Part shown: piece after piece, positions 1-64,000 of the stretch | Position numbering within the stretch: position 1 is the first letter of the stretch | How the letters are laid out: every line of letters starts with the position of its first letter | Source: an uncultured Clostridiaceae bacterium | GTDB lineage: Bacteria; Bacillota; Clostridia; TANB77; CAG-465 | Assembly (NCBI GenBank): GCA_964653805.1 | Contig: CAZZFS010000005.1 | Coordinates: 1,817 to 65,816, forward strand | Length of the DNA: 64,000 nt | Direction of reading: 5' to 3' | Made by a program: the position numbers and the translations under genes | Notes under the pieces: model-generated | Seen by the model: only the letters and a program-made list of their open reading frames with translations | Told to the model about the DNA's origin: nothing | Databases searched by the model: none

Positions 1-867
1 AGTTACATCGTCAACATGTTTTATTATTTTATTTTTAATATCTTCTATACCATTAAAATAGTCAAACCTTTCTCCAGTTAATACATCTTCTAGAATAGAG
101 TTTATTGTGAAATCTCTTCTTCTAGCAGAATCTATTATACTCATATATGGATCAACAACTACTTCAAAAGATTTATGACCGATACCAATACTTTTTTCTT
201 TTCTAGGCATAGAAAAATCAATATCAATTCCTTGTATTTTTAAAATACCAAAGTTTACTCCAAATTCATTTAAAGTGCCATAATTTGATAATATTTTTTT
301 AAGTTCAACAGGTTCTATATTAAATACTTCAACATCTATGTCTTTTATATCATTACTAAATGGATTTAATATTTTATCTCTAACATAGCCACCCACATAA
401 AACATTCTACCATTTTTATTTTTAATATCTTTAGCAATTTTTTTTGCTATATCAATATTATTATTTTTTTCGTTTTTTATATTTTTTATATTTTTCTTTC
501 CCTCTTTATTATTAATTATCATATCTACTCTATGTTTAACTATATCAATTATTAAATCATACGGTAGAGGTTCATTTATTTTAAACTGTATTGCTCCTTT
601 AGATGTTTTATATTTAACTAATCTATCTTTAAAAAATATAATAGCCTCAGGTGTAGGATATATACCTATATGATTTTTATATGCAGCAAAATGAATTAAA
701 TTCTTATTTTGTAATTTAAATGTAGGCATTTGATAACTAATAGCCTCTTTAACTTCAGGAGCATATTTTAATATAACTAGCCTTAATTCATTTAATATTT
801 TACTAATCTCAATTGGAAAAAGATTTATATATTCATCTATACTATTTACTTTATTTTTATCATCCAT
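1..867 (-). CDS. DUF1801 (YdhG-like) domain fused to a class II CCA-adding/poly(A)-polymerase-family nucleotidyltransferase; 3' end runs off the window
   Basis: Absent from the ORF track because it is open to the window edge. My minus-strand translation from the ATG at 865-867 (GAGGTG RBS upstream) reads MDDKNKVNSIDEYINLFPIEISKILNELRLVILKYAPEVKEAISYQMPTFKL... (DUF1801-like). It continues ...GRMFYVGGYVRDKIL...DIDVEVF...RRRDFTINSI (nucleotidyltransferase head-domain motifs). Confidence 0.75.
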   Translation of the reverse strand, partial: MDDKNKVNSIDEYINLFPIEISKILNELRLVILKYAPEVKEAISYQMPTFKLQNKNLIHFAAYKNHIGIYPTPEAIIFFKDRLVKYKTSKGAIQFKINEPLPYDLIIDIVKHRVDMIINNKEGKKNIKNIKNEKNNNIDIAKKIAKDIKNKNGRMFYVGGYVRDKILNPFSNDIKDIDVEVFNIEPVELKKILSNYGTLNEFGVNFGILKIQGIDIDFSMPRKEKSIGIGHKSFEVVVDPYMSIIDSARRRDFTINSILEDVLTGERFDYFNGIEDIKNKIIKHVDDVT

Positions 868-1116
868 ATTTATTCACCTCAATATATATACTATTATATA
901 CACTTAACTCTTATATGTTTTTACTATTTTTTGCTTTACTTTTTTTATATGTTTCGTTTATATTCTATATGGTTAATTATACCATACAATTTAATATATT
1001 CAATAACGTTATATTAAAAACCACAAAAAAACATTAGTACTTTTTATTATACTAATGTTTTTAAATTATATATTTTTATATATTATATATATTAAAACTT
1101 TATTTGTTATTTTTAT

Positions 1117-1998
1117 TTAATCAATACTAATTAATTCATATTCCATTGTGCCCACACCAATATCTCTAGCATGTTCTACTGTACGAATTCCATTTTTTGA
1201 TTCTACTCTTTCTATAAAATGATCTCTTCCTTTATCATTAGAACTATATATAAGGTCTAAACTTGCTTTATCACATGCTACTGGATCAATAGATGCTGTT
1301 ATACCTATATCTGCCATACAAGGTGCTTCTGGATTACTATCACAATCACAATCAATTGATAAATTATTCATAACATTTATATATACAATATTACCTTTCA
1401 TATAATCAACAACAGATTTATCTGCTTCAGCCATTGATTCCAAGAAATGATTTTGTTCAGGTAAATTAGTCCATAATTCTGATGGATTTCTTGTTTTACC
1501 TGCAGTATGTATCCATGTCTTACCTTCAGATGAAGCAACACCTATTGACATATTTTTTAGAGCTCCACCAAAGCCTCCCATAGCATGTCCTTTAAAATGT
1601 GATAACATAAGCATTGAATCATAATTTTTTAAATGATCACCTACGTAATTTTCTTTTAAATGTATACCATTTTCTACTGGTATTGCAAAATCTCCTTCTG
1701 AATCTAAAATATCAACATTTGCGATTTCTGTAAAACCATGATTTTTAACAGTTTCTAAATGATCTTCTACTTTCATTCTTTTACCGCCATATGCCGTATT
1801 ACATTCAACTATTGTTCCATTTAACTTTTTAACTAAATCTTTAATTAAACTTGGTTTTAAAAAGTTATGCCCTCCTGGTTCTCCTGTTGATATTTTAATC
1901 GCTACATTCCCCTCTAAACTTTTACTCATTGCTTCATAAATTTTAATTAAACTTTCTGGAGTAATCTCCTTTGTAAAATATACTTTTGCTTTTTCCAT
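1117..1998 (-). CDS. DUF362-family protein (putative Fe-S protein)
   Basis: ORF 1117..2007. I prefer the ATG at 1998 (MEKAKVYF), about 8 nt after an AAAGGA RBS. The Cys cluster IDCDCDSNPEAPC and the ...DPVACDKASLDL tail are typical of DUF362. Confidence 0.65.
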   Translation of the reverse strand: MEKAKVYFTKEITPESLIKIYEAMSKSLEGNVAIKISTGEPGGHNFLKPSLIKDLVKKLNGTIVECNTAYGGKRMKVEDHLETVKNHGFTEIANVDILDSEGDFAIPVENGIHLKENYVGDHLKNYDSMLMLSHFKGHAMGGFGGALKNMSIGVASSEGKTWIHTAGKTRNPSELWTNLPEQNHFLESMAEADKSVVDYMKGNIVYINVMNNLSIDCDCDSNPEAPCMADIGITASIDPVACDKASLDLIYSSNDKGRDHFIERVESKNGIRTVEHARDIGVGTMEYELISID

Positions 1999-2024
1999 TT
2001 TAATCATCCTTTCTTATTTCTCTA

Positions 2025-2447
2025 TTATATTAATTTATTATATTCTTCATCTAAAACTTCTTCACACCATTTAGTTCCTATATTTTCACCTGGTACTTCT
2101 ATTGCAATATGTGTAAACAAACTATCCTTTGTTGCTCCATGCCAATGCTTTACATCCGCAGGTATATTTACAATATCACCTACCTTTAATTTTTTAGGTT
2201 CTTTACCCCATTCTTGATAAAAACCTTCTCCAGCGGTTACTAGTAATATTTGACCGCCTCCTTTTTGAGCTTCGTGTATATGCCAATTGTTTCTGCATTT
2301 TGGTTCAAATGTTACATTCATAACAAGAAGTCCCAATTCATTTGATAATATATTTAAATAACTTTCACCTAAAAAATATTCTCCATATGGATTTTCTATA
2401 CCCTTACCAAATAATATAGCCTCTTTATTTTCAATATTTTCACTCAT
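2025..2447 (-). CDS. cupin domain protein
   Basis: 140 aa with the cupin motifs NNWHIHEAQKGGGQILLVTAGEG and GDIVNIPADVKHWHGA. AAGGAGG RBS. Confidence 0.75.
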   Translation of the reverse strand: MSENIENKEAILFGKGIENPYGEYFLGESYLNILSNELGLLVMNVTFEPKCRNNWHIHEAQKGGGQILLVTAGEGFYQEWGKEPKKLKVGDIVNIPADVKHWHGATKDSLFTHIAIEVPGENIGTKWCEEVLDEEYNKLI

Positions 2448-2481
2448 ATAAAAACCTCCTTAATATATTTTATATATAAAT

Positions 2482-2512
2482 AGTATATCACTTGGAGTTA
2501 ACTTCAAGTCAA
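2482..2512 (-). promoter_or_regulatory. MerR-style promoter: TTGACT, 19-nt spacer, TATACT, with an 18-bp dyad in the spacer
   Basis: Minus strand reads TTGACTtgaagttaactccaagtgaTATACT. The spacer is 19 nt. The near-perfect palindrome CTTGGAGTTAACTTCAAG (2491-2508, one mismatch) sits between the hexamers. Confidence 0.45.
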
Positions 2513-2668
2513 TACTTATTTTAATATTTATTTATTTTTTTGTATATTTATTTCAAAACGTAAAAAATATGCATATATTAGTCGATATATAGAAAGTTTT
2601 ATTTCTATATTACTAATATACACATATTATAATTATTTTATTCTTGTTTTAAATATATTTTATTTGTT

Positions 2669-3454
2669 TTATAAATCTTTTTTATCTAATTTTTTTACAC
2701 CTATTACTATAAACACAAAAGCTACTGCGATTGAAAAGATTATCATTTCTATATTTAGTTTGTTTTCTAATATAACTTTTGAACTATCAAAATATTTCAT
2801 TGGCGTAAAATATTTAATTACTTGATTATTTTCTATCATATCATATACTATTCCAAGTATATATGTTGCTAAAAATACAATTGATGAATTAATAGATCCT
2901 TTTTTAGGATTTATAGCACCAAGAAAAACTCCTATACCAAAATATACAATGGAAGTAAAAAACAAAGAAACATTTAATAGTATAATTTTATCTATTATTG
3001 TATTTTCTGTATTTAACATAGCTATTCCTATTAATGAACATATATAGCTTACTAAGCAAAATAATATAATCATTAATATACTTGCAAACATTTTCATTAT
3101 AGTTATATGAGTTCTTGATACTGGTTTAGAAAAAATAAATTCTGATGTTTTTTCATTTATCTCATATGCACTACATTTTACTCCTAAATTTGAAGCATAT
3201 ATAGCTGCCATAATAACTACAAAGAAAAATATAACTGCGTAATATCCATCTAGTTGCATAATATTTAAATTATTCATTCCAAAAAGTGTTAATACTATTT
3301 TAGGAAAACTTTTTAGTAGTTCTTCAGAGGCTTGTGCATTTGAACTTAAGCCTTCAAATTTAACCATACTTGCAGCAACTAGTATAAAAATACCTATACT
3401 CCAAAATATAAATGGTTTTATATTTGATTTTAATTCTTTTAAAAATATATTCAT
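2669..3454 (-). CDS. ABC-2 type transporter permease (paralog of 4150..4947)
   Basis: 261 aa with multiple hydrophobic spans. The N-terminus MNIFLKELKSNIKPFIFWSIGIF parallels MNIFKFELKTNIKGIIVWSISII of the permease at 4150..4947. Confidence 0.7.
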   Translation of the reverse strand: MNIFLKELKSNIKPFIFWSIGIFILVAASMVKFEGLSSNAQASEELLKSFPKIVLTLFGMNNLNIMQLDGYYAVIFFFVVIMAAIYASNLGVKCSAYEINEKTSEFIFSKPVSRTHITIMKMFASILMIILFCLVSYICSLIGIAMLNTENTIIDKIILLNVSLFFTSIVYFGIGVFLGAINPKKGSINSSIVFLATYILGIVYDMIENNQVIKYFTPMKYFDSSKVILENKLNIEMIIFSIAVAFVFIVIGVKKLDKKDL

Positions 3455-3561
3455 ATATTAAGTTACCTCCAATTAATTATTATATCTATCTATTTTATAT
3501 GTAATATTATACACCTAATATTATATAATATGCAATGTAAAAATGATAAGAATACAAAAAA

Positions 3562-3603
3562 ATATAGAAAAAGAAAGCTAAATTTAACTTTCTTTTTCTA
3601 TAT
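3562..3603 (-). terminator. hairpin terminator of family-1 copy A
   Basis: atatagaaaaagaaag / ctttctttttctatat arms around an AAATTTAA-type loop, directly 3' of the ORF. Confidence 0.6.
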
Positions 3604-3615
3604 TTAAAATTCTTT

Positions 3616-3948
3616 TTAATTGAAAGAATATTGATCTTTTGAATGAAGTTTGAGATTTATATTTCCCTTTTCAATATCTTTTTTGAATTTTTCAAATAAT
3701 GCTTTTGTCATTTTTTCTTTTCCGTAATGATCTAAGATATCACTTCTCATATTGAATTGTTGAATTGCATTTCCCATTGCAAGTGTTACATTGATTTTGC
3801 AAGGTTTGCCTACAACAAAATATCCATTTCGTCTTAACCGGATATTATATCCTTTTTTTATGTAACTTTGGGCTTTTTTTTCAGTTCCCTGGAATTCAAT
3901 ATTGTCCGTTTTTTCGTAATTAATTGATTTAACAATTGTTTCTGTCAT
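3616..3948 (-). CDS. hypothetical 110-aa basic protein, family-1 copy A
   Basis: Shares KGY..R.RRNGYFV..KP, INVTL and a C-terminal YSF with the ORFs at 6709, 7230, 7770 and 11772. The leader CCTACAAATGGAGG lies just before the ATG. Confidence 0.8.
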   Translation of the reverse strand: MTETIVKSINYEKTDNIEFQGTEKKAQSYIKKGYNIRLRRNGYFVVGKPCKINVTLAMGNAIQQFNMRSDILDHYGKEKMTKALFEKFKKDIEKGNINLKLHSKDQYSFN

Positions 3949-3996
3949 GTTTTTCCCTCCATTTGTAGGTAAATTTATTTTTTTTGCAACTTGTAA

Positions 3997-4025
3997 AGTT
4001 TACCATAATTATATTGAATTGTCAA
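3997..4025 (-). promoter_or_regulatory. promoter of family-1 copy A (TTGACA-17-TAAACT)
   Basis: Minus strand reads TTGACAattcaatataattatggTAAACT. Confidence 0.5.
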
Positions 4026-4149
4026 GTAATTATTAAAATATTTATGAATAATCTATGATAAAGTCATTTATTAGCAAAAAAACATTAGCAAAAAATATTT
4101 ATTTACTTTCTATTATATCCTATATTATATAAAACGACTCATATTACTA

Positions 4150-4947
4150 TTATTGACTGTGTATATCTTTTCTTACAAAAGCAGTATATGATAATATCAA
4201 TAAAATTAATGATACTAAAATAGATACTACTAAAAATTTAATATCGTATGCGTTATTTTTTATAATGTCTTGATAATCAAAATATCCAAATGGATTTATA
4301 TATTTTAATTTATCTTCTTTTAATATATTTTGTAATAACTGTACTATAAAAAACGAAAATGCTGTTATTGTTGCAATACCACCAGGATTTTTTATTTTCT
4401 TTGCAAAATTAGCTATAAATATACCTATTGATGCAAATACCATTTCAACAAAAAATATTGAAAATATCATAAGTATATATGTATTAAGATTACTATCTTC
4501 TCCATATATTAAAAACATACAATACGCACTAATAAATAAAAATACGTTTATTATACTTAATACTACAAAATTAGCTAATAACTTCTCCACGAAAACACTT
4601 GTTCTTTTCTTTGGTTTAGTATATAAAAAGTCACTTGTTTTAGTTATTTTTTCTCTTCCAAATATATTAATACCAAAATATACATTCATTATACTTGCTG
4701 CTAGTAGTACATATGTTAAGCTAAATGCGAAAAATCCATTATACGTAAATATAGATGTTAAATCATCTATACCTATTATGTTTAAAGTTTGTGGTGGGTA
4801 TGTTTTAAGTATCGAAAACACTTGTTCTTTTGCTCCTGTATATATAGTAAACATAGAAGCAAAAAGACATACAATACATATTATACTTATAGACCATACA
4901 ATAATACCCTTTATATTAGTTTTTAATTCAAATTTAAATATATTCAT
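4150..4947 (-). CDS. ABC-2 type transporter permease
   Basis: 265-aa polytopic membrane protein. It starts 4 nt after the ATPase stop and has an AAAGGAGG RBS. Confidence 0.7.
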   Translation of the reverse strand: MNIFKFELKTNIKGIIVWSISIICIVCLFASMFTIYTGAKEQVFSILKTYPPQTLNIIGIDDLTSIFTYNGFFAFSLTYVLLAASIMNVYFGINIFGREKITKTSDFLYTKPKKRTSVFVEKLLANFVVLSIINVFLFISAYCMFLIYGEDSNLNTYILMIFSIFFVEMVFASIGIFIANFAKKIKNPGGIATITAFSFFIVQLLQNILKEDKLKYINPFGYFDYQDIIKNNAYDIKFLVVSILVSLILLILSYTAFVRKDIHSQ

Positions 4948-4951
4948 AAAG

Positions 4952-5836
4952 CTAGTCCTCCTTTTGATAGTAATGCATGAATATTTCTTCTAGATCAGGT
5001 TCTACTATTGAGATATCTTCTAAATTATATTTTGATATAGCATTAACTAGTTTATTTACTTCACCTCTATATACAAAGGTAACAGTACTTTCTTTTACCT
5101 CTATATTTATAGCATCATCAAACTTAAATTCATTAGCTTGTATATCACTTGAAAAATCAAGTGTTACTTTTTTAATTGCTTTTTTAATCATATCTTTTAT
5201 ATTTTCTACTTTTACTAAATTACCGTCTTTTATAATAGCTACCCTATCACATAATTTTTGAACTTCACTTAATATATGTGAAGAGAATAATATAGTAGCG
5301 CCATTTATATTTTCTTGTTTTATTATATTAAAGAATTTTTGTTGCATTAAAGGATCAAGTCCACCAGTAGGCTCATCTAAAATTATTAATTTTGGACTAT
5401 GTAATAATCCTTGTATAATTCCAACTTTCTTTTTATTACCATAAGATAAGTCTTCTATTTTTTTATTTAAATCTAGTTCAAATTCTTTTGCAAGTTCATA
5501 TATTCTTTTATCACAATTTTTATTATAAAAACTAGCAGAGTATTTTAACAATTCAATTACTTTCATATTATCATAATAAAAAACTTCACTTGGTAAATAA
5601 CCTACATTTTTTAAAATTTCTTCTTTATCTTTTATAATATCTAAACCAAATATTTTAGCATCTCCAGATGTTTTATATATAAGACCTAGTAATGTACGTA
5701 TAGTAGTTGATTTACCTGCTCCGTTTGGACCTATAAAACCAAATATTTCTCCTTCTTTTACTTCTAAATCTATATTTTGGATTCCTTTTGATTTACCATA
5801 AAATTTTGTTAATTTTTTTGTTTCAATAACGTTCAT
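4952..5836 (-). CDS. ABC transporter ATP-binding protein
   Basis: Walker A GPNGAGKST, signature LSYGNKKK, Walker B LIILDEPTGGLD, H-loop SSHIL. Confidence 0.9.
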   Translation of the reverse strand: MNVIETKKLTKFYGKSKGIQNIDLEVKEGEIFGFIGPNGAGKSTTIRTLLGLIYKTSGDAKIFGLDIIKDKEEILKNVGYLPSEVFYYDNMKVIELLKYSASFYNKNCDKRIYELAKEFELDLNKKIEDLSYGNKKKVGIIQGLLHSPKLIILDEPTGGLDPLMQQKFFNIIKQENINGATILFSSHILSEVQKLCDRVAIIKDGNLVKVENIKDMIKKAIKKVTLDFSSDIQANEFKFDDAINIEVKESTVTFVYRGEVNKLVNAISKYNLEDISIVEPDLEEIFMHYYQKED

Positions 5837-6037
5837 AAATATACCTCCATATACAATATATAAAATATCTTTAATTTATATACTTAATATTATACACCTA
5901 ATAATATAAAATTTGCAATATTTCAACAAAAAATAAAAATCACAAACACATAAATAAATATTTTTTTCAAACATTCAAAAAGCAGGTAAGTTATATATAA
6001 CTTCCTGCTTTTTGATTTTATTTATTTTCTTCTTTTT

Positions 6038-6521
6038 TCAAACGTTACTTTCAAGCGCTTCTGAAATATCAGAATAACCTGAGTTTTCAAGTTGTTTAAT
6101 TAACTCTTGGTAAACAATTTCTCCAAAGTTACTAATGTTCATCAATTCTTTTTTCGATGTTTGTTTTAATTGTCTAATCAAAAAAATACCTGTTTTAAAT
6201 AAACAATTATTTACTCTTGTTGACAAATTTAAACTTAAAACGCTATCAAAACCAGCATTTTGAAAAGCATTAGCTGTATCTATTCCATGACTTCGGTAAT
6301 ATCTATTATTTTTTAGAGTTTTTAATATTCTTTCTACTGAATCCTCTATTTCAGCTATTTCACGTATAATATCATTTGGAGAGAATTTTGTATAATCATT
6401 TGTTTTGTTTTAACAATTTTTCCAAACTCTCTCCTGTGAAATTAATTGTTAATATTTCCTTTCCATTTGAATCCAATTCCTCTTTCAAATACTTCAATAC
6501 TAATCCCAAGTCTAATTCCAT
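6038..6521 (-). pseudogene. RpoA alpha-CTD-like (helix-hairpin-helix) protein, reading frame broken by a +1 shift
   Basis: An ATG at 6519-6521 with a GGAG RBS gives MELDLGLVLKYLKEELDSNGKEILTINFTGESLEKLLKQNK*. The next frame continues TNDYTKFSPNDIIREIAEIEDS...LNLSTRVNNCLFKTGIFLIRQLKQTSKKELMNISNFGEIVYQELIKQL. Removing one A in the run at 6399-6409 fuses the two parts. Total length 484 nt, i.e. 3n+1. Confidence 0.6.
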
Positions 6522-6550
6522 TTTAATATCTCCTTTAAAATAAAAAATTT

Positions 6551-6620
6551 GTGTTATAATTATAAGACCACATAATTTATGTCTTTTTATAATTATAACA
6601 CTTCTCGCTGGTTATGTCAA
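6551..6620 (-). promoter_or_regulatory. TTGACA-17-TATAAT promoter embedded in a 15-bp perfect inverted repeat
   Basis: GTGTTATAATTATAA (6551-6565) and TTATAATTATAACAC (6587-6601) are exact reverse complements 21 bp apart. The -10 (6592-6597) lies inside the upstream arm and the -35 is at 6615-6620. Confidence 0.5.
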
Positions 6621-6664
6621 CCGATATGTGTTTGCATTAAAATTAAATCCACAAAGTAAATACA

Positions 6665-6696
6665 AAAACAGGAAGTTAAATTTAACTTCCTGTTTT
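6665..6696 (-). terminator. hairpin terminator of family-1 copy B
   Basis: aaaacaggaagtt-aaattt-aacttcctgtttt. Confidence 0.65.
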
Positions 6697-6708
6697 ATAA
6701 AACTCTTT

Positions 6709-7041
6709 TCATGCAAAAGAGTATGTTCCGCTTGAATCAAGACTGATTTTTATTTTACCAGCATTAACATCTTTTTCGAATTTTTTTACTAAATTCTGAT
6801 TTAATCGCCTTCTTTTGTAATGTTTTAAAACCTCTTCTTTCATATCGAATGTTTTTGTAACATCAGCACTTGAAAGAGTTACATTAACAATAGGCGGTTT
6901 TACTAAAACCCAATGCCCATCATGTTCTGAATGGACGTAGTAATCATCATTCAAGAATACCTGGATTTCTTTTCTCTTTCCTTGAAAAGTTTTTCTTTTA
7001 GAATTCCGATAATCAATAGCCAAAATACTTGTTTTTTCCAT
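6709..7041 (-). CDS. hypothetical 110-aa protein, family-1 copy B (most divergent)
   Basis: ORF 6709..7056. The ATG at 7041 (MEKTSILAIDY) follows a GGAGGA RBS, and the earlier GTG overlaps that RBS. Contains HDGHWVLVKP, VNVTLS and YSFA. Confidence 0.75.
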   Translation of the reverse strand: MEKTSILAIDYRNSKRKTFQGKRKEIQVFLNDDYYVHSEHDGHWVLVKPPIVNVTLSSADVTKTFDMKEEVLKHYKRRRLNQNLVKKFEKDVNAGKIKISLDSSGTYSFA

Positions 7042-7088
7042 GTTGTTATCCTCCACTTGTTGTGATAATAAATTTTTAATATTTTAAG

Positions 7089-7117
7089 ATTATACCATTA
7101 TTATGTCACTTTGTCAA
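7089..7117 (-). promoter_or_regulatory. promoter of family-1 copy B (TTGACA-17-TATAAT)
   Basis: Minus strand reads TTGACAaagtgacataataatggTATAAT. Confidence 0.6.
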
Positions 7118-7185
7118 TATTTTTGAATAATATTTAAAATATAAAATATTATTTCAGTTTAGTTAAAGAGGCTATATACATAAAG

Positions 7186-7218
7186 AAAAACAGAAAGTCA
7201 ATTTAACTTTCTGTTTTT
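7186..7218 (-). terminator. hairpin terminator of family-1 copy C
   Basis: aaaaacagaaagt-caattt-aactttctgttttt. Confidence 0.65.
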
Positions 7219-7229
7219 GTAGCTTACTA

Positions 7230-7568
7230 CTAGTTCTGGATAAAAGAGTAAGTATTATTTGGATTAAGAGTAATGTGTAATTTTCCAGATTTAATTTCTT
7301 CAATGAATCTACAAAACAATTTATCAGTAACTCTTTCTCTGTTGTAAAATTCAAGTACGCCTTCTCTCATGTCAATGATTTGTGTAACATTTTCTTTAGA
7401 AAGAGTTACGTTAATTTGAGATGGCTTTGCTAAAACCCAGTGTCCATTCCGTTCATTTTCAACTGAATAACCTAAATCTAGGTATTTTTGAATATCGGCT
7501 TCTGTACCGTAAGTTCTGACACATTCAGATTTTTTGTGTTTAACTGCTGTAACAATCGTTGTAGGCAT
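7230..7568 (-). CDS. hypothetical 112-aa protein, family-1 copy C
   Basis: LGYSVENERNGHWVLAKPSQINVTLS...DMREGVL...TYSF. GGAGGA RBS. Confidence 0.8.
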   Translation of the reverse strand: MPTTIVTAVKHKKSECVRTYGTEADIQKYLDLGYSVENERNGHWVLAKPSQINVTLSKENVTQIIDMREGVLEFYNRERVTDKLFCRFIEEIKSGKLHITLNPNNTYSFIQN

Positions 7569-7616
7569 TTGATTTTTCCTCCATTAGTAGGATTTATTTT
7601 TATTTTATTTTTTTAT

Positions 7617-7645
7617 ATTTTAACATTGTTATGTTATTTTGTCAA
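7617..7645 (-). promoter_or_regulatory. promoter of family-1 copy C (TTGACA-17-TAAAAT)
   Basis: Minus strand reads TTGACAaaataacataacaatgtTAAAAT. Confidence 0.55.
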
Positions 7646-7727
7646 TACAACTTATATATATTTTTTTATGTTTATTTCTCGATTAAACATATTATTTATC
7701 TTGGTTAAAGAGGTTATATACATAAAG

Positions 7728-7761
7728 AAAAACAGAAAGTCAAAATTTAACTTTCTGTTTT
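7728..7761 (-). terminator. hairpin terminator of family-1 copy D
   Basis: aaaaacagaaagt-caaaattt-aactttctgtttt. The flank GGTTAAAGAGGTTATATACATAAAG is shared with the region 3' of copy C. Confidence 0.65.
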
Positions 7762-7769
7762 GTGTATTT

Positions 7770-8120
7770 TTAAGCTCTTTTTAACAAAAGGCTATATTGT
7801 TCTTCGGATGTAGGGTCAAAAAGAATCTTTACTTTGCCAGCATTAACATCTTCTTTAAATCTTTGACATAATTTCTTGTTTACTCTTTGTCTAGTGTATA
7901 AGTCAAGAACATCTTCTCTCATATCAAAGACTCCTGTATGTTTCCCTTTAGAAAGAGTCACATTAACCTTTGATGGCTTGACTAAAACCCAATAGCCATT
8001 CCGGTGAATATGAACTGTATATCCTTTTTTCAAATACTTTTGCACTTCTGCTTCTGTACCTTGTAATTCGATACTGTCCGAATTTTCATAATCGATTGCT
8101 TTAACAATTGTTTTTAGCAT
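7770..8120 (-). CDS. hypothetical 116-aa protein, family-1 copy D
   Basis: KGYTVHIHRNGYWVLVKPSKVNVTLS...FDMREDVL...QYSL. Leader CCTACAAATGGAGG. Confidence 0.8.
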   Translation of the reverse strand: MLKTIVKAIDYENSDSIELQGTEAEVQKYLKKGYTVHIHRNGYWVLVKPSKVNVTLSKGKHTGVFDMREDVLDLYTRQRVNKKLCQRFKEDVNAGKVKILFDPTSEEQYSLLLKRA

Positions 8121-8165
8121 GTTGTTTCCTCCATTTGTAGGTTTTTTATATTTTTTTATTATTCC

Positions 8166-8194
8166 ATTCTAACATAGTTATGTCACTTTGTCAA
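8166..8194 (-). promoter_or_regulatory. promoter of family-1 copy D (TTGACA-17-TAGAAT)
   Basis: Minus strand reads TTGACAaagtgacataactatgtTAGAAT. Confidence 0.55.
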
Positions 8195-8244
8195 TATTTT
8201 ATTTGCTTTTTATATATTTTTTAAAACTTGGTACTTAATTTGCA

Positions 8245-8496
8245 TTATTTGTGGTGGTCAGTCATTTCTGTAAACATAATATGTTCTTCTAAAGTTTCAT
8301 CATCTAAATTAGAATTATCATCTTGATTCTTTTTAATATAGTCGTTATTCCCATTAACTTTATTGTTTTTACTATCAACAATACCTATTATAACTAATAT
8401 TAAAAATAAAGCTGGAAAAATAAACATATAAGGCATTCCACTAAAACCTAACATGATACAAAATATTAAAAATAAAATAAGAATTAAAATAGCCAT
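8245..8496 (-). CDS. small membrane protein with an acidic tail
   Basis: 83 aa with two hydrophobic helices followed by an N/D-rich tail. AGGAGA RBS. Confidence 0.5.
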   Translation of the reverse strand: MAILILILFLIFCIMLGFSGMPYMFIFPALFLILVIIGIVDSKNNKVNGNNDYIKKNQDDNSNLDDETLEEHIMFTEMTDHHK

Positions 8497-8586
8497 ATCT
8501 AATCATCTCCTAAATAAAATGTTTTTATTTGTTACTTATTTATTAATCATTTTTTATTATGAAAAATCAAAATAAATCAATTTAAT

Positions 8587-9048
8587 TTATTTTAAGTTGA
8601 ATTTACTATTTTCATAATTATATTCTATACTAGTACCTTCAACAACGTCTTCTATTTTATCAAGTATTAACCAATCATCCATATTAGATTGATGATCTAA
8701 TTTCATTGGATTAATTTTTTCTATTTTTTCAAATTCAATTAAGCATAAACATTTTTTATGCCATCTTTCTTTTTGTTTATTAATTAAAGCAAGTTTTAAA
8801 TTATTTTTTTCTATTATATCTAATATTTCATCATCAGATAATTTAACAAAATTTTGTACCTCTTTAACTATTGCTTTAGCAGTTATTAATCCTGTTCCTT
8901 TTTCAATAAAATACAACTCTTCATTACTAAATACTCTACTATGAGGTATTTTTCTTCCAGCAGCACCTCTTATTACCATAGTCTTACTTCCATTTAATAT
9001 TTTTTCTAAAACCTTTTCTTTATTATCACAATAAACTAAATGTACCAT
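8587..9048 (-). CDS. hypothetical protein, possibly ASCH/PUA-like
   Basis: 153 aa. LNGSKTMVIRGAAGRKIPHSRV...LYFIEKGTGLITAKAIVKEV resembles ASCH-type folds. Weak call. Confidence 0.4.
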   Translation of the reverse strand: MVHLVYCDNKEKVLEKILNGSKTMVIRGAAGRKIPHSRVFSNEELYFIEKGTGLITAKAIVKEVQNFVKLSDDEILDIIEKNNLKLALINKQKERWHKKCLCLIEFEKIEKINPMKLDHQSNMDDWLILDKIEDVVEGTSIEYNYENSKFNLK

Positions 9049-9075
9049 ATAATTTCACTCCTTTTTAAATAAGTT

Positions 9076-9468
9076 TTATTTATCACATTTTAGACATTTA
9101 TTTCTATGAACACAAATAAGTCCACCACATTTTGTACATTGCCATCTTATTTGCTCATTTTCTAAAAATTTATCCATTCCAAATTCTTTTATATATTCTA
9201 AATTATCTATCATACTCATATTATATTTAGTTCTATATCTTTTATCTAGTTGTTTTAATCTAGCACAGGGATATTTGTTACAATTATAACAATCAATAGG
9301 TGGATTAGTTTTTTTATTATCACAATTTTTTATAATACAATTTTTACAAGATTTAGGCATGTTAATGTCATTAGAATTACATCCCATACATCTATTTTTA
9401 TCCCTTTGATATGCTAAACATAAAGCACAATTCATTCCACAAGGTGCAATCATATTTGAATCTATCAT
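9076..9468 (-). CDS. DUF3795-like cysteine-rich protein
   Basis: MIDSNMIAPCGMNCALCLAYQRDKNRCMGC plus further CxxC pairs. The ATG at 9468 follows a GGAGGTGA RBS, and the track start at 9483 overlaps that RBS. Confidence 0.6.
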   Translation of the reverse strand: MIDSNMIAPCGMNCALCLAYQRDKNRCMGCNSNDINMPKSCKNCIIKNCDNKKTNPPIDCYNCNKYPCARLKQLDKRYRTKYNMSMIDNLEYIKEFGMDKFLENEQIRWQCTKCGGLICVHRNKCLKCDK

Positions 9469-9499
9469 ATACCTCACCTCCATTTATATACATACTAAT

Positions 9500-10249
9500 T
9501 TATATTCCAAGCATTTTCTTTAAATACCCTTCGTTTAATAAATGTAGTGTTTCAAACTTACCGTTATTAAAAACAGCCCAATTATTAAAAACACAAGGCA
9601 TATTTTTTGCTTTTTCTAAAGTATCTACTTTAATTAAATCTAACTCTATATTATTAGTTTTACAATAATTTTCTATTTGCTCTATACAGTTTGGAATATA
9701 TGGACATTGAAGTCCATAATAAATAGTGAGTTTTTTAGAATCTATACTCTGTTTCTTAGCATTATCTGTAAACTTAGGTTTAGTTCCATCAAAAGAAATT
9801 GCTAACAATTCATATTCATCACCAATTGTATCAACTACTTCAAAACCATATTTTAGCATAAATTTTTTATCTGATAAAAAAGGTGTTTTCTTTTTAGAAC
9901 TAATTATACATACTCCAGACTTTTTATCTTTTTTAGCATTTTCGATAGCATAATTTAATAAATCACTACCATATCCTTTACCTTTAAAACTACCAGATAC
10001 CCAAAGACAATAAATATATATATAATTATCTCCTATTACAGGAATCCAAGCATTTTCAATTGGTGCATATTCAATAAAAACTTTTCCTTTAGCATCTAAT
10101 TTTCTAAAAACATGACCCTCTTTAATCCTATTTTTAAGCCAATATTTTTTACATTCAACTCCTAATTGATGTTTTTTATCTGCAATAGCACAGCATAAAT
10201 GTTCATTATCTAAATTCTCAATTGTTAAATTAACAAAATTATCACTCAT
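9500..10249 (-). CDS. GNAT N-acetyltransferase with a YoaP-like C-terminal domain
   Basis: N-terminal LCCAIADKKH..., GNAT core CLWVSGSFKGKGYGSDLLNYAIENAKK, then a C-terminal domain of about 80 aa with CPYIPNC. Confidence 0.65.
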   Translation of the reverse strand: MSDNFVNLTIENLDNEHLCCAIADKKHQLGVECKKYWLKNRIKEGHVFRKLDAKGKVFIEYAPIENAWIPVIGDNYIYIYCLWVSGSFKGKGYGSDLLNYAIENAKKDKKSGVCIISSKKKTPFLSDKKFMLKYGFEVVDTIGDEYELLAISFDGTKPKFTDNAKKQSIDSKKLTIYYGLQCPYIPNCIEQIENYCKTNNIELDLIKVDTLEKAKNMPCVFNNWAVFNNGKFETLHLLNEGYLKKMLGI

Positions 10250-10285
10250 ATATATTTCCTCCTTTAAATTTTTATTTTTTTATAT

Positions 10286-10726
10286 TTACAATCTTTTTAA
10301 ATCTTTATATACATTAAAATTTAAAATTGCCATATCTTTCAAATAATTTTTTAATTTATTTATTGGTATATTTTCAATTAAATTAGTAATTTCTTCTTGA
10401 TTTTCTTTGGATGTTATATTTACTACTACAAGATCTTTTAAATAAAGTAAAGCAGCAACTTCATGTTTACAAGCACTCCCACTTTGAGCATATGGACAAG
10501 TACAATCAGTACATATAATTATACCATCTTCCTTATCATCAGACATATCAATATTAACAATATATTGATCACTACCATATACAACAGCAATATATTTATC
10601 ATCAAGTTTTACTAAATCTTTTACTAAATTTGAATTATAATATTCTATACCTCTTATTATTATATTATCATCAAAATAATAATTTATATACTCATCTATA
10701 TCCTTTAAAGTATATTCTTTAAACAT
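10286..10726 (-). CDS. SWIM zinc-finger protein
   Basis: CTDCTCPYAQSGSACKHEVAALLYL matches the CxCxnCxH SWIM signature. Confidence 0.65.
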   Translation of the reverse strand: MFKEYTLKDIDEYINYYFDDNIIIRGIEYYNSNLVKDLVKLDDKYIAVVYGSDQYIVNIDMSDDKEDGIIICTDCTCPYAQSGSACKHEVAALLYLKDLVVVNITSKENQEEITNLIENIPINKLKNYLKDMAILNFNVYKDLKRL

Positions 10727-10741
10727 GCTAAAAACCTCCTC

Positions 10742-11575
10742 CTATTTAATTACACTCCATTCATCTAAAGATTTACCATTTGAATCTTTTAATTCTTGCC
10801 ATGTATTTTGTCCACCATAAAACAAGAAAATACCAAGTTGATTTGGACTTTTAAATATAATATCTTCAGTTGTAATATTATCAACTATTTTATCTGCATA
10901 ATCTAGTCTAAACTTTTCTGCAAGTTGAGCTGAAAAATTAACACTACCATCTTTATTTAATTGTGGATCTTTAACTAATTTAGCTCCAGAAAGTAATACA
11001 AGTTCATCTTTACTTTTCCAGATTGCACAACCTTCTCCACCTCTTAATTTAGCAGTGAATTTTATATTACTAACTTCTTTACTCCATTTGTGTCTAGCTT
11101 TTAAATTAGGAGCTTTAGCATCTATTAATTTGGCTTTATTTTGCACTTTAAATCCATTTAATCCGAAACCTTGTAAAATTACCAATACTTTATCTTTATA
11201 CTCGTTTAAATTGATCTCTTGTAATTTTGAAAATTCAAACTCATTTATTTTTCCAATATGTTTTAACTCGACATTGTTTTGCAAAGCTTCTTTAAAAAAA
11301 ACATATTCTAAACAATCCACATCTAAATTATTAGGTACAGATATAGCAATTAATTTATCAAATTTGATTTTTTTAAATAAATCAGCATCTAATGTTTTAT
11401 CTATATGCACTAAATTAGTATCACAAAAAAATAAATATACATTATTATTATTTATTTCAGTAATATTATTTAAATCTATTTTACTTGTATTTAATATTTG
11501 TATAATATTTTGATTATCATCAAACCTAATAATTGTTTTAAAATCATTTATCATTACATCTAATCTAATTTCCAT
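10742..11575 (-). CDS. hypothetical protein with a DUF4357-like C-terminus
   Basis: The C-terminus FKSPNQLGIFLFYGGQNTWQELKDSNGKSLDEW resembles DUF4357. The ATG at 11575 is correctly spaced from an AAGGAG RBS. Confidence 0.45.
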   Translation of the reverse strand: MEIRLDVMINDFKTIIRFDDNQNIIQILNTSKIDLNNITEINNNNVYLFFCDTNLVHIDKTLDADLFKKIKFDKLIAISVPNNLDVDCLEYVFFKEALQNNVELKHIGKINEFEFSKLQEINLNEYKDKVLVILQGFGLNGFKVQNKAKLIDAKAPNLKARHKWSKEVSNIKFTAKLRGGEGCAIWKSKDELVLLSGAKLVKDPQLNKDGSVNFSAQLAEKFRLDYADKIVDNITTEDIIFKSPNQLGIFLFYGGQNTWQELKDSNGKSLDEWSVIK

Positions 11576-11720
11576 AACTACCATCTCCTTTTTGAGATAT
11601 ATAACTTACTTATATATCTATTATACTCAATTTTATTCTATATTTCAATTAAATGTAAAAGTTTTTGTTTTTAATTTACATATTTACTTTATTATAAAAG
11701 TTATTTCCTTATAATAAAGT

Positions 11721-11757
11721 AAAAAACATAAAGTTATAATTTAACTTTATGTTTTTT
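11721..11757 (-). terminator. hairpin terminator of family-1 copy E
   Basis: aaaaaacataaagtt-ataattt-aactttatgtttttt. Confidence 0.65.
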
Positions 11758-11771
11758 GGTTATACAAAATT

Positions 11772-12104
11772 TTAAACGAAAGAATAACTTTCAGGCGAAA
11801 TAAGAGTTAAGCATATTAATCCTGATTCAATATCTTGTTTAAATTTATTTAATAAATTTTGGTTCATCTTTTTTCTTCCATAATAATTCAAAATATCTTG
11901 TCTCATATTGAAAGTTGCAGTATCATCATTTTTTGAAAGTGTTACATTTATCTTGGCAGTTCTTGATAAAAGCCAATATCCATCGCGATTTACTCGAACT
12001 TCATATCCTTTATTTAAATATGGTTGAATTTTAGATTCTTTCCCTTGAATTTCTACGCTATCTGAATTTTTGTATTTGATAGCTACAACAATTGTTTTTG
12101 CCAT
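11772..12104 (-). CDS. hypothetical 110-aa protein, family-1 copy E
   Basis: The ATG at 12104 (MAKTIVVAIKY) follows a GGAGGG RBS. Contains KGYEVRVNRDGYWLL, INVTLS, FNMRQDIL and YSFV. Confidence 0.8.
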   Translation of the reverse strand: MAKTIVVAIKYKNSDSVEIQGKESKIQPYLNKGYEVRVNRDGYWLLSRTAKINVTLSKNDDTATFNMRQDILNYYGRKKMNQNLLNKFKQDIESGLICLTLISPESYSFV

Positions 12105-12159
12105 TTTAAATCCCTCCATTTGTAGGTTTTATTTTTATTTTATTTTTTAATACTTATTT

Positions 12160-12188
12160 ATTTTAACATAGTTATGTCAATTTGTCAA
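12160..12188 (-). promoter_or_regulatory. promoter of family-1 copy E (TTGACA-17-TAAAAT)
   Basis: Minus strand reads TTGACAaattgacataactatgtTAAAAT. Confidence 0.55.
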
Positions 12189-12368
12189 TTTACATACTTT
12201 ACTTTTTAATGAATGTTTTTTCACTTTTTTACAAAAAAACATTGATTTTTTATGTAAAACAATATATAATATATTCAACTTAAAAATATAATATATTAAG
12301 CTAACTAATTAATTAGCTAAACAACTAAATAGCTAACTAGTTAAATAAAAAAACAAAGGAGTCATAAA

Positions 12369-12617
12369 ATGGCTAGAAAAAGACGAGACAGTGAATTATT
12401 AAGTGATTATCAAGATTTTGACAAAAGAGGCGCACATAAGTCAACTGGAACTAATTACAACGAAGATGGTTATGATTTATCTGGTGACGATGTAGATGGA
12501 TTCAATTTGTTAACAGGTAAGCATCGTAGCACAGGCACAAAGTACGATCCAAACGGCTATGATATTAACGGTTTCAATAAATACGGATTCGATAGAGATG
12601 GAAACTGTAACTTCTAA
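12369..12617 (+). CDS. 82-aa G-[YF]-[DN]-x-x repeat protein (mini version of 47469..49580)
   Basis: ...STGTNYNEDGYDLSGDDVDGFNLLTGKHRSTGTKYDPNGYDINGFNKYGFDRDG. AAAGGAG RBS and a strong terminator follow. Confidence 0.7.
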   Translation: MARKRRDSELLSDYQDFDKRGAHKSTGTNYNEDGYDLSGDDVDGFNLLTGKHRSTGTKYDPNGYDINGFNKYGFDRDGNCNF

Positions 12618-12660
12618 TATCAATTAAATTAATATTTGTATAATGAGTTTTTATCTTCAA

Positions 12661-12705
12661 AAAAATCACAACTACCGGCTAAGCTGGTAGTTGTGATTTT
12701 TATTT
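12661..12705 (+). terminator. rho-independent terminator
   Basis: aaaaatcacaactaccggct/aagctggtagttgtgattttt, a GC-containing stem of about 16 bp followed by a T-run. Confidence 0.75.
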
Positions 12706-12754
12706 TTATAAAAATAGAGTTATGCTTTAAAAATATAAATATATATATGATTAA

Positions 12755-14329
12755 TTAATTTTCTTGGAAATATAATATTTCATTACCATTATAGTATTTT
12801 GATATATATCCACTTGTTGAATCATTTAAGAAATCACCACTAAATATCTCTTGTGTAAAAACTCTAGAATATTTTTTATTATTTACATCTGTTATCTCTA
12901 TTTCAAATGTTATAGTAGAACGTACATCATCAGATGTAACACCTGATTTAACTAAAGCTTTATCACTTGCTATAACAGACCAACTTGATACATCTTGTGT
13001 TTTTACATCTACTACACCATAATAGAATTGTATAGCTTGTAATTTAGAAAATTCTTCAATACTATACTCAAAAGAATCACCATTAAACAAATGTTTTTTA
13101 GATGATGTATTTGTTGCATTTTCCATAATTATATCATAAAAATAAAATTGTGGTGTTCCCATTTTAGGTGATTTTGTAGCATTAGCATTTTTAATTTTTA
13201 TACTTTTTATATTATTATTTTGTTCTATATTTGAATTATTAATAGATATTAATATACTTGCAGAAGTATATGGTTTAATTTGTTTGTAATCAGACCCCTC
13301 AACGTATTCATAACCATTTAAAATATTGTAACTTTCAGCTGTTGCATAATATGGTGTTTTTTCATTTGATTTATCACTAGTATTATTTGAAGTATTTGAA
13401 TTCGTATTTGTGTTTTGTGTTTGATTACTATTACTACTATTATTGTTACTTGTATTTGTATTGCTGTTATCATTACTATTACTATTTTGCATTGTAAATG
13501 CACCTATAAAGAAAATAATTATAAAAATCAATATCCACATAATTATTTTTTTCAATATAGACATTTTTTGTATAAAATCTCTTTTTAAAATTAAAACTAC
13601 AAATATAACAATTGTAATAACCCAACCTATTATATTTGAATCTAATAGCAATAAATACAGCGCTGCTATTGCACTTGTTATAATGTACACTAAAGTACTA
13701 GTTTTTTTATTTGACTTATCATTATTGTTATTATTACTAGTTTTATTGTTATTGTTTATAACATTATTATTTTGAACTTTTGTAGCTTCTTTAATTGGTT
13801 GTTTTTCTTCATTTGTAGCAACACTAACATTAGCACTATTAGCAACAACAGTATTAGAAACTTTATTATCATTATTAATACTATTAGAAGGTATAATAGC
13901 TCCATATTTAGCTTTTTTAGGATTTAAAACAATTTTAAATTTCCAACCATTTTCTTTAGCAACTTCTTTAAATGTTTTAGTTATTTGACCAATATCTATT
14001 TCATATTCATATGCTTTACCATCTGGTGCATAACCAACACTTTTAACTTTTCTAAATAAAGTAGTACCACTTTGAAAACTACTTTCACTATCTACACCAA
14101 AACTAAAACCTTTACTTTCTTCTTTAGTATTTTCATAATAATAAAGAATCTTATTTGCATCATCAAATAACGCAAAACTTTTGTATGTAATCTTTTTTTC
14201 ACCCGTACTGAATTTAGCATCTAAAAACTCTTTTGATATTTCAATATCAGTTTCTTGTCCTACTTTAGGATAAATGCCTATTCCTTGAAGTTTGTTAATT
14301 ATTAATTGGATCATATTACTTTTTTCCAT
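12755..14329 (-). CDS. Asn-rich membrane protein of unknown function
   Basis: 524 aa from the ATG at 14329 (AAGGAG RBS). It has an N-terminal soluble domain, poly-N/S linkers, three hydrophobic helices (YIITSAIAALYLLLL..., WVITIVIFVVLIL, IMWILIFIIIFFIGAF) and a C-terminal domain of about 220 aa. Confidence 0.6.
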   Translation of the reverse strand: MEKSNMIQLIINKLQGIGIYPKVGQETDIEISKEFLDAKFSTGEKKITYKSFALFDDANKILYYYENTKEESKGFSFGVDSESSFQSGTTLFRKVKSVGYAPDGKAYEYEIDIGQITKTFKEVAKENGWKFKIVLNPKKAKYGAIIPSNSINNDNKVSNTVVANSANVSVATNEEKQPIKEATKVQNNNVINNNNKTSNNNNNDKSNKKTSTLVYIITSAIAALYLLLLDSNIIGWVITIVIFVVLILKRDFIQKMSILKKIIMWILIFIIIFFIGAFTMQNSNSNDNSNTNTSNNNSSNSNQTQNTNTNSNTSNNTSDKSNEKTPYYATAESYNILNGYEYVEGSDYKQIKPYTSASILISINNSNIEQNNNIKSIKIKNANATKSPKMGTPQFYFYDIIMENATNTSSKKHLFNGDSFEYSIEEFSKLQAIQFYYGVVDVKTQDVSSWSVIASDKALVKSGVTSDDVRSTITFEIEITDVNNKKYSRVFTQEIFSGDFLNDSTSGYISKYYNGNEILYFQEN

Positions 14330-14388
14330 AAAAACCAACTCCTTTTACATTAATTATACCACATTGTATTAAAATGTAAATAATTATA

Positions 14389-14430
14389 CAAAAAACAATG
14401 CATAAAATTTGACTTTTATGCATTGTTTTA
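14389..14430 (-). terminator. hairpin terminator (near-identical copy at 35907-35950)
   Basis: aaaaaacaatgcataaaa-tttgac-ttttatgcattgtttt. Confidence 0.6.
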
Positions 14431-14444
14431 TATATTTTTTTTGA

Positions 14445-16076
14445 TTAAAATATGTTTTTTAAATCTGTTTTAATTAATTCATTATTTGAAGTTACTTTTA
14501 ATATTTCAACATTTCCTAATTTAGATATAAACCTTCTGTCATGTGTAACTACTATTATTATACCTTCAAATTCTGATATAACGTTTTCTAAAGCTTCTAA
14601 ACAATCTAAATCTAAATGATTTGTTGGTTCATCTAAAATAAGAGTATTTATATTTAAAAGAGAAAAAACAGCCAATTCTATTCTTAATCTTTGTCCTGGA
14701 CTAAAATCAAGAATACATTTATCTTTGTCTTCGTAATCAATTCCAAATTGATTCAATACCGTGAAAATTTTACTTTGTTCTTCTTTAACTTTTGATAACA
14801 CATATTCTTTTAATGTACTAATTTCATTTTTATCTGTTTCTTGAGACATATATGCTATTTTAATTTTAGACCCTTTTATAACCTCACCACTAATTGGTTT
14901 TAATGTTCCAACAATAGTTTTGAGTAAAGTTGTTTTACCAGAACCATTTTCTCCCGTAATAACAACTTTATTTCCCATTTCTATAGTATAGTTTACGTTA
15001 TTTAATATACTATAATCATAGCCACAATATAACTCTTTTAAAATAATACTACAATTATTAACTTTTTCATCTAAAGATATATTTATTTTAAGTTTAGGTA
15101 ATTGTTTTGGTCTTTCATGTTTTTGTATTTTTTCAAGTTTTTTTTCAGATGCTTTTGCAGATTTTGCTATAGAACTAGACCTATTTCTTTCAAATCCCCT
15201 AGTAAGTTTATCATTATCTTTTACATTTTGATTTCTACCTGATATAGCCCAATCTTTTTTTTGAGTTATATTTTTTTTAACTTTAAATATCTCTTCTTCT
15301 TGTTCTTCAAAAAGTTTCAATTCCAAATTATACTTTGATTCCATAGCTTTTAAATAATTTGAAAAATTACCTTTGTACTCTATAGAATTTCTTGTAAAAT
15401 AATCAATATATATAACTTTATTTATTATTTTATCAAGAAAAACTCTATCATGAGAAACAATTATTAAAGGAACTTCAACTTTGCTTAAATAATTTTCAAG
15501 CCATTTTAATGAATCAATATCAAGATTGTTAGTAGGTTCATCTAAAAGTAATAAGTCAGCACCTTTTAAAAGAACTGCAATAAGCATTATTTTGCTTTTT
15601 TGTCCACCACTTAATTTTTGTATACACTCATCTTTTTTTGTTTCATTTATTCCCATTCCATTTAACATATTGCTAATTTTGTACTCAAAATTATATCCAT
15701 CTAATGCCAAATATAGTTCTTGAAGATATGAATATCTTAACAATTTTTCATCACTGTCTAAATTTTCTTCCAATTGCAACATTTCTTTTTCAATTCTAAC
15801 TATACCTACATAATCTTTAATAAATTCAATTATTGTTTTTGAAGTATCAACAATTTCCATTTCTTGTTTAAAATATCCAATAAGATTTGAATCTGATTTA
15901 ATTATTTCACCAGCTTCTGGTTGCAATTCTCCAATTATTATTTTAAGTAATGTACTTTTCCCTACACCATTACTACCAACTAAACCTATTTTATTATTTT
16001 TGTTTAATTTGAAAGAAATATTATTAAGAATGATTTTTGAGTTAATACTGTAAGTTATATTTTTTACATCCAACAT
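14445..16076 (-). CDS. ABC-F family ATPase (two ABC domains, no membrane domain)
   Basis: Walker A GSNGVGKST and GENGSGKTT, signature LSGGQ, Walker B LLLLDEPTNNLD and LILDEPTNHLD, with a basic inter-domain linker. Confidence 0.85.
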   Translation of the reverse strand: MLDVKNITYSINSKIILNNISFKLNKNNKIGLVGSNGVGKSTLLKIIIGELQPEAGEIIKSDSNLIGYFKQEMEIVDTSKTIIEFIKDYVGIVRIEKEMLQLEENLDSDEKLLRYSYLQELYLALDGYNFEYKISNMLNGMGINETKKDECIQKLSGGQKSKIMLIAVLLKGADLLLLDEPTNNLDIDSLKWLENYLSKVEVPLIIVSHDRVFLDKIINKVIYIDYFTRNSIEYKGNFSNYLKAMESKYNLELKLFEEQEEEIFKVKKNITQKKDWAISGRNQNVKDNDKLTRGFERNRSSSIAKSAKASEKKLEKIQKHERPKQLPKLKINISLDEKVNNCSIILKELYCGYDYSILNNVNYTIEMGNKVVITGENGSGKTTLLKTIVGTLKPISGEVIKGSKIKIAYMSQETDKNEISTLKEYVLSKVKEEQSKIFTVLNQFGIDYEDKDKCILDFSPGQRLRIELAVFSLLNINTLILDEPTNHLDLDCLEALENVISEFEGIIIVVTHDRRFISKLGNVEILKVTSNNELIKTDLKNIF

Positions 16077-16098
16077 AAATACTTACCTCACTTTATAT

Positions 16099-16648
16099 TT
16101 ATTCATTTATATATTCTGACTTCTTTAATTGCATAAGTTTAACAACTTCTTTTTTATCAAATTTATTTACATGTAATTTTTTACCTGAATCTTTAAATCC
16201 TAATTTTTCAAAAAGTTTAATAGAATTTATTCTATCTGCTGGTATATTATCAGCAATCGAATCTAAGTTATATTTATCAAAAGCTACATTAATTAAAAGT
16301 TTTAATGCTTCTTTACTATATCCACATCCTCTATATCTAGAATCTATAACTATATGAATTATCCATTCTTCGTATTCATTATCATATCTAAAACCCACAT
16401 CACCTATAAATTTATCATCTTCTTTTCTGCATATATAAGCATAAAATCTATCTTGTTTTCCAATACTTCTATTATACCATTCTTCCCATACTTCTTCTTT
16501 AAAATCTATACAACCGAGTTTCTCTATTATACCCATCAAACAAATCATATCCTTTGTTATATTCCATAGTATATGGATCTAATAAAATTTCTTTTCTATA
16601 ACTCAATTCTTCAATTTTTGGTATTTTTAAATATAACTCTTTTTTCAT
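16099..16648 (-). pseudogene. GNAT (RimJ/RimL-like) acetyltransferase with a +1 frameshift
   Basis: The ATG at 16648 (AAGGAG RBS) gives MKKELYLKIPKIEELSYRKEILLDPYTMEYNKGYDLFDGYNRE, then a stop. The track ORF 16099..16548 continues GCIDFKEEVWEEWY...RYRGCGYSKEAL. Deleting one A of the A3 run (16519-16521) joins them. Length 550 nt, i.e. 3n+1. Confidence 0.6.
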
Positions 16649-16677
16649 AAAAAACTCCTTTTATTCAAAAATATATC

Positions 16678-17214
16678 TTATATTTCAGATAAATCTAATT
16701 TAAATGTTAATGCATCAAATAACTTACCATTAATATTTCTTAAATCCTTAAATCTATTTACTTCTTTAAAATTTAATGAATTTGCTAATCCTATCATAGG
16801 TAAATTACCACTCCAAGTTTGAGTATAAATCTCACTATATCCTAAAGTTTTAAAATATTCTAAATATTTCAAATATGCTTTTTTACCTACTCCAAATCCT
16901 CTATATTTAGGATCTGGAATATCTATACCAATTGCTATTTTTGAAGTTTTAGTTAAATCATTATATTTAAATTCATCAGTCATATAGTATGCTGAAATCC
17001 ACCCTATATGTTCTTCATTATATATGATTTCATATTCAAAACAAGGATTATGATTTGTTTTTTCAAGTCTTCTATTTATTTGATTTTGTTTTTCAAAAAT
17101 ATAGTTTTCCCATTCCCATGGTGCATCATATTTTTGCCAATCTGTACATTTAGTAAACCAATACTCTATTTTTTCTATATCTGTTTCTTCAAACTTTTTT
17201 AAAACTATATCCAT
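16678..17214 (-). CDS. GNAT family N-acetyltransferase
   Basis: IGIDIPDPKYRGFGVGKKAYLKYLEYF acetyl-CoA-binding motif. AAGGAG RBS. Confidence 0.75.
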   Translation of the reverse strand: MDIVLKKFEETDIEKIEYWFTKCTDWQKYDAPWEWENYIFEKQNQINRRLEKTNHNPCFEYEIIYNEEHIGWISAYYMTDEFKYNDLTKTSKIAIGIDIPDPKYRGFGVGKKAYLKYLEYFKTLGYSEIYTQTWSGNLPMIGLANSLNFKEVNRFKDLRNINGKLFDALTFKLDLSEI

Positions 17215-17254
17215 TTTAAAATCTCCTTTTTAATACTAAAATTTAACTTTTGGG

Positions 17255-18212
17255 TTATATTTTTTTACCATTTCCTAGACGTACTTCCATAGGGAAATCA
17301 ATTTTTTTTATTATCTCTAAATATATATTATTATATTTACGAGGTTCTAAATTTATTGAATGAAAATATAATAAATATTTTTGTAAGAAATCATAAGCGG
17401 TGTGTCCTTGTATAAAAGCACTATCATAAGTAATTAAAGATTTAATTTCATTATATCTTTTATTTAATTTTTTTCTTTCTTTATTACAATTTATTGAGTT
17501 TTTCATTTTTTCAATAGCATTATTCATATCATCCTTATTATAATATTGACTTCTAGAAAAATCAAAATTAAATATATCTTTACGCTTATATTCTTGTTTA
17601 ATTATTGATCTTAAATAAATATTTTCTCTTACTGCATAAACTTGTACTCCCCAATATGCAAAATATTCTTTGGTTTCATTAACAAATTCACGATACATCG
17701 AATTAAATTTTATATAATCTTTATTACTCAACAAAAGATTTTCAAATATTAATTCTAAATTTATTTCCATCAAAAAATAATTTTCAAATGAATAGCCCTT
17801 TGTAACAGTAATGTTATTTCTATCTTTTATATCTAAAAAAGTATAACCTTTACTATGCAAATTTTTGATATATAATAATCCATCATAATCATAATCTACA
17901 ATAAAAACATATTTATTCATAAATTTTGAACATTTAACATCATCTCTTAAATTTTTATATGCATGTAGAACATACTGTTTACCAATTATATCATTTTTAT
18001 ATTCTTTTTGTCCGGCCGCATATAAAATAAACTTCATTTTTAATCGGTAATGTCGCATTTTTATATACAACAATATCACTTGTCCCCTCTACAATGCAAA
18101 ATTGATCATAATTATTAAATTGACTCGCAACCTCGAAGCAAATCTCTTTGATAGGAGGGGAATACCTATTGTTTTTATACTCATTTACAAACATTCTTTC
18201 AGAACTAATCAT
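17255..18212 (-). pseudogene. DUF4435/TOPRIM-like protein (AriB-like), split by a +1 shift
   Basis: ORF 17997..18212 carries FCIVEGTSDIVVYK (the VEGxxD motif of DUF4435), and ORF 17255..18079 carries the rest. Removing one base of the 5-nt homopolymer at 18037-18041 gives ...PIKMKFILYAAGQKEY... in a single frame. Its start overlaps the upstream ATPase stop. Confidence 0.55.
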
Positions 18213-19879
18213 TTTTTATCACTCCATTCGTTGGAAGATAAATTATACTATCAAATAAACTTTTTTCATATGGTATATATGGTGAGTGTGTTGCAATAAA
18301 TAAACTTTTAATATTTGTTCTGTCAATCAAATCTGTTACTATTTGCTTTTGCCATGTTATTGATAATGACAGTTCTGGTTCATCTATTATTATAATTATA
18401 TTTTCAATAAAAATTGATATTGCAAGTAATAATAATATTTTTTTCTCCCCAGACGATAACATATCTAAAGAAATATCACTAGTATAATTAGTAATTAATT
18501 TTAACTTATTCACTTGTTTAATCGTACTAGTATTTTCACAAATATTAATACCTGCGGGTGTAACAACTAATCTTTTATTTTTAATATACTTATCAAACAA
18601 TTCTTGTAAAAGTACTATTTTAGAACTTTCATAGCTTGTAAGTTTATTAAATTCATTTTTATAGAATTTAATAAAGGCTAAATCTATATCAGTGTAATTA
18701 AACTCTGTCTTCTTAAAATCATAATCTATATCAAATAGTGTGTCTTTAATTACAATTGGTAAAAAGTATTCTTTTACATTTTTCTCGACTAACGGATTGT
18801 TATAAAATTCAACTATTTCAGATAAATTATAATATTGATATTCTTTTCCTATTAAATCTTTATAATATGAAATTGCAGTTTCATTTATTTTTTTAATAAA
18901 ATTATTGTCATAATATTTTCTTGATATGAGTTTATTTATTTGTACTATTCTATTATCTATTAAGTTGTCCATGAAATCACTTTTAATATCATTTTTTAGA
19001 TTATTTCTTTCCACATATTCATCTATTTCAATAGTTATTTTATTATATAATGTTTTTGTCAATTCTATTGAATCTTCACCTAAAATATCATATAATTCAC
19101 TTGATATTCCATATCTATTTACCCTTTTGGGTCTAAATATATTAATTTTTCTATTAACATTAAAATTAGCAAGGTTCAATTCCTTAGATAATACGAATGA
19201 ATCCATTATTTTTTCATTTTGAAATCTATATTTTTCTACCATATCAATATAATAGCACCACTGTATACCATCTTTAGATATTTTTGTAGATATTTCGGAT
19301 ATTTTTTCTATATTACAAGTGTTAAACCATTTTATATGTTTACCTAACATAATACCGATTATATCCGTCAACAAAAGATTCTAAAGCATTTTTTATTACT
19401 GTTCTTCTATCGGTATTACCAAACTTAATATATTTAATTTCGGGTAAATTATATTTGGTACTTTGCTCAATAAATAATGTTTTTTCCCCTATTGGTAAAT
19501 TGAAATAACACGAACTTAAATAATCATATAATAAACCATTTTTATTTAATTCTTCAAATAGTTCTTTTTCAGAATTACTTATATCCTTTACTTCATTAGG
19601 TGCAAGCCCAATTAAATTAATTATTTTTTCTTGTAATTCATTTAATTTTGGGAATAATTCCGATTTTCTTAATCGTATTTTCTTGTTTTCAAAATAAAAA
19701 TCTATACTTTCAAATTTATATTTGCATAGATTAATAGGGTCATTTTTTATTATGCAATCTATTATTTTCAGCATTGTACTTTTTCCAGTTCCATTTTCAC
19801 CTACCAGAATATTGCATCTTTTTAATAAATCTATTTCATTTACGTATTTTCCAAACAATTTATTTATTCTTATTCTCAT
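18205..19879 (-). pseudogene. ABC/SMC-like AAA ATPase (AriA-like), split by a +1 shift
   Basis: ORF 19340..19879 has Walker A GENGTGKST. ORF 18205..19374 has signature LSSGEKK, Walker B IIIIDEPELSL and H-loop ATHSP. One ATPase domain is divided across two frames, and deleting one base of the 4-nt run at 19373-19376 joins them. Confidence 0.6.
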
Positions 19880-20057
19880 TAATTTTCACCATGATATACA
19901 AGATATCTATAATTCCTTTCTTTCTGTTCTATCTATATTTTCACTCTTTAATTTGTGTTGTTTTTATCACTGAATTCACTTTGTTATAAAAGATGATATA
20001 GTTTTACTTAATTTTGTATAAATTTCAGTTATAAAATAATTATAATTAAATTAATTC

Positions 20058-21176
20058 TTAACAATTCATTTTTTCTTGAATAGATATTTTAAATTTTTTT
20101 GTAAATTCATCATCATTAAATTCCCAAAACATTTTATCTTCATTGTTTTTCTGTTTGATGTTTACTCCTGCATTTACTAATATGTCGTATATTTCAAAGT
20201 AAGGACTTTCAGAATAATATTTAAAAATTTCTGCTCCTTCTTCTGTTAAACATACGTGGGTTAATAATTTCGAAACAGTAATTAATAATATTTCGGTATT
20301 TGTAAGAAAATATAAGCAATTTTCTTTTTTATTATTTAGATGGTTAACATCTATATGTTTACATATTAAATACTGGATTATATCTTTATGCTTAAATAAA
20401 CATGCATGATGCAAAAGTGTATTTCCATCTAAATCTAATTCATTGATGTTTGTACGCAACTCTAAAAACTTTTCAAGAGCTTCTAAATCGTTATACTTAA
20501 TTGCTTCAAAAACATTAGAATAACTAGTTGGCTTTTGAATATTTATAATATCATATTTAATTAACTGCTGTGCATTTATATTGTATGAAATATAATTAAA
20601 ATTTCCAACTTGAATATATTGATTTAAAATTGTATTAATTTGAAAAGTATTTTCTACATAATTCTTTAAATTAATATATTCACTTAATTGCAATTTTTCA
20701 TCTATTTTATCTAAAACATTAAAGAAAATAATTTTATATTTATCTTTTGTTTCCATTAATAATTTCCATATAAAGATAAATGCAGTTTCAACAATTTCAT
20801 CATCTGAAGCGGTAGGATCTGTTTTATTATTTAATAAATAACCTTTTTTACGTGAGTGTTTACATGTTATTATATATTTTTGATCTGGTCTTACACGCAT
20901 ACAGTTAGCTAATAGAGCATTATCCATTAATCTATATTCAGAATCTCTAGATTCTAAAAGTTGTTCTTTTAATCTTTTATAGTAATCGACACTAGCCTCA
21001 TTATGATTGATTAACCATCTTACTTTATACAAATATAAAATGGCTGTAGGTAGCAAATGTGCATCATTACTCTCTTGAAATTCTTTATTATAGGCATTTT
21101 TTAAGACAACGGAAATTAACCCTCCTCTTAAAAATGAAATTTCTGCACTTCCTAGATTACTCTTTTTTTCAAACAT
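20058..21176 (-). CDS. ankyrin-repeat protein with an unknown N-terminal domain
   Basis: The C-terminal half has DLDGNTLLHHACLFKHKDIIQYLICKHIDVNHLNNKKENCLYF (ankyrin consensus). The N-terminal 230 aa are unassigned. Confidence 0.55.
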   Translation of the reverse strand: MFEKKSNLGSAEISFLRGGLISVVLKNAYNKEFQESNDAHLLPTAILYLYKVRWLINHNEASVDYYKRLKEQLLESRDSEYRLMDNALLANCMRVRPDQKYIITCKHSRKKGYLLNNKTDPTASDDEIVETAFIFIWKLLMETKDKYKIIFFNVLDKIDEKLQLSEYINLKNYVENTFQINTILNQYIQVGNFNYISYNINAQQLIKYDIINIQKPTSYSNVFEAIKYNDLEALEKFLELRTNINELDLDGNTLLHHACLFKHKDIIQYLICKHIDVNHLNNKKENCLYFLTNTEILLITVSKLLTHVCLTEEGAEIFKYYSESPYFEIYDILVNAGVNIKQKNNEDKMFWEFNDDEFTKKFKISIQEKMNC

Positions 21177-21260
21177 CTTTTATACTCCTTTTACAAATAA
21201 AATTACGCCTATTGGTCTTTCTACTATCTTTTTAATTTAATAAACATTAACAGTATCAAT

Positions 21261-24200
21261 CTATATCAAATTTGCACTCATTAATTCAGCCTGTTTTATA
21301 ACTGTATCTACTGCACCATCAGCTTGCTCTGGTGGATATTGATACTTTCTAAGCAGCCTCTTTACTACTTTCCTCATATATGCTCTAGCAGATTCTTTTT
21401 TATCCCAATCTACTGTTCTACTATTTTGAACTTTTTGAGTAAGTTCATGTGCAAGCTCAATTAATACTTCATCTTGCATTTCTAAAACTACATTTGGATC
21501 TTTTACTAAAGCATTATAAAAAGCATATTCTTCTGTTGAAAGCCCTTTTTCTTCACCTTCATTATGTGATTCTATAATTTCATTAGATAACTTTAATAGT
21601 TCTTCTATAACTTCAGCACTATCTATAAGCCTATTGTTATAACTTTGCATTATTCTTTTTAACTTATCAGAGAATAGTTCAGATTTAACAATATTAGTTC
21701 TCTTAAATATTTTTATATTTCCTTCAAGTAATTTTTTTAGTAATTCTGCAGCAATATTTTTTTGTTGCATATTTCTAATTTTACTCATATAATCTTCAGA
21801 AAGAATAGATATTTCAGGATTTTCTCTATCTGCTATTTTAAATATATCAATTACACCTTCTTGTTTTATAGCTTGTTCTATTATTTTACTTATTCTTTCA
21901 TTTACTTCACTTGTAGTTAATTTTCCTGTTCCTGTAACTTTACAAATCCCTACTTTTACACCTTTAAAATATTCAACTTCTATTTTAGTTCTTTTATCTA
22001 GCATAGATCTACAAAGTGTATCTGCTTGAGATAAAGCAGTAGCTTCTCTTATGAAATCTTTTTTATCTTCTTCATCTAAAGATAAAATATAATTTATACC
22101 ATTTGACAATGTTCTAAGTCTTGCTTCATTAGAATCTTTAAAGAAATCAGAATAATTAAATCCATAAAATAAGTCTCTCATTATCTCTAATTTTTCCATT
22201 AAGATTATGTATGCTTTTGAAATATCCGGAACTTTATCTGCATCTCTTGATGTATATCTAGCAAGTGCTGTTTTTAGTTCTGCACCTATGCCAATATAAT
22301 CTACTATAAGTCCAGCTTCTTTATCTTTATATACTCTATTTACTCTTGCAATAGCTTGCATTAAATTATGTCCTTGCATTGGTTTATCTATATACATTGT
22401 AGCAAGAGATGGAACATCAAATCCGCGTTAGCCACATATCCACTACAATCACTATTTTAAGCTTACTATTTTTATCTTTAAAACTTAATGCTAATTCTTC
22501 TCTATATGCTTTATTTCCTACTATATCATGCCAATCTTCTGGGTCATCATTATTGTCTGTTAAAACAACTGCTACTTTTTCATTCCAATTAGGTCTTATC
22601 TCTAATATTTCTTTATATAAATTTATAGCTACTTTTCTACTCATAGAAACAATCATAGCTTTTCCTTCAAGAATATCTTTTCTTTGTTCATAATGATCTA
22701 TTATATCATTTGCAAGTAAGTTTAATCTTTCTTTAGAACCTATAATAGATTCCAATTTTGCAAGTTCTTGTTTAGATTTTTCTATAGTTTCATCATCTGC
22801 TTGTCCAGACTCTGAAATAGCGTTATATTCTGCATCAGCTTCTGCAAGTAAAGTTTCATTTAAATTAAGTTTAGCAACTCTGTTTTCATAATATATTGGA
22901 ACAGTAGCATTATCTTCAACAGCTTGTGTCATATCATAAATATCTACATAATCTCCGAATAATTCTTTCGTATTTCTATCTGCAAAATCTACTGGTGTTC
23001 CTGTAAATCCAATAAAAGTAGCATTAGGTATAGCTTCTCTCATTATTTTAGACATACCGTATTTAAATTCACCTGTTTTACTTACAAATTTACCACTTAA
23101 TCCATATTGACTTCTATGAGCTTCATCAGCTATAAATATAACATTTGAACGATCTGTTAGCGAATCATTTCCTTCTTCAAATTTTTGTATAGTAGTAAAT
23201 ATAATACCACCAGCGTTTACGCTTAATAATTCTTTTAATTCTTTTCTATTACCCGCTTGTTTAGGAGTTTGAGGTAATATTTCACTATTACAAATAGCAA
23301 AAGTAGAATATAGTTGATTATCTAAATCATTTCTATCTGTTAAAACAACTATAGTAGGGTTATCTAATGATATATCTTTCATTAACATTCCAGTATAAAA
23401 TACCATAGATAAACTTTTACCACTACCTTGAGTATGCCAAACAACACCTGCTTTTTTAGTTCCATCAATTAAAGCTTTTTTAGTACTAGTTAAAGCTTTT
23501 TTTACAGCAAAATATTGATGATATCCAGCAAGTATTTTTGTTTTCTTTTCTTCTTTATTTTGAAAAACAATAAAATTAATTATAATATCAATTAATCTTT
23601 CTTTTCTAAATACACCTTGAATTAAAATATCAACTTGATTAATATTTTCTTCAGGCTTTTCTCCATCAATAGACTTCCAAGTCATATATCTAGTTAAATC
23701 TGAAGTAATAGTTCCAAGTTTAGCATTTACACCATCACAAATAACAGAAAAAGCGTTATATTCAAATAATGATTTAATATCCATTTGATAATTTTTAATT
23801 TGATTATATGCATTTTCAATTGTAGTGTTTTCTTTAGTAGCACTTTTAAGTTCAAAAACAACTAAAGGAATACCATTAACAAAAACAATAACATCAGGTC
23901 TTTTAGTTTTAAATCCTTCAATAGTATATTGATTAACAACAGTAAAATCATTATTTAAAACATTATCTCTATCAATTAGTTTACAAGTATATGTTTTATC
24001 TCCAGATAAAGGAACTTCAACACCACGATATAACATTCTACTAAATTCATAGTTAGCAAGTGTAAGTTCAATTGAATTTAAATTACGAACTTTTCTATAC
24101 ACTTCATCTGCTATATCCACAGTTATACCTTCATTTATTTTAAATAATGAATCATATAACTTGTCCTTTATAACTGTTTCATGATAATCACGATCAATAT

Positions 24201-24279
24201 CTGGTCCGAATACATGATTGTATCCTAAACTTTCTAATTGTTCTATTATACCTAATTCTACTTGTTCTTCATTAAACAT
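21261..24279 (-). pseudogene. hsdR: type I restriction enzyme R subunit, interrupted by a +1 frameshift
   Basis: ORF 22417..24279 has HTQGSGKS, DEAH and ...[12 protein letters not shown] 21261..22397 starts [21 protein letters not shown]. My reading of the junction (22417-22431): removing one base of acgcgga gives [21 protein letters not shown], the expected continuous HsdR motif. Confidence 0.85.
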
Positions 24280-24291
24280 AGTTTTACTCCT

Positions 24292-24864
24292 TTAATTTTT
24301 TCTATACCATCTTGAATTTTCATCAGGATTTTTCGGATTAACATCTATTGTTGATGTTATTAATCTATCAAACATACACAATTCTGTTATATATTCTTTA
24401 ATTTTATCTAAATTCAAGTTATTATTTTTAGCTATTTCTGAAATAGATGTACCAGGGTTTATTGAAATATATTTAAAAATATCATTTTTAGTTATTTCAT
24501 AATTATTTTTTTCTGTAATCAAAAATTCATTACTATTTACAAATTTTTCTAATTTTTCAATTCTATCTTCTAAATCTATTTTCTTTGTGTTTTCTTCATT
24601 TTTAGTTTTTTCAATATCATTTTGAAAAGAAAATATAATCAAAGGAATTGACATAGTTATAATAATATTTATGGACTGTGAAACATAATAAATAGTTTCC
24701 CAATTAATTTTTTCTTTATTTATAAAATAATTAGATATAAAAATAAATATTAAAGAAATTAATACTAAGACACACAAAAATATTTTTATTTTAGTTTTAT
24801 AAGGATAATTTTTCTCTTTTATATTTATAAAAATATTTTTTATTTTAAATAAAATTTTTTTCAT
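24292..24864 (-). CDS. membrane protein with a C-terminal winged-helix-like domain, inserted between hsdS and hsdR
   Basis: Two hydrophobic helices, a coiled stretch, then ISINPGTSISEIAKNNNLNLDKIKEYITEL (HTH-like). AGGAGG RBS. Confidence 0.5.
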   Translation of the reverse strand: MKKILFKIKNIFINIKEKNYPYKTKIKIFLCVLVLISLIFIFISNYFINKEKINWETIYYVSQSINIIITMSIPLIIFSFQNDIEKTKNEENTKKIDLEDRIEKLEKFVNSNEFLITEKNNYEITKNDIFKYISINPGTSISEIAKNNNLNLDKIKEYITELCMFDRLITSTIDVNPKNPDENSRWYRKN

Positions 24865-24909
24865 TTTAAAAACCTCCTAAAATTCCAATACAAATCACAA
24901 TTTGTATTA

Positions 24910-26019
24910 CTAAATTTCTATTTTTTTTAAATCTATTTCGCCATTCATTAATTTAGGTAATAGTGTATCTCTTAACTTGATTAATGTTTTATTTTGTTCG
25001 CTATTTTTAAATATTTTATTTAATAAATTCTCTAATATTTTTTGATCTTCTAAATTAATTTTAGGAATCTCTAAATTGCCAACAAATACTTTATCTGTGT
25101 GCGGTATTGCTGAACCTGTATTTTTATTTTTAATTAAACTATTATATTTTTTTATTAAGAAATATACATATTCTTTTTTGTAATTCTTATTAACTAATTC
25201 TAATTTTGCAAGAGTAGATCCTACTATACCATATTCACTATAGTAAATATCCCCACTGCTTGCTCCATCCATTACCATTAATAAATCTTTATTAACAATT
25301 ACTGTTTTTTCTTGACTTGCATAATTAATTTCTTGATTATTTAGACAAGCAATAGTTAAATATTTTAAATAATTATCATTTTTTATTTCTTTAATATCAT
25401 TAGGTTTTTTTCCTTTAACAAATTTTAATATTTCTTTTAGCTTCTCAAATTCATATGACCTACTTATAATATTATCAATTAGTGTATTTGCAAGTTCGTG
25501 CAAATTATCATTTGTATGATTATTTTTATCTATTTTCTTGTCAATTAACGATAAAATCTTTATAGTTCTCTTTTGTTCTTCAATATTTGGAATTTTTATT
25601 TCAAAATCATTTAATATACCAAAGTTTAAAGCTGGCATTGTTGAAGAGCTTTGGGAATTTCTTATATACTTATATACTTCTTTTTGTGATAAATAATAAT
25701 ACATATATTTATTTAATATAATTTCATTATTCAAATTAATTTTAAACATATTATTTGCAATAATACCTTCTTTCCCCATTACCACCTTACCAGCCGTTTG
25801 AGAACCATATCTAATCATTACTAGATCATTTTTTTTTGCATAATACCTTTCTCCAAAATTTTTCACATATCGAATTGGTTCATTTTCATTAGTATAATCA
25901 ACAATTCTAATAAATCTTTCTCTGTTTTCGGATTTTTCTGCATATTGTTCATTTACTTCAACTTGTTTACCTTGTGAAAATGATGATATTTCTTTCATTT
26001 TATATTTTTTAAATTCCAT
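24910..26019 (-). CDS. hsdS: type I R-M specificity subunit
   Basis: Two target-recognition halves separated by the conserved helices [17 protein letters not shown] and [14 protein letters not shown], with C-terminal [12 protein letters not shown]. It overlaps the hsdM stop. Start could be the ATG at 26019 or the TTG at 26025. Confidence 0.8.
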
Positions 26020-27529
26020 ATCCAATTGCTCCCAATACTTTTTTTATTTCTTCATCAAGTTTTCTTGATTCTTCAAATTGTTGTTTTAATTCTGTAGTAA
26101 GAGTGGTCATTTTTTCTTCAAAAGATATTCCATCATCTTCTACTTCTTCTGTTCCTACATATCTACCTGGTGTAAGTACACTATTGTTTTCTTTTACCTC
26201 TTCTTTAGTAGCTGATTTACAAAAACCAAGTATATCTTCATAATTTTCATTTTTTCTCCAATTATGATAAGTATCTGCTATTTTTTGTATATCTTCTTCT
26301 GATAAATCTCTTACTTTTCTATCTACCATATATCCAAGATTTCTAGCATCTATAAATAATATTTTATTTTTAGTTTCTTCTGTCTTTTTCTTTCTCATTA
26401 TCCATAGACAACATGGTATCCCTGTTGCATAGAATAATTGACTAGGCATAGCAACTATACATTCTACTACATCTTTTTCTATCATGTTTTTTCTTATTGT
26501 TCCTTCATTTGATGTATCACTAGATAAAGATCCATTTGCAAGTACTGTTCCTGCTACACCATTTTCAGGTGATAAATGATATAACATATGTTGTAACCAA
26601 GCATAGTTTGCATTCCCGGTTGGTGGTGTCCCATATACCCAACGTGCATCATCTTGTAGTTTTTCTCCACCCCAATCTGATATATTAAATGGTGGATTTG
26701 CTATTACGTAATCTGCTTTTAATGTTTTATGTAAATCATTGTGGAATGTATCAGCATTGTGAGTTCCTAAATTACAATCTATTCCTCTTATAGCCAAATT
26801 CATTTTAGCTAATTTCCAAGTTGCCGGATTAAATTCTTGTCCATATATTGATACATTATTAATATTTCCTTGATGTTCTTTTATAAATTTAGTTGATTGT
26901 ACGAACATACCGCCAGAACCACAAGCTGGATCGTAAACTCTTCCACTATATGGTTCTATCATTTCTACTAATGTTCTAACTATACATGCCGGAGTATAAA
27001 ATTCTCCTCCACCTTTTCCTTCAGCAGAAGCAAACTTACTTAAGAAATATTCATATACTCTTCCAATCATGTCCATTTCTCTTGCTTTATCTGTTCCAAC
27101 ATCTAAATTTGAGAATAGTGTTACAAGTTCTCCAAGTCTTGTTTTATCAAGTTCTGGTCTTGAATAATTTTTATTTAAAACACCTTTTAAAGAGTTGTTT
27201 TCTTTTTCAATAGCTTCCATTGCTAAATCAATTATTTTTCCTATTTCTGCAGTATTAGCATATTTTTTTATTTCACTCCATCTTGCTATTTTAGGAACCC
27301 AAAATACATTTTCAGATGTGTATTCATCCATATCTTCTGGATCTGCTAACTCTTCTTTTACAAGTTCATTATATTTTTCTTCAAATGCATCAGATACATA
27401 TTTTAAAAATATTAATCCAAGTGCCACATGTTTGTATTCACCAGAATCCATACTTCCTCTTAATTTATCTGCTGCAAGCCATAATTTATCTTCATAACCA
27501 AGTGTTGTATTATTATTTACTTTTGCCAT
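26009..27529 (-). CDS. hsdM: type I R-M N6-adenine DNA methyltransferase subunit
   Basis: [16 protein letters not shown] (SAM binding), the NPPF catalytic motif ([12 protein letters not shown]) and an HsdM N-terminal domain. Confidence 0.92.
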
Positions 27530-27740
27530 AACTTCCCCCTATATTTTATTTATTTTTTCCTATATAATTATACTTTCTTTCATTCAAAAATGCAAACATT
27601 AAATAAAAATTTTATTGTTTTTTAGCAAAATTTGTCAATTAATAAAAATTTTAATAATATAGAAAAACAAAATCCTCCTTAGATATGTTTTTTAAATTAA
27701 TAAATTATTATTTATATTCTTGAAATTTCGCAATTTTTTT

Positions 27741-27788
27741 AAATAATAAAAAAATAAGACGCATCTTTTTTATTATTTGCGCCTTATT
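27741..27788 (-). terminator. terminator closing the four-gene nuclease operon
   Basis: aataagacgca (27753-63) pairs with tgcgccttatt (27778-88) with one mismatch. On the minus strand it is followed by a T-run. Confidence 0.55.
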
Positions 27789-27852
27789 TTTATTACAATG
27801 TTTTTACTGATTTTTCGAAATAAAATTTCTTGTTTCTAGTTTTTTTAATTAG

Positions 27853-29256
27853 CTATCTATATCTTTCTATTTTGAACAAATTTTTTTCATTCAAAAATAC
27901 AATGAATTTTACTGCTTCATCTGCTAAACATGCTGTAAGAGCGTATTTGTACTTATCATGTTCAATTTTTTCATACCAACCTTTTTTACCTTCTGGCACT
28001 TCAGCATATTGTTTGTCATTTTCCAATACAAGTGGAGTATATCTACCAGTATAATATATTATATCATTCTGTTCTTGTGGTGATAATTTTTCAATATTTT
28101 TAATAATTTTTTTTATAAGTTTTTTATTATTTAATAAGGTATCATTTTTTTCTATATCTTTTCCACCTTTTATTTTTTTTATTTTATTAACATTTTTTAT
28201 GTTATCTATACTTTTAAAATTTTCCAAATTTTCTTTTGAAAAATCCTTATAATTGTTTTCTTTTGCCAAATACTTAAATATTGGTTTTAAAACTTGTATA
28301 TTATTACTATAAACACTACATGCATGATTAGTTATTTCATCATAATTTAAAAAATCATCTTTCGTTTTTTTTAATTTATCAAAAAGTTTTAAAATACTAA
28401 TTAATATATAATTTAATTCTTTACTATAGCTATCACATATACTATTTATATATAATTTTTCTTTTTTACTATTTGTTATTGTTATTTTATTTAGACTTTG
28501 TATATAGTTTCCAATATATATTTTTGATTCTTTTTCAATGCTTGCGTCTTCATAACATACTTCTAATATATATTTTAATAATTCTTCATACGTTATTAAA
28601 ATATACTTATCTTTATATCTATTAATATTATCTATTTTTTTATTATTAAATATAGCTGGAATATTATTTTCAGGACACAAGAATACTAAAATTGATCTAT
28701 TATTAGCTTCTTTTTCTATTTCTTCTGCATAACTTATATATTTATCCAATTGATTTATTGTTTCATTTATTTCTTCTTGATTTATTATTTTATTTATTTC
28801 TTTTAAATTCATTTCTCCATTAATTCCACTATAAATTTTATTTTCAATAATTATATTAATACTTTTAAAATTTTCTTCGTTCAATTCAATATCAAAATTT
28901 ATAAACAAATCAATAAATCCTGTTTTATCAGCAGTTGCTTTTTCTCTTGTTACATGTATCTTTGAAATACCACCCTTGTTGTTAAGATATTCATTTAATT
29001 TTTTATCTTTTTCTATCAATAAACTTAATAATTTTTTTAATGGTTCATCACCTAATAAATGTGAAGATTTTGAATCAAAAATCCATTTCAAAAAATTACT
29101 ATGAATATTTTCATTCGTAGTTGTTCCTAAAATATCAAAAATATTTTCATACTCATAATATTCTTTTAGTTTTGTAAATTCCTTACTATTTATTAGATTA
29201 TTTATTAGATTATTTATTAGATTATTTATTTTTTTTATATATTCTTCTTTTTCCAT
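27853..29256 (-). CDS. PD-(D/E)xK nuclease-superfamily protein (PDDEXK_4-like)
   Basis: ENIHSNFLKWIFDSKSSHLLGDEPLKKLL, then GFIDLFINF ... NIIIENKIYSG (D...ExK). The ATG at 29256 follows an AGGTGGGA RBS. The N-terminus has an in-frame (NNLI)n repeat. Confidence 0.6.
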   Translation of the reverse strand: MEKEEYIKKINNLINNLINNLINSKEFTKLKEYYEYENIFDILGTTTNENIHSNFLKWIFDSKSSHLLGDEPLKKLLSLLIEKDKKLNEYLNNKGGISKIHVTREKATADKTGFIDLFINFDIELNEENFKSINIIIENKIYSGINGEMNLKEINKIINQEEINETINQLDKYISYAEEIEKEANNRSILVFLCPENNIPAIFNNKKIDNINRYKDKYILITYEELLKYILEVCYEDASIEKESKIYIGNYIQSLNKITITNSKKEKLYINSICDSYSKELNYILISILKLFDKLKKTKDDFLNYDEITNHACSVYSNNIQVLKPIFKYLAKENNYKDFSKENLENFKSIDNIKNVNKIKKIKGGKDIEKNDTLLNNKKLIKKIIKNIEKLSPQEQNDIIYYTGRYTPLVLENDKQYAEVPEGKKGWYEKIEHDKYKYALTACLADEAVKFIVFLNEKNLFKIERYR

Positions 29257-29315
29257 AATATTTCCCACCTTTAATATCTAATATCTTTTCAATACTTTAT
29301 ATAGTTATTTACTCA

Positions 29316-30266
29316 TTATATATTTTGATCTACATCAAAATCCATTATATTTTTACCATCTTCTTTTAATCCACAATATATAATTTCTACTTTAAAGTTA
29401 CCTTTTAATTTATTTATATTGCTAATTGTTTTTTGTATAACATCCTTTTTCATTATTTTTTTTATCTTATTCTCTTCTTTTTTATTTTCAATTGTATAAC
29501 CTAGTATAATACAATATTTTATATTTTCAATATTGTTTATATAATCTTCTTTTATATCTAAATCTAGTAATTGTGCAAGTAATTTAATATTTTCTTTTTC
29601 TTTTTGTAAATTTATTTTCGGTAAAAATTCGTATGCGGATTTTAAATGTTTTTCTATACTAGGTTTACTCTCTTTATTTTTAGCTTCCGATTCTCCTACT
29701 GTTCCACATGCATCTGAATTATATTTTACTTCTATATATACTAAAGATTTATCTTCTTTATCTATCCCAACCATATCAGTACGGTCAATAATTTTCTTAC
29801 TATCAGTTCTTTTATTATCTTCCATATCAATAAACTGTAAATTATTCACTCCTTTTTTATATAGCAAATTCTGAAATTGATATTCCTTATATGAGCGAAC
29901 ATTTTTTATATATAAATCAATTGATTCTTTACAATCTCTTACTATCGAATTAAAATCCACTTTTAATTTTTCTATATTCTTATAATTCATACTTTCTAAT
30001 ATTTTTTTATACTTACTAATATCCCCTATATTATGTGATTTGTTTGTATTAAACACGTTACTGCATGTTGTAATTTTTTTTAATTCTAGCTTTAATAAAT
30101 TAAGTTTTTTATAATATATTTGAATAGCATTTTTTCTTATACAAAATGCTAAATCTGTATCATTTTTGCAATATTCCCTAAAGAATATTATATGTTTATC
30201 ATTTAACTCTAAAAACTCATTACTAAGTTTTCTATCCATTATAATTGTTTCTTCCATATCCATCAT
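29316..30266 (-). CDS. hypothetical protein with a possible PD-(D/E)xK core
   Basis: RTDMVGIDKEDKSLVYIEVKY fits a D...ExK pattern. The ATG at 30266 follows a GGAGGG RBS, 16 nt after the MBL gene stop. Confidence 0.4.
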   Translation of the reverse strand: MMDMEETIIMDRKLSNEFLELNDKHIIFFREYCKNDTDLAFCIRKNAIQIYYKKLNLLKLELKKITTCSNVFNTNKSHNIGDISKYKKILESMNYKNIEKLKVDFNSIVRDCKESIDLYIKNVRSYKEYQFQNLLYKKGVNNLQFIDMEDNKRTDSKKIIDRTDMVGIDKEDKSLVYIEVKYNSDACGTVGESEAKNKESKPSIEKHLKSAYEFLPKINLQKEKENIKLLAQLLDLDIKEDYINNIENIKYCIILGYTIENKKEENKIKKIMKKDVIQKTISNINKLKGNFKVEIIYCGLKEDGKNIMDFDVDQNI

Positions 30267-30282
30267 AATTTTTTCCACCCTC

Positions 30283-31521
30283 CTATATTTCAACCTCTTC
30301 ATTATCTTGTATATCACTTGCCTCTTTATATAACTTCAAAAACTCCTTTCTATTTTCAGTATGTATTGGTATTATTTTATCACACTTAGTTATTTTAATT
30401 AAATCCTCTATATCTTTTCTTGTAGCATGACCACTTGTGTGTATATCTATTATAGGTATATTCATTTCTGTTATTTTTTTCAAATCTTCTTTCATCTTAT
30501 CTGTTTCTTTATAATCATTCCACATACTATATATAAATACAGGTTTATCAATCTTATTTTTGCTATATAACTCTTGTATATATTCTACAAAATTACTTCT
30601 TAACATTAATACATATGAATTGTTTAATTTCTCTTCTTTTATAATGTATTTTCCTATCCAGTTAATATATTTTTCTGGGAATTCTTTATTTCTATTTGGA
30701 ATATATACTTTTACAGTTTCAAATGTTACTGGATTAGGAATGCTTATACAACTTTTTTTATCTATAGCTATCATCTTTGTTAAATTTGCTAAATATACAT
30801 CTTGTATAAATAACTTATTTGTTTTAATACTAGCCTTATATAAAGAACATACTCTATCTATATTAGTTGAAGCTGACAATACAAATACTTGATTATATTT
30901 ACTAAATATATTTTTGCATTCTTTTATTACATCTTCTTCTGTTTCAATTCTTTTTTTGTTATTTGATATATTAGTTCCTTCACATATTACAGTGTCAAAT
31001 TTCCCATATTTACTTATTCTATTTAATTGACCTTTACCTTTATATCCACTTGTTCTAAAATCTCCCGTGTGTAATATTTTCTTACCATCTGCTTCTATAA
31101 CAAACATAGCAGAATTGTATGCACTATGGTCAGCTATAATTGGTGTTATTTTAATATCTCCTATTAATATAGTTTTATTAAATTCAAAAAAATTAGCATT
31201 AAGTATTTTCCTGCCACAAGTTATATCTATATACATATTATGCATTTTGCAAGTTACCATATCAATATATTTGGGTATATCTTTTAATATGTATTCTTGA
31301 AGGCCTAAATGATCTCCATGATAATGTGTGAAAAATATTGCATCATATTGTTTATTTCCAATAGTCAAACCTTCTATATTTGGATTTTTTTCTTTGATTC
31401 TTTTTTCACACACCTTACCTAACTCTTCGCCTATATCAATAATTATTTTTGTTGTTTTTGTAGATATTTCAGTAATACAACCACCTATTTGATTAGTTCC
31501 TCTTATTACTTTAATATTCAT
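30283..31521 (-). CDS. beta-CASP family metallo-beta-lactamase-fold nuclease (RNase J/Artemis-like)
   Basis: THYHGDHLG (HxHxDH), ADHSAYNS, HTGDFR, VICEGT (motif A), HTSGHA (motif B) and PIHTE (motif C), in canonical order. Confidence 0.8.
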   Translation of the reverse strand: MNIKVIRGTNQIGGCITEISTKTTKIIIDIGEELGKVCEKRIKEKNPNIEGLTIGNKQYDAIFFTHYHGDHLGLQEYILKDIPKYIDMVTCKMHNMYIDITCGRKILNANFFEFNKTILIGDIKITPIIADHSAYNSAMFVIEADGKKILHTGDFRTSGYKGKGQLNRISKYGKFDTVICEGTNISNNKKRIETEEDVIKECKNIFSKYNQVFVLSASTNIDRVCSLYKASIKTNKLFIQDVYLANLTKMIAIDKKSCISIPNPVTFETVKVYIPNRNKEFPEKYINWIGKYIIKEEKLNNSYVLMLRSNFVEYIQELYSKNKIDKPVFIYSMWNDYKETDKMKEDLKKITEMNIPIIDIHTSGHATRKDIEDLIKITKCDKIIPIHTENRKEFLKLYKEASDIQDNEEVEI

Positions 31522-31523
31522 AA

Positions 31524-32678
31524 CTACATACCTTTGTTTTCTTTCGATATAACATCTTCAATATAATCATTAATAACAGTGTAACTATTTAATGCAGCTA
31601 ATTTTTCTTCTGATATTTCTATTATATTTTTAGATAATAGTATTTTATTTTTATATATTATACATTCATCTTGTTTTGATTTTGTCTTATCATATGATAT
31701 ATAGTTTTTTAATATTGTATAATATTGACCTTTAATGAATTTTAATGAAGAGCTGTTTTCTAAATATTTTTCTTCTTCAAAATATTTTTGTATATATTTA
31801 TCTTCTAAAATTTTACCGTTTGCTATATACCATTCTTTCATTTTTTCTATATTTAAAACATAGCCTGATGTATTATCATCATATTCATATATTTCCATTG
31901 CCTTAACAAGTTCTTTATTGTCATTATACCATTTACATTGTTTTTTTAGTAATGATAATTTGTATTTAGATAATTTTTCTTCTTTTGTTTTTATAACTTC
32001 TTCATCTACTAATATTTTTGCAATACTTATATTATTATCTAAAATACCAAATTTTCCAGATTTATTATTCTCATCATATACAATACTTATATGATTTTCA
32101 TTTATATCATCAAACACAATTCTTATTTGGCTTATTTTTGATCTAACATAATTTCTATTATGCATATCACTATATTCCATTGCATTTTCATCTACTTTAA
32201 AGATATTTTTATTTTTGAATTTTTTGAATATAAAAGTATCTTTAATAATATCTAAATTATAATTAAGATATCCAACATACGTTTTTAATGGATAATTTAT
32301 TTTATAAAATGCAATGATATAACTCAAATTACATATAGATTTATATTTATTAGGATATACTTTTTTAAAAATATTTTCCAACTCTTCATATGTTAATGGT
32401 TTTACCATCTCTAATATTCTTTGAAACAATAAATCTCCTAATATATTTAAAATAGGATCCCATCCATGTTTATAATTACAAATTAGATATATTATATTTT
32501 CAACTGCTTTATCTGAATAGTCTATTTCTTTATTTATTTCCAAATATTCTAAAAAACTTTCTAATTCATTTTCTTCTTCTAATTCATCATCTAATGTTTT
32601 AATTTCATATAAATCTTTAAAAAAATTTATTTCTTCCATTAACTCCTCTGGGTTTAGTTCATCTTTATTATTTTTCAC
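31524..32678 (-). CDS. hypothetical protein, first gene of the nuclease operon
   Basis: The GTG at 32678 lies 9 nt after AGGAGG (the track's TTG start at 32702 lies upstream of the RBS). Acidic N-terminus. The segment KPLTYEELENIFKKVYPNKYKSICNLSYIIAFYKINYPLKTYVGYL weakly recalls the PolC/DnaE KP.tF.eL and AYFKvHyPl.fY.a motifs. Confidence 0.5.
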   Translation of the reverse strand: MKNNKDELNPEELMEEINFFKDLYEIKTLDDELEEENELESFLEYLEINKEIDYSDKAVENIIYLICNYKHGWDPILNILGDLLFQRILEMVKPLTYEELENIFKKVYPNKYKSICNLSYIIAFYKINYPLKTYVGYLNYNLDIIKDTFIFKKFKNKNIFKVDENAMEYSDMHNRNYVRSKISQIRIVFDDINENHISIVYDENNKSGKFGILDNNISIAKILVDEEVIKTKEEKLSKYKLSLLKKQCKWYNDNKELVKAMEIYEYDDNTSGYVLNIEKMKEWYIANGKILEDKYIQKYFEEEKYLENSSSLKFIKGQYYTILKNYISYDKTKSKQDECIIYKNKILLSKNIIEISEEKLAALNSYTVINDYIEDVISKENKGM

Positions 32679-32949
32679 TCTAACATACCTCCTAATTTTC
32701 AAAATATTTATTTGGAAATATTATACTCCTTTTTTATAAAACAAACAATACCAAAGCTATCTTTTTGTAATATTTTGTAAGGAAATCTCAATTTTATACT
32801 TTTAAATCAATTCTATTACTTATTAAAATAAAAATAAATAGACTAATGTAATATGGGCAAAAGTTGTCATATTATATATTGATATCATTGCTAATAGCTC
32901 TCTAATGATATATAATATATGTATTAATATATCTAAGGAGGGGTGAAAA

Positions 32950-33939
32950 ATGAAAAGATTTGATTTTACAAAAGGTGTAGAAAAATTAATAGATCCAATA
33001 AATGTAGGTTCTCTTCATTTCATGCAATTTTTTAATAATTTACTACCAAAAAATATTCAGCGCAAACTAGTAACTTCAGCTTCAAAAAAAACACCATATA
33101 TGGGTTTTGTAGTAGAACCATATAGTTATTTTTTATGTTATGAAATACAAGATATAAAAAAAGCTAAATCTTTACTTCCTGAAGGTTTTGAATTAATTAA
33201 AACACATATCTTTGATAATGATGAACCAAAGTATTATTGTATTTTTGGTTGTATCAATGCTCATACAAGTGCTTTTTTAGGTCTTAGAGTAGAATTTTAT
33301 ATAATTGCAGAAGATAAAAAAACTGGCTTACTTAGTTGGATAATTGTTGACTATGATACTAATACAATAAGTTATGATAAAAAACAAGGTCTTATGAATC
33401 CAAATGCTAGTAATTCATTAATTACGATAAATTATGATGGTACTTTGATTGTTGATGTTAATAGAAATGATAATAGTAGAAATTTAATATTTGAAAGTGA
33501 TATTAAAACAGGAGTAATGAAATCTTTAGATCAAAGATTATGGTTAGAAGGTAATCTTTCAATTGGATATGGCAAAAGTATTTCAAGAAATGATGCTGAT
33601 ATCTTTTCACTTAAATTTGATCCTTTAGAAGTAGAAAAAGCTTTAGATATTCCTATTTCTAGTTTAAATATGCAAGTAAATTCATGGTTTCCTGGATTAT
33701 TTAAAGATACGCCTTCTAAATTAGTTTGTTTCCCTTATGCTCAACATTTTATATCAGACAGTCCTGGTTATTCAAGTAATCTAAAAGATAAAGATGAACT
33801 TGTTTTAGCATTAGAAAAAGTAGATTTTGAAAAAATTAATGTTTTTTCAACTAAATCTTTCAAAACAATGTTTTTAGTTGGACCTATTATTTCGTTTTTA
33901 ATAACTTTATCACTTTTAATTATGTTGTTTTTAAAATAG
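32950..33939 (+). CDS. hypothetical protein with a C-terminal membrane anchor
   Basis: 329 aa with an AAGGAGGGG RBS. The terminal helix is FLVGPIISFLITLSLLIMLFL. No motif recognised. Confidence 0.5.
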   Translation: MKRFDFTKGVEKLIDPINVGSLHFMQFFNNLLPKNIQRKLVTSASKKTPYMGFVVEPYSYFLCYEIQDIKKAKSLLPEGFELIKTHIFDNDEPKYYCIFGCINAHTSAFLGLRVEFYIIAEDKKTGLLSWIIVDYDTNTISYDKKQGLMNPNASNSLITINYDGTLIVDVNRNDNSRNLIFESDIKTGVMKSLDQRLWLEGNLSIGYGKSISRNDADIFSLKFDPLEVEKALDIPISSLNMQVNSWFPGLFKDTPSKLVCFPYAQHFISDSPGYSSNLKDKDELVLALEKVDFEKINVFSTKSFKTMFLVGPIISFLITLSLLIMLFLK

Positions 33940-33985
33940 TGTAAAAACACATATTATATTTTAGTTATAACCTATTCATATTTAT

Positions 33986-34021
33986 AAACACCAGTTATTA
34001 TATGTAATACCTGGTGTTTTG
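33986..34021 (+). terminator. rho-independent terminator
   Basis: aaacaccag ... ctggtgtttt. Confidence 0.6.
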
Positions 34022-34133
34022 CTCAACATAATGTATTGAAATCCATATTAATTTGTGTTATAATACATTTCAATATAACTATTTTAAATATCCATTATTA
34101 AGGATATTATTTTTTTTCAAAAAGGAGTTTATT

Positions 34134-34412
34134 ATGAAATTATCAAAAAAAGTAAGAAAAAATGGTTTACCATTAGAACAAAGATGTACAGGAAAAAATC
34201 ATGGTGGTGGTGGATGTGGATCTCGGTTTTTAATAATGCATGAAAATGCTATTCTTCGTACTTGCTCTATTCATTCTGTTAGTCCTTTTAAGTATTATGT
34301 TTATGTTTTTTATACTTTTAAATGTCCCGATTGTGGAGTTCAAAGTAATATTCCAGTTAGAAAAATTCATCTTAGACTAAGAAGGCGGCTTGATAAAAAG
34401 TTTTTCGTATAA
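34134..34412 (+). CDS. small Cys-containing basic protein (possible zinc ribbon)
   Basis: The ATG at 34134 follows an AAAGGAG RBS. 92 aa with C-x10-C and CPDCG pairs and a basic tail. Confidence 0.4.
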   Translation: MKLSKKVRKNGLPLEQRCTGKNHGGGGCGSRFLIMHENAILRTCSIHSVSPFKYYVYVFYTFKCPDCGVQSNIPVRKIHLRLRRRLDKKFFV

Positions 34413-34452
34413 AAAGCATATAAAATTGTATTAATATTTTGAATTTAAGCTC

Positions 34453-34486
34453 AAAAAAACAGAACTAAATTAGTTCTGTTTTTTTA
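34453..34486. terminator. bidirectional terminator between convergent genes
   Basis: A7-cagaacta-aat-tagttctg-T7. Confidence 0.7.
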
Positions 34487-34501
34487 TTTCTTTAATATTT
34501 T

Positions 34502-34888
34502 TTATTTTTGTTTTTTGGTTTTGTTTTCAAACTTGTTTCTTGCAATTATCCAAGTTTTTTTAGTGTTGCTTTTTTCTGGTAATTTTGTAATGTCAATTCT
34601 AACTACATCTTCATCATGGTAATAATCCTCTAATTCCTCAAAAATTTCATTGCCTTTAGATTCTAATTCGCAAATACCACGAACTCCTCTTAAAACTACT
34701 TTATACCAATTTTTGTCATCGTTTAGTATTTCACTACCAACTGAGTTACAAAAAGCTTCTTCCCATTCCTCAATTATCAACAATGGTGACATAAGATTTT
34801 CATCATACTTATTTACCACTGTAACCTGAACATTGAACTCATTCTTTAATAAAGCACAAATTTCTCGTCTACACTCTTTAGTTAACAT
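34502..34888 (-). CDS. hypothetical acidic protein
   Basis: The ATG at 34888 (MLTKECRRE) follows a GGAGGA RBS, with a TTGACG-17-TATAAT promoter upstream. Confidence 0.5.
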   Translation of the reverse strand: MLTKECRREICALLKNEFNVQVTVVNKYDENLMSPLLIIEEWEEAFCNSVGSEILNDDKNWYKVVLRGVRGICELESKGNEIFEELEDYYHDEDVVRIDITKLPEKSNTKKTWIIARNKFENKTKKQK

Positions 34889-35024
34889 TATTATTTCCTC
34901 CAAAATATTAATTTATTTAGAACATATATAAATAATTTATATGTATATTATAACATTTTAATATCGTTTCGTCAATGTTTATGTAAACTATCGAATGTTT
35001 TTTTATTATTATATCTATTCTACA

Positions 35025-35801
35025 TTATGGTTGCATTACACCAGAAAATACTAACCAAGCTAACACTGTTTTAGCTAAAAGACTTAACACTATATATGTT
35101 TTTTCACCATATAAGTAATCTTTCCATTTACCAACTTTTTTATATTGCAAAATCATATTTATTGGAAATAGATTGAAAAATACAAAATATGATCCAAATA
35201 TTGCATAAACAAACCAAGGAACTTCTGCCGGATTACTATTTCCAAAAGCATACATTATTATTACTATCCAAGGTATAACTCCTGCAATACTTCCATATAT
35301 AAATGGTGACCAATCTGTTTTTTTAGTATATTGATTTAATTTTTCCATTAAAAGTCCAAATAAGTTCATTGATGCATTTAATCCAAATATAAGTAACAAA
35401 GCACCTATATCGTAAATACCAAACAATACACTTATTAATACAATCATTATAGATGAGCTAATTGAATATTCATACCATCTAAATGAATTCATGTTATTTG
35501 TAATTTGTTCATTATATTTTTTATTAAATGTTTTTGATACTACTATAAAATGAAATAGTGCTGATAGGAATAAAAATACTGATACTAATATCCCATATGG
35601 AAGCAAAAATAATTCCTTTTGCTCAGTTACTAATCTCATTTGAGTACTATCAAATGTTAAAAAATAAGATACTATTTGTGGTTTAAAGTTTGCAACTTTT
35701 TCCACGTTTAAAGATATAACAAGCATTATAATGCCTTGTATAAAATGAAACATTCCCATTATAAGATTAAACTTTTTTAATGAATTTAATTTTTCACTCA
35801 T
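35025..35801 (-). CDS. heliorhodopsin
   Basis: 258 aa from the ATG at 35801 (AGGAGGAG RBS). LSALFHFIVVS, FRWYEYSISSSIMIVLI, FGLNASMNLFGLLMEK, GVIPWIVIIMY and YIVLSLLAKTVLAWLVFSG match the hallmark helices of heliorhodopsin 48C12 as I recall them, including the Schiff-base Lys (SLLAK) and the Glu of RWxEYS. Confidence 0.85.
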   Translation of the reverse strand: MSEKLNSLKKFNLIMGMFHFIQGIIMLVISLNVEKVANFKPQIVSYFLTFDSTQMRLVTEQKELFLLPYGILVSVFLFLSALFHFIVVSKTFNKKYNEQITNNMNSFRWYEYSISSSIMIVLISVLFGIYDIGALLLIFGLNASMNLFGLLMEKLNQYTKKTDWSPFIYGSIAGVIPWIVIIMYAFGNSNPAEVPWFVYAIFGSYFVFFNLFPINMILQYKKVGKWKDYLYGEKTYIVLSLLAKTVLAWLVFSGVMQP

Positions 35802-35906
35802 AAAAATCTCCTCCTTATATAAAAACATTATACACCTCAAAATTTTATTTTGCAACAAATTAATAATTTTAGATAATTTTAATGACATTAATTATATTTT
35901 ATTTAC

Positions 35907-35950
35907 AAAAAAAAACAATGCATAAAATTTTACTTTTATACATTGTTTAT
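35907..35950 (-). terminator. hairpin terminator (near-identical copy of 14389-14430)
   Basis: aaaaaaaaacaatgcataaaa-ttttac-ttttatacattgttt. Confidence 0.55.
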
Positions 35951-36003
35951 TCTTTTTTGTTATTGCTTTTAATTGTTTTACTATTTACTTTCATAGACAC
36001 CTT

Positions 36004-37380
36004 TTATCCTACTAAAACTACATTGTTTAATGAGCCCACTAAACTTTGTGCAAATATCATGTCATCTATTACTACATTTGGAACAAAAGAATCCGAAAGT
36101 CTAATAAATTTTTGTTCGTTTATACTTTCAGTAAAGTATATTATTTGTCTATATTTGTGTGAATTTTCAAACCCCTCTCGTATAACGATTATATCGTTAT
36201 CTTTTATTACATTGTTTGGATAACGATGATATCTTCTTTTATAGATATCATTTACAATACGATGCAATACAATTACATTTATATTGTTTTCACTTAAGAA
36301 TATATAGTCTTCGTATATCTTCTTTATAAAGGGTAATTGTTTTATATCTTGTATGACCTCAGGATACTGTATATTCGATTTGTTTAGCACTTTTATATAA
36401 TTACTAACTAAATCTTGATGTTCGCTTAAATTGTCATTTGAGCTGTAAATGTCTGTTTGAAAAATACATTCTTCTAAGTCTATTTTCTCTGTCCCTTTCC
36501 GTATATATAGTGATTTTAAATTTTGAACTTTCGCAAGTGCGTGAATCGTTTTGTCCGAAGTTAACAGCATAAAATAGTTTTCATATACGGTTGATATTAT
36601 ATTAAAGTCAATATTGTTATCTACCCATATGTCATTTATTTTTGATGGCATTAACTTGTTTGTAATAATTTGAATCTTTTTCTTTTCAATTAATAGCTTT
36701 ACTGTTTTAAGTAGATCTGTTACCTTCTTTTCTTTAAATGTTGCTATTTTGTTTAACTCTATTAGAGTTTGAATTGAAATCCCCAAAACATTTTCTTCTT
36801 TTTGACTCAAGTATTTTTGTATTACTGGCATATTATGAATAACAACTGAAGTATCAATTAGACATTTTGGAATACAGCTACATTCTTTTAAATCAAATCT
36901 GTTTTCACCGGCAAAAAATTCTGCTATTTTGTTTTTAAAATTCTCATATGCTAAATCTTTATCACTTTCACAATATACAGAGAAATCCTCATATATTATT
37001 TCTATTGATTTAGATAAAGCAATATAGCACATTATTTTATCACCACTAATTAGTATAGCTTTGTATTTTAAAGCTACAGCTAATATATAGAAATCGACCA
37101 AATCATCATCCCAATATGAAACAACAGAACTAGGTTTTATAATTTCTTCTATTACTTTTGCTTTTCCTTGTTCTTTAAATTTTTCAATTTCTTCTAATGC
37201 TAAAACAGCTTCAATATTATTGATTTTTGTTAAATGTTCTAATTCTTGAATAACTTTTATTGGAATTAAATATTTAACATTTTCATTTTCTGATACATAT
37301 CTAACAACACTTTCTAAACTATGCATATATACATTTGTGTCTAGAACAAATAATAATTCTTCATTTTTCCGTCCGAACAT
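36004..37380 (-). CDS. tandem PIN-domain protein with an unassigned C-terminal domain
   Basis: PIN 1: FVLDTNVYMH...IPIKVIQELEHL...ILISGDKIM. PIN 2: CLIDTSVVIH...ISIQTLIELNKI...MLLTSDKTIH. About 150 further residues are unassigned. Confidence 0.6.
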   Translation of the reverse strand: MFGRKNEELLFVLDTNVYMHSLESVVRYVSENENVKYLIPIKVIQELEHLTKINNIEAVLALEEIEKFKEQGKAKVIEEIIKPSSVVSYWDDDLVDFYILAVALKYKAILISGDKIMCYIALSKSIEIIYEDFSVYCESDKDLAYENFKNKIAEFFAGENRFDLKECSCIPKCLIDTSVVIHNMPVIQKYLSQKEENVLGISIQTLIELNKIATFKEKKVTDLLKTVKLLIEKKKIQIITNKLMPSKINDIWVDNNIDFNIISTVYENYFMLLTSDKTIHALAKVQNLKSLYIRKGTEKIDLEECIFQTDIYSSNDNLSEHQDLVSNYIKVLNKSNIQYPEVIQDIKQLPFIKKIYEDYIFLSENNINVIVLHRIVNDIYKRRYHRYPNNVIKDNDIIVIREGFENSHKYRQIIYFTESINEQKFIRLSDSFVPNVVIDDMIFAQSLVGSLNNVVLVG

Positions 37381-37575
37381 TTTAAGTATTCCTCCTAAAA
37401 ATTATTTTTATAGCAAAACTTTTTTATTGAGAAAATTATACCACTTAAATATCAATATGTAAAGCATATTTTTCTACACTTTATATATTAATATTTATAT
37501 ATTTTTTTAACTTGTTTAAAACAAAAAAAGCAAACTATATAATATATATAATTCACTTTTTTGTTTTTTGTTTTT

Positions 37576-37920
37576 TCAGCAAGTTTTTAGTAAAAATACA
37601 AGTTTTTTTTCATCTTCACTTAATTCCCGACCAAGAAGATTCATTCTTTTTTGTAAATTTGCCTTTTCATCGTCGCTCATTTTCTGTACTATAATTACAG
37701 AGTCTGATAGTTTAAGTCTTGCTAACTTAATTATCTGTTCTTCTTCTAGTAATACTTCTGCTCTTTCAATAGCTTTTAAAGCTATATCATTGCAAGCATT
37801 TTTCGCTGCTTCAAGAAGATTTTCTTTATCTTGATTACTCAAGTATTGAATTGTTTCTCTTGCAGATTCCGGCTTGTTAGTTATATTAACTAACATCAAT
37901 CTAATTTCTAAATCATTCAT
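37576..37920 (-). CDS. hypothetical helical protein (distant family-2 member)
   Basis: 114 aa. The C-terminal SEDEKKLVFLLK resembles LTKLEEEFLVLIK and VTKLERDLLHLLM of the ORFs at 40084 and 38205. Confidence 0.5.
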   Translation of the reverse strand: MNDLEIRLMLVNITNKPESARETIQYLSNQDKENLLEAAKNACNDIALKAIERAEVLLEEEQIIKLARLKLSDSVIIVQKMSDDEKANLQKRMNLLGRELSEDEKKLVFLLKTC

Positions 37921-38204
37921 AATAGTGATACCTCCTTTAGTTAAAATATTTAAGTAACACCAATTATCTTGTTTTTAAGTATATAAATACTTTTTAAAAT
38001 ATTTAATTTAAATAAAAATCAAATAACTAGTTTTACTAAGTTTAGTTTACCACCTTCTTAAAGTTTGTCTGTAAATTATATCACTATATTACCTAAAAGT
38101 CAATTAAGATACTAACCTTGAAATACATAAAAAAAATCACAAAATCCTAAAACTTTACGTTTTTTATTTTTGTGATATTTTTTTAATAAATTAATAATTT
38201 AAAC

Positions 38205-38594
38205 TCAATCATTTGGTGGTTCAAATCTTGTTATAATATAATCTTCCATAAGCAAATGTAAGAGATCTCTTTCTAATTTAGTTACCTTACCAAATTTTAC
38301 TTTTTTGTTAAGAATATAATTTATTTTATTTTCATATTCTTTTGAAAGATTACTTAAGAATTTTTTTCTTTCCGACAAACTCCACTCTACTATAATATCT
38401 ATTGTTTCTAAGATTCCTTTTAATTCTTCTTGTTTAACAATAATTTCACACTCATACAAGTGTTTCGCATTTTGTTGTAAACCATACAGGTGTTTCGAAT
38501 CTTGGTATAACTCATGCAGATATTCCTCATGTTGTTGTAAATCATATAGCAGCATTTCAAACAACTCTTGTTTATCATTATTATTTATCTTCAT
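38205..38594 (-). CDS. hypothetical helical protein, family-2
   Basis: KQELFEMLLYDL ... ERKKFLSNLSKEYENKINYILNKKVKFGKVTKLERDLLHLLMED parallels the ORF at 40084. It has an internal KHLY repeat. Confidence 0.6.
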   Translation of the reverse strand: MKINNNDKQELFEMLLYDLQQHEEYLHELYQDSKHLYGLQQNAKHLYECEIIVKQEELKGILETIDIIVEWSLSERKKFLSNLSKEYENKINYILNKKVKFGKVTKLERDLLHLLMEDYIITRFEPPND

Positions 38595-38775
38595 TAGAAT
38601 AAAAACTCCTTAAACAAATTTGTTTTGGTTTGAAACATTTTTTATTTCTGCGTCATTATATCATTTATTTAGCTATATGTAAATAGCTTTATTGTTATTG
38701 ACATAAAAAACACTTAATATATGTAAACTAAATAGTTTCATATATCAAGTGTTTTAATTTGTTTTTGTATTTTTG

Positions 38776-39357
38776 TTACAGTTTTTTGTTATTGTTTTTT
38801 GTTTTGTCTTTTGATTCTTTTTTGTTTAATTCAAACCAGTATCTTTTGAACACTACTTTCCTAACAGGATTCAAAAGTTCATTTTCAAACTTACCACCTG
38901 CTCTTAAAATTATTCTTTCAAAACCTGTATTTGTTTTTAAACAAGTTACCAAAACTTTTTTTAAGTGTATTTCAGTTCTTGCTTTTTCTAAAGCTTGTCT
39001 AAAAATTTTAGAAGCATAACCTTTATTTCTTTTTGAAGGTCTTACACTGTAGCGTATATGTCCACCATAATTTAAAATGTATTCATTTACATCATGGCGA
39101 ATATCTACAATACCGATAATTTCATCTTCTTTAGTAACAGCAAGGTATATCGATGATGGAACTCTTCCTTCTGGCAAGTTTATTCCAACACGCCGATCAT
39201 TAGCTGTTTTTATCCATTCGCTTACATCTTCTGCTTTGTTCAAGCTGTGAGAACCATTTATCGGGAGCAATCCCGTATCAAGAAATTCTTTTTTAAAATC
39301 AATTATCTTTTCCAAATATTTTTCAGATGGAAAAACTAATTCTATTTTTGGTCCCAT
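38776..39357 (-). CDS. GNAT acetyltransferase (COG3981-like), paralog of 39389..39919
   Basis: IELVFPSEKYLEKIIDFKKEF...LPEGRVPSSIYLAV...GHIRYSVRPSKRNKGYASKIF...KRYWFEL. Confidence 0.7.
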   Translation of the reverse strand: MGPKIELVFPSEKYLEKIIDFKKEFLDTGLLPINGSHSLNKAEDVSEWIKTANDRRVGINLPEGRVPSSIYLAVTKEDEIIGIVDIRHDVNEYILNYGGHIRYSVRPSKRNKGYASKIFRQALEKARTEIHLKKVLVTCLKTNTGFERIILRAGGKFENELLNPVRKVVFKRYWFELNKKESKDKTKNNNKKL

Positions 39358-39388
39358 TTTTTATCCTCCTGTATTGTATTTAATAGTT

Positions 39389-39919
39389 TTAACTAAGCCA
39401 ATATCTTTTTATTGTTTTAGCATTGGTTGGATCAAAAACTTCATTTATGAATTCTCCGCCATTTCTTAAAATAGCTTCTTCCGCTCTTTTATTACCTTCA
39501 AAACAAGTTATTATTAATCTTGGTAATTCTAAAATACGTGCTTTTTGAATAAGCTGTCCAAGCATCAAAGATGCATAATCGTTTTTCCCACCACATGGTG
39601 CAATTGTATAACTTACATTTCCAGCATAATTATACAGGTAGTCATTTAATTCATGTCGCAAAGAAACAACTCCAATGACACTGTCATCTTTTTTTCTTAC
39701 AACTAAAAACGTTGTTGCAGCTACTTCACCTTCGGGCAAGTTAAAACTAGCACTGTAATCATGTGATTCTTCTATCCACTTTTTAATATCTTCTTGAGAC
39801 ATTAAATCACGACCACCATGTATTGTTTTATATCCATGTTTTAAAAGTTCTTTTTTAAATCCCTTTATTTTCCGGATATAATCCTCACTAGGTATTACAA
39901 TTTTAATTGATTCTTTCAT
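39389..39919 (-). CDS. GNAT acetyltransferase (COG3981-like)
   Basis: IKIVIPSEDYIRKIKGFKKEL...LPEGEVAATTFLVV...GNVSYTIAP...KRYWLS. Collinear with 38776..39357. Confidence 0.7.
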   Translation of the reverse strand: MKESIKIVIPSEDYIRKIKGFKKELLKHGYKTIHGGRDLMSQEDIKKWIEESHDYSASFNLPEGEVAATTFLVVRKKDDSVIGVVSLRHELNDYLYNYAGNVSYTIAPCGGKNDYASLMLGQLIQKARILELPRLIITCFEGNKRAEEAILRNGGEFINEVFDPTNAKTIKRYWLS

Positions 39920-40083
39920 AATTTATTACTCTCCTTAAAAATTATTTTTTGTGGTAAATAAACAGTTTACTGTATTATACCACTTTCTATTTATTATGTA
40001 AATAGTTTTATGATTTTTATCTTTATTTTTAATAAAATATATATAATAAAATTCAAAAAAAAAAGATAGATTCTATCTATCTT

Positions 40084-40398
40084 TTAATAACTTCCTTTTC
40101 TTAATTTCATAGGTTTTGTTTTTTCTAACGATAATGCTTTAAAATTAAATGAAAAAACAGGAGCAATAGGATCTTGATCTTCTTTTATTAATACTAAAAA
40201 TTCTTCTTCTAATTTTGTTAATTTATCTTTTTTCATTTTTTTATTAAGTTCTGTATATAAATAATCTTTACATTTTTTTGACATACCATCAACTAAATTT
40301 TTCTTTTCTTCTACATCAAGAATTTGTGCATTATTTATTGTTATTAATAGTTCATTAAATAAATCTTTCTTTTTATTTTTTGTTGTTTTAATATCCAT
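40084..40398 (-). CDS. hypothetical helical protein, family-2
   Basis: KKDLFNELLITI ... EKKNLVDGMSKKCKDYLYTELNKKMKKDKLTKLEEEFLVLIKED. Confidence 0.6.
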   Translation of the reverse strand: MDIKTTKNKKKDLFNELLITINNAQILDVEEKKNLVDGMSKKCKDYLYTELNKKMKKDKLTKLEEEFLVLIKEDQDPIAPVFSFNFKALSLEKTKPMKLRKGSY

Positions 40399-40601
40399 TT
40401 ATTTACCTCCAACTTTTATTCTCTTTTATTATATTATTAATTATACCACAGTTTTACATAAAAAACAATACTTATGTAAACATTTAATTCTAATACATCA
40501 CAACGTTTTTATAAATTTCATTGCAATATATTTATTTTCATGTTATAATAGACAACATAAAAACAAACACTACCTACAAAATAATTTAAGGAGGATTTAT
40601 T

Positions 40602-40967
40602 ATGTTTGGTATTTTTTCAGATTCAAGTGATGGTTGGTCAGAAATTGTTGAAGGTACTTTTTCTCTAAGAGCTTTCAAGTATTATTTTAAAAATCGGAGG
40701 AAATTGAAAAACAAAAAAACTGTAGCTAGATCTCTTTTAACAAGAAATCGGTTTGTTTCACCTTCAAATAACATTTTCAAAGCAGTAGATACATGTTTAT
40801 TTAATACCAGTGTGACAAGAAATAAAGAAACTGTATCTAAAGAAGATCCGTTATTTGTATTACAAAAAGGTGATATTGTATATATCAGTTTTTCCTGGTT
40901 TGTGGATGCTTGGGAATATACTGGTGAAAAATTAATTTACCGCGAAGATCTTTGTTTGGAAGGTTAA
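40602..40967 (+). CDS. hypothetical protein
   Basis: 121 aa with an AAGGAGG RBS. It lies 47 nt upstream of the first family-3 gene, with no terminator between them. Confidence 0.5.
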   Translation: MFGIFSDSSDGWSEIVEGTFSLRAFKYYFKNRRKLKNKKTVARSLLTRNRFVSPSNNIFKAVDTCLFNTSVTRNKETVSKEDPLFVLQKGDIVYISFSWFVDAWEYTGEKLIYREDLCLEG

Positions 40968-41014
40968 AGAAAAAAGATTATAACTAAAAAATATAATTTA
41001 AGGAGAATTTTAAA

Positions 41015-41431
41015 ATGTCAGAATCATTAAAGGGTTTGTTTATTTTTACCTTTGGAGGTTTAAAAGACTTTGGAAAAGTGGTAGATCCAAATACAGAAAT
41101 AAAAATCGATTTTCCAAATGATCAATCTCAAGGTTACGTCATAGCCGTTAGAAATGGTCTTGAAATCAAAAAGTTTAGTTCAATAAAAGAATTAAACCTT
41201 GATTTTATTTCAACAACAGATTTAGTTCTAACATTTAAAGTAAAGGTTCAGCCTCGTTACCAAGTTGTAAAGTCAGTTGAGTTTAACTTAACTGAAGGTG
41301 TGAATCATATTACTTATTCTGATTTTAATATCGATGAACATCAAATATTACAAATGGATTTTTTGATTAGCAAAGAAAAAAATCCCGAAAAAGTCGGCTC
41401 TATTCAAGTTCGAAATTTCGAACTGTGCTAA
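41015..41431 (+). CDS. hypothetical beta-rich protein, family-3 copy 1
   Basis: LFIFTFGGLKDFG...GYVIAVRNGLEIKKF...STTDLVLTFKVKV...TEGVNHITYSDF...VGSIQVRNFEL. Terminator at 41437-41477. Confidence 0.65.
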   Translation: MSESLKGLFIFTFGGLKDFGKVVDPNTEIKIDFPNDQSQGYVIAVRNGLEIKKFSSIKELNLDFISTTDLVLTFKVKVQPRYQVVKSVEFNLTEGVNHITYSDFNIDEHQILQMDFLISKEKNPEKVGSIQVRNFELC

Positions 41432-41617
41432 TAAACAAAAAGATTGCAATTCAATTCGAATTGCAATCTTTTTTTATTTGATTAAATGAAAAAAAATTAC
41501 TTTACTTTTAGTTTCAAATCACCAACGCATTTGACATAAAAACAACTTTGTGTTATACTATTAGAAGTGAAATGTTATAATAAAACCTAATAAATAATTT
41601 TAAGGAGGTATACAAAA

Positions 41618-42031
41618 ATGTATACATTACGGAGCTTATTCATGTTTTCTTTCGGTGGTTTCAATGATTTTGGAGGATTAGAAAGTCCAAAGGAAAAATT
41701 GGAAATTAACTTTCCTAAAGAAAACCCTGTCGGTTACGGTATCGCCATTAGAAACGGCTTTGATATCGAGAAGTTTACTTCACCAAAAAAATTAGAAGTT
41801 GAAATTTCTTCAACTACTGATTTGGTATTAACCTTAGAAATTAAGGTATCACCAGGAAACCAAGTTACAAAGTCAGTTGATTTCACCTTAACTGAAGGTG
41901 TAAATCATATTGATTATTCTGACTTTGATGTCTACGGACACGAAATATCAGAAATTGTGTTTTTTACAAGTCAAGCAAAAAATGCTAAAATAGTTGGCTC
42001 TATTCAAATTCAAAATTTTGAACTGAGCTGA
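41618..42031 (+). CDS. hypothetical beta-rich protein, family-3 copy 2
   Basis: Collinear with 41015..41431 (LFMFSFGGFNDFG...GYGIAIRNGFDIEKF...TEGVNHIDYSDF...VGSIQIQNFEL). It has its own TTGACA-17-TATACT promoter and a terminator at 42042-42084. Confidence 0.65.
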   Translation: MYTLRSLFMFSFGGFNDFGGLESPKEKLEINFPKENPVGYGIAIRNGFDIEKFTSPKKLEVEISSTTDLVLTLEIKVSPGNQVTKSVDFTLTEGVNHIDYSDFDVYGHEISEIVFFTSQAKNAKIVGSIQIQNFELS

Positions 42032-42148
42032 TAAATAAAATAAGTCATGTAAATCTTTTTTAGATTTTACATGACTTATTTTTTCATTTATTTAAAAGTA
42101 ATTTATTTTATCAAACATTAACATTAATATTTATTTTTATTTTTATAT

Positions 42149-43945
42149 TTATTTTTTCAAACTTGTATTTATTTCTGTTTGTAACATTTGAACAAAATCT
42201 TCTACATTAATATTATCTTCTTGTTCCCCTGTTCTTTTTCTAAATGAAATTGTATTTGATTCAACTTCCTTTTTCCCTAAAATAAGCATATAAGGAACTT
42301 TTTCAAGTTGAGCAGCTCTTATTTTATATCCTATTTTTTGATCATCAGAATCAACTTCTACTCTAAATCCTTCTGCTTGTAATTTAAGTTGTAATTTTTT
42401 AGCATATTCTAATTCATTTTCTGTAATAGGTAATATTTGTATTTGATTTGGAGCTATCCAAAGTGGTAAAGCACCTGCATATTTTTCAATAAGCATCGCT
42501 AAAGTTCTTTCGTAACAACCCATAGAAGTTCTATGTATTATAAATGGATATTTCTTTTCTCCATCACTATCTACATATGTCATTTCAAATCTATGTGCAA
42601 GTTGTATATCAAGTTGTATAGTTATTATTGTATCTTCTTTTCCCCATACATTTTTACATTGAACATCTAATTTAGGTCCATAAAATGCTGCTTCTCCATC
42701 TGCTTCAACGTAGTCTAATTTTAAATCATCTAATATTTTTTTCAAACTATTTTGAGCTTCATCCCAATCTTTTGCTGTACCCATATATTTTTCTTTATCA
42801 TTTGGATCCCATTTAGAAAAACGATATGATATATCTTCTTTTAATCCTAATACATCCATGAAATAATTTGTAAGTTCAATACATCCTTTTACTTCTTCTT
42901 CTAATTGATCTGGTCTTACAACTAGATGAGCTTCTGAAATAGTAAATTGACGAACTCTTATTAATCCATGCATTTCTCCAGATTCTTCTTTTCTAAATAG
43001 AGTTGATGTTTCATTATATCTTAAAGGTAAATCTCTATAACTTCTTTGTCTATTTTTATATGCCATATATTGGAATGGACATGTCATTGGTCTTAATGCA
43101 AACACTTCTTTATCTTTTTCTTCATCCCCAATTATAAACATACCTTCTTTGTAATGATCCCAATGTCCTGATATTTTATAGAAATCTGATTTTGCAAATA
43201 AAGGAGTTTTTGTTAATAAATAACCTCTTTTTTGTTCTTCATCTTCTACAAATCTTTGTAATAATTGAATTATTTTAGCACCTTTTGGAAGTAATATTGG
43301 TAAACCTTGTCCTATTTCTTCAATAGTTGTGAATATTTCTAATTCTCTTCCAAGTTTATTATGATCTCTTTTTTTAGCTTCTTCTCTTCTTTCAAGTTCA
43401 GCAGCTAATTCTTCTTTATTTGCAAATGCTGTACCATATATTCTAGTAAGCATTTTATTTTTTTCATCGCCTCTCCAATATGCTCCTGTTATATTAAGTA
43501 ATTTAAATGCTTTTATTGCTTTTGTATATAACAAATGAGGGCCAACACATAAATCAACAAATTCACCTTGTTTAAAAAATGTTAAAACACTATCTTCTGG
43601 TAAATCATTTATTAATTCAATTTTATAGTCTTCGTTTTTATCACTCATTAATTTTATAGCTTCTTCTCTACTTAAATTAAATGTTTCTATTTTTAAATTT
43701 TCTTTTATTATTTTTTTCATTTCATCTTCTAATACATTTAAATCTTCTTGAGTCATTTTTTCAGTTAATTCAACATCATAGTAAAATCCTGTATCAATAG
43801 CTGGTCCAATTGCAAGTTTTGCATCTGGATATATTCTTTTTATTGCTTGTGCAAGAACATGTGAAGTTGTATGTCTTAATATATTTATATCTACATTTTC
43901 TTCTTCATATACTTCGCCTTTATTATTTATATATTTTGCTGCCAT
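42149..43945 (-). CDS. thrS: threonine--tRNA ligase (short form without an N-terminal TGS domain)
   Basis: HTTSHVLAQA editing-domain motif, class II motifs FRKEESGEMHGLIRVRQFT and HRTSMGCYERT, and an anticodon-binding C-terminus. The ATG at 43945 follows an AAGGAG RBS. Confidence 0.92.
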   Translation of the reverse strand: MAAKYINNKGEVYEEENVDINILRHTTSHVLAQAIKRIYPDAKLAIGPAIDTGFYYDVELTEKMTQEDLNVLEDEMKKIIKENLKIETFNLSREEAIKLMSDKNEDYKIELINDLPEDSVLTFFKQGEFVDLCVGPHLLYTKAIKAFKLLNITGAYWRGDEKNKMLTRIYGTAFANKEELAAELERREEAKKRDHNKLGRELEIFTTIEEIGQGLPILLPKGAKIIQLLQRFVEDEEQKRGYLLTKTPLFAKSDFYKISGHWDHYKEGMFIIGDEEKDKEVFALRPMTCPFQYMAYKNRQRSYRDLPLRYNETSTLFRKEESGEMHGLIRVRQFTISEAHLVVRPDQLEEEVKGCIELTNYFMDVLGLKEDISYRFSKWDPNDKEKYMGTAKDWDEAQNSLKKILDDLKLDYVEADGEAAFYGPKLDVQCKNVWGKEDTIITIQLDIQLAHRFEMTYVDSDGEKKYPFIIHRTSMGCYERTLAMLIEKYAGALPLWIAPNQIQILPITENELEYAKKLQLKLQAEGFRVEVDSDDQKIGYKIRAAQLEKVPYMLILGKKEVESNTISFRKRTGEQEDNINVEDFVQMLQTEINTSLKK

Positions 43946-44028
43946 ATTTTTCACTCCTTATTCTATAGTATTTATTTTTATTATTGTTTTAATAATTTAT
44001 ATTTTTATTTTATTTTTATATTTTTATT

Positions 44029-44910
44029 TTATTTTTGTTTCATAGTTGATGATAATATTTCTTTAAAATTATTATTTTTATATTCTAAAATATCGTATTT
44101 AACATCAAATTCTTTTGTTTCTTGTATAATTAATTCATTTACCCCATCTTTATTTAAATCAGCTACAAATTTAAATGAATATATTGGCCAATTTGAAGCA
44201 TCTTTTAAATCTCTTATATAATTGTATTTAATACATTTTGTTTTCCCTGTTGAATCTTCATATATAACTGCACTATATGCACCAGTAGCTTTACCAGCTT
44301 CATTTGTTACAAACATTATTCTTGAATATGCATTTTCATTAATTTTCACTTCATAAATTTCTGTTATTTTAACACTAGAATTAAATATTTTTCTAAAACC
44401 TAATGCTTTTTTTGCTATTTCTATATCTGCTTCAGTTATATTTTTAACTTTTGAAGCAGGATCTGGCATTATGTTAGTGTCACTTGTTGCAACTGCTAAA
44501 TATTCATCAATTATATTTGTATTTGTTGTTTTTGCATATATAGCTGAATTAACTTTAGATTTATCTATGCTATTTAAAATAAATTTACCTGCTTTTCCTT
44601 TAGCATTATATATATCTATTTCCACTTCACTTTTATTTTTACTTTTAAAATAGTATTTTTCGCTACTTATCCATTTTTTATCATAAATAGCACCAACTAT
44701 TAAATTATCAATAAGTATTGGAGTTGAGTTTGTTGCTTCATCATCTGATGCATTTGAAGAAACATCACTAATTCTTTCATAAACTATATTGTTATTAAAT
44801 AACACATAAGTCAAAAATGAACCTGCAAGTATTAATACTATAACAAATAAAACAATTAATATTTTTAACCATCCTTTTATTTTTAATTTACTTTTTGAAT
44901 AATTCCCCAT
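44029..44910 (-). CDS. membrane-anchored protein of unknown function
   Basis: N-terminal helix WLKILIVLFVIVLILAGSFLTYVLF. The ATG at 44910 overlaps the queH TAA stop (TAATG). Confidence 0.55.
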   Translation of the reverse strand: MGNYSKSKLKIKGWLKILIVLFVIVLILAGSFLTYVLFNNNIVYERISDVSSNASDDEATNSTPILIDNLIVGAIYDKKWISSEKYYFKSKNKSEVEIDIYNAKGKAGKFILNSIDKSKVNSAIYAKTTNTNIIDEYLAVATSDTNIMPDPASKVKNITEADIEIAKKALGFRKIFNSSVKITEIYEVKINENAYSRIMFVTNEAGKATGAYSAVIYEDSTGKTKCIKYNYIRDLKDASNWPIYSFKFVADLNKDGVNELIIQETKEFDVKYDILEYKNNNFKEILSSTMKQK

Positions 44911-45491
44911 TAATATACCCACTTTCCATTATCTATTGAAAATATACAACCACAATATTTTTGCATATATAATTCATTTTCTCGTGCCATTTTTTGACCT
45001 TCTCTATAGTTGTTTCTATAATCAACATATTTAAATTCTATTTCATATTTTTTAGCAAGTTCACAACCTACTTCTTTTATAAATTCATGATTTTGATAAG
45101 GACTTATTGTAAGGGTTGTTGTTACTACATCAAATCCATTATTTTTTGCATATTTAAATGCTTCTTCAAGTCTTAAATAATAACAATATCTACATCTTTT
45201 ATCGTATTTTTTATTTTCCCCTACATTTTCTACTACATATTTAACATATCCATCTAAAGAATATTCATCAACAATTACATTTTTACAATTATGTTCTTCA
45301 CAAAATTTAATAAATGTATTTTTTCTTCTTTCATATTCTACTTTTGGATGAATATTTGGATTATACCAAAAAGCAGTAAAATCAACTTTTTCAAATTGAT
45401 CATCTGCTATTTTCAAACCTTTTTCTTTTAATTCATTTTCTATATATGAAAAACAAGGAGCACAACATGTATGAATTAATAATTTTCTCAT
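44910..45491 (-). CDS. queH: epoxyqueuosine reductase QueH (DUF208)
   Basis: [21 protein letters not shown] and YCGC cysteine motifs. ATGA overlap with the ruvB stop. Confidence 0.85.
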
Positions 45492-46492
45492 TCTTTCATC
45501 TCCATATCTAAATGTGCATAAGCAATTTTTGTAACCATTCTTCCTCTTGGACTTCTGGTTAGATATCCAATTTGCATAAGGTATGGTTCATATACATCTT
45601 CTATCGTGTCTTTATCTTCACCAATACATGCAGCTAAAGTTTCTAGACCAACAGGTCCTCCACCAAATTTTGTTATAACAGTTTTAAGCATAACTCTATC
45701 TGTTTGATCTAAACCTAATTCATCTATTTCAAGTCTAGCTAAAGCTTTTTTTGCACTTTCATAATCTATTGTATCTAAACCATCAACTTGAGCAAAATCT
45801 CTAACACGTTTTAATAATCTATTTGCAATCCTTGGTGTTCCTCTACATCTAGAACCAATTTCTAAAGCAGCATCTTCTTTTATCTCTATATTTAAGATAC
45901 TTGCACTTCTTGTTATAATATTGGCTAAATCTTTTTCATTATATAATTCTAATCTATGTATTATTCCAAATCTATCTCTAAGAGGCGCTGAAAGTGAACC
46001 AGCCTTTGTGGTCGCTCCTACCAACGTAAATTTAGGTAAATCAAGTCTAATAGATCTAGCTGATGGACCTTTCCCTATAACTATATCTAAATTAAAATCT
46101 TCAAGTGCTGGATATAATACTTCTTCAACTGATTTATTTAATCTATGTATTTCATCTATAAATAAAACATCATTTTCTTGTAAATTAGTAAGTATAGCAG
46201 CCAAATCTCCTGCTTTGTCAATAGCAGGACCAGACGTTATTTTAATATTACTTCCCATTTCATTTGCAATAATACTTGCAAGTGTAGTTTTTCCAAGACC
46301 GGGAGGACCATATAATAAAACATGATCTAAAGTATCTTCTCTTTTAATAGCAGCAGATATATATACTTTTAAATTTTCTTTAACTTTATCTTGTCCAATA
46401 TATTCAAAAAAGCTATTAGGACGTAAATTTAATTCATCTACTTCATTTTCACAATCCACAAACTCTGGAGAAATCACTCTATCTTCTATCAT
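45488..46492 (-). CDS. ruvB: Holliday junction branch-migration ATPase RuvB
   Basis: [36 protein letters not shown] and [16 protein letters not shown]. Confidence 0.95.
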
Positions 46493-46820
46493 TTTTTATT
46501 ACACCCCCTAATAATTAGAAATATTATATCAAACATTAGTTCATATGTCAAATAATATAACACACTTAATTCTTCTGTATCTTTAACTTTGTATTATTAT
46601 ATCATTTAAGAATAAAAATGACAATAGTTTTAGAATATATAAATAGTGTTATTTTTATTTAAATATTAATAACACTTAATATTATATATTTAATATTTTT
46701 TTTGCTTGAAAAAAGCCACTAACAATTGTTAGCAGCTTTTTATTTTTTATCTGTCTATTATTTTGATTTTTTTTTACTTAAATTTTGTTTTTTTACCGTA
46801 TTTATTCTTTTTTTGATTTA

Positions 46821-47450
46821 TCAAGTATTTCTTGTACTAAATAAAATTACTGTTTTATCATTTTCCTTTTTTTGTATTTGAAATCCATTTTCTTTTGTAA
46901 ATGAAAAACTTAAGCATTCATTACAATCAAAAGAAGTATAACTGGTTTGGTAAAAAAATTCAGACCATCTACTGACAAATACATAATGTTCTTTATCAGC
47001 ATCCTTATTTTCTTCCATATCAAGTTTTATTTCGAAAATAATGTCTTTTAAAAACTCTTTTTGTGTTTTATTTTTATAAAACACATTTTTAAAAACATTT
47101 TGCTCAATATGTTCCTTGAAAATCGACATTAATTTATCAATTATTTCTTCGGAAAGCAAGATTTTTTCACCTTGATATTTAAAAAGTAATTCTTTACGTT
47201 CTTTCACTTTTTTATCATGAGGTATTGAATTAAAAGGGAATCTGTTTATTTCATCTCTTTTTTCTTCAAGTAGCGAAACAAAATTCTCAAAATCAATAAA
47301 GTATTCATAAGCTTTACTTCTTGGGTGAAACTGTTTAATTTGACTTAACAATATGTTATTTGTATTTAACATATTATCTTTTAAAGCTTTTGTAACTTCA
47401 TTAGCAATAACAACATAATCCATATTCCCAGTAACAATTTCAGTTTGCAT
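46821..47450 (-). CDS. hypothetical protein, downstream partner of the GYD-repeat gene
   Basis: 209 aa with an AAAGGAG RBS, 18 nt after the stop of 47469..49580. No motif recognised. Confidence 0.5.
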   Translation of the reverse strand: MQTEIVTGNMDYVVIANEVTKALKDNMLNTNNILLSQIKQFHPRSKAYEYFIDFENFVSLLEEKRDEINRFPFNSIPHDKKVKERKELLFKYQGEKILLSEEIIDKLMSIFKEHIEQNVFKNVFYKNKTQKEFLKDIIFEIKLDMEENKDADKEHYVFVSRWSEFFYQTSYTSFDCNECLSFSFTKENGFQIQKKENDKTVILFSTRNT

Positions 47451-47468
47451 AGATATATACTCCTTTAC

Positions 47469-49580
47469 TTAACTGCATTTTTTATTATATTTTTTTACGA
47501 GTAATCTTAAATATTCTTGAACACTATATTCACAAATATATCTTGAATTGTTTTTCATTTCATCCAAAACTATTTTCAAATGTTCTTCTGTAATTTTAAC
47601 CCCCTCAATAATGACATCCATTTCAAAATACAACTCTTCACTAAAAGGCTTTTGATATTTTCTCAAATTTGCTCTAAAATGATGAAGTTCTTTTAAGTAT
47701 TTAGTTAACTGTGGTTTCTTTTTTGCAAGTTCAATTAACTCGTCAGGAGGTACATTAAGATTTGCCATTAAAAATTGATTTTCATCTAAATTACCTTCAC
47801 CAATTTCTTTAATGAGTGCAACTAAATCTTTGATTTTTTTGTCTTGGCTTATCTTCATTAAAATTTCTCTATCGCAAATAGCAATTTTTAATTTTTTTGA
47901 AAAATTGTTTTTTACGAACTTTTCTATTCTAACAAAATCATCACGAGAAATATTGTTTTCTTCAAAAAAAGAATTTTGAGAAAGTTCTGATAGTTTGTAA
48001 TCAGCCACAAAATCAATATAGTTTTGGTTGTTTTGCTGTCTTTTACCTATTTTAGGAAAATTTCTATAATAAGTTCCATCTTCATAACAACCATTTACAT
48101 CGATTCCATTAATATCAAATTTAGTTCCAGTTTTAATATTAATTCCGGATTTATCAAAACCTTTTTTACTTATACCATTTACGTCATAATCTTCTCTGTC
48201 ATAACCAAATCTATCATAACCTTTACGATTATATATCGTTTTGGTATCTTTATGATAACCTTCTTCGTTATATCCTTGCTTATCATAACCGTTTAGATCA
48301 AAGCCATTTTTATCAAAACCTTCTTGATTGTAGCCGTTAATGTTATATCCAGCTTTATCATAACCTTCTCGATTATATCCATCTTCATTATAACCATGTT
48401 CGTTAAAACCTCGCTCATCATATAACGTATTTGTTTTAAAATGCATACCGTTTTTGTTAAAACCATTTAAGTTATATCCATCTTTGTCGTATCCATTTTC
48501 GTCATGTAACATGCCGGTAATTTGATGATAACCTAATCTATTAAATTTTCTTCTGTCAAGCCCGTAAATTGTATATCCATCCTCACCATATTTTGAATTG
48601 GTAATTTTAAAAACTCCTCGTTTATTGTGTCCAAGTCTATTAAATCCCTCTTTGTCTATACCGTATTTATTGAACCCTTCAAAGTCATATCCAGCTTTGT
48701 CATATCCAGCAAGGTTATATACAGTTCCGGTATTTAAATTAATACCATCTTCATTAAACCCAGCTTTATCATAGCCTCTTTTGTCATAACCTTTGCGATC
48801 ATAATATGTTTTGGTAACTTTATTAATCCCCTCTTTATTGAATCCTCTTTTGTCATAGCCGTCTTTATCATAACCAGCAAGATTATACATGCTTTTAGTA
48901 TCAAAAGATATACCCTTTCGGTTAAATCCATCAACATTAAACCCATTTTTATCGTAACCTTTTTCATCATATAAAGTTCCAGTATTTTGATGATAACCTA
49001 ATCTATTAAATCCTTTTTTGTCGACTCCATACATTGTATAACCATGTTCGTCATATTTTGAATCAGTAGTTTTAAAAATACCTTTTCTATTATATCCTAA
49101 TCTGTTATACCCGTATTCATCTAAACCTTTTTCATTAAAGCCGTGTTTGTCGTAACCTTTTGGATTATAACCTTTGTCGTTATATTTACTGTCAGTGTTT
49201 AAATAAAAACCATTTCGATTATAACCATCTTTATCCAAACCATCTTTATTATAACCATATTTATCAAATATAGTTTTGGTATGTTTATTTATACCTTTTT
49301 TATCGAATCCTTTTTTATCATAACCATACTTGTTGTATCCAGCAAGATTATACCGAGTTAAAGTTTCAACAGACATGCCATCTTTATCAAAACCGTGCAT
49401 ATCATAACCATACATGTTATAACCAAATCTGTCATAAAAAGTTTTGGTATACTCATTATATCCAAATTCATCAAAGCCTTTTTTTCTAGGTGAAGCTTCA
49501 CTACAATTTAAAATATAATTGTTTTTGCCAATAGAACTTCCTAAAACAATTTCATTACATTTTTTTTCTTTCATGTTCAT
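47469..49580 (-). CDS. G-[YF]-[DN]-x-x five-residue repeat protein with a helical C-terminal domain
   Basis: Residues about 35-505 are almost entirely units such as GYDKDGYDKRGFNKEGINKVTKTYYDRKGYDKRGYDKAGFNEDGINLNTGTVYNLAGYDKAGYDFEGFNKYG. The last 200 aa or so are non-repetitive. No signal peptide. The start may be the second ATG at 49574. Confidence 0.75.
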   Translation of the reverse strand: MNMKEKKCNEIVLGSSIGKNNYILNCSEASPRKKGFDEFGYNEYTKTFYDRFGYNMYGYDMHGFDKDGMSVETLTRYNLAGYNKYGYDKKGFDKKGINKHTKTIFDKYGYNKDGLDKDGYNRNGFYLNTDSKYNDKGYNPKGYDKHGFNEKGLDEYGYNRLGYNRKGIFKTTDSKYDEHGYTMYGVDKKGFNRLGYHQNTGTLYDEKGYDKNGFNVDGFNRKGISFDTKSMYNLAGYDKDGYDKRGFNKEGINKVTKTYYDRKGYDKRGYDKAGFNEDGINLNTGTVYNLAGYDKAGYDFEGFNKYGIDKEGFNRLGHNKRGVFKITNSKYGEDGYTIYGLDRRKFNRLGYHQITGMLHDENGYDKDGYNLNGFNKNGMHFKTNTLYDERGFNEHGYNEDGYNREGYDKAGYNINGYNQEGFDKNGFDLNGYDKQGYNEEGYHKDTKTIYNRKGYDRFGYDREDYDVNGISKKGFDKSGINIKTGTKFDINGIDVNGCYEDGTYYRNFPKIGKRQQNNQNYIDFVADYKLSELSQNSFFEENNISRDDFVRIEKFVKNNFSKKLKIAICDREILMKISQDKKIKDLVALIKEIGEGNLDENQFLMANLNVPPDELIELAKKKPQLTKYLKELHHFRANLRKYQKPFSEELYFEMDVIIEGVKITEEHLKIVLDEMKNNSRYICEYSVQEYLRLLVKKYNKKCS

Positions 49581-49848
49581 ATTTCCTCCTAATGTTTTTT
49601 ATATTGTAATTTTTGAACATAACAAAATTAAAATAAACTAACACTCACAAAATCATAACAAAAAAATACTAAATAACTCTAAAGAATTTATCTTTTAACA
49701 CAATATACTTAATCTTCAATATTAGTATATTTTTTTATTTACACGTTAAAAAAATTATTCTCATAGAACTACTTAGTATCTAAACACATCTCTTAATTAC
49801 ACACATTATACAACACTTTACATAATTTTTCAAGTGATACTTTTTATT

Positions 49849-50829
49849 TTAAGAATATTTATTTATTAAATATGTTGTATATTCTATTGCTGGTGTTGCA
49901 CTATGTCCTTGATTAACATATTTTTTAAATTCTATATTACTATATCCAAGATCTTTAATTATATTTTCCATTTTTTCATATCTTAATTGAAGACCTTTAC
50001 CAAAAACTTTTTCATATATATTTTGAATATCTAAATCAGTATTTCTAAAATTAAAAGCAGTGTCATTTTTATCTGTTTCATTTTCACCTATAAAATATAA
50101 CTGGTACATATTTTTAAAACTATCATAATCAAATTTACTACCAGTGATTTTCTCTATATCATATATACCAATTGGGTATGGTAAATTAATATATTCTCCT
50201 GTTTTAATTTTAATGTTTTCTAATGGTAAAATATTTTGCACACCAAAACCACCTGCTATTAATAACGATACTTTAGATGGAAAACATGTTGCATATCTTA
50301 ATACAAATTTAGCGGAAGATGAAAATCCATGACAAATAATTTTCTCCTTTAATTTAATAGATTTTTCTTTTAATATATAATCTTTTGCATAATCTATCAT
50401 GTTATTTATTTGATCAAACAATTTGTAATACGTGTTATTTTCATCTTCACAAAATACAACATTTCTAGAAGCTTGAAGAGGAAAAAATTCTTGCATATTA
50501 TTATTTAGTGGATGTATATAGTTTGAAGTAACAGGAACTAGTATAGGTTGATCTAATTTAAGCAAATCATATCCTGCTTCTATTGTTGTTTCAAAAACAG
50601 CTGAATAAATATTTAATATATCACCTTCTTGTTTTGCTAAATTATTTCCATGAAGTATTAATGTATTATTTTGTATAACGTTTGGTATATACAAAACAAA
50701 AGGAAACTTAAATAAATTATCTTTTGGCTTAATTATTTTAAAACTACCATTTGTATTATCTATTAAATTCTCTAATTTTTTTAATACTTTATCATCTATA
50801 TTTTTTAAAAATGGTAAATAATCTTTCAT
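49849..50829 (-). CDS. hypothetical protein, possibly an alpha/beta-hydrolase fold
   Basis: The ATG at 50829 (MKDYLPF) follows a GGAGG RBS. ICHGFSSSAKF resembles a nucleophile elbow. Weak call. Confidence 0.4.
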   Translation of the reverse strand: MKDYLPFLKNIDDKVLKKLENLIDNTNGSFKIIKPKDNLFKFPFVLYIPNVIQNNTLILHGNNLAKQEGDILNIYSAVFETTIEAGYDLLKLDQPILVPVTSNYIHPLNNNMQEFFPLQASRNVVFCEDENNTYYKLFDQINNMIDYAKDYILKEKSIKLKEKIICHGFSSSAKFVLRYATCFPSKVSLLIAGGFGVQNILPLENIKIKTGEYINLPYPIGIYDIEKITGSKFDYDSFKNMYQLYFIGENETDKNDTAFNFRNTDLDIQNIYEKVFGKGLQLRYEKMENIIKDLGYSNIEFKKYVNQGHSATPAIEYTTYLINKYS

Positions 50830-50982
50830 ACTACTATACCTCCACTTATGTTTAATTATTATATAATATAACATGAAGTTAATTTTAAAACAACAAATAT
50901 TGACAAATTTTCTCATTAATTATTAAACAAATTCACTATGAATACTAATACTTTTATGATATAATTACCTAAGGGTGATACA

Positions 50983-51645
50983 ATGAAAAAATTTAAATTA
51001 AAAAAGAAAGAAATTACCGCTATAACAACAGCGATTGCTTTAATACTTTTAGCTATATTTGCAAAAGATGATTTTGTTACATTATTTCAAAATGATAATA
51101 CAACATCTGATGTTTCAGGTTTAGTTACTGTTAATGATACTAAAGAAGGAAATAAAATAAAAGATACAAACTCTATTAATAATAACAATAATAATGATAC
51201 TAGTACTGTTGATTCTTCTAAATTTATAGAAGCTAAAGTTACAAGAATTGTTGATGGTGATACTATAGTTGTTAATATACAAGGAACTGAAAAAAAAGTT
51301 AGAATGATTGGTATGAATACTCCTGAGTCTACTACAAAAATAGAGACATTTGGTAAAGAAGCATCAAATTATACAACACAAAAATTAACTGATAAAACTG
51401 TATATCTTGAAAAAGATGTTAATGAAACTGATAAATATGGTCGTCTACTTAGATATGTTTGGCTTGAAATACCAAATGAAATAACTGAAACTACTATAAA
51501 AGAAAAAATGTTTAATGCTATTTTAGTTATAGAAGGATATGCACAAGTTGCTACATATCCACCAGATATAAAATATGTAGATTATTTTACTAAAATACAA
51601 AATATAGCTAAAGATGCAAATCTAGGTTTATGGCAATACAAATAA
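50983..51645 (+). CDS. thermonuclease (SNase) family secreted nuclease
   Basis: N-terminal signal/anchor helix, VTRIVDGDTIVV, VRMIGMNTPES, FGKEASNY and DKYGRLLRYVWL. Confidence 0.85.
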   Translation: MKKFKLKKKEITAITTAIALILLAIFAKDDFVTLFQNDNTTSDVSGLVTVNDTKEGNKIKDTNSINNNNNNDTSTVDSSKFIEAKVTRIVDGDTIVVNIQGTEKKVRMIGMNTPESTTKIETFGKEASNYTTQKLTDKTVYLEKDVNETDKYGRLLRYVWLEIPNEITETTIKEKMFNAILVIEGYAQVATYPPDIKYVDYFTKIQNIAKDANLGLWQYK

Positions 51646-51689
51646 ATAATGTAATTATACAAAGTTCAAAAAATCAATGCAACAAAAAC

Positions 51690-51722
51690 AAAAAAAGTTG
51701 ACAAAATCTTGTCAACTTTTTC
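51690..51722. terminator. bidirectional hairpin terminator (identical copy at 52463-52496)
   Basis: A-run-GTTGACAAAATCTTGTCAAC-T-run between convergent genes. Confidence 0.7.
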
Positions 51723-51744
51723 TTTATGTCAGTTATAAAAGACC

Positions 51745-52287
51745 TCAACCTTCATTACAATAATATCTAACGCTAAGCCTTTTTATCTTATTAAAAATAT
51801 TAATTCTTGCTGTAAATTTTGAAGAAATACGAAAAAAAACATCTTTTACATTATTTGAACCTCTCACCGAATTATCTATTTTTCTGTTTTCAAATTTTAA
51901 ATCAATTAATGCTCTTTTTATTTGTCCCACTGATATTTTTACTTCCTCTTTAACCTTGTATTCTTGATAGTATTCCTCTTTTTCACAAATTTCACCAAAA
52001 CAAGGATCAAAAACATAAATTTTATTCATAAGTTTAAATTCTATCCAACTATGAAAATAATCTCTATCATTTTTCAACTCTAAATAACCTCTTACAACAG
52101 AATCCGTTTTTTTGAAATTAATCGATAGAAAAATTGAACTTTGCCAACACCAACCTTCTAATTGATTACTTCTAATCATATAAAATGCTGGTATATCGGA
52201 TAAATTACCAATACTAATGTTTATGTCTTTTATCTTGCTTTTTACATACCGCCCTACAAAAGAACTTTCAAAATCTTTATTACTCAT
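51745..52287 (-). CDS. hypothetical protein with a possible papain/transglutaminase-like Cys-His-Asp triad
   Basis: QLEGWCWQSS ... DYFHSWIEF ... YVFDPCF, in the order and spacing seen in transglutaminase-like cysteine peptidases. Weak call. Confidence 0.4.
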   Translation of the reverse strand: MSNKDFESSFVGRYVKSKIKDINISIGNLSDIPAFYMIRSNQLEGWCWQSSIFLSINFKKTDSVVRGYLELKNDRDYFHSWIEFKLMNKIYVFDPCFGEICEKEEYYQEYKVKEEVKISVGQIKRALIDLKFENRKIDNSVRGSNNVKDVFFRISSKFTARINIFNKIKRLSVRYYCNEG

Positions 52288-52416
52288 TTTTTCTCCTTTT
52301 AATTATTAAATTTATTTATAAAAGTTTTTTATTTATATTTGTTTTATATTATATCACTTCGAACGAATTATGTCAACAAGTGTCGTCGTTTGATATTTTT
52401 TATTTTATTTTTTATT

Positions 52417-52458
52417 TTATTTGTTATTTGTTATTTGTTATTTGTTATTTGTTATTTA
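52417..52458. repeat. heptanucleotide tandem repeat (TTATTTG)5 plus one imperfect unit
   Basis: Five perfect units at 52417-52451, then TTATTTA. It lies between a terminator and the TTGACA promoter of 51745..52287. Confidence 0.9.
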
Positions 52459-52462
52459 CAAG

Positions 52463-52496
52463 AAAAAAAGTTGACAAAATCTTGTCAACTTTTTTC
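52463..52496 (-). terminator. hairpin terminator overlapping the ABC exporter stop codon
   Basis: Same GTTGACAAAATCTTGTCAAC hairpin as at 51696-51717. Confidence 0.7.
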
Positions 52497-54227
52497 TATA
52501 ATGAAATAGTTTTCTTTTTCCTTTTTGAATTTGAATTTTTCATTGCAATAATTCCCAACAATATCGAGTTGATGAGATGATATTATAATCAACCTTTCTT
52601 TTTGTTTATTACAATATGAAACTATAAACTCAATTACTTTTTGTGCTGTAAAGTAATCTAAGTTTGCTGTTGGTTCATCAAATACAAGTACCATATTATT
52701 TTCTTCAATATTGTACAGCATCCTTGCTAGAACCAATCTTTGCAACTGACCATCCGAAAATATATCCTTTCTTTCATTTGATAAAAATTCAATTACATCT
52801 TCATTTTTCGAGCTTAATTTTCCATATAAATTCAAACCTTTTAAAATTTCGATTAATTTATTTTTATCAACATCAGCTGCATTTTCACAAAAAGTTATTT
52901 CTTGCAAAATAGAGTTTTTACCAAGTTGTGATTTTGGATCATAAATGATTGAATTCTCTATAAAATTAACACATTGATTACCATTTATACAAATATTTTT
53001 TTCTGGATTTAAATATACCCCAGTTAATATTTTCAAAAGAGTTGATTTACCAGAACCAGATTCACCATACAAAAGGTTTATTGTTCCTTTTGATATTTTT
53101 AAATCTGCTGTATAAATTTTATGAGTTTTCTCATTATCATTTTTATGTTCAAAACAAAAATTTGACAACTTAATTTCATTTACATCATTTATAGATTTTT
53201 CTTTTCCTTTCAACTCAATGTAAGTTTGTGCTACACCATCCATAATTGGCAAATAACTTTTATACTCCGTATAAGAATTCATAACTCTTTGAACTTCTTG
53301 AACTTCATTTGTTAAAGTTCTTACTAAGCTTGAATACATTACACCTAAAGTAATAGCAGTTGCGAAAACTCCAACATCAATTTTTTCATAACTAAACAAT
53401 GCAACTAAAACCAAGCTTGTTGTTGATATTCCCATTGCAAAATTTTTAAATGCACTTTCTGCTATTTCTTTCATAGTCAATTTTTTTTGTGCATCTGCAA
53501 CTATTTTTTTAGAACTAACATAATTATCAATTAAATAATTTGAATGTTTCGGATTTATTGGAATTACATTTAAAACATCTTCTTTTGAAACATTTAATTT
53601 GTTAATTCTTTGACGTTCCTTTGAAAAATACTCTTTTCGTCTTTTTATTTGTCTTACTGTAATATATACAATAACAAACATACAAATAGCCATTACAATT
53701 GTAACAATTGGTAAATTTGATGAATTAGCAGCTGTTACTTTAATTGCACCTATTATAGTTCCCATATATATTAACATACCTAAAACGAAACTAACAATTA
53801 AGTCTCTAAACATTATTTTCTTTTTTATATATTCATATATATTTGTCATTAACTCAACAGGTTCAGATAATATGTTTTTACCATTTTCATCTTTTTGATA
53901 CACTTTATTTCTAACTGTTGTTAGAACATCAGTTGATTTTTGAGCTGAAGATATTTCAATATAATTTCCATACTCTATATTTATATTTTGTTGAAATATA
54001 AATATAACTTGATATATACTACTTTGTAGTGTACCAACACATAGCAATACTATCCCCCATTTTTCATTACCACTTTGAAACAGTGTGTTTGCAAACGGAA
54101 ATATGAAAGTACATGCCGCATTAAACGCTGATGTAAATAGGTTAAAGAAATAGTTTATGTACCGATACAACTTCATTTTCCCTTTTACTAACCCTAAGTT
54201 TTGCAAAAAAATCTTTTTTTCATCCAT
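52485..54227 (-). CDS. fused permease/ATPase ABC exporter
   Basis: N-terminal half with about 5-6 hydrophobic helices. The C-terminal ABC domain has GESGSGKST, FSDGQLQR and VLVFDEPTANLD. There is no C39 peptidase domain. Confidence 0.8.
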   Translation of the reverse strand: MDEKKIFLQNLGLVKGKMKLYRYINYFFNLFTSAFNAACTFIFPFANTLFQSGNEKWGIVLLCVGTLQSSIYQVIFIFQQNINIEYGNYIEISSAQKSTDVLTTVRNKVYQKDENGKNILSEPVELMTNIYEYIKKKIMFRDLIVSFVLGMLIYMGTIIGAIKVTAANSSNLPIVTIVMAICMFVIVYITVRQIKRRKEYFSKERQRINKLNVSKEDVLNVIPINPKHSNYLIDNYVSSKKIVADAQKKLTMKEIAESAFKNFAMGISTTSLVLVALFSYEKIDVGVFATAITLGVMYSSLVRTLTNEVQEVQRVMNSYTEYKSYLPIMDGVAQTYIELKGKEKSINDVNEIKLSNFCFEHKNDNEKTHKIYTADLKISKGTINLLYGESGSGKSTLLKILTGVYLNPEKNICINGNQCVNFIENSIIYDPKSQLGKNSILQEITFCENAADVDKNKLIEILKGLNLYGKLSSKNEDVIEFLSNERKDIFSDGQLQRLVLARMLYNIEENNMVLVFDEPTANLDYFTAQKVIEFIVSYCNKQKERLIIISSHQLDIVGNYCNEKFKFKKEKENYFIIEKS

Positions 54228-54407
54228 AATAAAAATCCTCCTTTATTTTATTAAAAATTAAAGCATATATATTATACTGATAATATTATATCACGCTCAC
54301 ACTAATTATGTCAACAAATATACCTATTAACTATTTTAAAAGTAAATATTTATATAAAAAGAAACGACAGAATTTGCCGTTTCTTTTATACATTTATTTT
54401 CTTTTAT

Positions 54408-54483
54408 CACATTTTCTTGAGGAATATACGCATCATTTTACACATTTTCTTGAGGAATAATTGTTATTTTTCACACATTCTTT
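54408..54483. repeat. 19-nt direct repeat at a 33-bp period (2 full copies plus 1 partial)
   Basis: CACATTTTCTTGAGGAATA at 54408 and 54441, then CACATTCTTT at 54474. Confidence 0.85.
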
Positions 54484-54501
54484 AAAAAAATGTTTTATAT
54501 T

Positions 54502-55530
54502 TTATACTAATTTTTGAATTAAAGTACCTTTATTATTTTCATATCTAAATTTTGCAAGTGAACCATTTACTAAAACAAATTGTGGTTCTGTATGACCTAA
54601 ATCAACATCATAAATTATAGGTACATTAAGTTTACCTATTGATTTTAAAATAGCATCTTCATATGTAAAATCTCCTATTTCTTTTATCGCATACGTTCTA
54701 CCAATTAAAAATCCTTTTGCATTATTGAACCAACCACACTCATTCATTTGCCATAATTTTCTGTACAATTCAGTTGGATCTAATCCATAATTATCTATAT
54801 ACCAAATCATGCCTTCTTCTTTAAACTGATCACAAAAATTTATTGTATTATCATATTTAGTACCAAGTAATACAGATAAAACATCTATACAACCACCTAT
54901 TAATCTACCTGAAAACTCTTCTTTATCATTTTTATTTAAATTTATATATTTTACTTTTTCAGTTAAATTAAATTCTTGTTGTGGATCTTCTTTTAATTCT
55001 TCAATTTGGTAATTTTCATAACTTTTTTGTATAAATTCAGATTCAAAATCTCCTTTTACTAATTTAAAAGTATTAAGTAAATATTCATGTAAATTTCTCA
55101 TTGCATATGTATTTAAATTTGATGCATGTATTGTTGCAATATTGTAATTTGTAGTTAAATAATATAGTATTAATGAATTATCTGAATAGCCTTGTATCCA
55201 TTTAGGTTTATTTTCACAAAAAAACTTTGATTCTTGTTGTAAATATTCAAGCATTTCCATGGCAAATTCACCACCTCTTGCTGATATAATATATCCCACA
55301 TTATCATTTTTCAAAAGTCCCATTAATTCATTTACTCTTGTATTTGCATCCGAACTAACTAATTTAAAACTTTTTCTAACATTAGGTGTTTCAATTACTT
55401 CAAAGCCATGTTTTTTTATATTCTTTATAGCATGATCTATCTTTTCTAATTTTGCACCATCAGACATTGCTGTAATACCAATTATACTATTGATTTTATC
55501 TTTTTCTATATATTTTGGATATCTTATCAT
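54502..55530 (-). CDS. S66 family LD-carboxypeptidase (LdcA/MccF-like)
   Basis: ISARGG, QGYSDNS (nucleophile Ser) and DLGHTEPQ (His). The ATG at 55530 is better spaced from the RBS than the track start. Confidence 0.8.
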   Translation of the reverse strand: MIRYPKYIEKDKINSIIGITAMSDGAKLEKIDHAIKNIKKHGFEVIETPNVRKSFKLVSSDANTRVNELMGLLKNDNVGYIISARGGEFAMEMLEYLQQESKFFCENKPKWIQGYSDNSLILYYLTTNYNIATIHASNLNTYAMRNLHEYLLNTFKLVKGDFESEFIQKSYENYQIEELKEDPQQEFNLTEKVKYINLNKNDKEEFSGRLIGGCIDVLSVLLGTKYDNTINFCDQFKEEGMIWYIDNYGLDPTELYRKLWQMNECGWFNNAKGFLIGRTYAIKEIGDFTYEDAILKSIGKLNVPIIYDVDLGHTEPQFVLVNGSLAKFRYENNKGTLIQKLV

Positions 55531-55548
55531 ATTAATTTTCATCCCCTT

Positions 55549-56430
55549 TTATTTAAACTTTACATTATATTCTGTATTTTCTGTGATTTTATCAAAAATA
55601 AACCCTTGTGATTTTAAACCAGTTATAATTTCTTGTAAAGATTCTACAGTAGTGATTTTTACTTTTGAATCATGCATTAAAATAACAGCTTTATTTTTTC
55701 CTTTTGAACCATCTAATACATTGCTTATTATCTTATTTTTATCTACTTTACTTCCAGCAGCATCTCCAGAAGAAACATTCCAATCATAATATTTATATCC
55801 TCTTTTTATAGATTCTTTAGTTATATCATTCATCAATTCTTTACCACCATATTTAAAACTCACAGTATTATTTGATCCACCTGGGAATCTTAAAATGTTT
55901 GTTTTATCTATACCAATTGATAAAAGATAATTATTTAAATTATCTACATCTAAAAAAAATGAATCTACAGATTTATACTCCTTTGCATATGAATGAGAAT
56001 AGGTATGATTTCCTATTGTATGTCCTTCATTTTTCATTCTTAAATATATATTTTTTTGATCAGGATGTCCATTTACAAAAAATGTTGCTTTTATATTATT
56101 TTGTTTTAAAATATCTAATATCATTTCTGTATTAGAAGATGGACCATCATCAAATGTTAAATATGCTATTTTAAATTCATTATATTTTTTTACCTCTTCT
56201 AATCTTATATTTAATAACTTTTCTTTTTCTATAATTTCATCATTTTTATTTAACAACTCATATTCTAATTGCTTTATATAAATTTCTTTTGTATTTAAAC
56301 TTTCATTATATTTTTCAACTTCATTAATTTTTCTTTTATATTCCATATTAAAAAAAACTAAAAAAGAAAATAGTATAAAATTTAAAATTATCATACTAAA
56401 AAAGATTATTGAAAATAGTTTTTTATTCAA
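55549..56430 (-). CDS. polysaccharide deacetylase (NodB domain) with an N-terminal anchor and coiled coil
   Basis: [26 protein letters not shown] and ILMHD. Confidence 0.85.
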
Positions 56431-56444
56431 TTATTTCACCAACT

Positions 56445-56846
56445 TTACTTATTTTCACTTATAATATTATTAATAATTTCAATAGATTTTTCTGTATCTG
56501 TAATTAATGCTGAAATTAATTCTATTGATTTTTCATCTTTTGTTTTTGATAATTCATTTTTTTTATTTTCCAAATATTCATTTTTACTTTTTAAAACACT
56601 TTCATATTCTTCTATTTTTGAATTCAAGACATTTTCTTTTTCATTCATTTTTGATATTTCAATATTTTGATAATTATTTAAAAGTATTAATTTAATAAAA
56701 CAACAACTCATTAATATAAATGGTACTAAAATCATAATACCTAGTCCTACTGCTGTAGCTTTATTTATTTTTTCTACATATAATATTAAACCTGTCATAT
56801 TATTTTTTAAGTTATTTTCCAAGTTATTTTCCAAGTTATTTTTCAT
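56445..56846 (-). CDS. membrane-anchored coiled-coil protein
   Basis: N-terminal (NNLE)n repeat, one TM helix (VGLGIMILVPFILMSCCFIKLILL), then a K/E-rich helix. Confidence 0.5.
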   Translation of the reverse strand: MKNNLENNLENNLKNNMTGLILYVEKINKATAVGLGIMILVPFILMSCCFIKLILLNNYQNIEISKMNEKENVLNSKIEEYESVLKSKNEYLENKKNELSKTKDEKSIELISALITDTEKSIEIINNIISENK

Positions 56847-56867
56847 TTAGAAACATTCCACCCTTTT

Positions 56868-57677
56868 TTACTGTCTATCAAATTCATACATAACGATTGA
56901 TAATAAATTTATAACTGCTGTTTCTGCTCTAAGTATTCTGTTTCCAAGACTTACAAAAGAAACATTTAAATTTTCATTATTTCTTATTGCCTCTATTTCT
57001 TCTTTATCAAAGCCACCTTCAGCACCTATAACAACATTTATATTTTTAACTTCAAATTTATTGTTTGTATTACTACTATTTGCATTTTCTAAATCATTAA
57101 AATCATTTAATTTGTTTTTTATTTTTCCAATAACATTAAATAAGTTTTCTGTTTCTTTTTCATATGCAAATATTGTTATATCATTTTTATCTATATATTT
57201 ATCCAATTCTTTTAAATTTATTATATTTTCGACTTCTACATTACCACTTCTACCACATTGCTTACATGCTTCAATTGTTATTTTGTTATATTTTTCTTGC
57301 TTTTTCATTTTACCTTTATCATCTAATTTAACAACCACGTTTCTTGATATAAATGGCACTATTTTATTAACACCAAGCTCAGTAGCTTTTTGTACAACAA
57401 AATCCATTTTTTCGCCCTTTAGAAGCCCTGTAAATAGTACTACATTAACATTAGATTCACCTTGAGATGGCAATTCTTCTATTTTTTCTAAAACAACACT
57501 ATCTTTTTTTATTTCGACAATACTACATAAATGATTATTTACGATTATCTCATCTGATATATTGTGCCTTAAAACTTGTATGTGTTTTACTTCACTTCCT
57601 TTTATTTTAATAATATTATCATTTTCACTTGAATATATTTCTATATCATTTTTATCTACTATAAATTTTTTCGCCAT
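56868..57677 (-). CDS. rsmE: 16S rRNA (uracil1498-N3)-methyltransferase
   Basis: PUA-like N-terminus, KQCGRS, VIGAEGGF and LGNRILRAETA. An Asn-rich insertion precedes the last motifs. Confidence 0.8.
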   Translation of the reverse strand: MAKKFIVDKNDIEIYSSENDNIIKIKGSEVKHIQVLRHNISDEIIVNNHLCSIVEIKKDSVVLEKIEELPSQGESNVNVVLFTGLLKGEKMDFVVQKATELGVNKIVPFISRNVVVKLDDKGKMKKQEKYNKITIEACKQCGRSGNVEVENIINLKELDKYIDKNDITIFAYEKETENLFNVIGKIKNKLNDFNDLENANSSNTNNKFEVKNINVVIGAEGGFDKEEIEAIRNNENLNVSFVSLGNRILRAETAVINLLSIVMYEFDRQ

Positions 57678-57833
57678 ATTTTTTCTCCTATAATATATAT
57701 TTGTTTTTTTATAATTTTGTACATTATATCATAATAACGGTAAAATATAAAGATAATTATACATCATTTAAATGCAAAAAAAAGCTATTACAAAATTAAA
57801 TGTAATAACTCTTTTTTTTTATTTATATTTTTA

Positions 57834-57868
57834 TATATTTTATATTTTATATTTTATATTTTATATTT
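57834..57868. repeat. heptanucleotide tandem repeat (TATATTT)5
   Basis: Five perfect units between the mgtA stop (57891) and its terminator hairpin (about 57780-57825). Confidence 0.9.
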
Positions 57869-57890
57869 TATTATTACTAGTATATATCTA

Positions 57891-60506
57891 TTATAACCAT
57901 TCACCAAATTTTTTAATAAATAATTTTTTAGCATATAAAGAAATAATACAATATACAACAACTGCTGCAAATATTAATATTATAAAATTAAATGGTATTG
58001 CTACTAAACCAATTGCTCTACCTATAAAAGTAAATGGTATTAATAAAGCAATTATACTAAGTCCAATTGAAGTTCCATATACTATTTTTGAAGCATTACT
58101 TTGGATAAATGGAGTTTTTGTAGTTCTTATCATATGCAATCCAACAAGATTTGAAACTATCCCATAAGAGAACCATATTGTTTGGAATAATGCTGCTTGA
58201 GCAGGTCCAAGTTTAAATACAAACCATAAAGTTGCAAATATAAGTAAATCAAATATAGAACTCATAGGTCCCATAAATACCATAAATCTAAATAAACTTC
58301 TTGATTCTAATTTCTTAGGATCTTTTAACATCTCTTTATCTACATTATCAAATGGTAGCGATAATTGACCCATATCATAAAGTAAACTTTGCACTAAAAG
58401 TTGTACTGGTGTAATTGGGAAAAATGGAAGTAATACACTTGCTACTACTACTGATGAAACTTCACCAAAGTTATTACTAATTGCAAATTTTATATATTTC
58501 ATAAGGTTAGTAAATGTTTTTCTGCCTTCATAAACACCATCAAGTAATACATTTAAATCTTTTTCTAAAAGTATTATATCGGCTGTTTCTTTAGCTATAT
58601 CAACTGCTGTATCTACTGATATACCAACATCTGAATTAGTAAGTGATGGAGCATCATTTATTCCATCCCCCATATACCCTACAACATTACCACTTTCTTT
58701 TAAAACTCTTACTATTCTTGCTTTTTGTATTGGTGATAATTTTGCAAATATATTTACATTTTTAAGTAAATGTTTAAGTCCAGAATCATTTAATTTTTCA
58801 ACTTCAACACCTGTAACAATTCTAGATGTATTTATATCAACTTTACTACAAATACATTTAGTAACAGCTACATTATCTCCTGTTAAAACTATAACTCTTA
58901 TACCTGATTCATTTAATTTTCTTATTGAATCTTTAGCTGTTTCTTTAGGTGGATCTAAAAACCCTATAAATCCAGTTAAAGTCATACCTACTTCATCTTC
59001 TAAATGAAAATCATCTATATCTTTTATACCTGTTTTTTTACAAATAGCTATTACTCTCATACCTTCTTCGTTTAATTTTTCAGATATAGCTCTTACGTTG
59101 TTTTTTATAGTATCCGTAATATTAAATAATTTACCTCTATATTCTGCAAAGTCACAAATACTTAATATTTCTTCAATTGCACCTTTAGTAACCATTATTC
59201 TTTCTTCATTTTCTACTATAACAGAAAGTCTTCTTCTTGAAAAATCAAACGGTAACTCATCTATTTTTTTGTAACTATCTATTATTTTACCAAAATCATT
59301 TTTTAAACCTCTATTTATAACCGCCTCATCTATATTACCTTTTAAACCAGTTTGAAAATATGAATTTAAAAAAGCATCTTTTAAAACTTCTAAATTTTCA
59401 TCTCCATTTACATCTAAATATTTTTCTAAAACAATATTATCTTCTGTTAAAGTACCTGTTTTATCTGTACACAAAATATTCATAGCACCAAAACTTTGAA
59501 TTGAATCTAATTTTTTTACTATTGTCTTTTTCCTAGACATTCTAACTGCACCTTTAGATAAACTAGATGAAAGTATCACAGGAAGTAATAATGGTGTTAT
59601 ACCTATAGCTATTGCAACTGCAAATGTAAATGTTGTAAGAACATCATGTTTCCATGCATTTAATACAAAAGTTAAAGGTATCATAACTAGCATAAATTTT
59701 ATTAATAATTTACTTATACTCTCTATTTCTAATCTAAATGTTGTTTTAGGTTTTCCAAGTATTAAAGTATGAGCTATTTTACCAAAGTATGTATCATCAC
59801 CAATTTTTACTACAATAGCTTTCGCACATCCACTAATAACATTAGTTCCCATTAAACAAATAGTATCTAAATCAGATATTGAAGTTATTTCATCTATAGA
59901 TTCCAATTCACTATTTGCTACTTTTTTTATAGCATCAGATTCACCAGTTAATGATGACTGACCAACATACAAATCTGTTGATTCAATTACACGCAAATCT
60001 GCAGCTATCATATCTCCTGCTGAAAGTATAACTATATCACCTACTGTAAGATCTTTTACAGTGATTTTCATTTCTTTAGCATTCCTTAAAACAGTCGCAT
60101 TAGCAGAAACTAATTCTTTTAATTTTTCAGCTGCTTTATTTGATTTATACTCTTCAAAAAATTCTAAAAAAGTACTAACAAATACCAGTACAAATATCAC
60201 TATTATATTTGTTGGATTAGGTATTTCAGGAAGTATAATATCAGTATAAAATAATATTAATGTAATACCAAGTAATATAATATTAAAAGGACTTAATAAC
60301 GAAGCAATAAAATAATTATACCACTTTTTAGGTTTTGATTGTTTAATTTCATTTTTACCATATTTTTTTGTATTTTCTAATACTTCAGTTTCATTTAAAC
60401 CATTAATATCAATGTTATATTTTTTTACTACTTCATCTACATTTAATATACATGATTCACCATATTGAGATTTCACATCAACATCTTCAAGCTCTTGTTT
60501 TTTCAT
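57891..60506 (-). CDS. mgtA: magnesium-importing P-type ATPase
   Basis: TGES, DKTGTLT and MGDGINDAP. The N-terminal LLSPFNIILLGITLILFYTD and the C-terminal KKFGEWL are typical of MgtA/MgtB. Confidence 0.9.
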   Translation of the reverse strand: MKKQELEDVDVKSQYGESCILNVDEVVKKYNIDINGLNETEVLENTKKYGKNEIKQSKPKKWYNYFIASLLSPFNIILLGITLILFYTDIILPEIPNPTNIIVIFVLVFVSTFLEFFEEYKSNKAAEKLKELVSANATVLRNAKEMKITVKDLTVGDIVILSAGDMIAADLRVIESTDLYVGQSSLTGESDAIKKVANSELESIDEITSISDLDTICLMGTNVISGCAKAIVVKIGDDTYFGKIAHTLILGKPKTTFRLEIESISKLLIKFMLVMIPLTFVLNAWKHDVLTTFTFAVAIAIGITPLLLPVILSSSLSKGAVRMSRKKTIVKKLDSIQSFGAMNILCTDKTGTLTEDNIVLEKYLDVNGDENLEVLKDAFLNSYFQTGLKGNIDEAVINRGLKNDFGKIIDSYKKIDELPFDFSRRRLSVIVENEERIMVTKGAIEEILSICDFAEYRGKLFNITDTIKNNVRAISEKLNEEGMRVIAICKKTGIKDIDDFHLEDEVGMTLTGFIGFLDPPKETAKDSIRKLNESGIRVIVLTGDNVAVTKCICSKVDINTSRIVTGVEVEKLNDSGLKHLLKNVNIFAKLSPIQKARIVRVLKESGNVVGYMGDGINDAPSLTNSDVGISVDTAVDIAKETADIILLEKDLNVLLDGVYEGRKTFTNLMKYIKFAISNNFGEVSSVVVASVLLPFFPITPVQLLVQSLLYDMGQLSLPFDNVDKEMLKDPKKLESRSLFRFMVFMGPMSSIFDLLIFATLWFVFKLGPAQAALFQTIWFSYGIVSNLVGLHMIRTTKTPFIQSNASKIVYGTSIGLSIIALLIPFTFIGRAIGLVAIPFNFIILIFAAVVVYCIISLYAKKLFIKKFGEWL

Positions 60507-60600
60507 TTTTTATACCTTCTTTCGTTTTACCTTTTTATTTTATCACTAAAAAAAAAAATAGTAAATATTTTTTCAAATATTTACTATAATTTTTAATTTT

Positions 60601-60915
60601 TTAATAAAAAAAGCTATAACCTCTAACTTTTTCTTGTATTTTTAAAAATACAAAAACACCACTTGCTACTAAAACTATAACTGGAATTGCAATACCAAAA
60701 AAATTTACACTTTCAACAATACCAGCCCAAATTGTAATAATACTAAATATAAAACTTGCTATTGCAAATCCTAAAGAGAAATCTAAAGCCCATTCTTTTT
60801 CTTCATTAAAATGGTAATATTCAGTACCAATACCACGTCCAAAAACTTCAGTTAATACCGTCAATAGTACAAACGCTCCAGCTTGTAAACCAAAATAAAC
60901 AGCAGGTGTAATCAT
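60601..60915 (-). CDS. small three-helix membrane protein
   Basis: 104 aa. GGAGGA RBS, TTGACT-17-TAATAT promoter (61005-61033) and a terminator at 60548-60586. Confidence 0.6.
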   Translation of the reverse strand: MITPAVYFGLQAGAFVLLTVLTEVFGRGIGTEYYHFNEEKEWALDFSLGFAIASFIFSIITIWAGIVESVNFFGIAIPVIVLVASGVFVFLKIQEKVRGYSFFY

Positions 60916-61139
60916 CTTTTTAATCCTCCACTAATTTTATTTTTTTATTAAAATAGCTTTACGCTAGATAATAAATAAAGGCAATCAATTATTTTATTGT
61001 GTATATATTAACATAATTCAGTCCAATAGTCAATACTTATGTAATCTTTTTCGTAAAAAACATTAATTAAAAAAACAAAAAAGTCTAAACTTTTACGTTT
61101 AGACTTTAAACCTCGAATTATATATTCAAAGTTGACTTT

Positions 61140-61424
61140 TTACATTATTACGATTTCTAGTTTTTTAATTCTAAAAACTGCAAAAGCTAATATTGCTAAT
61201 GCATATAACATAGAAGGCCCAATCAATGAAAAACCCATACCAGAAAAAGAACCAGTAATTATCATACCAACAACAAAAACAAAGCTTAGCAATGCTAAAG
61301 CACCAGAAGTTTCTAAGTTTTCATCTGAACGATTTTTAAATAAATATATTTTAAATTCATTCAAAATTAATAAGAAAAAACAAACACTGGCAGCAAACAA
61401 ATACTCTCCAGATAATTCAACCAT
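61140..61424 (-). CDS. small membrane protein in a cassette homologous to 60601..61033
   Basis: 94 aa. I prefer the minus-strand ORF over the overlapping plus ORF because the RBS (GCGGAGGA), promoter (61513-61541) and terminator (61072-61106) all face this way. Confidence 0.6.
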   Translation of the reverse strand: MVELSGEYLFAASVCFFLLILNEFKIYLFKNRSDENLETSGALALLSFVFVVGMIITGSFSGMGFSLIGPSMLYALAILAFAVFRIKKLEIVIM

Positions 61425-61601
61425 TTTAATCCTCCGCTAATTTTAGATTTTTATCAAACTAGCTTAAAGCTAGGTAATAAATAAAGGTACTCAATTATTT
61501 TATATGTTAGATATAATAACACTATTTAACAAAATAGTCAACATTTATGTAATCTTTTGTTAAAAAAGAGCTAAATTAATTAAAATTCAACTCTTTTTTT
61601 A

Positions 61602-62798
61602 CTATACCAATTTATATTTTATATTATCATCCACAATTCCACTATTTAAAATACATTTTGTATATTTCTTTGTACTTGAAAGCAAATCATATATGATATT
61701 TTCAAAAATATAATTTACAGTATTGCTAAGTTCTCTTGCACCAGTATCAAGTGCAAGTGATGCATTTGCAATTATTTCAAATAATTCGCCATTATAAGAA
61801 AGTTGTATACCTCTTTCTCTTAATTCATTTTGATATCTCCTAAATATAGATAATTTAGATTTTTTTAATATCAATGACAAATCTTCTTTTGTTAATTTGT
61901 TCATCTCTACTATAGTATCTACTCTCCCTACAAATTCTTCTGGCATACCATATTTTATTAAGTCTTGCTTTAAAACTTTCTTTTCTTTTGTTTTTTGTTT
62001 GCTTGTATCTTCAGTGGTTTTAAAGCCCATACCATTGGTATTTAATCTTTCATTTTGGATTTTTTCTAAACCAGAAAAGGCACCTGAAAATATTATTATT
62101 ATATTTCTAGTGTCAAAATCAATAAACTCTTGAGCAAATGGATCATCCTCATTTTCTTCTAAGGATGGTAATTTTATTGTTGTTCCTTCAATTATCTTAA
62201 GCAAACTTTTTAAAACCTCTGCTCCAGCAACATCATTTTCTTGATGACCTGCTTTTTTATCAATTTCATCAATTACAATAATTCCACGTTGTGCTTTTTC
62301 AACATCTTGGTCAGCATTATCTAACAAATTGTACAACATATCGTTTACATCTGCTCCATAGTACCCTTCTTGTGTATACTTCGTAGCATCTTCGATTGTA
62401 TATGGAATGTTTAAAATTTTTGCTATTTGTTCAATAGTTGCTGTTTTTCCAGTTCCACTACTACCAATTACTAACAAATTGGTCTTAATAGACTCAAAAT
62501 GTATTGACCTATAAATGCCAGTTAGTATCTGTCTCACTTGTTTATCTTGGCCTATAATATATTCCAACACATTTTTTTCTGTTACTTTTATATTTGGTAT
62601 TGCTCTTTTACCAACACGATAAGTAGTTGTTTTGTTACTATTCCCATGCATTCCTGAACCATGTTGACCTTTTGTTTTTGGTTTATATTTTGGTTTTGGA
62701 CCGCCTTTTGAAGTATTACTTTTATCTTGATTTTTAATACCTTCATCTAAATTATTACAAACACCAGTCCGTAATTCTTTTGATTTCTTAATTGCCAT
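61602..62798 (-). CDS. ClpX-like AAA+ unfoldase lacking the N-terminal zinc-binding domain
   Basis: GSSGTGKT, IIVIDEIDK, pore loop GYYG and an MGF (IGF-like) loop. The N-terminus is a Lys/Gly-rich tail with no C4 cluster. The ATG at 62798 follows a GGAGG RBS. Confidence 0.75.
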   Translation of the reverse strand: MAIKKSKELRTGVCNNLDEGIKNQDKSNTSKGGPKPKYKPKTKGQHGSGMHGNSNKTTTYRVGKRAIPNIKVTEKNVLEYIIGQDKQVRQILTGIYRSIHFESIKTNLLVIGSSGTGKTATIEQIAKILNIPYTIEDATKYTQEGYYGADVNDMLYNLLDNADQDVEKAQRGIIVIDEIDKKAGHQENDVAGAEVLKSLLKIIEGTTIKLPSLEENEDDPFAQEFIDFDTRNIIIIFSGAFSGLEKIQNERLNTNGMGFKTTEDTSKQKTKEKKVLKQDLIKYGMPEEFVGRVDTIVEMNKLTKEDLSLILKKSKLSIFRRYQNELRERGIQLSYNGELFEIIANASLALDTGARELSNTVNYIFENIIYDLLSSTKKYTKCILNSGIVDDNIKYKLV

Positions 62799-62991
62799 AA
62801 CAATACCTCCATTCAATATTTATTTAATGATATATATTTAATTACTTCCGTAGTTTACCACAATTCATTTATCATGTCAATTTTTTCGTAAAATTTTTAT
62901 TTTAAAAAATATATATTAGTTAAAAAAATAGAGCTAGATTAATTAAAATCTAACTCTATTTTGTTATATATATATTAAATATTACACTTTT

Positions 62992-64000
62992 TTATCTATT
63001 AAAAAAACCTTTTTTCTTATTTATATCATCACCTGTTATTTCAGCAAATTGACTTAATATTTCTCTTTGCTTTTCTGTTAACTTTTTAGGTATGTCAACT
63101 TTTACAACAAATTCAAGATTTCCTCTACCTCTACCATGTATACTTGGTATACCTTTTTCTTTTATTCTAAATTTAGTATCCGCCTGAGTTCCTTCAGGTA
63201 TGTTAAAATCTATTTCTTGTTCTAATGTAGGTACTTTTATACTTCCACCTAGTACAAGTTTTGTAAAAGGTACTTTTATTTCTGCAAATATATCAAATCC
63301 ATTTCTTTTAAAGATTTTATGAGGTTGTACGTTAACAATTACAAAAAGATCTCCGTTTGGGCCACCTTTTTTACCTATGTCACCTTCTCCTCTTAAAGAT
63401 ATTGCTTGTCCATTATCTATACCAGCAGGAATATTTACTTCTATTTTTTTCATTTTTTTAACATGCCCTTTTCCAGAACATTTTTCACAAGGCGTTGGTA
63501 TTATTTTTCCTTCACCACCACATTTGTCACATGTTTTTACACTAGCAAAAGCTCCCATTATTGTGTTTTGTGTAACTTGAATCTTTCCAGCTCCACCACA
63601 TTTATCACAAGTAATAGGATTAGTACCAGGTTTAGCACCACTTCCACTACAAGTATCACATTTTTCGTTTCTTGTAATGTTTATTTCTTTTTTTGTTCCA
63701 AATGCTGCTTCTTCAAATTTAATAGTCATGTTATATCTTAAATCAGCACCTTTAGTTGGACCATTGTTTTTTCTAGAACTTCCACCGAAGCCTCCAAAAC
63801 CGCCACCAAAAACACTACCTAATATATCATCTAAATCAATGTCTATTCCACCACTATTAAAGCCTGAAAAATCAAAGCCACCAAAACCTGAACCACCATA
63901 ACTACCACCAGATCCTCCTGGATTAAAACCAGCATTTTCAAAATCCGCACCAAATCTATCGTATTGAGCTCTTTTAGTTTTATCAGAGATAACAGAATAA
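62992..64000 (-). CDS. dnaJ: molecular chaperone DnaJ; 5' end off the window
   Basis: Four CxxCxGxG repeats (CDTCSGSG, CDKCGGAG, CDKCGGEG, CEKCSGKG). The frame stays open upstream of the track ORF through a G/F-rich region to ...DKTKRAQYDRFG at the window edge. Confidence 0.9.
   Translation of the reverse strand, partial: YSVISDKTKRAQYDRFGADFENAGFNPGGSGGSYGGSGFGGFDFSGFNSGGIDIDLDDILGSVFGGGFGGFGGSSRKNNGPTKGADLRYNMTIKFEEAAFGTKKEINITRNEKCDTCSGSGAKPGTNPITCDKCGGAGKIQVTQNTIMGAFASVKTCDKCGGEGKIIPTPCEKCSGKGHVKKMKKIEVNIPAGIDNGQAISLRGEGDIGKKGGPNGDLFVIVNVQPHKIFKRNGFDIFAEIKVPFTKLVLGGSIKVPTLEQEIDFNIPEGTQADTKFRIKEKGIPSIHGRGRGNLEFVVKVDIPKKLTEKQREILSQFAEITGDDINKKKGFFNR

Follow-up and report, generated by a model that had tools for sequence, protein, structure and literature searches.

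Within a 64-kb window of a very AT-rich Clostridiaceae genome—the window being the whole stretch of DNA analysed here—five minus-strand genes encode a family of small proteins (Table 1). They had been proposed to be paralogs in an initial annotation made from the DNA alone, and copy-versus-copy tblastn comparisons (n = 5; identity 32–49%, and 32–50% overall; E 1e-20 to 1e-35) bore this out, while detecting no sixth copy within the 64 kb. The copies are numbered by ORF position, from copy 1 (3616) through copies 2 (6709), 3 (7230) and 4 (7770) to copy 5 (11772). Two starts were corrected: copies 2 and 5 begin at an internal ATG, five codons after the listed ORF, and encode 110-aa proteins, because the upstream GTG or ATG falls within the ribosome-binding site. 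The description of the products as small and basic held for four copies (pI 9.4–9.7) but not for copy 3 (pI 7.8); family-wide, the median pI is 9.1, with 73% of members above 8.5. The placement of copy 1 between two ABC-2 permease genes, already noted from the sequence, is kept in a related strain (L030).

Table 1 Coordinates of the five family copies, their expression signals and one neighbouring gene within the window
Feature	Position	Strand	Details
Copy 1 CDS	3616..3948	-	110 aa, pI 9.7, between two ABC-2 permease genes
Copy 1 promoter	3997..4025	-	TTGACA-17-TAAACT, TG extended -10; most diverged of five
Copy 1 leader end	3956..3969	-	CCTACAAATGGAGG; GGAGG 7 nt before ATG
Copy 1 intrinsic terminator	3560..3605	-	Hairpin + T-run; terminator scan
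Copy 2 CDS	6709..7041	-	110 aa from ATG at 7041, pI 9.6
Copy 2 promoter	7089..7117	-	TTGACA-17-TATAAT, 12/12 positions, TG extended -10
Copy 2 leader end	7050..7064	-	CACAACAAGTGGAGG; motif variant; holds spurious GTG start at 7056
Copy 2 terminator hairpin	6665..6696	-	Terminator scan
Copy 3 CDS	7230..7568	-	112 aa, pI 7.8
Copy 3 promoter	7617..7645	-	TTGACA-17-TAAAAT, TG extended -10
Copy 3 leader end	7578..7591	-	CCTACTAATGGAGG; motif search
Copy 3 terminator hairpin	7186..7218	-	Hairpin + ~30 nt downstream near-identical to those of copy 4
Copy 4 CDS	7770..8120	-	116 aa, pI 9.4; input for structure models
Copy 4 promoter	8166..8194	-	TTGACA-17-TAGAAT, TG extended -10
Copy 4 leader end	8128..8141	-	CCTACAAATGGAGG; motif search
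Copy 4 terminator hairpin	7729..7761	-	Scan + pattern
Neighbour (non-family)	10742..11584	-	280-aa protein matching PADLOC phage-defence candidate PDC-S14
Copy 5 CDS	11772..12104	-	110 aa from ATG at 12104, pI 9.5
Copy 5 promoter	12160..12188	-	TTGACA-17-TAAAAT, TG extended -10
Copy 5 leader end	12113..12126	-	CCTACAAATGGAGG; holds spurious ATG at 12119
Copy 5 terminator hairpin	11722..11752	-	ACATAAAGTTAAATTATAACTTTATGTTTTT; pattern

All five copies are preceded by their own near-consensus sigma-A-type promoter (TTGACA-17-TAnAAT with a TG extended -10), matching the hexamers at 11–12 of 12 positions in four copies and at 10 of 12 in copy 1, the most diverged (TAAACT). The promoter 29-mer TTGACAANNTGACATAANNATGNTANAAT occurs at four copies with at most one mismatch, against 0 expected. 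A family-specific operator was rejected, since ten further Clostridia MAGs have the same pattern ahead of unrelated genes; judged from their translations, we take these to include rbfA, xseB, a DegV-family gene, a desulfoferrodoxin-like gene and a tRNA. The 29-mer is instead a strong promoter of generic clostridial type.

The A-rich leaders end in a GGAGG ribosome-binding site within the motif CCTACAAATGGAGG, which is exact in three copies and carries one mismatch in another (4 matches versus 0.15 expected); copy 2 has CACAACAAGTGGAGG instead. As a motif, the conserved leader described initially thus stands, but it represents ribosome-binding-site context rather than a separate element. With folding energies of -1.5 to -3.8 kcal/mol (z-scores -1.5 to +0.6) the leaders are unstructured, and Rfam gave 0 matches at the gathering threshold across the whole window, so a cis-regulatory RNA (riboswitch, T-box or attenuator) was rejected.

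Hairpins followed by a T-run were called after copies 1 to 4 in a terminator scan (8 sites in the 10 kb versus 1.5 expected), and a pattern search recovered a matching hairpin after copy 5, in agreement with the recurring terminator loop seen at the outset. The core reads AAAGTTAAATT at four copies and GAAGTTAAATT at copy 2. We consider these elements intrinsic terminators because they measure 32–46 nt and a T-run comes next. Integron gene cassettes, defined as promoterless ORFs with a 57–141-bp attC and an integron integrase nearby, were rejected: the copies have their own promoters and terminator-type hairpins, and no integrase was found among the neighbours scanned. The GTTAAAT in the terminator loop fits GTTRRRY by composition only.

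With a promoter and a terminator at each copy, the ‘autonomous cassettes’ with strong signals of the initial annotation are confirmed as monocistronic units, and these signals predict high, constitutive expression. Their proposed spread as whole cassettes is less convincing, the promoter being of a generic clostridial type that also precedes unrelated genes. Likewise, the common intergenic flanks ascribed to the tandem trio (copies 2–4) are evident downstream of copies 3 and 4 (46/60 nt), but the other flanks lie near background.

The family could not be connected to any described one. Pfam-A and NCBIfam yielded no match above curated cut-offs for the five copies; no Pfam family was matched by more than one of 128 family members; PHROG returned no significant HMM match (best E 0.0037, inconsistent among copies), PADLOC-DB v2 gave 0 matches at E ≤ 1 for all five, and PDB sequence profiles did not match the family. 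Two structure models of copy 4 (pLDDT 91.4 and 94.6, the latter a confident AlphaFold model) have the predicted topology ββ-α-ββββ-αα-ββ; their best Foldseek hits had E 0.24–0.30 in the PDB and E 0.085 in BFVD (TM < 0.3), where a shared fold was taken to require E ≤ 0.001, or TM > 0.5 across most of the chain length. The family is without detectable sequence or fold relative in the databases searched, and the homology and structure-prediction check that the initial annotation had suggested upholds its statement that no domain is recognisable. The N-terminal half of the model follows the β1-β2-α1-β3-β4 order and so recalls the swapped-hairpin domain of AbrB/SpoVT/MazE, a ββ-α-ββ unit. Nevertheless, a binder of this type was rejected, as PF04014 was not found at E ≤ 1, Foldseek gave no match to AbrB, MraZ or MazE, and the N- and C-terminal halves showed no internal repeat (hhalign E 0.14).

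Related strains carry orthologues of each copy, with a dN/dS of 0.10–0.45 (gene-wide values from few sequences) as compared to 0.12–0.27 for most neighbours. Because of these ratios and orthologues, we regard the five copies as real genes. The sequence comparisons indicate purifying selection that is relaxed roughly twofold relative to most neighbouring genes, and do not bear out the idea of a ‘diversifying family’: positive selection, for which dN/dS would have to exceed 1 among orthologues or among recent paralogues, was not detected. Between the paralogues, dS is saturated (0.9–1.4). Copy 1 orthologues in L030 and L034 are 88–95% identical (dN/dS 0.22–0.38), and that of copy 5 in strain contig L013 is 91% identical (0.34); copy 4 has a dN/dS of 0.10–0.24, and copy 2 evolves fastest, with 65–69% identity to its strain orthologues. 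No copy 3 counterpart follows the copy 4 orthologue in L013.

A word search returned 20 clusters of the family, and an exhaustive HMM search 244 cluster representatives out of 1.84 billion. All members placed in named genomes belong to Bacillota, GTDB matches being confined to Clostridia and Paenibacillaceae, and the copy count in relatives proposed at the outset gave one per locus outside the window organism (GTDB matches). The nearest GTDB relatives of that organism have no family gene in the vicinity of the syntenic ABC-F gene. Among 50,697 phage genomes, tblastn detected no family match, and IMG/VR contained only one.

Mobile elements and defence genes recur around these single copies. In the Clostridioides difficile plasmid pCd5_2, the family gene is flanked by a resolvase on one side and a Fic gene on the other; in L018 it occupies the end of a prophage, together with a holin, an amidase and two serine integrases, and in L042 it belongs to an ICE-like module with TopB, two genes after a RadC-YodL-DUF4316 protein of the polyvalent category (PMC5512222). 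Further loci combine it with type I RM, GmrSD and NERD (L014), with HerA/NurA and an SLFN helicase (L017), or with type IIG RM, GmrSD and a transposase (L001). A serine recombinase is present in 5/20 family loci, and McrBC genes also adjoin the family gene in some genomes. Outside the window organism, mobile elements and defence islands carry the family as accessory cargo in single copy, consistent with the earlier view that these are not housekeeping genes. The accessory label is not universal, given the core-like contexts: a homologue adjoins the gene for the ribosome hibernation factor HPF in four related loci, all of one lineage, and tsaE in another. Visible mobile-element genes are absent near the five window copies, which are not obviously mobile cargo themselves.

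In other genomes the family gene often comes behind a larger protein, and one large neighbour is recurrent. An acidic protein of 412–420 aa (class A; alignment A7) precedes a family member by 88–117 nt in L018, L050, L053 and L059, the adjacency holding in 4/5 diverged lineages. Across those four, the large protein retains 40–49% identity and the small one ~20%, and the family members so paired are near-neutral (pI 6.4–7.8). The pairs adjoin McrBC plus methylases, type IIG RM or prophage integrases. No recognisable domain, and no toxin domain, was found in the class-A protein, and no homology was detectable among the different large neighbours. The class-A homologue in L061 (36% identical) is not followed by a family member, nor are the class-B homologues in L055–L058; in L055, the corresponding position behind a different large protein is taken by a PemK toxin. 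We term the window copies orphans because none of the large partner classes has a homologue in the window.

We propose that small (~110 aa) cytoplasmic α/β proteins, so far in Bacillota only, have undergone a lineage-specific, five-fold expansion in this region, with each copy forming a separate gene that would be highly and constitutively expressed. The expansion of a previously undescribed family is a matter of description; combined with a role of the protein as a non-enzymatic binder, it makes an account that we consider somewhat probable. The protein would act by stoichiometric binding without catalysis, as conservation falls on Gly, aromatic and Lys/Arg residues and reveals no catalytic-type constellation. 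Sequence variation falls mostly in two hairpins (β5-β6 and C-terminal), which would tune specificity among the paralogs. Tentatively, nucleic acid may be the likeliest ligand: copies that stand alone are strongly basic, and even the remotest members keep the conserved Y-G-[KR]-x-[RK]-[ILV]-[ST] loop together with K48, K68 and K96. The near-neutral pI of the partnered members, however, fits protein binding better. In size, basic charge, predicted high expression, paralogues and mobile-element copies, the family resembles the small basic proteins that bind nucleic acid or associate with the nucleoid (HU/IHF, Rok, Lsr2, H-NS and the plasmid-borne paralogues of these), but it shares neither sequence nor fold similarity with them. 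A nucleic-acid binder or a partner neutraliser would constitute a new fold among the small proteins of clostridial mobile elements and defence islands, the accessory functions of which are poorly charted in Clostridia, and the five strongly signalled copies are natural variants ready for a comparison of specificity.

Partner neutralisation is possible, if rather doubtful. Here, the ancestral role would be to bind and restrain the larger upstream protein of a two-gene module on mobile elements and in defence islands (immunity- or antitoxin-like, ‘anti-addiction’), and the five diverged, partner-less copies with their strong predicted expression would form a repertoire against such proteins on invading elements. 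The four-lineage arrangement behind the 412–420-aa protein, its location beside restriction systems and integrases, the missing large partners in the window, the focus of variation on two hairpins and the PemK toxin in the L055 slot all speak for this; orphan immunity or antitoxin arrays (acquired interbacterial defence clusters, anti-addiction) similarly comprise diverged, partner-less copies of proteins that elsewhere follow a larger one. Yet pairing is not obligate (L061; L055–L058), the large neighbours are mutually non-homologous, which is unusual for cognate immunity, and the partner lacks a recognisable toxin domain or secretion marker. The family is also basic, unlike type II antitoxins, which are typically acidic. 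A narrower version seems unlikely: the small protein as subunit of an undescribed two-gene conflict module, following the acidic helical 412–420-aa protein next to type I or type IIG RM, McrBC or prophage ends of Clostridia, and the window copies as an antidote or decoy repertoire. If true, this would give orphan immunity arrays an intracellular counterpart, with a fold absent from the PDB. The pair that recurs beside restriction systems is a tangible candidate for a new defence or addiction module. The PDC-S14-like gene next to copy 5 (E 1.2e-11) has homologues flanking family genes in L013 and L014 as well; PDC-S14 is a candidate system only, though, the family proteins have no PADLOC match and gene order varies between the loci.

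It is improbable that the proteins are anti-defence (anti-restriction-type) factors of mobile elements—early, strong inhibitors of restriction or of further host immunity that this chromosome would have domesticated and multiplied at a later stage. The small genes with their autonomous strong promoters would suit such a role, as would the occurrences on a plasmid, by a prophage end and close to a polyvalent-protein gene in an ICE-like module, but many members reside in the host's own defence islands or in unremarkable chromosomal surroundings, phage collections are almost devoid of the family, and this role hardly explains why purifying selection acts on five chromosomal copies. Moreover, the DNA-mimic anti-restriction proteins ArdA and Ocr are strongly acidic, in contrast to this basic family. 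Phage ‘morons’, a concept from lambdoid phage genomics, are autonomous promoter-ORF-terminator units between other genes; the self-contained transcription units, the insertion of copy 1 within an ABC-2 operon and the L018 homologue by the integrases of a prophage end are reminiscent of them, whereas ordinary chromosomal DNA without prophage genes surrounds the window copies and the family is near-absent from phage collections.

Equally improbable, in our estimation, is an ordinary lineage-specific physiological protein (stress-, ribosome- or sporulation-associated), the mobile and defence neighbours of which would merely reflect its location in variable regions. Purifying selection, the restriction of all placed genomes to Bacillota—the named taxa among them being commonly endospore-forming—and the position directly after the hibernation factor gene or by tsaE agree with it. 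Against it stand the very patchy occurrence, the lack of the gene by the ABC-F gene in the nearest GTDB relatives, the restriction of the HPF adjacency to one lineage, and promoters of sigma-A type, neither forespore nor mother-cell type. Were this the case, the chief value would lie in a clean definition of a new domain family for Pfam/DUF curation.

We find firm support for an accessory family of small proteins without prior description, seen so far only in Bacillota, that has expanded in the lineage of the window to five independently, strongly signalled genes. The five open reading frames, set in a stretch of ~24% G+C whose minus strand carries most genes, align end to end at 32–50% identity and contain all the sequence blocks listed in the initial annotation, whose paralogy claim therefore holds. 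With each copy as tblastn query, the remaining four were the sole matches in the window (E 1e-20 to 1e-35), so there is no sixth copy. The start codons of the 6709 and 11772 copies were corrected because the listed GTG or ATG falls within the ribosome-binding site (..AAGTGGAGG.., ..AAATGGAGG..); the resulting 110-aa proteins lie flush with the other copies in the alignment. Described as basic throughout, the proteins are so in four of five cases (pI 9.4–9.7), the exception being the 7230 copy (pI 7.8). One copy indeed sits between two permease genes, an arrangement kept in the related-strain contig L030.

Coordinates of family genes, partner proteins and neighbouring features
Feature	Sequence	Coordinates	Strand	Remark
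Family copy 1	window	3616-3948	-	
Family copy 2	window	6709-7056	-	start corrected to ATG at 7041
Family copy 3	window	7230-7568	-	
Family copy 4	window	7770-8120	-	
Family copy 5	window	11772-12119	-	start corrected to ATG at 12104
280-aa protein	window	10742-11584	-	adjoins copy 5
Putative decayed or fragmented gene	window	6000-6620	-	
Its promoter	window	6620-6592		
62-aa ORF	window	6038-6226		
83-aa membrane protein (predicted)	window	8245-8496	-	
82-aa ORF	window	12369-12617	+	
Terminator after 82-aa ORF	window	12661-12701		
527-aa membrane protein	window	12755-14338	-	
Counterpart of 527-aa protein	L013	4088-5723		
Class A protein	L018	6642-7904		
Class A protein	L050	5001-6239		
Class A protein	L053	5001-6239		
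Class A protein	L059	302-1540		
327-aa protein and family gene	L004	8917-10327		
327-aa protein and family gene	L006	8918-10327		
327-aa protein and family gene	L042	4914-6321		
Class B protein and following toxin gene	L055	6001-7884		

The TTGACA-17-TAnAAT promoter initially described precedes all five copies and has a TG extended -10 in each; of the 12 hexamer positions, 11–12 match in four copies and 10 in that at 3616. The 29-nt promoter pattern TTGACAANNTGACATAANNATGNTANAAT accompanies four copies at ≤1 mismatch (none expected). A hairpin terminator likewise follows every copy, as had been proposed: a scan called a hairpin plus T-run after four of them (8 sites in 10 kb vs 1.5 expected), and a pattern match located that of the 11772 copy. 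These are classical hairpins with T-runs, which rules out an attC-like recombination site or repeated element; the sole additional occurrence of AAAGTTAAATT in the window, at 17240, lacks a hairpin. As for the reported conserved leader, the motif CCTACAAATGGAGG does recur (4 occurrences at ≤1 mismatch vs 0.15 expected), but it is merely the ribosome-binding site with its surrounding context, since the A-rich leaders show no structure (folding energies of -1.5 to -3.8 kcal/mol with non-significant z-scores) and the whole window is without an Rfam match; the same results exclude a riboswitch or attenuator. Nor is the promoter spacer, an ACATA-N2-TATGT inverted repeat, a family-specific operator, since TTGACAANNTGACATAANNATGNTANAAT also lies ahead of unrelated genes in a diverse set of ten Clostridia MAGs (GTDB loci L020–L029), several of which, read from translation, we take to be rbfA, xseB, a DegV-family gene, a desulfoferrodoxin-like gene and a tRNA. 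The pattern seems to represent a recurring type of strong promoter whose spacer is semi-conserved, and the gene architecture of the copies is ordinary.

Between paralogs, promoters are 69–93% identical, terminators 59–94%, coding DNA 64–71% and other flanks ~35–77%; of the three tandem copies said to share flanks, only the 7230/7770 pair does so, over a longer downstream stretch. Homologues of ~50% protein identity on two Clostridia-type contigs (L011 and L014) have the same promoter style, and that in L014 the leader style as well, which points to strong expression signals under long-standing selection rather than recently copied cassettes.

Orthologues of every copy were present on related-strain metagenomic contigs at 65–95% identity. 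Their Nei-Gojobori dN/dS values of 0.10–0.45, next to 0.12–0.27 for most neighbours and 0.39–0.69 for the few fast ones (the 280-aa and 83-aa proteins), show that the family genes are real and under mildly relaxed purifying selection, leaving the suggestion of a diversifying family unsupported as far as gross diversifying selection is concerned. Paralog dS is saturated (0.9–1.4), implying old duplications. The 6709 lineage evolves fastest among the copies; on the related-strain contig L013, a 6709-like copy directly follows the 7770 orthologue and 7230 has no counterpart. The nearest GTDB genomes, judged by the ABC-F protein (77–80% identical), are Clostridia and Clostridiaceae MAGs, none of which carries a family gene near the syntenic ABC-F gene.

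Searching 5.8 billion clusters by word index yielded 20 related proteins; when 1.84 billion representatives were searched exhaustively with an HMM, 244 were recovered (114 at E ≤ 1e-10), nearly all of them stand-alone and ~110 aa long; GTDB matches came from Clostridia and Paenibacillaceae only, with a single copy per locus. In keeping with the initial impression that no domain is recognisable, none of the five copies had a significant match in Pfam, NCBIfam, PHROGs or PADLOC, sequence profiles found nothing in the PDB, and among 128 family members each Pfam family was matched by at most one. A member with TyrRS C-terminal and S4 Pfam matches is probably a chimeric gene call, and we found no paper on the C. 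difficile homologue WP_021424763. AlphaFold2 models were confident (pLDDT 91.4 with 22 sequences; 94.6 and pTM 0.81 with 128), with the topology b1 b2 a1 b3 b4 b5 b6 a2 a3 b7 b8. Foldseek matched them to nothing in the PDB (best E 0.24–0.30) or BFVD (best E 0.085), with TM<0.3 in both, and both the family and its predicted fold are previously undescribed. Given also that the protein has no internal sequence repeat and no Pfam match, an origin by internal duplication or from AbrB-like swapped-hairpin proteins lacks support.

Conservation centres on Y11, S14, Q20, G21, G33, Y34, N41, G42, W44, L46, K48, P49, K68, Y75, [KR]77, [RK]79, F88, D91 and G95, and variability peaks in the beta5-beta6 hairpin (57–64) and the C-terminal hairpin. 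As this conserved set holds no catalytic-type constellation, our best mechanistic guess is a non-enzymatic binder. Its most likely ligand would be nucleic acid, a tentative choice that we favour because the solo copies are basic and basic positions are conserved; the family-wide median pI is 9.1. One 254-aa protein of the representative library, P0119, naturally carries two family domains fused in tandem, a hint that the domain may function in dimeric form. Domain fusions otherwise offered no clue to function, the remaining long members having over-called N-termini (P0060, P0136) or uninformative C-terminal extensions (P0154, P0095, P0057).

In many loci the family gene lies 80–200 nt downstream of a co-oriented gene for a larger protein without annotation. 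These upstream neighbours form at least five unrelated classes, excluding a universal conserved partner, and class A alone recurs (4/5 lineages). Class A proteins (412–420 aa, alignment A7) are acidic (pI ~5.2) and match nothing in Pfam, NCBIfam, PADLOC, PHROG or the PDB. Homologues at 40–49% identity are followed by a 116–125-aa protein scoring 19–22 bits against the family HMM, control neighbours giving no match, and in one such small protein (L053) a RISKQLLE-type motif is clearly recognisable. The pairs stand beside McrBC and methylases or type IIG restriction-modification (RM) genes, and also prophage integrases; class A plus a diverged family member may be a new two-gene module. The link to class B is only positional, since homologues 45–53% identical are followed instead by a PemK toxin or a sigma-70-region-4-like protein. 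At locus L055, a 454-aa class-B protein follows an EcoRII-C/Vsr/C5-methylase RM system and precedes a PemK/MazF-type toxin gene that stands alone, no antitoxin being apparent, in the place occupied in L001 and L002 by the family gene. Pairing is thus frequent but not obligate, given these class-B cases and a class-A homologue at 36% identity that lacks the small gene. The main rival to nucleic-acid binding, somewhat improbable in our judgement, is an orphan partner-neutralising role, immunity- or antitoxin-like; paired members are near-neutral (pI 6.4–7.8), and the window contains no homologue of classes A–D, so that its copies are solo.

Elsewhere, a family gene adjoins type I RM, GmrSD, Dam-like methylase and NERD genes (L014), a methylase, HerA/NurA, MazG and an SLFN-like helicase (L017), or type IIG RM, a transposase and a GmrSD-like protein (L001); type I RM is also nearby in L043. 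On the C. difficile plasmid pCd5_2 it sits, annotated as hypothetical, between a resolvase and a Fic gene, and in L018 it follows a holin, an amidase and two serine integrases at a prophage end. A serine recombinase occurs within ~6 kb in 5/20 loci. In an ICE-like module of Clostridium sp. and Fimivivens, the family gene comes two genes after a polyvalent protein of the RadC-YodL-DUF4316 type (PMC5512222) and a topoisomerase. A 327-aa protein and family gene are 75–80% identical among loci from Clostridium sp., Candidatus Fimivivens and one unbinned metagenomic contig; in L042 they come after TopB and such a polyvalent protein, which points to recent transfer of the pair on an ICE-like element. 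An anti-defence role is distinctly unlikely; phage genomes held no family match and IMG/VR a single one. Core-like settings exist too, with an HPF gene adjacent in four related contigs and tsaE in one, and we consider an ordinary physiological role quite improbable as well. The observation behind the initial annotation is thus confirmed and its interpretation partly supported; the defence-island link and the recurrent partner make the family a reasonable but not exceptional lead.

Among the neighbours of the window copies, the 280-aa protein matches the PADLOC candidate PDC-S14 (E 1.2e-11; no Pfam match) and evolves fast (dN/dS 0.69 vs L013). Homologues of this protein also stand next to family genes in L013 and L014; that in L014 follows the Dam-like methylase of an island that also holds type I RM and GmrSD. 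An 83-aa protein encoded immediately upstream of the tandem copies, predicted to be a membrane protein and without a family match, is likewise fast-evolving between strains (0.39–0.69). Another promoter in the window, a perfect match to the consensus (TTGACA-17-TATAAT with TG), drives no more than an ORF of 41 codons. Downstream lies a 62-aa ORF with a match to the C-terminal domain of RNA polymerase alpha (PF03118, E 2e-10), and the region resembles a gene that has decayed or become fragmented. A 366-aa gene in L030 is not its intact form, being an unrelated occupant of the slot with no similarity. The 82-aa plus-strand ORF has no Pfam match, contains the internal repeat H[KR]STGT[NK]Y..[DN]GYD twice and is followed by a strong terminator with a 19-bp stem. 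The 527-aa membrane protein, divided in L013 between two genes (383 + 135 aa), has a long Asn/Ser-rich low-complexity linker.

What the first reader, a model, noticed from the sequence alone, without database searches (positions are those of the whole stretch)
27853..32678. Uncharacterised four-gene nuclease operon abutting the type I R-M / PARIS-like island
Seen in sequence:
- Four co-directional genes with gaps of 2, 16 and 59 nt.
- Their own upstream intergenic region (32679-32949) and their own terminator (27741-27788), so this is a discrete transcription unit.
- Gene 1 (384 aa) has no domain I can name, apart from a weak PolC/DnaE-like stretch (KPLTYEEL..., AFYKINYPLKTYVGYL).
- Gene 2 has every beta-CASP MBL nuclease motif in order: HYHGDH, ADHS, HTGDFR, CEGT, HTSGHA, PIHTE.
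- Gene 3 has a possible D...EVK core.
- Gene 4 has a PDDEXK_4-like N-terminus (HSNFLKWIF...HLLGD) and IDL...ENK.

Inference: three predicted nucleases plus an unknown partner sit directly beside hsdMSR, an AriA/AriB-like pair and an ankyrin protein. That matches the layout of defence islands. I cannot match this gene combination to any named defence system I know.
Basis: partly seen in the sequence, partly recalled or inferred. Interest (0 to 1): 0.85.

Follow-up and report, generated by a model that had tools for sequence, protein, structure and literature searches.

The report
Unnamed beta-CASP plus PD-(D/E)xK nuclease cassette
The four genes are real, but they are a three-gene nuclease cassette of an unnamed and probably anti-invader type, whose third gene is swapped between strains, followed by a separate defence-candidate gene that is already catalogued.

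Summary
Four co-directional minus-strand genes have gaps of 2, 16 and 59 nt, and a strong hairpin plus U-run follows gene 4. All nuclease motifs are intact, and type I R-M, ankyrin and AriA-like genes sit next door.

The "one four-gene system" reading does not hold.
- Gene 4 matches PADLOC's single-gene candidate PDC-S26. It has no homologue at any of the 88 other MBL loci examined.
- In a sibling contig, g1 is 99% and g2 97% identical. Homology ends 28 nt into g3, where an unrelated PD-(D/E)xK gene sits instead.

The conserved core is a 412-aa beta-CASP MBL nuclease tightly coupled to a PD-(D/E)xK nuclease. The partner belongs to one of two families (A, which includes g3, or B); neither matches Pfam or PDB. 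This pairing occurs in 55 of 85 loci, mostly from gut Bacillota.

Gene 1 is under purifying selection. Its N-terminal part resembles the fingers region of a PolC-like protein that precedes the MBL gene in 32 of 85 loci. Other relatives carry WYL, AAA+ or DEDDh genes instead. They sit beside R-M, GmrSD and McrBC genes and recombinases.

No PADLOC model or paper I searched names this module. The most likely function is a nuclease-based anti-mobile-element system. That is inferred, not shown.

The parts
32679..32949 (.). Divergent intergenic region upstream of g1; presumed promoter region (no specific promoter identified)
   Evidence: No ORF here. AGGAGG lies 8 nt before the g1 GTG. Promoter-like hexamers are not above the shuffle expectation. 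The region is conserved at about 95% with sibling contig L094.
31524..32678 (-). g1: 384-aa accessory protein. Its N-terminal ~245 aa resemble the C-terminal fingers region of PolC-like proteins. It has no PHP or palm (catalytic) domain. The C-terminal ~140 aa are specific to this lineage.
   Evidence: No hit in Pfam, NCBIfam, PADLOC or PHROGs. Only two clusters in 5.8 billion proteins. hhalign against the PolC-like family gives 91% (E 9e-7), or 51% with other settings. The g1 HMM's only non-family hits among 1212 locus proteins are Pol-like proteins (8.5e-6; 0.04-0.06), and the Pol HMM hits the L003 homologue at 1.4e-3 in two collinear blocks. dN/dS is 0.06-0.22. The AlphaFold model failed (pLDDT 34).
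30283..31521 (-). g2: 412-aa beta-CASP metallo-beta-lactamase nuclease with all catalytic motifs intact; the constant core of the cassette
   Evidence: Pfam Lactamase_B_2, RMMBL and Lactamase_B. Distant match to RNase J (67 bits vs cut-off 400; PDB RNase J 4e-12, EF2904 2e-10). Invariant H66, H68, D70, H71, H132, D154, E181, H361, H365, H387. More than 5000 homologues. dN/dS is 0.14-0.22.
30238..30282 (-). Conserved g2-g3 junction (RBS GGAGGGTGG plus the first codons, ATGATG...), where homology with sibling contigs ends; the cassette-exchange breakpoint
   Evidence: blastn shows L094 homology ending at window 30238 and L001 at 30248. The junction sequences are aligned.
29316..30266 (-). g3: 316-aa PD-(D/E)xK-type nuclease, a divergent member of 'family A', which is adjacent to the MBL gene in many genomes
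   Evidence: hhalign against cluster c7 gives 94.7%, E 6e-8 over 148 columns. E128, D147, E149, D164, E179, K181 and H207 are invariant. Only four remote relatives in 1.84 billion representatives. The AlphaFold model (pLDDT 61, pTM 0.66) has a helix, three strands, helix, strand core carrying those residues. Foldseek found nothing significant; the top hits are Can2, HamA, Shedu, MunI and NucC.
27853..29256 (-). g4: 467-aa PDDEXK_4 protein matching PADLOC single-gene candidate PDC-S26. It is an independent neighbour that may be co-transcribed, not part of the conserved cassette.
   Evidence: Pfam PDDEXK_4 at 2e-16. PDC-S26 models at 6e-22 to 7e-3. No homologue in any other MBL locus. Absent from L094 and L001. 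No hairpin in the g3-g4 gap.
27741..27788 (-). Hairpin plus U-run downstream of g4; a likely intrinsic terminator that ends the transcription unit before the hsdM promoter
   Evidence: RNA fold -15.7 kcal/mol, z -5.05. The pattern scan missed it because its loop is about 14 nt. A TTGACA-18-TAAAAT site at 27638-27609 precedes hsdM.

Best explanation
The locus is composite.

(1) g1-g2-g3 is one instance of a widespread, unnamed, modular nuclease cassette. Its fixed core is a beta-CASP MBL nuclease (g2), translationally coupled to a PD-(D/E)xK endonuclease. That partner comes from one of two families with no Pfam or PDB match: family A (g3 here) or family B. The partner is exchanged by recombination at the very start of its gene, even between strains whose g2 is 97% identical.

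g1 is an accessory subunit derived from the fingers region of a PolC-type polymerase. In other lineages the same position holds one of the following: a fuller PolC-like protein (in some the DIDxNF motif is intact, in many it is lost), with RecA/DnaB_C-like, KOW and HTH proteins; WYL and AAA+ proteins; or DEDDh exonucleases.

(2) g4 is a separate single-gene defence candidate (PDC-S26). It happens to lie downstream and can be read through.

Proposed mechanism (inferred, not shown). The cassette is an anti-mobile-element defence system. On a trigger sensed or gated by the accessory protein, the PD-(D/E)xK enzyme cuts invader nucleic acid and leaves 5'-phosphate ends. These ends are the preferred entry point of beta-CASP 5'->3' exonucleases of the RNase J / SNM1 type, and the exonuclease then degrades the invader. 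DEDDh partners in relatives would add 3'->5' degradation. Motif C of g2 is His, the variant seen in RNA-acting members, so RNA or ssDNA targets remain possible.
For: Shown:
- The g1-g2 pair is conserved with a swapped third gene in L094 and L001.
- g3 belongs to family A with its catalytic signature intact.
- 55 of 85 loci have a family A or B gene co-directional within two genes of the MBL gene. Isolated two-gene units exist.
- Intergenic distance is 35 nt or less in 33 of 38 family A pairs and 24 nt or less in 9 of 10 family B pairs.
- Families A and B have no Pfam or PDB match.
- One family B member is fused to RNase_T, and cluster c8 contains RNase_T.
- g1 is linked to PolC-like proteins, which lie within two co-directional genes of the MBL gene in 32 of 85 loci.
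- g1 and g2 are under purifying selection.
- No PADLOC hits for g1-g3 or for relatives' components, except WYL and weak IetA-like AAA+ hits.

Context:
- Window: type I R-M, PDC-S26, AriA-like and ankyrin genes.
- L094: GmrSD plus an integrase.
- L004-6: GIY-YIG, Dcm, HATPase_c_3 and Z1 genes.
- Plasmids: McrC, DUF262 and Eco57I-type R-M genes.
- L182: Dcm plus MutH-like genes and a serine recombinase.
- The family is rare on viral contigs: 3 loci in IMG/VR against 416 in genome contigs.
- The window's lowest GC falls on g3 and g4.
Against: - There is no functional data of any kind.
- Defence-island association was judged from about ten annotated examples, not from a genome-wide enrichment statistic with a control.
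- Many of the 85 loci have ordinary chromosomal flanks.
- The link with PolC-like, RecA-like, WYL and DEDDh genes fits DNA repair equally well.
- The g1-PolC link is moderate (hhalign 51-91% depending on settings; no Pfam or PDB hit).
- The g3 fold rests on a medium-confidence model with no significant Foldseek match.
- DefenseFinder and post-2023 system catalogues could not be run.
Confidence: 0.55

Rival explanations
1. A DNA-damage repair or tolerance cassette. The beta-CASP enzyme would act like SNM1/Pso2 on damaged DNA ends, together with a PD-(D/E)xK nuclease and a PolC-derived factor. In relatives it would be controlled by WYL regulators of the PafBC/DriD type, which respond to ssDNA.
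For: PolC-like proteins (PHP + palm + fingers), RecA/DnaB_C-like ATPases, DEDDh exonucleases and UDG occur in the same operons or next to them. WYL proteins sit directly upstream in L003-L006 and in pCY186. Eukaryotic beta-CASP DNA nucleases work in crosslink repair (my own knowledge).
Against: - Distribution is patchy, and the partner gene differs at strain level.
- The window, L094, L004 and the plasmids place it among R-M, GmrSD and McrBC genes.
- The polymerase catalytic motif is lost in many members and absent from g1.
- There is no hit to the ligase-associated exonuclease family at E <= 1.
- WYL regulators also control many defence systems (papers read).
Confidence: 0.2
2. Cargo or a remnant of the replication-recombination module of an undescribed integrative element that replicates with a minimal PolC-like polymerase. 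On this reading g1 is what is left of the polymerase, and the nucleases process the element's own DNA.
For: The cassette HTH-KOW-RecA/DnaB_C-like-PolC-like-MBL-family A recurs in 32 of 85 loci. Serine recombinases, integrases, a DDE transposase, TraX, PcfJ and primase-polymerase genes lie nearby in several loci. L007 carries DnaB_C, UDG and PriA.
Against: - g1 is under purifying selection, so it is not decaying.
- Two-gene MBL + nuclease units occur without any replication gene.
- Several Pol-type cassettes have plain chromosomal flanks with no integrase within 10 kb.
- The family is almost absent from viral contigs.
- The polymerase catalytic residues are often lost.
Confidence: 0.13
3. One reading: all four genes, including g4, work together as one defence operon built from three nucleases and a partner.
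For: The four genes are co-directional. No terminator lies between g3 and g4, and one strong terminator follows g4. g3 and g4 share the lowest GC in the window.
Against: g4 matches the single-gene candidate PDC-S26. No g4 homologue occurs in any other MBL locus. L094 and L001 keep g1-g2 without g3 or g4.
Confidence: 0.08
4. A housekeeping RNase J-like RNA-processing enzyme with RNA-processing partners.
For: The best named matches are RNase J. Motif C is His, and the Pfam RMMBL domain matches.
Against: The score is 67 bits against a cut-off of 400, and the RNase J model's C-terminal part is not matched. The gene lies in a strain-variable island. Its partners are PD-(D/E)xK proteins, not RNA-processing factors.
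Confidence: 0.03

Closest known systems
RNase J / bacterial beta-CASP MBL nucleases (including the uncharacterised E. faecalis protein EF2904, PDB 2AZ4)
   Same: MBL fold with a beta-CASP insert and all metal-binding motifs. Motif C is His. These are the best sequence matches.
   Different: About 140 residues shorter, and the RNase J model's C-terminal part is not matched. The score is far below the family cut-off. The gene is accessory, lies in an island and is paired with a PD-(D/E)xK gene.
MBL pro-nuclease effector modules of defence systems (trypsin-MBL in Hachiman HamMAB, AVAST and Lamassu; caspase-nuclease 'canu')
   Same: An MBL-fold nuclease encoded as a modular effector inside defence loci and exchanged between systems (papers PMC12799240 and PMC13069673).
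   Different: According to PMC12799240, those nucleases resemble DNA-uptake (ComEC-type) MBLs and are activated by a partner protease. Here the enzyme is beta-CASP type, no protease domain was found in g1, g3 or g4, and no PADLOC Avs or Ham model is hit.
Type VII CRISPR-Cas (Cas14 beta-CASP effector)
   Same: A beta-CASP nuclease used as an immune effector (PMC13069675 and PMC12669027, listed).
   Different: The window has no CRISPR array and no strong Cas match: the only Cas hits in PADLOC are marginal (Cas11a at E 0.054 for g4; Cas1e at E 6e-4 for a neighbouring gene). The partner here is a PD-(D/E)xK nuclease.
WYL (BrxR/CapW)-regulated defence operons
   Same: Close relatives (g2 73-79% identical) have an HTH-WYL gene directly upstream of the MBL gene, as does plasmid pCY186.
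   Different: The window copy has no WYL gene; g1 occupies that position. WYL regulators also control DNA-damage regulons.
PADLOC candidate PDC-S26 (applies to g4 only)
   Same: g4 matches seven PDC-S26 models and Pfam PDDEXK_4.
   Different: PDC-S26 is itself only a predicted, untested candidate. It has no detected link to g1-g3.
ImuA-ImuB-DnaE2-type cassettes built on Pol III alpha paralogues
   Same: A RecA-like ATPase plus a Pol III alpha-family paralogue in one accessory operon. This is an analogy drawn from my own knowledge.
   Different: There is no Y-family ImuB. The polymerase is PolC-like and often catalytically dead. The cassette is always tied to beta-CASP and PD-(D/E)xK nucleases, and g1 keeps only the fingers part.

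Membership tests
RNase J (TIGR00649 / NF047419) | Whole-protein score at or above the curated cut-off | tested here: not met
   67.3 bits vs 400; 59.1 bits vs 820
RNase J (TIGR00649 / NF047419) | C-terminal domain after the beta-CASP/MBL core (about 550 aa in total) | tested here: not met
   g2 is 412 aa. The match covers profile positions 3-388 of 546.
beta-CASP MBL nucleases | MBL motifs HxHxDH, H and D, plus beta-CASP motifs A (D/E), B (H) and C (H/V) | tested here: met
   H66, H68, D70, H71, H132, D154, E181, H361 and H387 are invariant in 30 sequences. RMMBL matches at 2e-7.
PD-(D/E)xK nuclease superfamily (g3) | Conserved acidic residues and lysine (D...ExK) on a helix, three strands, helix, strand core | tested here: met
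   E128, D164 and E179-x-K181 are invariant in alignments A2 and A5. In the model they sit on H125-138, E159-169 and E174-182.
PD-(D/E)xK nuclease superfamily (g3) | Significant match to a known PD-(D/E)xK family or structure | tested here: inconclusive
   Pfam gives only single weak hits for family members (PDDEXK_7 at 0.017, PDDEXK_4 at 0.025). The PDB profile search found nothing. The best Foldseek E-value is 0.05, although the top hits are Can2, HamA, Shedu and MunI.
Pol III alpha / PolC family (g1) | Palm domain with catalytic aspartates, and a PHP domain | tested here: not met
   g1 has no Pfam hit. Its similarity covers only the C-terminal fingers part, Pol HMM positions 452-717 of 736.
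Pol III alpha / PolC family (g1) | Homology of the fingers region | tested here: inconclusive
   hhalign gives 91% (E 9e-7) or 51% depending on settings. HMM E-values range from 8.5e-6 to 1.4e-3 in a 1212-protein set. No PDB hit.
Any system in PADLOC-DB v2.0.0 | An HMM match of g1, g2 or g3 to a system component | tested here: not met
   No hits for g1 or g2. g3 has only HTH_VI at E 0.055. Relatives' family A, family B and Pol proteins also lack hits.
PADLOC candidate PDC-S26 (g4) | An HMM match to the PDC-S26 models plus a stand-alone gene | tested here: met
   Seven models match, the best at 6.4e-22. g4 has no association with the MBL family in 88 other loci.
Trypsin-MBL / canu pro-nuclease modules | A partner trypsin-like or caspase protease that activates the MBL nuclease | tested here: not met
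   No protease domain in g1, g3 or g4. The defining features are taken from PMC12799240.
Type VII CRISPR-Cas | A CRISPR array and Cas5/Cas7 genes beside the beta-CASP effector | tested here: not met
   No array-like repeats. The only Cas matches in PADLOC are marginal: Cas11a at E 0.054 for g4 and Cas1e at E 6e-4 for the 32950-33939 neighbour.
WYL-regulated defence operon | An HTH-WYL regulator gene adjacent to the operon | tested here: not met
   Absent from the window. Present in relatives L003-L006 and in pCY186.
Anti-phage defence system (functional class) | Protection against phage or plasmid on expression | not testable with these tools
   Requires experiments.

The most novel reading that the evidence does not exclude
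A widespread and so far unnamed family of modular immune systems in gut Bacillota. It is built on a beta-CASP nuclease with an exchangeable PD-(D/E)xK partner. Its accessory subunit was exapted from a replicative PolC polymerase and survives as a graded series: versions with the DIDxNF motif intact, versions that have lost it, and the fingers-only g1. On this reading the polymerase remnant acts as the sensor or decoy for invader replication machinery or DNA ends.
Probability: 0.3. Interest if true: 0.8.

Novelty: new variant of a known kind. Interest (0 to 1): 0.62.

Why it matters
If the cassette is a defence system, three things follow.
- It adds a new effector pairing, a beta-CASP exonuclease with a PD-(D/E)xK endonuclease. 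This differs from the protease-gated MBL nucleases described recently.
- It defines two PD-(D/E)xK families with no match in Pfam.
- It gives an example of a replicative-polymerase fragment recruited into a conflict system.

The strain-level swap of the third gene at a fixed junction is a clean natural experiment in cassette exchange.

If it turns out to be a repair module instead, it would be a bacterial counterpart of SNM1-type end processing linked to a PolC paralogue.

Either way, more than 5000 'MBL fold metallo-hydrolase' annotations in gut Bacillota would gain a context.

Tried and rejected
- Exact and near-exact searches for g1 and g3 gave almost nothing: two clusters and one cluster in 5.8 billion proteins. 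An exhaustive HMMER search with g3 found only four remote relatives.
- A single-protein scan of genome contigs with g2 found only an irrelevant Saccharibacteria hit. The profile scan was needed.
- AlphaFold of g1 with a two-sequence alignment failed (pLDDT 34), so no fold search was run.
- Foldseek of the g3 model gave no significant match.
- PDB profile searches for family A, family B and g1 gave nothing.
- Rfam found no RNA family anywhere in the window.
- The terminator pattern scan found none, and the promoter scan was uninformative in this AT-rich DNA.
- The g1 C-terminal 140 aa matched none of the accessory families: WYL, c23, c8, c10, AAA, KOW or HTH.
- g4 had no plasmid homologue by tblastn.
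- Phage records hold only distant (21-24% identical) MBL relatives.

Rejected readings: housekeeping RNase J, type VII CRISPR, trypsin-MBL or canu modules, and CBASS-related 'MBL operons', which need E1/E2-like genes that are absent here.

Full report
**Observation**

The window is about 24% G+C. It comes from an uncultured Clostridia-like organism: the best ThrRS identity to any GTDB species representative is 69%.

On the minus strand there are four co-directional genes:
- g1: 32678..31524, 384 aa
- g2: 31521..30283, 412 aa
- g3: 30266..29316, 316 aa
- g4: 29256..27853, 467 aa

The gaps are 2, 16 and 59 nt, and each gene has a Shine-Dalgarno-like motif.

Downstream of g4, a hairpin followed by a U-run folds at -15.7 kcal/mol, with z = -5.05 against shuffles. 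The simple pattern scan missed it because its loop is about 14 nt. The g3-g4 gap has no comparable structure, so g4 can be read through from upstream.

**What each gene is**

g2 is a beta-CASP metallo-beta-lactamase nuclease.
- Pfam gives Lactamase_B_2, RMMBL and Lactamase_B.
- All catalytic residues are invariant in a 30-sequence alignment.
- It is only distantly related to RNase J. It scores 67 bits against a cut-off of 400, and the match does not cover the RNase J model's C-terminal part. PDB gives RNase J at 4e-12 and the uncharacterised EF2904 at 2e-10.

g4 is a PDDEXK_4 protein (2e-16). It matches seven models of PADLOC's single-gene candidate PDC-S26 (best 6e-22).

g1 and g3 have no Pfam, NCBIfam, PADLOC or PHROG match. 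They are near-orphans: two clusters and one cluster respectively in 5.8 billion proteins.

**The four genes are not one conserved unit**

Contig L094 carries g1 at 99% and g2 at 97% identity in the same chromosomal setting. DNA homology with the window ends at 30238, which is 28 nt into g3. Downstream, L094 has an unrelated 267-aa gene, a 333-aa gene, GmrSD and an integrase.

Contig L001 (g1 80%, g2 89%) breaks at 30248 and also has a different third gene.

The RBS and the first codons (ATGATG) are shared across the junction.

g4 has no homologue in any of the 88 other MBL-containing loci I clustered. So g4 is an independent neighbour, and the third position is an exchangeable slot.

**The conserved core**

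A profile scan of species-representative genomes found 416 relatives of g2. I analysed the best 80 together with the contigs of the close relatives.

Neighbouring proteins were clustered and compared profile-to-profile.
- Clusters c3, c7, c20 and c29 form one superfamily, 'family A' (92-98% probability).
- g3 joins it: 94.7%, E 6e-8 over 148 columns.
- g3 keeps all invariant residues: E128, D147, E149, D164, E179-x-K181 and H207.
- A second family, 'family B', has its own invariant E...D...ExK...E signature. It includes the third genes of L094, L001 and L003.

In 55 of 85 non-redundant loci, a family A or B gene lies co-directional within two genes of the MBL gene. Isolated two-gene units flanked by opposite-strand genes exist. 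Spacing is operon-like: 35 nt or less in 33 of 38 family A pairs and 24 nt or less in 9 of 10 family B pairs.

Neither family matches Pfam or PDB sequences.

An AlphaFold model of g3 (five-sequence alignment, pLDDT 61, pTM 0.66) places the conserved residues on a helix, three strands, helix, strand core typical of PD-(D/E)xK enzymes. Foldseek found nothing significant, although its top non-significant hits are Can2, HamA, Shedu, MunI and NucC.

**Gene 1**

The N-terminal ~245 aa are shared with a 244-aa protein in L003 (31% identity, E 2e-23).

In 32 of 85 loci, a PolC-like protein lies within two co-directional genes of the MBL gene, usually directly upstream. It matches DNA_pol3_alpha at 1e-23, and full versions carry PHP and fingers domains. 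The PolC catalytic motif DIDxNF is kept in some members and lost in many.

g1 aligns to the C-terminal fingers part of this family.
- hhalign gives 91% (E 9e-7), or 51% with other settings.
- The only non-family hits of a g1 HMM among 1212 locus proteins are Pol-like proteins (8.5e-6; 0.04-0.06).
- The Pol HMM hits the L003 homologue in two collinear blocks.

g1 is not a decaying fragment: dN/dS is 0.06-0.22. Its structure could not be predicted (pLDDT 34).

**Other accessories and context**

Close relatives of g2 (73-79% identity) have an AAA+ ATPase and an HTH-WYL protein upstream. L003 has AAA+, a g1-like protein, WYL, MBL and family B in that order.

Elsewhere the cassette includes:
- an HTH protein (c2), a KOW protein, RecA/DnaB_C-like proteins, and Macro and NUDIX genes;
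- a DEDDh (RNase_T) exonuclease, either as a separate gene or fused to family B.

Annotated surroundings include:
- type I R-M, PDC-S26 and AriA-like genes in the window;
- GmrSD and an integrase (L094);
- GIY-YIG, Dcm, HATPase_c_3 and Z1 genes (L004);
- McrC, DUF262 and Eco57I-type R-M genes on plasmids;
- Dcm with a MutH-like gene and a serine recombinase.

Several loci have ordinary flanks.

The family is nearly absent from viral contigs: 3 loci against 416 in genomes.

**Comparison with known systems**

No PADLOC v2 model matches g1-g3 or their family A, family B or Pol relatives. The literature searches found MBL nucleases in defence only in three forms:
- protease-gated pro-nucleases (Hachiman, AVAST, Lamassu and canu);
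- the type VII CRISPR effector Cas14;
- CBASS-related 'MBL operons'.

None of their defining partners is present here. No protease domain was found, there is no CRISPR array, the only Cas matches in PADLOC are marginal, and there are no E1/E2-like genes.

**Interpretation**

The structural conclusion is well supported. The locus is composite: g1-g2 with a swappable PD-(D/E)xK gene, followed by an independent PDC-S26 gene.

The functional conclusion is inference. Four things favour a conflict (anti-mobile-element) system:
- the patchy distribution;
- the strain-level exchange of the partner nuclease at a fixed junction;
- tight operon coupling;
- the recurrent R-M, type IV restriction and recombinase neighbourhoods.

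I propose endonucleolytic cutting by the PD-(D/E)xK enzyme. This would create 5'-phosphate ends, which are the preferred substrates of RNase J / SNM1-type beta-CASP exonucleases (established enzymology, from my own knowledge). The PolC-derived g1 would be the gating or targeting subunit.

A DNA-repair cassette and a mobile-element replication module remain serious rivals, because PolC-like, RecA-like, WYL and DEDDh genes fit them too.

**Verdict**

- Observation: confirmed.
- Interpretation: partly supported.
- The cassette is an unnamed variant of nuclease-based accessory systems and deserves experimental testing.
- The claim of a four-gene system should be dropped.

Noticed in passing
window 21261-24279 (- strand): hsdR of the type I R-M system is split into two ORFs (24279..22417, 620 aa, and 22397..21261, 378 aa). 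Together they cover the full REase_I model. This could be a frameshift or stop pseudogene, or an assembly error.
   Followed up: no
window 18205-19879 (- strand): The AriA-like OLD/ABC-type ATPase is also split into two overlapping ORFs: 19879..19340 (AAA_15 N-terminal part) and 19374..18205 (AAA_21 part). The 274-aa ORF downstream (18079..17255) has no Pfam hit.
   Followed up: no
window 35025-35888 (- strand): A heliorhodopsin gene (Pfam 4e-102) in a low-GC Clostridia-like genome. This segment (about 34532-35909) is not shared with sibling contig L094, although both flanks are.
   Followed up: partly
L009-L096, e.g. L018:2352-10463, L095:3736-11266, L096:5234-11242: In 32 of 85 loci a PolC-like protein lies within two genes of the MBL gene. 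It is usually part of a recurrent 5-7 gene cassette in gut 'Bacilli' MAGs: HTH protein, KOW protein, RecA/DnaB_C-like protein(s), PolC-like protein (PHP + palm + fingers, about 630-900 aa), beta-CASP MBL, family A nuclease. The polymerase catalytic motif DIDxNF is intact in some members and lost in many. I could not find a name for this cassette.
   Followed up: partly
L092:3917-12463: One Pol-type cassette also carries NUDIX and Macro domain genes inside the operon. DUF1016/YhcG, AAA_33 and HD genes lie upstream.
   Followed up: no
window 29187-29230 and 28750-28802 (inside g4): A perfect 12-nt x 3.7 tandem repeat encodes the NNLI repeats near the g4 N-terminus. A second 27-nt x 2 repeat lies further into the gene. 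Either could vary in length.
   Followed up: no
window 28001-30000: The lowest G+C of the whole window (19.3%) coincides with g3 and g4. This fits recent acquisition of that segment.
   Followed up: no
L040:9286-10764 / L181:10304-11782; L182:12016-13014: A family B nuclease is fused to an RNase_T (DEDDh) exonuclease domain. In other loci a separate RNase_T gene (cluster c8) sits in the same operon as the MBL gene.
   Followed up: partly
window 14445-16076 (- strand): A 543-aa protein with two ABC_tran domains, possibly ABC-F type, lies among several GNAT acetyltransferase genes just beyond the island.
   Followed up: no

What the first reader, a model, noticed from the sequence alone, without database searches (positions are those of the whole stretch)
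47469..49580. 703-aa protein built from dozens of G-[YF]-[DN]-x-x five-residue units, inserted upstream of ruvB
Roughly residues 35-505 are a near-continuous 5-residue periodicity (GYDKD GYDKR GFNKE GINKV ...). It is broken every few units by a T-x-T-x-[YF]-[DN] element, and a non-repetitive helical C-terminal domain of about 200 aa follows. There is no signal peptide or TM helix.

The period equals that of classical pentapeptide-repeat proteins, but the consensus differs: the aromatic residue lies next to the Gly, rather than A(D/N)LxX. It is also not the YD/RHS consensus.

Inference: this may be a beta-solenoid. Because it is highly charged, a DNA-mimic or scaffold role is conceivable but unproven.

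The gene and its 209-aa partner occupy the position just upstream of ruvB, which has its own promoter. Many bacteria have ruvA there, and no ruvA is present in this window.
Basis: partly seen in the sequence, partly recalled or inferred. Interest (0 to 1): 0.65.

Follow-up and report, generated by a model that had tools for sequence, protein, structure and literature searches.

The report
Unannotated Gly-Tyr-Asp five-residue repeat protein
A real, selection-maintained bacterial protein is built from about ninety copies of an unannotated five-residue Gly-aromatic-Asp/Asn repeat that also fills the unresolved middle of DotG-type secretion proteins; it is predicted to be ordered but unlike any solved fold, and its function is unknown.

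Summary
The ORF at 47469-49580 (-) encodes 703 aa. Residues 35-505 have a 5-residue period (G-[YF]-[DN]-x-x) organised into 14 modules of 28 aa or more by T-x-[TS]-x-[YF]-[DN] linkers. A helical C-terminal domain (CTD) of about 185 aa follows. There is no signal peptide or TM helix.

It is not a classical pentapeptide-repeat protein. Pfam and NCBIfam give no hit, the consensus is out of register, and the array is electrically neutral. AlphaFold2 models it confidently (pLDDT 92.7 for residues 361-505) as a turn-built structure with no Foldseek neighbour in the PDB.

The repeat is widespread (at least 696 protein clusters) and fused to helicases, kinases, exonucleases and TrbI/VirB10 domains. 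The nearest described relative is the structurally unresolved mid-region of DotG/IcmE.

The array is stable. It has no indel against an 82%-identical orthologue or against three other strains, and dN/dS is 0.11.

The gene and a small downstream ORF form their own transcription unit in a lineage-specific variable spot. Neither replaces ruvA: 76 of 80 related genomes also lack ruvA beside ruvB.

Most likely it is an ordered stalk or scaffold presenting the CTD. Its function is untested.

The parts
47469..49580 (-). 703-aa gene: 34-aa leader, pentad-repeat array, helical C-terminal domain
   Evidence: ORF. An 82%-identical 701-aa orthologue in L086 has no internal indel; dN/dS 0.14 overall.
48066..49478 (-). 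Repeat array, residues 35-505. It has 14 modules. Each module is a 13-aa G-x4-T-x-[TS]-x-[YF]-[DN]-x-x unit plus three or more G-[YF]-[DN]-x-x pentads. Spacings between linker units are 28,28,28,43,28 | 28,28,28,43,28 | 28,63,38.
   Evidence: AF2 pLDDT is mostly 80-92 in the full model and 92.7 for residues 361-505 alone. dN/dS 0.11. No indels in three other strains.
47472..48032 (-). Helical C-terminal domain (CTD), residues 517-703
   Evidence: Helices 518-702, pLDDT about 85-92. The family has 196 clusters at E<=1e-3 among 1.84 billion representatives. No Pfam or PDB relative.
47508..47744 (-). Most conserved CTD module, residues 613-691: Y-[KR]-x-P-[FY] ... I-T-E-E ... Y-I-C-x-x-[ST]-V, with invariant Cys683
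   Evidence: Profile built from 31 of the 120 listed homologues; the query scores 52.5 bits. C683 is invariant and T686 nearly invariant in alignment A1.
46821..47450 (-). 209-aa partner gene, 18 nt downstream; near-orphan
   Evidence: Only three relatives (78-89% identity) in 5.8 billion proteins, all in the same position next to the repeat gene and ruvB. No Pfam, NCBIfam, PADLOC or PHROGs hit.
49805..49833 (-). Promoter-like site (TTGAAA-17-TATAAT, 11 of 12) about 225 nt upstream of the start codon
   Evidence: a consensus match only.
49585..49590 (-). AGGAGG ribosome-binding site, 4 nt before the ATG
   Evidence: Read from the sequence.
46710..46741 (-). Terminator-like palindrome followed by a T-run after the 209-aa gene; it closes the two-gene unit before ruvB's own promoter (46523-46551)
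   Evidence: Inverted repeat I13, 19-nt arms, 89% complementary; sequence; ruvB promoter 12/12 with TG.
12369..12617 (+). Second member of the repeat class in the window: an 82-aa ORF made only of linker and pentad units

Best explanation
This is a real two-gene cassette (703 aa plus 209 aa) with its own promoter-like and terminator-like signals. It was acquired at a variable spot upstream of ruvB in one narrow, low-GC, uncultured Clostridia lineage, and nothing links it functionally to ruvAB.

The 703-aa protein is cytoplasmic. Its 470-residue array belongs to a widespread but unannotated repeat class, G-[YF]-[DN]-[KR]-x, punctuated by G-x4-T-x-T-x-Y-D units.

Inferred mechanism:
- The invariant Gly, the aromatic residue and the Asx residue form a fixed, turn-built framework.
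- Pentad positions 4 and 5 form a variable, charged surface.
- The array therefore acts as an ordered, elongated stalk or interaction scaffold. It is not a classical pentapeptide beta-helix and not a DNA mimic.
- The array presents the helical C-terminal domain, which is the functional head and probably works with the small protein encoded immediately downstream.

In other proteins the same repeat class sits between two functional parts. Examples are a membrane anchor and a TrbI/VirB10 domain (as in DotG/IcmE-like proteins), a membrane anchor and an exonuclease, and a small N-terminal domain and a UvrD helicase.

Shown: the anatomy, the distribution, the stability, the selection, and the absence of known-family or known-fold matches. 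Inferred: the stalk/scaffold role, the CTD-partner interaction and the cytoplasmic site of action.
For: - The repeat is real and position-specific. Orthologue substitution rates are p1 2%, p2 15%, p3 21%, p4 26%, p5 42%.
- Purifying selection with a fixed copy number: dN/dS is 0.11 with zero internal indels against L086. Contigs from three other environments have no gaps in the array. DNA copies are only 60-72% identical.
- The predicted structure is ordered: pLDDT 92.7 and pTM 0.64 for residues 361-505, with only isolated beta-bridges.
- No PDB or BFVD analogue.
- At least 696 homologous clusters with many fusion partners. The array lies between a TM helix and TrbI in P0088 and P0094, between TM helices and an RNase_T domain in P0033, and before a UvrD helicase in P0002. 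A Photobacterium DotG carries the same unit.
- The CTD is a portable module of 196 clusters, also found behind DUF4116 repeats and a ResIII helicase.
- A small downstream ORF sits within -8 to +24 nt in six loci carrying a repeat-plus-CTD gene (window, L003, L091, L092, L094, L097); a seventh, L002, has one after a 132-nt gap.
- Own promoter-like and terminator-like sites.
- No TM or signal segment.
Against: - There is no experimental or expression evidence. Only DNA runs were found.
- AlphaFold2 can be over-confident on regular repeats. I could not inspect coordinates, so the topology (a chain of minimal hairpins, or one coil per module) is unresolved.
- The full-length pTM is only 0.30.
- The window's 209-aa partner shows no significant similarity to the small-partner family found beside other family members (-0.3 bits), so the two-gene module is conserved in position only.
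- The CTD has no recognisable function. It gives only weak Foldseek hits to HTH domains, E > 1.
- 'Scaffold' is a generic role.
Confidence: 0.5

Rival explanations
1. Sensor or recognition array of a conflict (anti-phage or toxin) system. The variable p4/p5 surface would recognise an invader component. The CTD and the small partner would act as effector and regulator, or as a toxin-immunity-like pair.
For: - The cassette lies in a lineage-variable segment and is absent from 80 related loci.
- It sits near an SNase that matches a PADLOC candidate model, and near an ABC-type ATPase with weak PADLOC hits.
- The repeat is fused elsewhere to UvrD helicases, HNH (PF13391), PF14487 (which I recall as the DarT family, not checked here), RNase_T, Ser/Thr kinases and VWA domains.
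- A phage contig carries seven tandem paralogues whose pentad tails vary in length.
- A tightly coupled small downstream gene recurs.
Against: - PADLOC and PHROGs give no hit for the 703-, 209- or 355-aa proteins.
- Selection is purifying, not diversifying (dN/dS 0.11), and the copy number is fixed.
- No enzymatic or toxin domain is detectable in either protein.
- Neighbours of family members are ordinary housekeeping genes.
Confidence: 0.2
2. The array is a low-complexity, largely disordered Tyr/Lys/Asp/Asn/Gly-rich region. It would act as a flexible tether or a 'sticker' region that drives condensates, and the confident AlphaFold2 model would be an artefact of regularity.
For: - Composition is G 16%, Y 12%, K 12%, N 11%, D 11%.
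- DSSP finds almost no regular secondary structure.
- Full-length pTM is 0.30.
- No structural neighbour exists in the PDB.
- Published models of the DotG mid-region were low-confidence.
Against: - pLDDT is 92.7 with no residue below 50 in the 145-aa fragment, and pTM is 0.64.
- The number of units is conserved exactly between species and strains.
- Constraint is strongly position-specific.
- dN/dS is as low in the array (0.11) as in the folded CTD (0.16).
Confidence: 0.12
3. One reading: a pentapeptide-repeat-like right-handed quadrilateral beta-helix acting as a DNA mimic, like Qnr or MfpA. It would bind gyrase, restriction enzymes or other DNA-binding proteins.
For: - The period is 5 and the arrays are long and tandem.
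- Isolated beta-bridges in DSSP would also be expected for such a helix (my recollection).
- Many relatives are fused to DNA enzymes.
- Other family arrays are mildly acidic, median -0.04 charge per residue.
Against: - No Pfam pentapeptide model matches, even at E = 0.1.
- Neither model gives a Foldseek hit to any pentapeptide-repeat structure.
- The consensus order small-aromatic-Asx is out of register with A-[DN]-[LF]-x-x. With the aromatic residue pointing inward, the most variable, charged position (p5) would have to be buried (plus my knowledge of that fold).
- The 3-residue insert after every fifth unit does not fit a 20-residue coil.
- The array is neutral: net charge +1, pI 7.7.
Confidence: 0.07

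Closest known systems
Mid-region repeats of DotG/IcmE (VirB10-like subunit of type IVB secretion systems)
   Same: - Tandem short repeats with a G-[FY]-[STND] core. The published Legionella motif is [KR]-x-A-G-[FY]-[STND]-x-x-x-[LI].
- The published reports find only weak Pentapeptide_4 similarity, an AlphaFold model that is not the classic beta-helix, and no resolved structure.
- A Photobacterium DotG matches the query (E = 3e-15) and carries G-[FYL]-[ND]-x-x units.
- Five of the 120 best homologues carry a TrbI domain after the same pentads.
   Different: - The window protein has no TM helix and no TrbI domain, so it is cytoplasmic rather than envelope-spanning.
- Its period is 5 with T-x-T linkers, not a 10-residue unit with Ala and Leu/Ile.
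- Its copy number is fixed, whereas DotG repeat number varies between strains.
- Homology to the Legionella decapeptide itself was not tested.
Pentapeptide-repeat proteins (Pfam PF00805, PF13599 and related; Qnr, MfpA, Rfr)
   Same: Five-residue tandem period; long uninterrupted arrays; an Asp/Asn and a hydrophobic or aromatic residue in every unit.
   Different: - Different consensus and register (G-[YF]-[DN]-x-x against A-[DN]-[LF]-x-x).
- No HMM match.
- The model has no Foldseek similarity to any solved pentapeptide-repeat structure.
- The charge is neutral.
- 3-residue inserts recur every 28 residues.
YD / RHS repeats (PF05593, TIGR01643)
   Same: Tyr-Asp dipeptide and Gly-rich, turn-forming tandem repeats.
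   Different: YD repeats are, to my knowledge, about 20-residue units (G-x3-R-Y-x-Y-D-x2-G-R-L) that form beta-hairpins of a shell around a toxin domain. There is no HMM match here, the period is 5, and there is no RHS core or toxin domain.
DUF4116-repeat proteins that carry the same C-terminal domain
   Same: The CTD of about 185 aa (Y-K-x-P-F ... I-C-x-K-T-V module) is shared. It sits at the C-terminus after a repeat array.
   Different: The N-terminal array is DUF4116 (PF13475), not the pentad repeat. The function of these proteins is equally unknown.

Membership tests
Pentapeptide-repeat family (Pfam PF00805/PF13599/PF13576/PF01469) | Tandem repeats with a 5-residue period | tested here: met
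   Lag-5 identity 0.29 against 0.09 +/- 0.013 in shuffles; 53 strict pentads.
Pentapeptide-repeat family (Pfam PF00805/PF13599/PF13576/PF01469) | Match to a Pfam pentapeptide HMM / consensus A-[DN]-[LF]-x-x | tested here: not met
   No pentapeptide model among the Pfam hits at E <= 0.1. The consensus is G-[YF]-[DN]-[KR]-x.
Pentapeptide-repeat family (Pfam PF00805/PF13599/PF13576/PF01469) | Right-handed quadrilateral beta-helix, 20 residues per coil | tested here: not met
   Foldseek of the full model and of the repeat-only model against the PDB gave no pentapeptide-repeat structure (best E 1.3 and 9.1). Caveat: the coordinates were not inspected, and repeat masking could lower sensitivity.
DotG/IcmE-type mid-region repeat | Tandem short repeats with a G-[FY]-[STND] core | tested here: met
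   Compared with the Photobacterium DotG sequence and the published Legionella motif.
DotG/IcmE-type mid-region repeat | 10-residue unit [KR]-x-A-G-[FY]-[STND]-x-x-x-[LI] | tested here: not met
   The period is 5; there is no conserved Ala before Gly and no Leu/Ile at unit ends.
DotG/IcmE-type mid-region repeat | Placed between an N-terminal TM helix and a C-terminal TrbI/VirB10 domain | tested here: not met
   The window protein has no TM segment and no TrbI domain. Relatives P0088 and P0094 do have this layout.
YD/RHS repeat proteins | Match to RHS_repeat (PF05593) or YD_repeat (TIGR01643) models | tested here: not met
   No such hit in Pfam or NCBIfam.
Unnamed 'pentad array + CTD' family (defined here) | C-terminal conserved module with invariant Cys (Y-K-x-P-F ... 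I-C-x-x-T-V) | tested here: met
   The query scores 52.5 bits against a profile built from homologues. C683 is invariant in A1 and A2.
Unnamed 'pentad array + CTD' family (defined here) | Small downstream ORF, homologous across loci | tested here: inconclusive
   Position is conserved in the window and six other loci. Five of the small proteins are homologous to one another (E 3e-17 to 9e-5). The window's 209-aa protein is not significantly similar (-0.3 bits).
RuvA (positional expectation upstream of ruvB) | RuvA domains or similarity to RuvA | tested here: not met
   Neither the 703-aa nor the 209-aa protein has a RuvA Pfam hit. tblastn with three genuine RuvA proteins finds nothing significant in the window, and the weak hits lie on GNAT acetyltransferases.
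Known anti-phage defence systems (PADLOC-DB 2.0) | Match of any cassette protein to a defence-system model | tested here: not met
   No hit for the 703-, 209- or 355-aa proteins.

The most novel reading that the evidence does not exclude
The G-[YF]-[DN]-x-x array is a new ordered fold class, built almost entirely from consecutive tight turns with an aromatic/Asx ladder. It would be the same material as the still-unresolved 'collar' or mid-region of DotG/IcmE-type secretion proteins. Small, soluble, cytoplasmic members such as this protein (or its 145-residue fragment, or the 82-aa mini-protein) would then be a tractable route to that structure. They would also give a route to a two-gene module (array-CTD plus small partner) with a so far unknown cellular role.
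Probability: 0.35. Interest if true: 0.75.

Novelty: new variant of a known kind. Interest (0 to 1): 0.55.

Why it matters
Short tandem-repeat scaffolds such as pentapeptide, hexapeptide, RTX and YD repeats each turned out to have a characteristic fold and use. This repeat is at least as widespread: at least 696 clusters, seen in records labelled Clostridia/Bacillota, Fusobacteria, Saccharibacteria, Actinomycetes, Bacteroidota and Proteobacteria, and in some phage contigs. Yet it has no Pfam or NCBIfam model, no paper in the searched library and no solved structure.

Its nearest described relative, the DotG/IcmE mid-region, is a part of the Legionella Dot/Icm machine that remains unmodelled in the 2025-2026 structures I read. 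A confident prediction with no PDB neighbour, combined with exact copy-number conservation, makes a defined new fold plausible and directly testable with a small soluble construct.

For this genome the practical result is more modest. The cassette is a lineage-specific accessory unit and says nothing about Holliday-junction processing.

Tried and rejected
- **Pfam PF25296 'Decapeptide repeat region'.** It appears among precomputed hits of relatives, but the scores are below threshold (27-32 bits against a cutoff of 45). The only papers that use this phrase concern eukaryotic p180/RRBP1 and CERLI2 repeats. I treated the hits as composition noise; I did not verify what the model was built from.\n- **Sequence search of the PDB.** The whole protein gave nothing. 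The CTD profile gave only chance-level hits such as ApcE linkers and PDCD10.\n- **PHROGs and PADLOC.** Nothing for the cassette proteins.\n- **Phage genome records.** tblastn against INPHARED found no hit.\n- **Literature.** String searches for typical repeat peptides found no relevant paper.\n- **CTD as an HTH or sigma-like DNA-binding domain.** Evidence is limited to Foldseek hits with E > 1 (DeoR, TetR, LysR DNA-binding domains), a 15-bit NCBIfam SigK hit, and no consistent Pfam signal across 16 members.
Full report
**1. Observation**

The ORF at 47469..49580 on the minus strand encodes 703 aa. An AGGAGG site lies 4 nt before the ATG. A near-consensus promoter-like site (TTGAAA-17-TATAAT) lies about 225 nt upstream.

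Within residues 31-525, residue identity at lag 5 is 0.29, against 0.090 +/- 0.013 in 1000 shuffles. Of 80 Gly-Gly spacings, 53 are exactly 5. I count 53 strict G-x4-G pentads (position 2 is Y/F in 45, position 3 is D/N in 49) and 14 linker units G-x4-T-x-[TS]-x-[YF]-[DN]. Read as a pentad plus a 3-residue insert plus a pentad whose Gly is replaced, the linker gives a basic module of 28 aa. Successive linker units are spaced 28,28,28,43,28 | 28,28,28,43,28 | 28,63,38. This reflects a 155-aa higher-order duplication, with 38 of 57 residues identical between 157-213 and 312-368.

The last 185 aa or so are non-repetitive and modelled as all-helical. Neither this protein nor the 209-aa protein encoded 18 nt downstream has a TM-like or signal-like segment. 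Their maximum 19-residue hydropathy is 0.74, against 1.94 for the neighbouring SNase.

**2. Not a known family**

Pfam and NCBIfam give nothing for the 703-aa or 209-aa proteins at E <= 0.1 beyond chance-level hits. No pentapeptide, YD/RHS or MORN model matches. PADLOC and PHROGs give nothing. The PDB holds no sequence relative. Searches for typical peptide strings found no paper that describes the repeat. The Pfam 'Decapeptide' model that appears for some relatives scores below threshold. The only papers that use that phrase concern eukaryotic repeats.

**3. Distribution and architecture**

The protein search returned 696 clusters at E <= 1e-3, among only 8000 scored candidates. In these proteins the array is N-terminal, internal or C-terminal. 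Among the 120 listed hits it is fused to:
- UvrD-type helicases (about 20)
- double zinc ribbons
- DUF6273
- TrbI/VirB10 domains (5)
- RNase_T exonucleases
- PelG
- Ser/Thr kinases
- VWA domains
- sigma-70 region 4
- HNH and PF14487

Source names include Anaerovoracaceae, Butyrivibrio, Ilyobacter, Enorma, TM7, Riflebacteria and Bacteroidota. Plasmid hits add Gordonia, Cetobacterium, Fusobacterium, Alteromonas and a Photobacterium 'DotG/IcmE/VirB10 family protein'.

Family-wide, position 2 is Y/F in 88% of pentads, position 3 is D/N in 92%, position 4 is R/K in 66%, and position 5 is variable. Position 1 is Gly by the way I selected pentads.

Reading sequences shows that the array typically sits between two functional parts:
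- TM helix, array, TrbI domain (P0088, P0094)
- TM helices, array, zinc ribbon, exonuclease (P0033)
- small domain, array, UvrD helicase (P0002)

**4. The C-terminal domain**

Of the 120 listed homologues, 31 share a conserved C-terminal module of about 84 aa with the query (Y-[KR]-x-P-[FY] ... I-T-E-E ... Y-I-C-x-x-T-V). Cys683 is invariant.

An exhaustive profile search of 1.84 billion representatives found only 196 clusters at E <= 1e-3, nearly always with the domain at the C-terminus. Of 141 newly listed proteins, 58 have pentads upstream. Others have DUF4116 repeats instead (P0200 at 79.5 bits, P0207 at 36.7 bits), one has a ResIII/DEAD helicase, and many are short. So the CTD is a portable head that pairs with different repeat arrays.

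Its function is unknown. There are only weak Foldseek hits to HTH domains (E > 1) and no consistent Pfam signal.

**5. Predicted structure**

With a 31-sequence alignment, the full-length AlphaFold2 model has mean pLDDT 75.5 and pTM 0.30. Most of the array scores 80-92, with breaks at some linkers, and the CTD is helical.

Residues 361-505 modelled alone (17 sequences) give pLDDT 92.7 and pTM 0.64, with no residue below 50. DSSP finds only isolated beta-bridges, at the aromatic residue of one pentad and the Asx of the next. Such a pattern fits either a chain of minimal hairpins (bridges at i/i+6) or bridges between successive modules (i/i+23 or i/i+28). I could not inspect coordinates, so this stays open.

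Foldseek found no significant neighbour:
- PDB, full model: best E 1.3, with the top hits lying on the helical CTD
- PDB, repeat-only model: a single hit at E 9.1
- BFVD: best E 0.06

No pentapeptide-repeat structure appears among the hits. In addition, as I recall the geometry of that fold, the central residue and the residue two before it point inward. With the conserved aromatic at the centre, the buried partner would be position 5, the most variable and charged position. The array is also neutral, with net charge +1 over 471 aa and pI 7.7, which argues against a strongly acidic DNA mimic.

**6. Stability and selection**

A Logan contig (L086) from a related organism carries the same locus: SNase, a 326-aa gene, a 701-aa gene, the 209-aa gene, ruvB and queH. 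The 701-aa orthologue is 82.5% identical (578 of 701 residues) with no internal indel. dN/dS is 0.11 in the array and 0.16 in the CTD.

Contigs from three further metagenomes (electrolysis cell, landfill, sediment; about 96-98% nucleotide identity) cover 47725-50000 with no gap inside the repeat-coding region. All gaps fall in intergenic DNA, in the partner gene or at the extreme 3' end. At the DNA level the copies are only 60-72% identical. The array is therefore not a slippage-prone contingency locus.

**7. Genomic context**

Using RuvB as an anchor, 80 loci from uncultured Clostridia MAGs were retrieved (64-85% RuvB identity, including 'Clostridium sp. CAG:921' and 'CAG:465'). ruvB-queH-297aa is conserved, but none of the 80 has the 703-, 209- or 355-aa genes within 10 kb.

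Upstream of ruvB, those genomes have an RNA methyltransferase (PF04452), an LD-carboxypeptidase, an SNase or a polysaccharide deacetylase. All of these lie further upstream in the window. So roughly 46.5-54.3 kb is a variable segment and the cassette is lineage-specific.

Genuine ruvA sits next to ruvB in only the four most distant loci. The window has no ruvA. The idea that the cassette occupies ruvA's place is therefore wrong for this lineage.

The pair has its own signals. A terminator-like palindrome at 46710-46741 follows the 209-aa gene, and a perfect extended -10 promoter precedes ruvB.

**8. The partner**

The 209-aa protein has only three relatives (78-89% identity) in 5.8 billion proteins, all in the same position.

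Every other repeat-plus-CTD gene whose downstream DNA I could read is also followed by a small ORF with no Pfam hit:

| Locus | Size | Spacing |
|---|---|---|
| L003 | 141 aa | overlaps by 8 nt |
| L091 | 109 aa | 15-nt gap |
| L092 | 117 aa | no gap |
| L094 | 78 aa | overlaps by 4 nt |
| L097 | 119 aa | 24-nt gap |
| L002 | truncated | 132-nt gap |

Five of these are homologous to one another (E 3e-17 to 9e-5). They share a basic amphipathic N-terminal helix and an L-[ST]-D-[EQ]-E-L ... L-Y-K-x-Q-I-E-E-K motif. The window's partner and the L003 protein are not significantly similar to them (-0.3 bits for the window's partner). The partnership is conserved in position, but not demonstrably in sequence.

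**9. Closest known**

The literature describes the Legionella DotG mid-domain as having 10-residue repeats, [KR]-x-A-G-[FY]-[STND]-x-x-x-[LI], with only weak Pentapeptide_4 hits. Its AlphaFold model lacks the classic beta-helix, and scanning the PDB with the motif found no protein other than DotG. Its copy number varies between strains, and it is proposed to form the periplasmic 'collar'. It remains unresolved in the 2025-2026 structures.

The window's repeat shares the G-aromatic-Asx core. The identical pentad type occurs in TrbI-domain proteins and in a Photobacterium DotG. The window protein differs in being cytoplasmic, in lacking TrbI, in having period 5 with T-x-T linkers, and in having a fixed copy number.

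**10. Verdict**

The feature is real and belongs to a widespread, unannotated repeat class. The best-supported reading (confidence 0.5) is an ordered, elongated stalk or scaffold. A fixed Gly-aromatic-Asx framework carries a variable charged surface and presents a helical head domain that probably works with the small downstream protein.

The rivals are a sensor array of a conflict system (0.2), a disordered low-complexity tether (0.12) and a pentapeptide-like DNA mimic (0.07). No function has been tested.

Noticed in passing
window 12369-12617 (+): An 82-aa ORF made only of the same repeat (two G-x-H-[KR]-S-T-G-T-x-Y-[ND] linker units plus pentads) lies 35 kb from the main gene. It is a stand-alone mini-member, with no TM segment and no library hits.
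   Followed up: partly
L100 2836-11575 (IMGVR_UViG_3300037010_003043): A 70-kb viral contig carries seven tandem paralogous genes. Each has a conserved N-terminal domain of about 310 aa and a C-terminal tail of pure acidic G-Y-D-x-D pentads. The copy number ranges from 0 to 22 between paralogues, so here the array length is variable. In L101, a 119-aa pentad-only ORF and more pentad-coding sequence just downstream of it precede a 555-aa helicase-like ORF.
   Followed up: partly
L091 6642-6971; L097 4747-5106; L092 5024-5377; L094 4380-4616; L002 7453-7560: A family of small (78-119 aa), basic, unannotated proteins is encoded immediately downstream of repeat-plus-CTD genes. They share the motifs [EQ]-N-I-F-x-K-I-[KR]-x4-K-L-F-[KR]-K and L-[ST]-D-[EQ]-E-L ... 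L-Y-K-x-Q-I-E-E-K.
   Followed up: partly
L004-L083 (ruvB-anchored loci): In 76 of 80 related Clostridia MAGs, ruvA is not within 10 kb of ruvB. Only the four most distant loci (L079, L081, L082, L083) have the usual ruvA-ruvB pair. ruvB-queH-297aa is the conserved unit in this lineage.
   Followed up: yes
window 49849-50916 (-): The 355-aa gene upstream of the repeat gene is inherited together with the cassette: it is 91% identical in L086 and absent from the 80 relatives. The orthologue starts at the window protein's Met30, so the true start is probably 50829. It has no Pfam hit. An 'HGFSSSA' string looks to me like a hydrolase nucleophile motif.
   Followed up: no
window 50983-54227: The variable segment also holds an SNase with an N-terminal hydrophobic segment that matches PADLOC candidate model C3a212 (E = 8e-30). 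It also holds a 580-aa ABC-type ATPase/permease with hits to PADLOC mads_3 (E = 3e-18) and AriA, and an unannotated 180-aa gene.
   Followed up: no
P0200, P0207, P0150, P0167 (one search hits): The same C-terminal domain occurs behind DUF4116 repeats and, once, at the end of a 2209-aa ResIII/DEAD helicase. It is therefore a portable module independent of the pentad repeat.
   Followed up: partly
window 46821-49580 (runs X1-X20): Near-identical sequence occurs in rock, landfill, sludge, groundwater, sediment and electrolysis-cell metagenomes. The closest RuvB relatives, in contrast, come mostly from animal and human gut MAGs.
   Followed up: no
window 48479-49112 (residues 157-368): The array contains a 155-residue higher-order duplication. 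Lag-155 identity is 0.39 over the array and 0.62 locally (residues 150-215). Its five-module pattern (28,28,28,43,28) occurs twice.
   Followed up: yes
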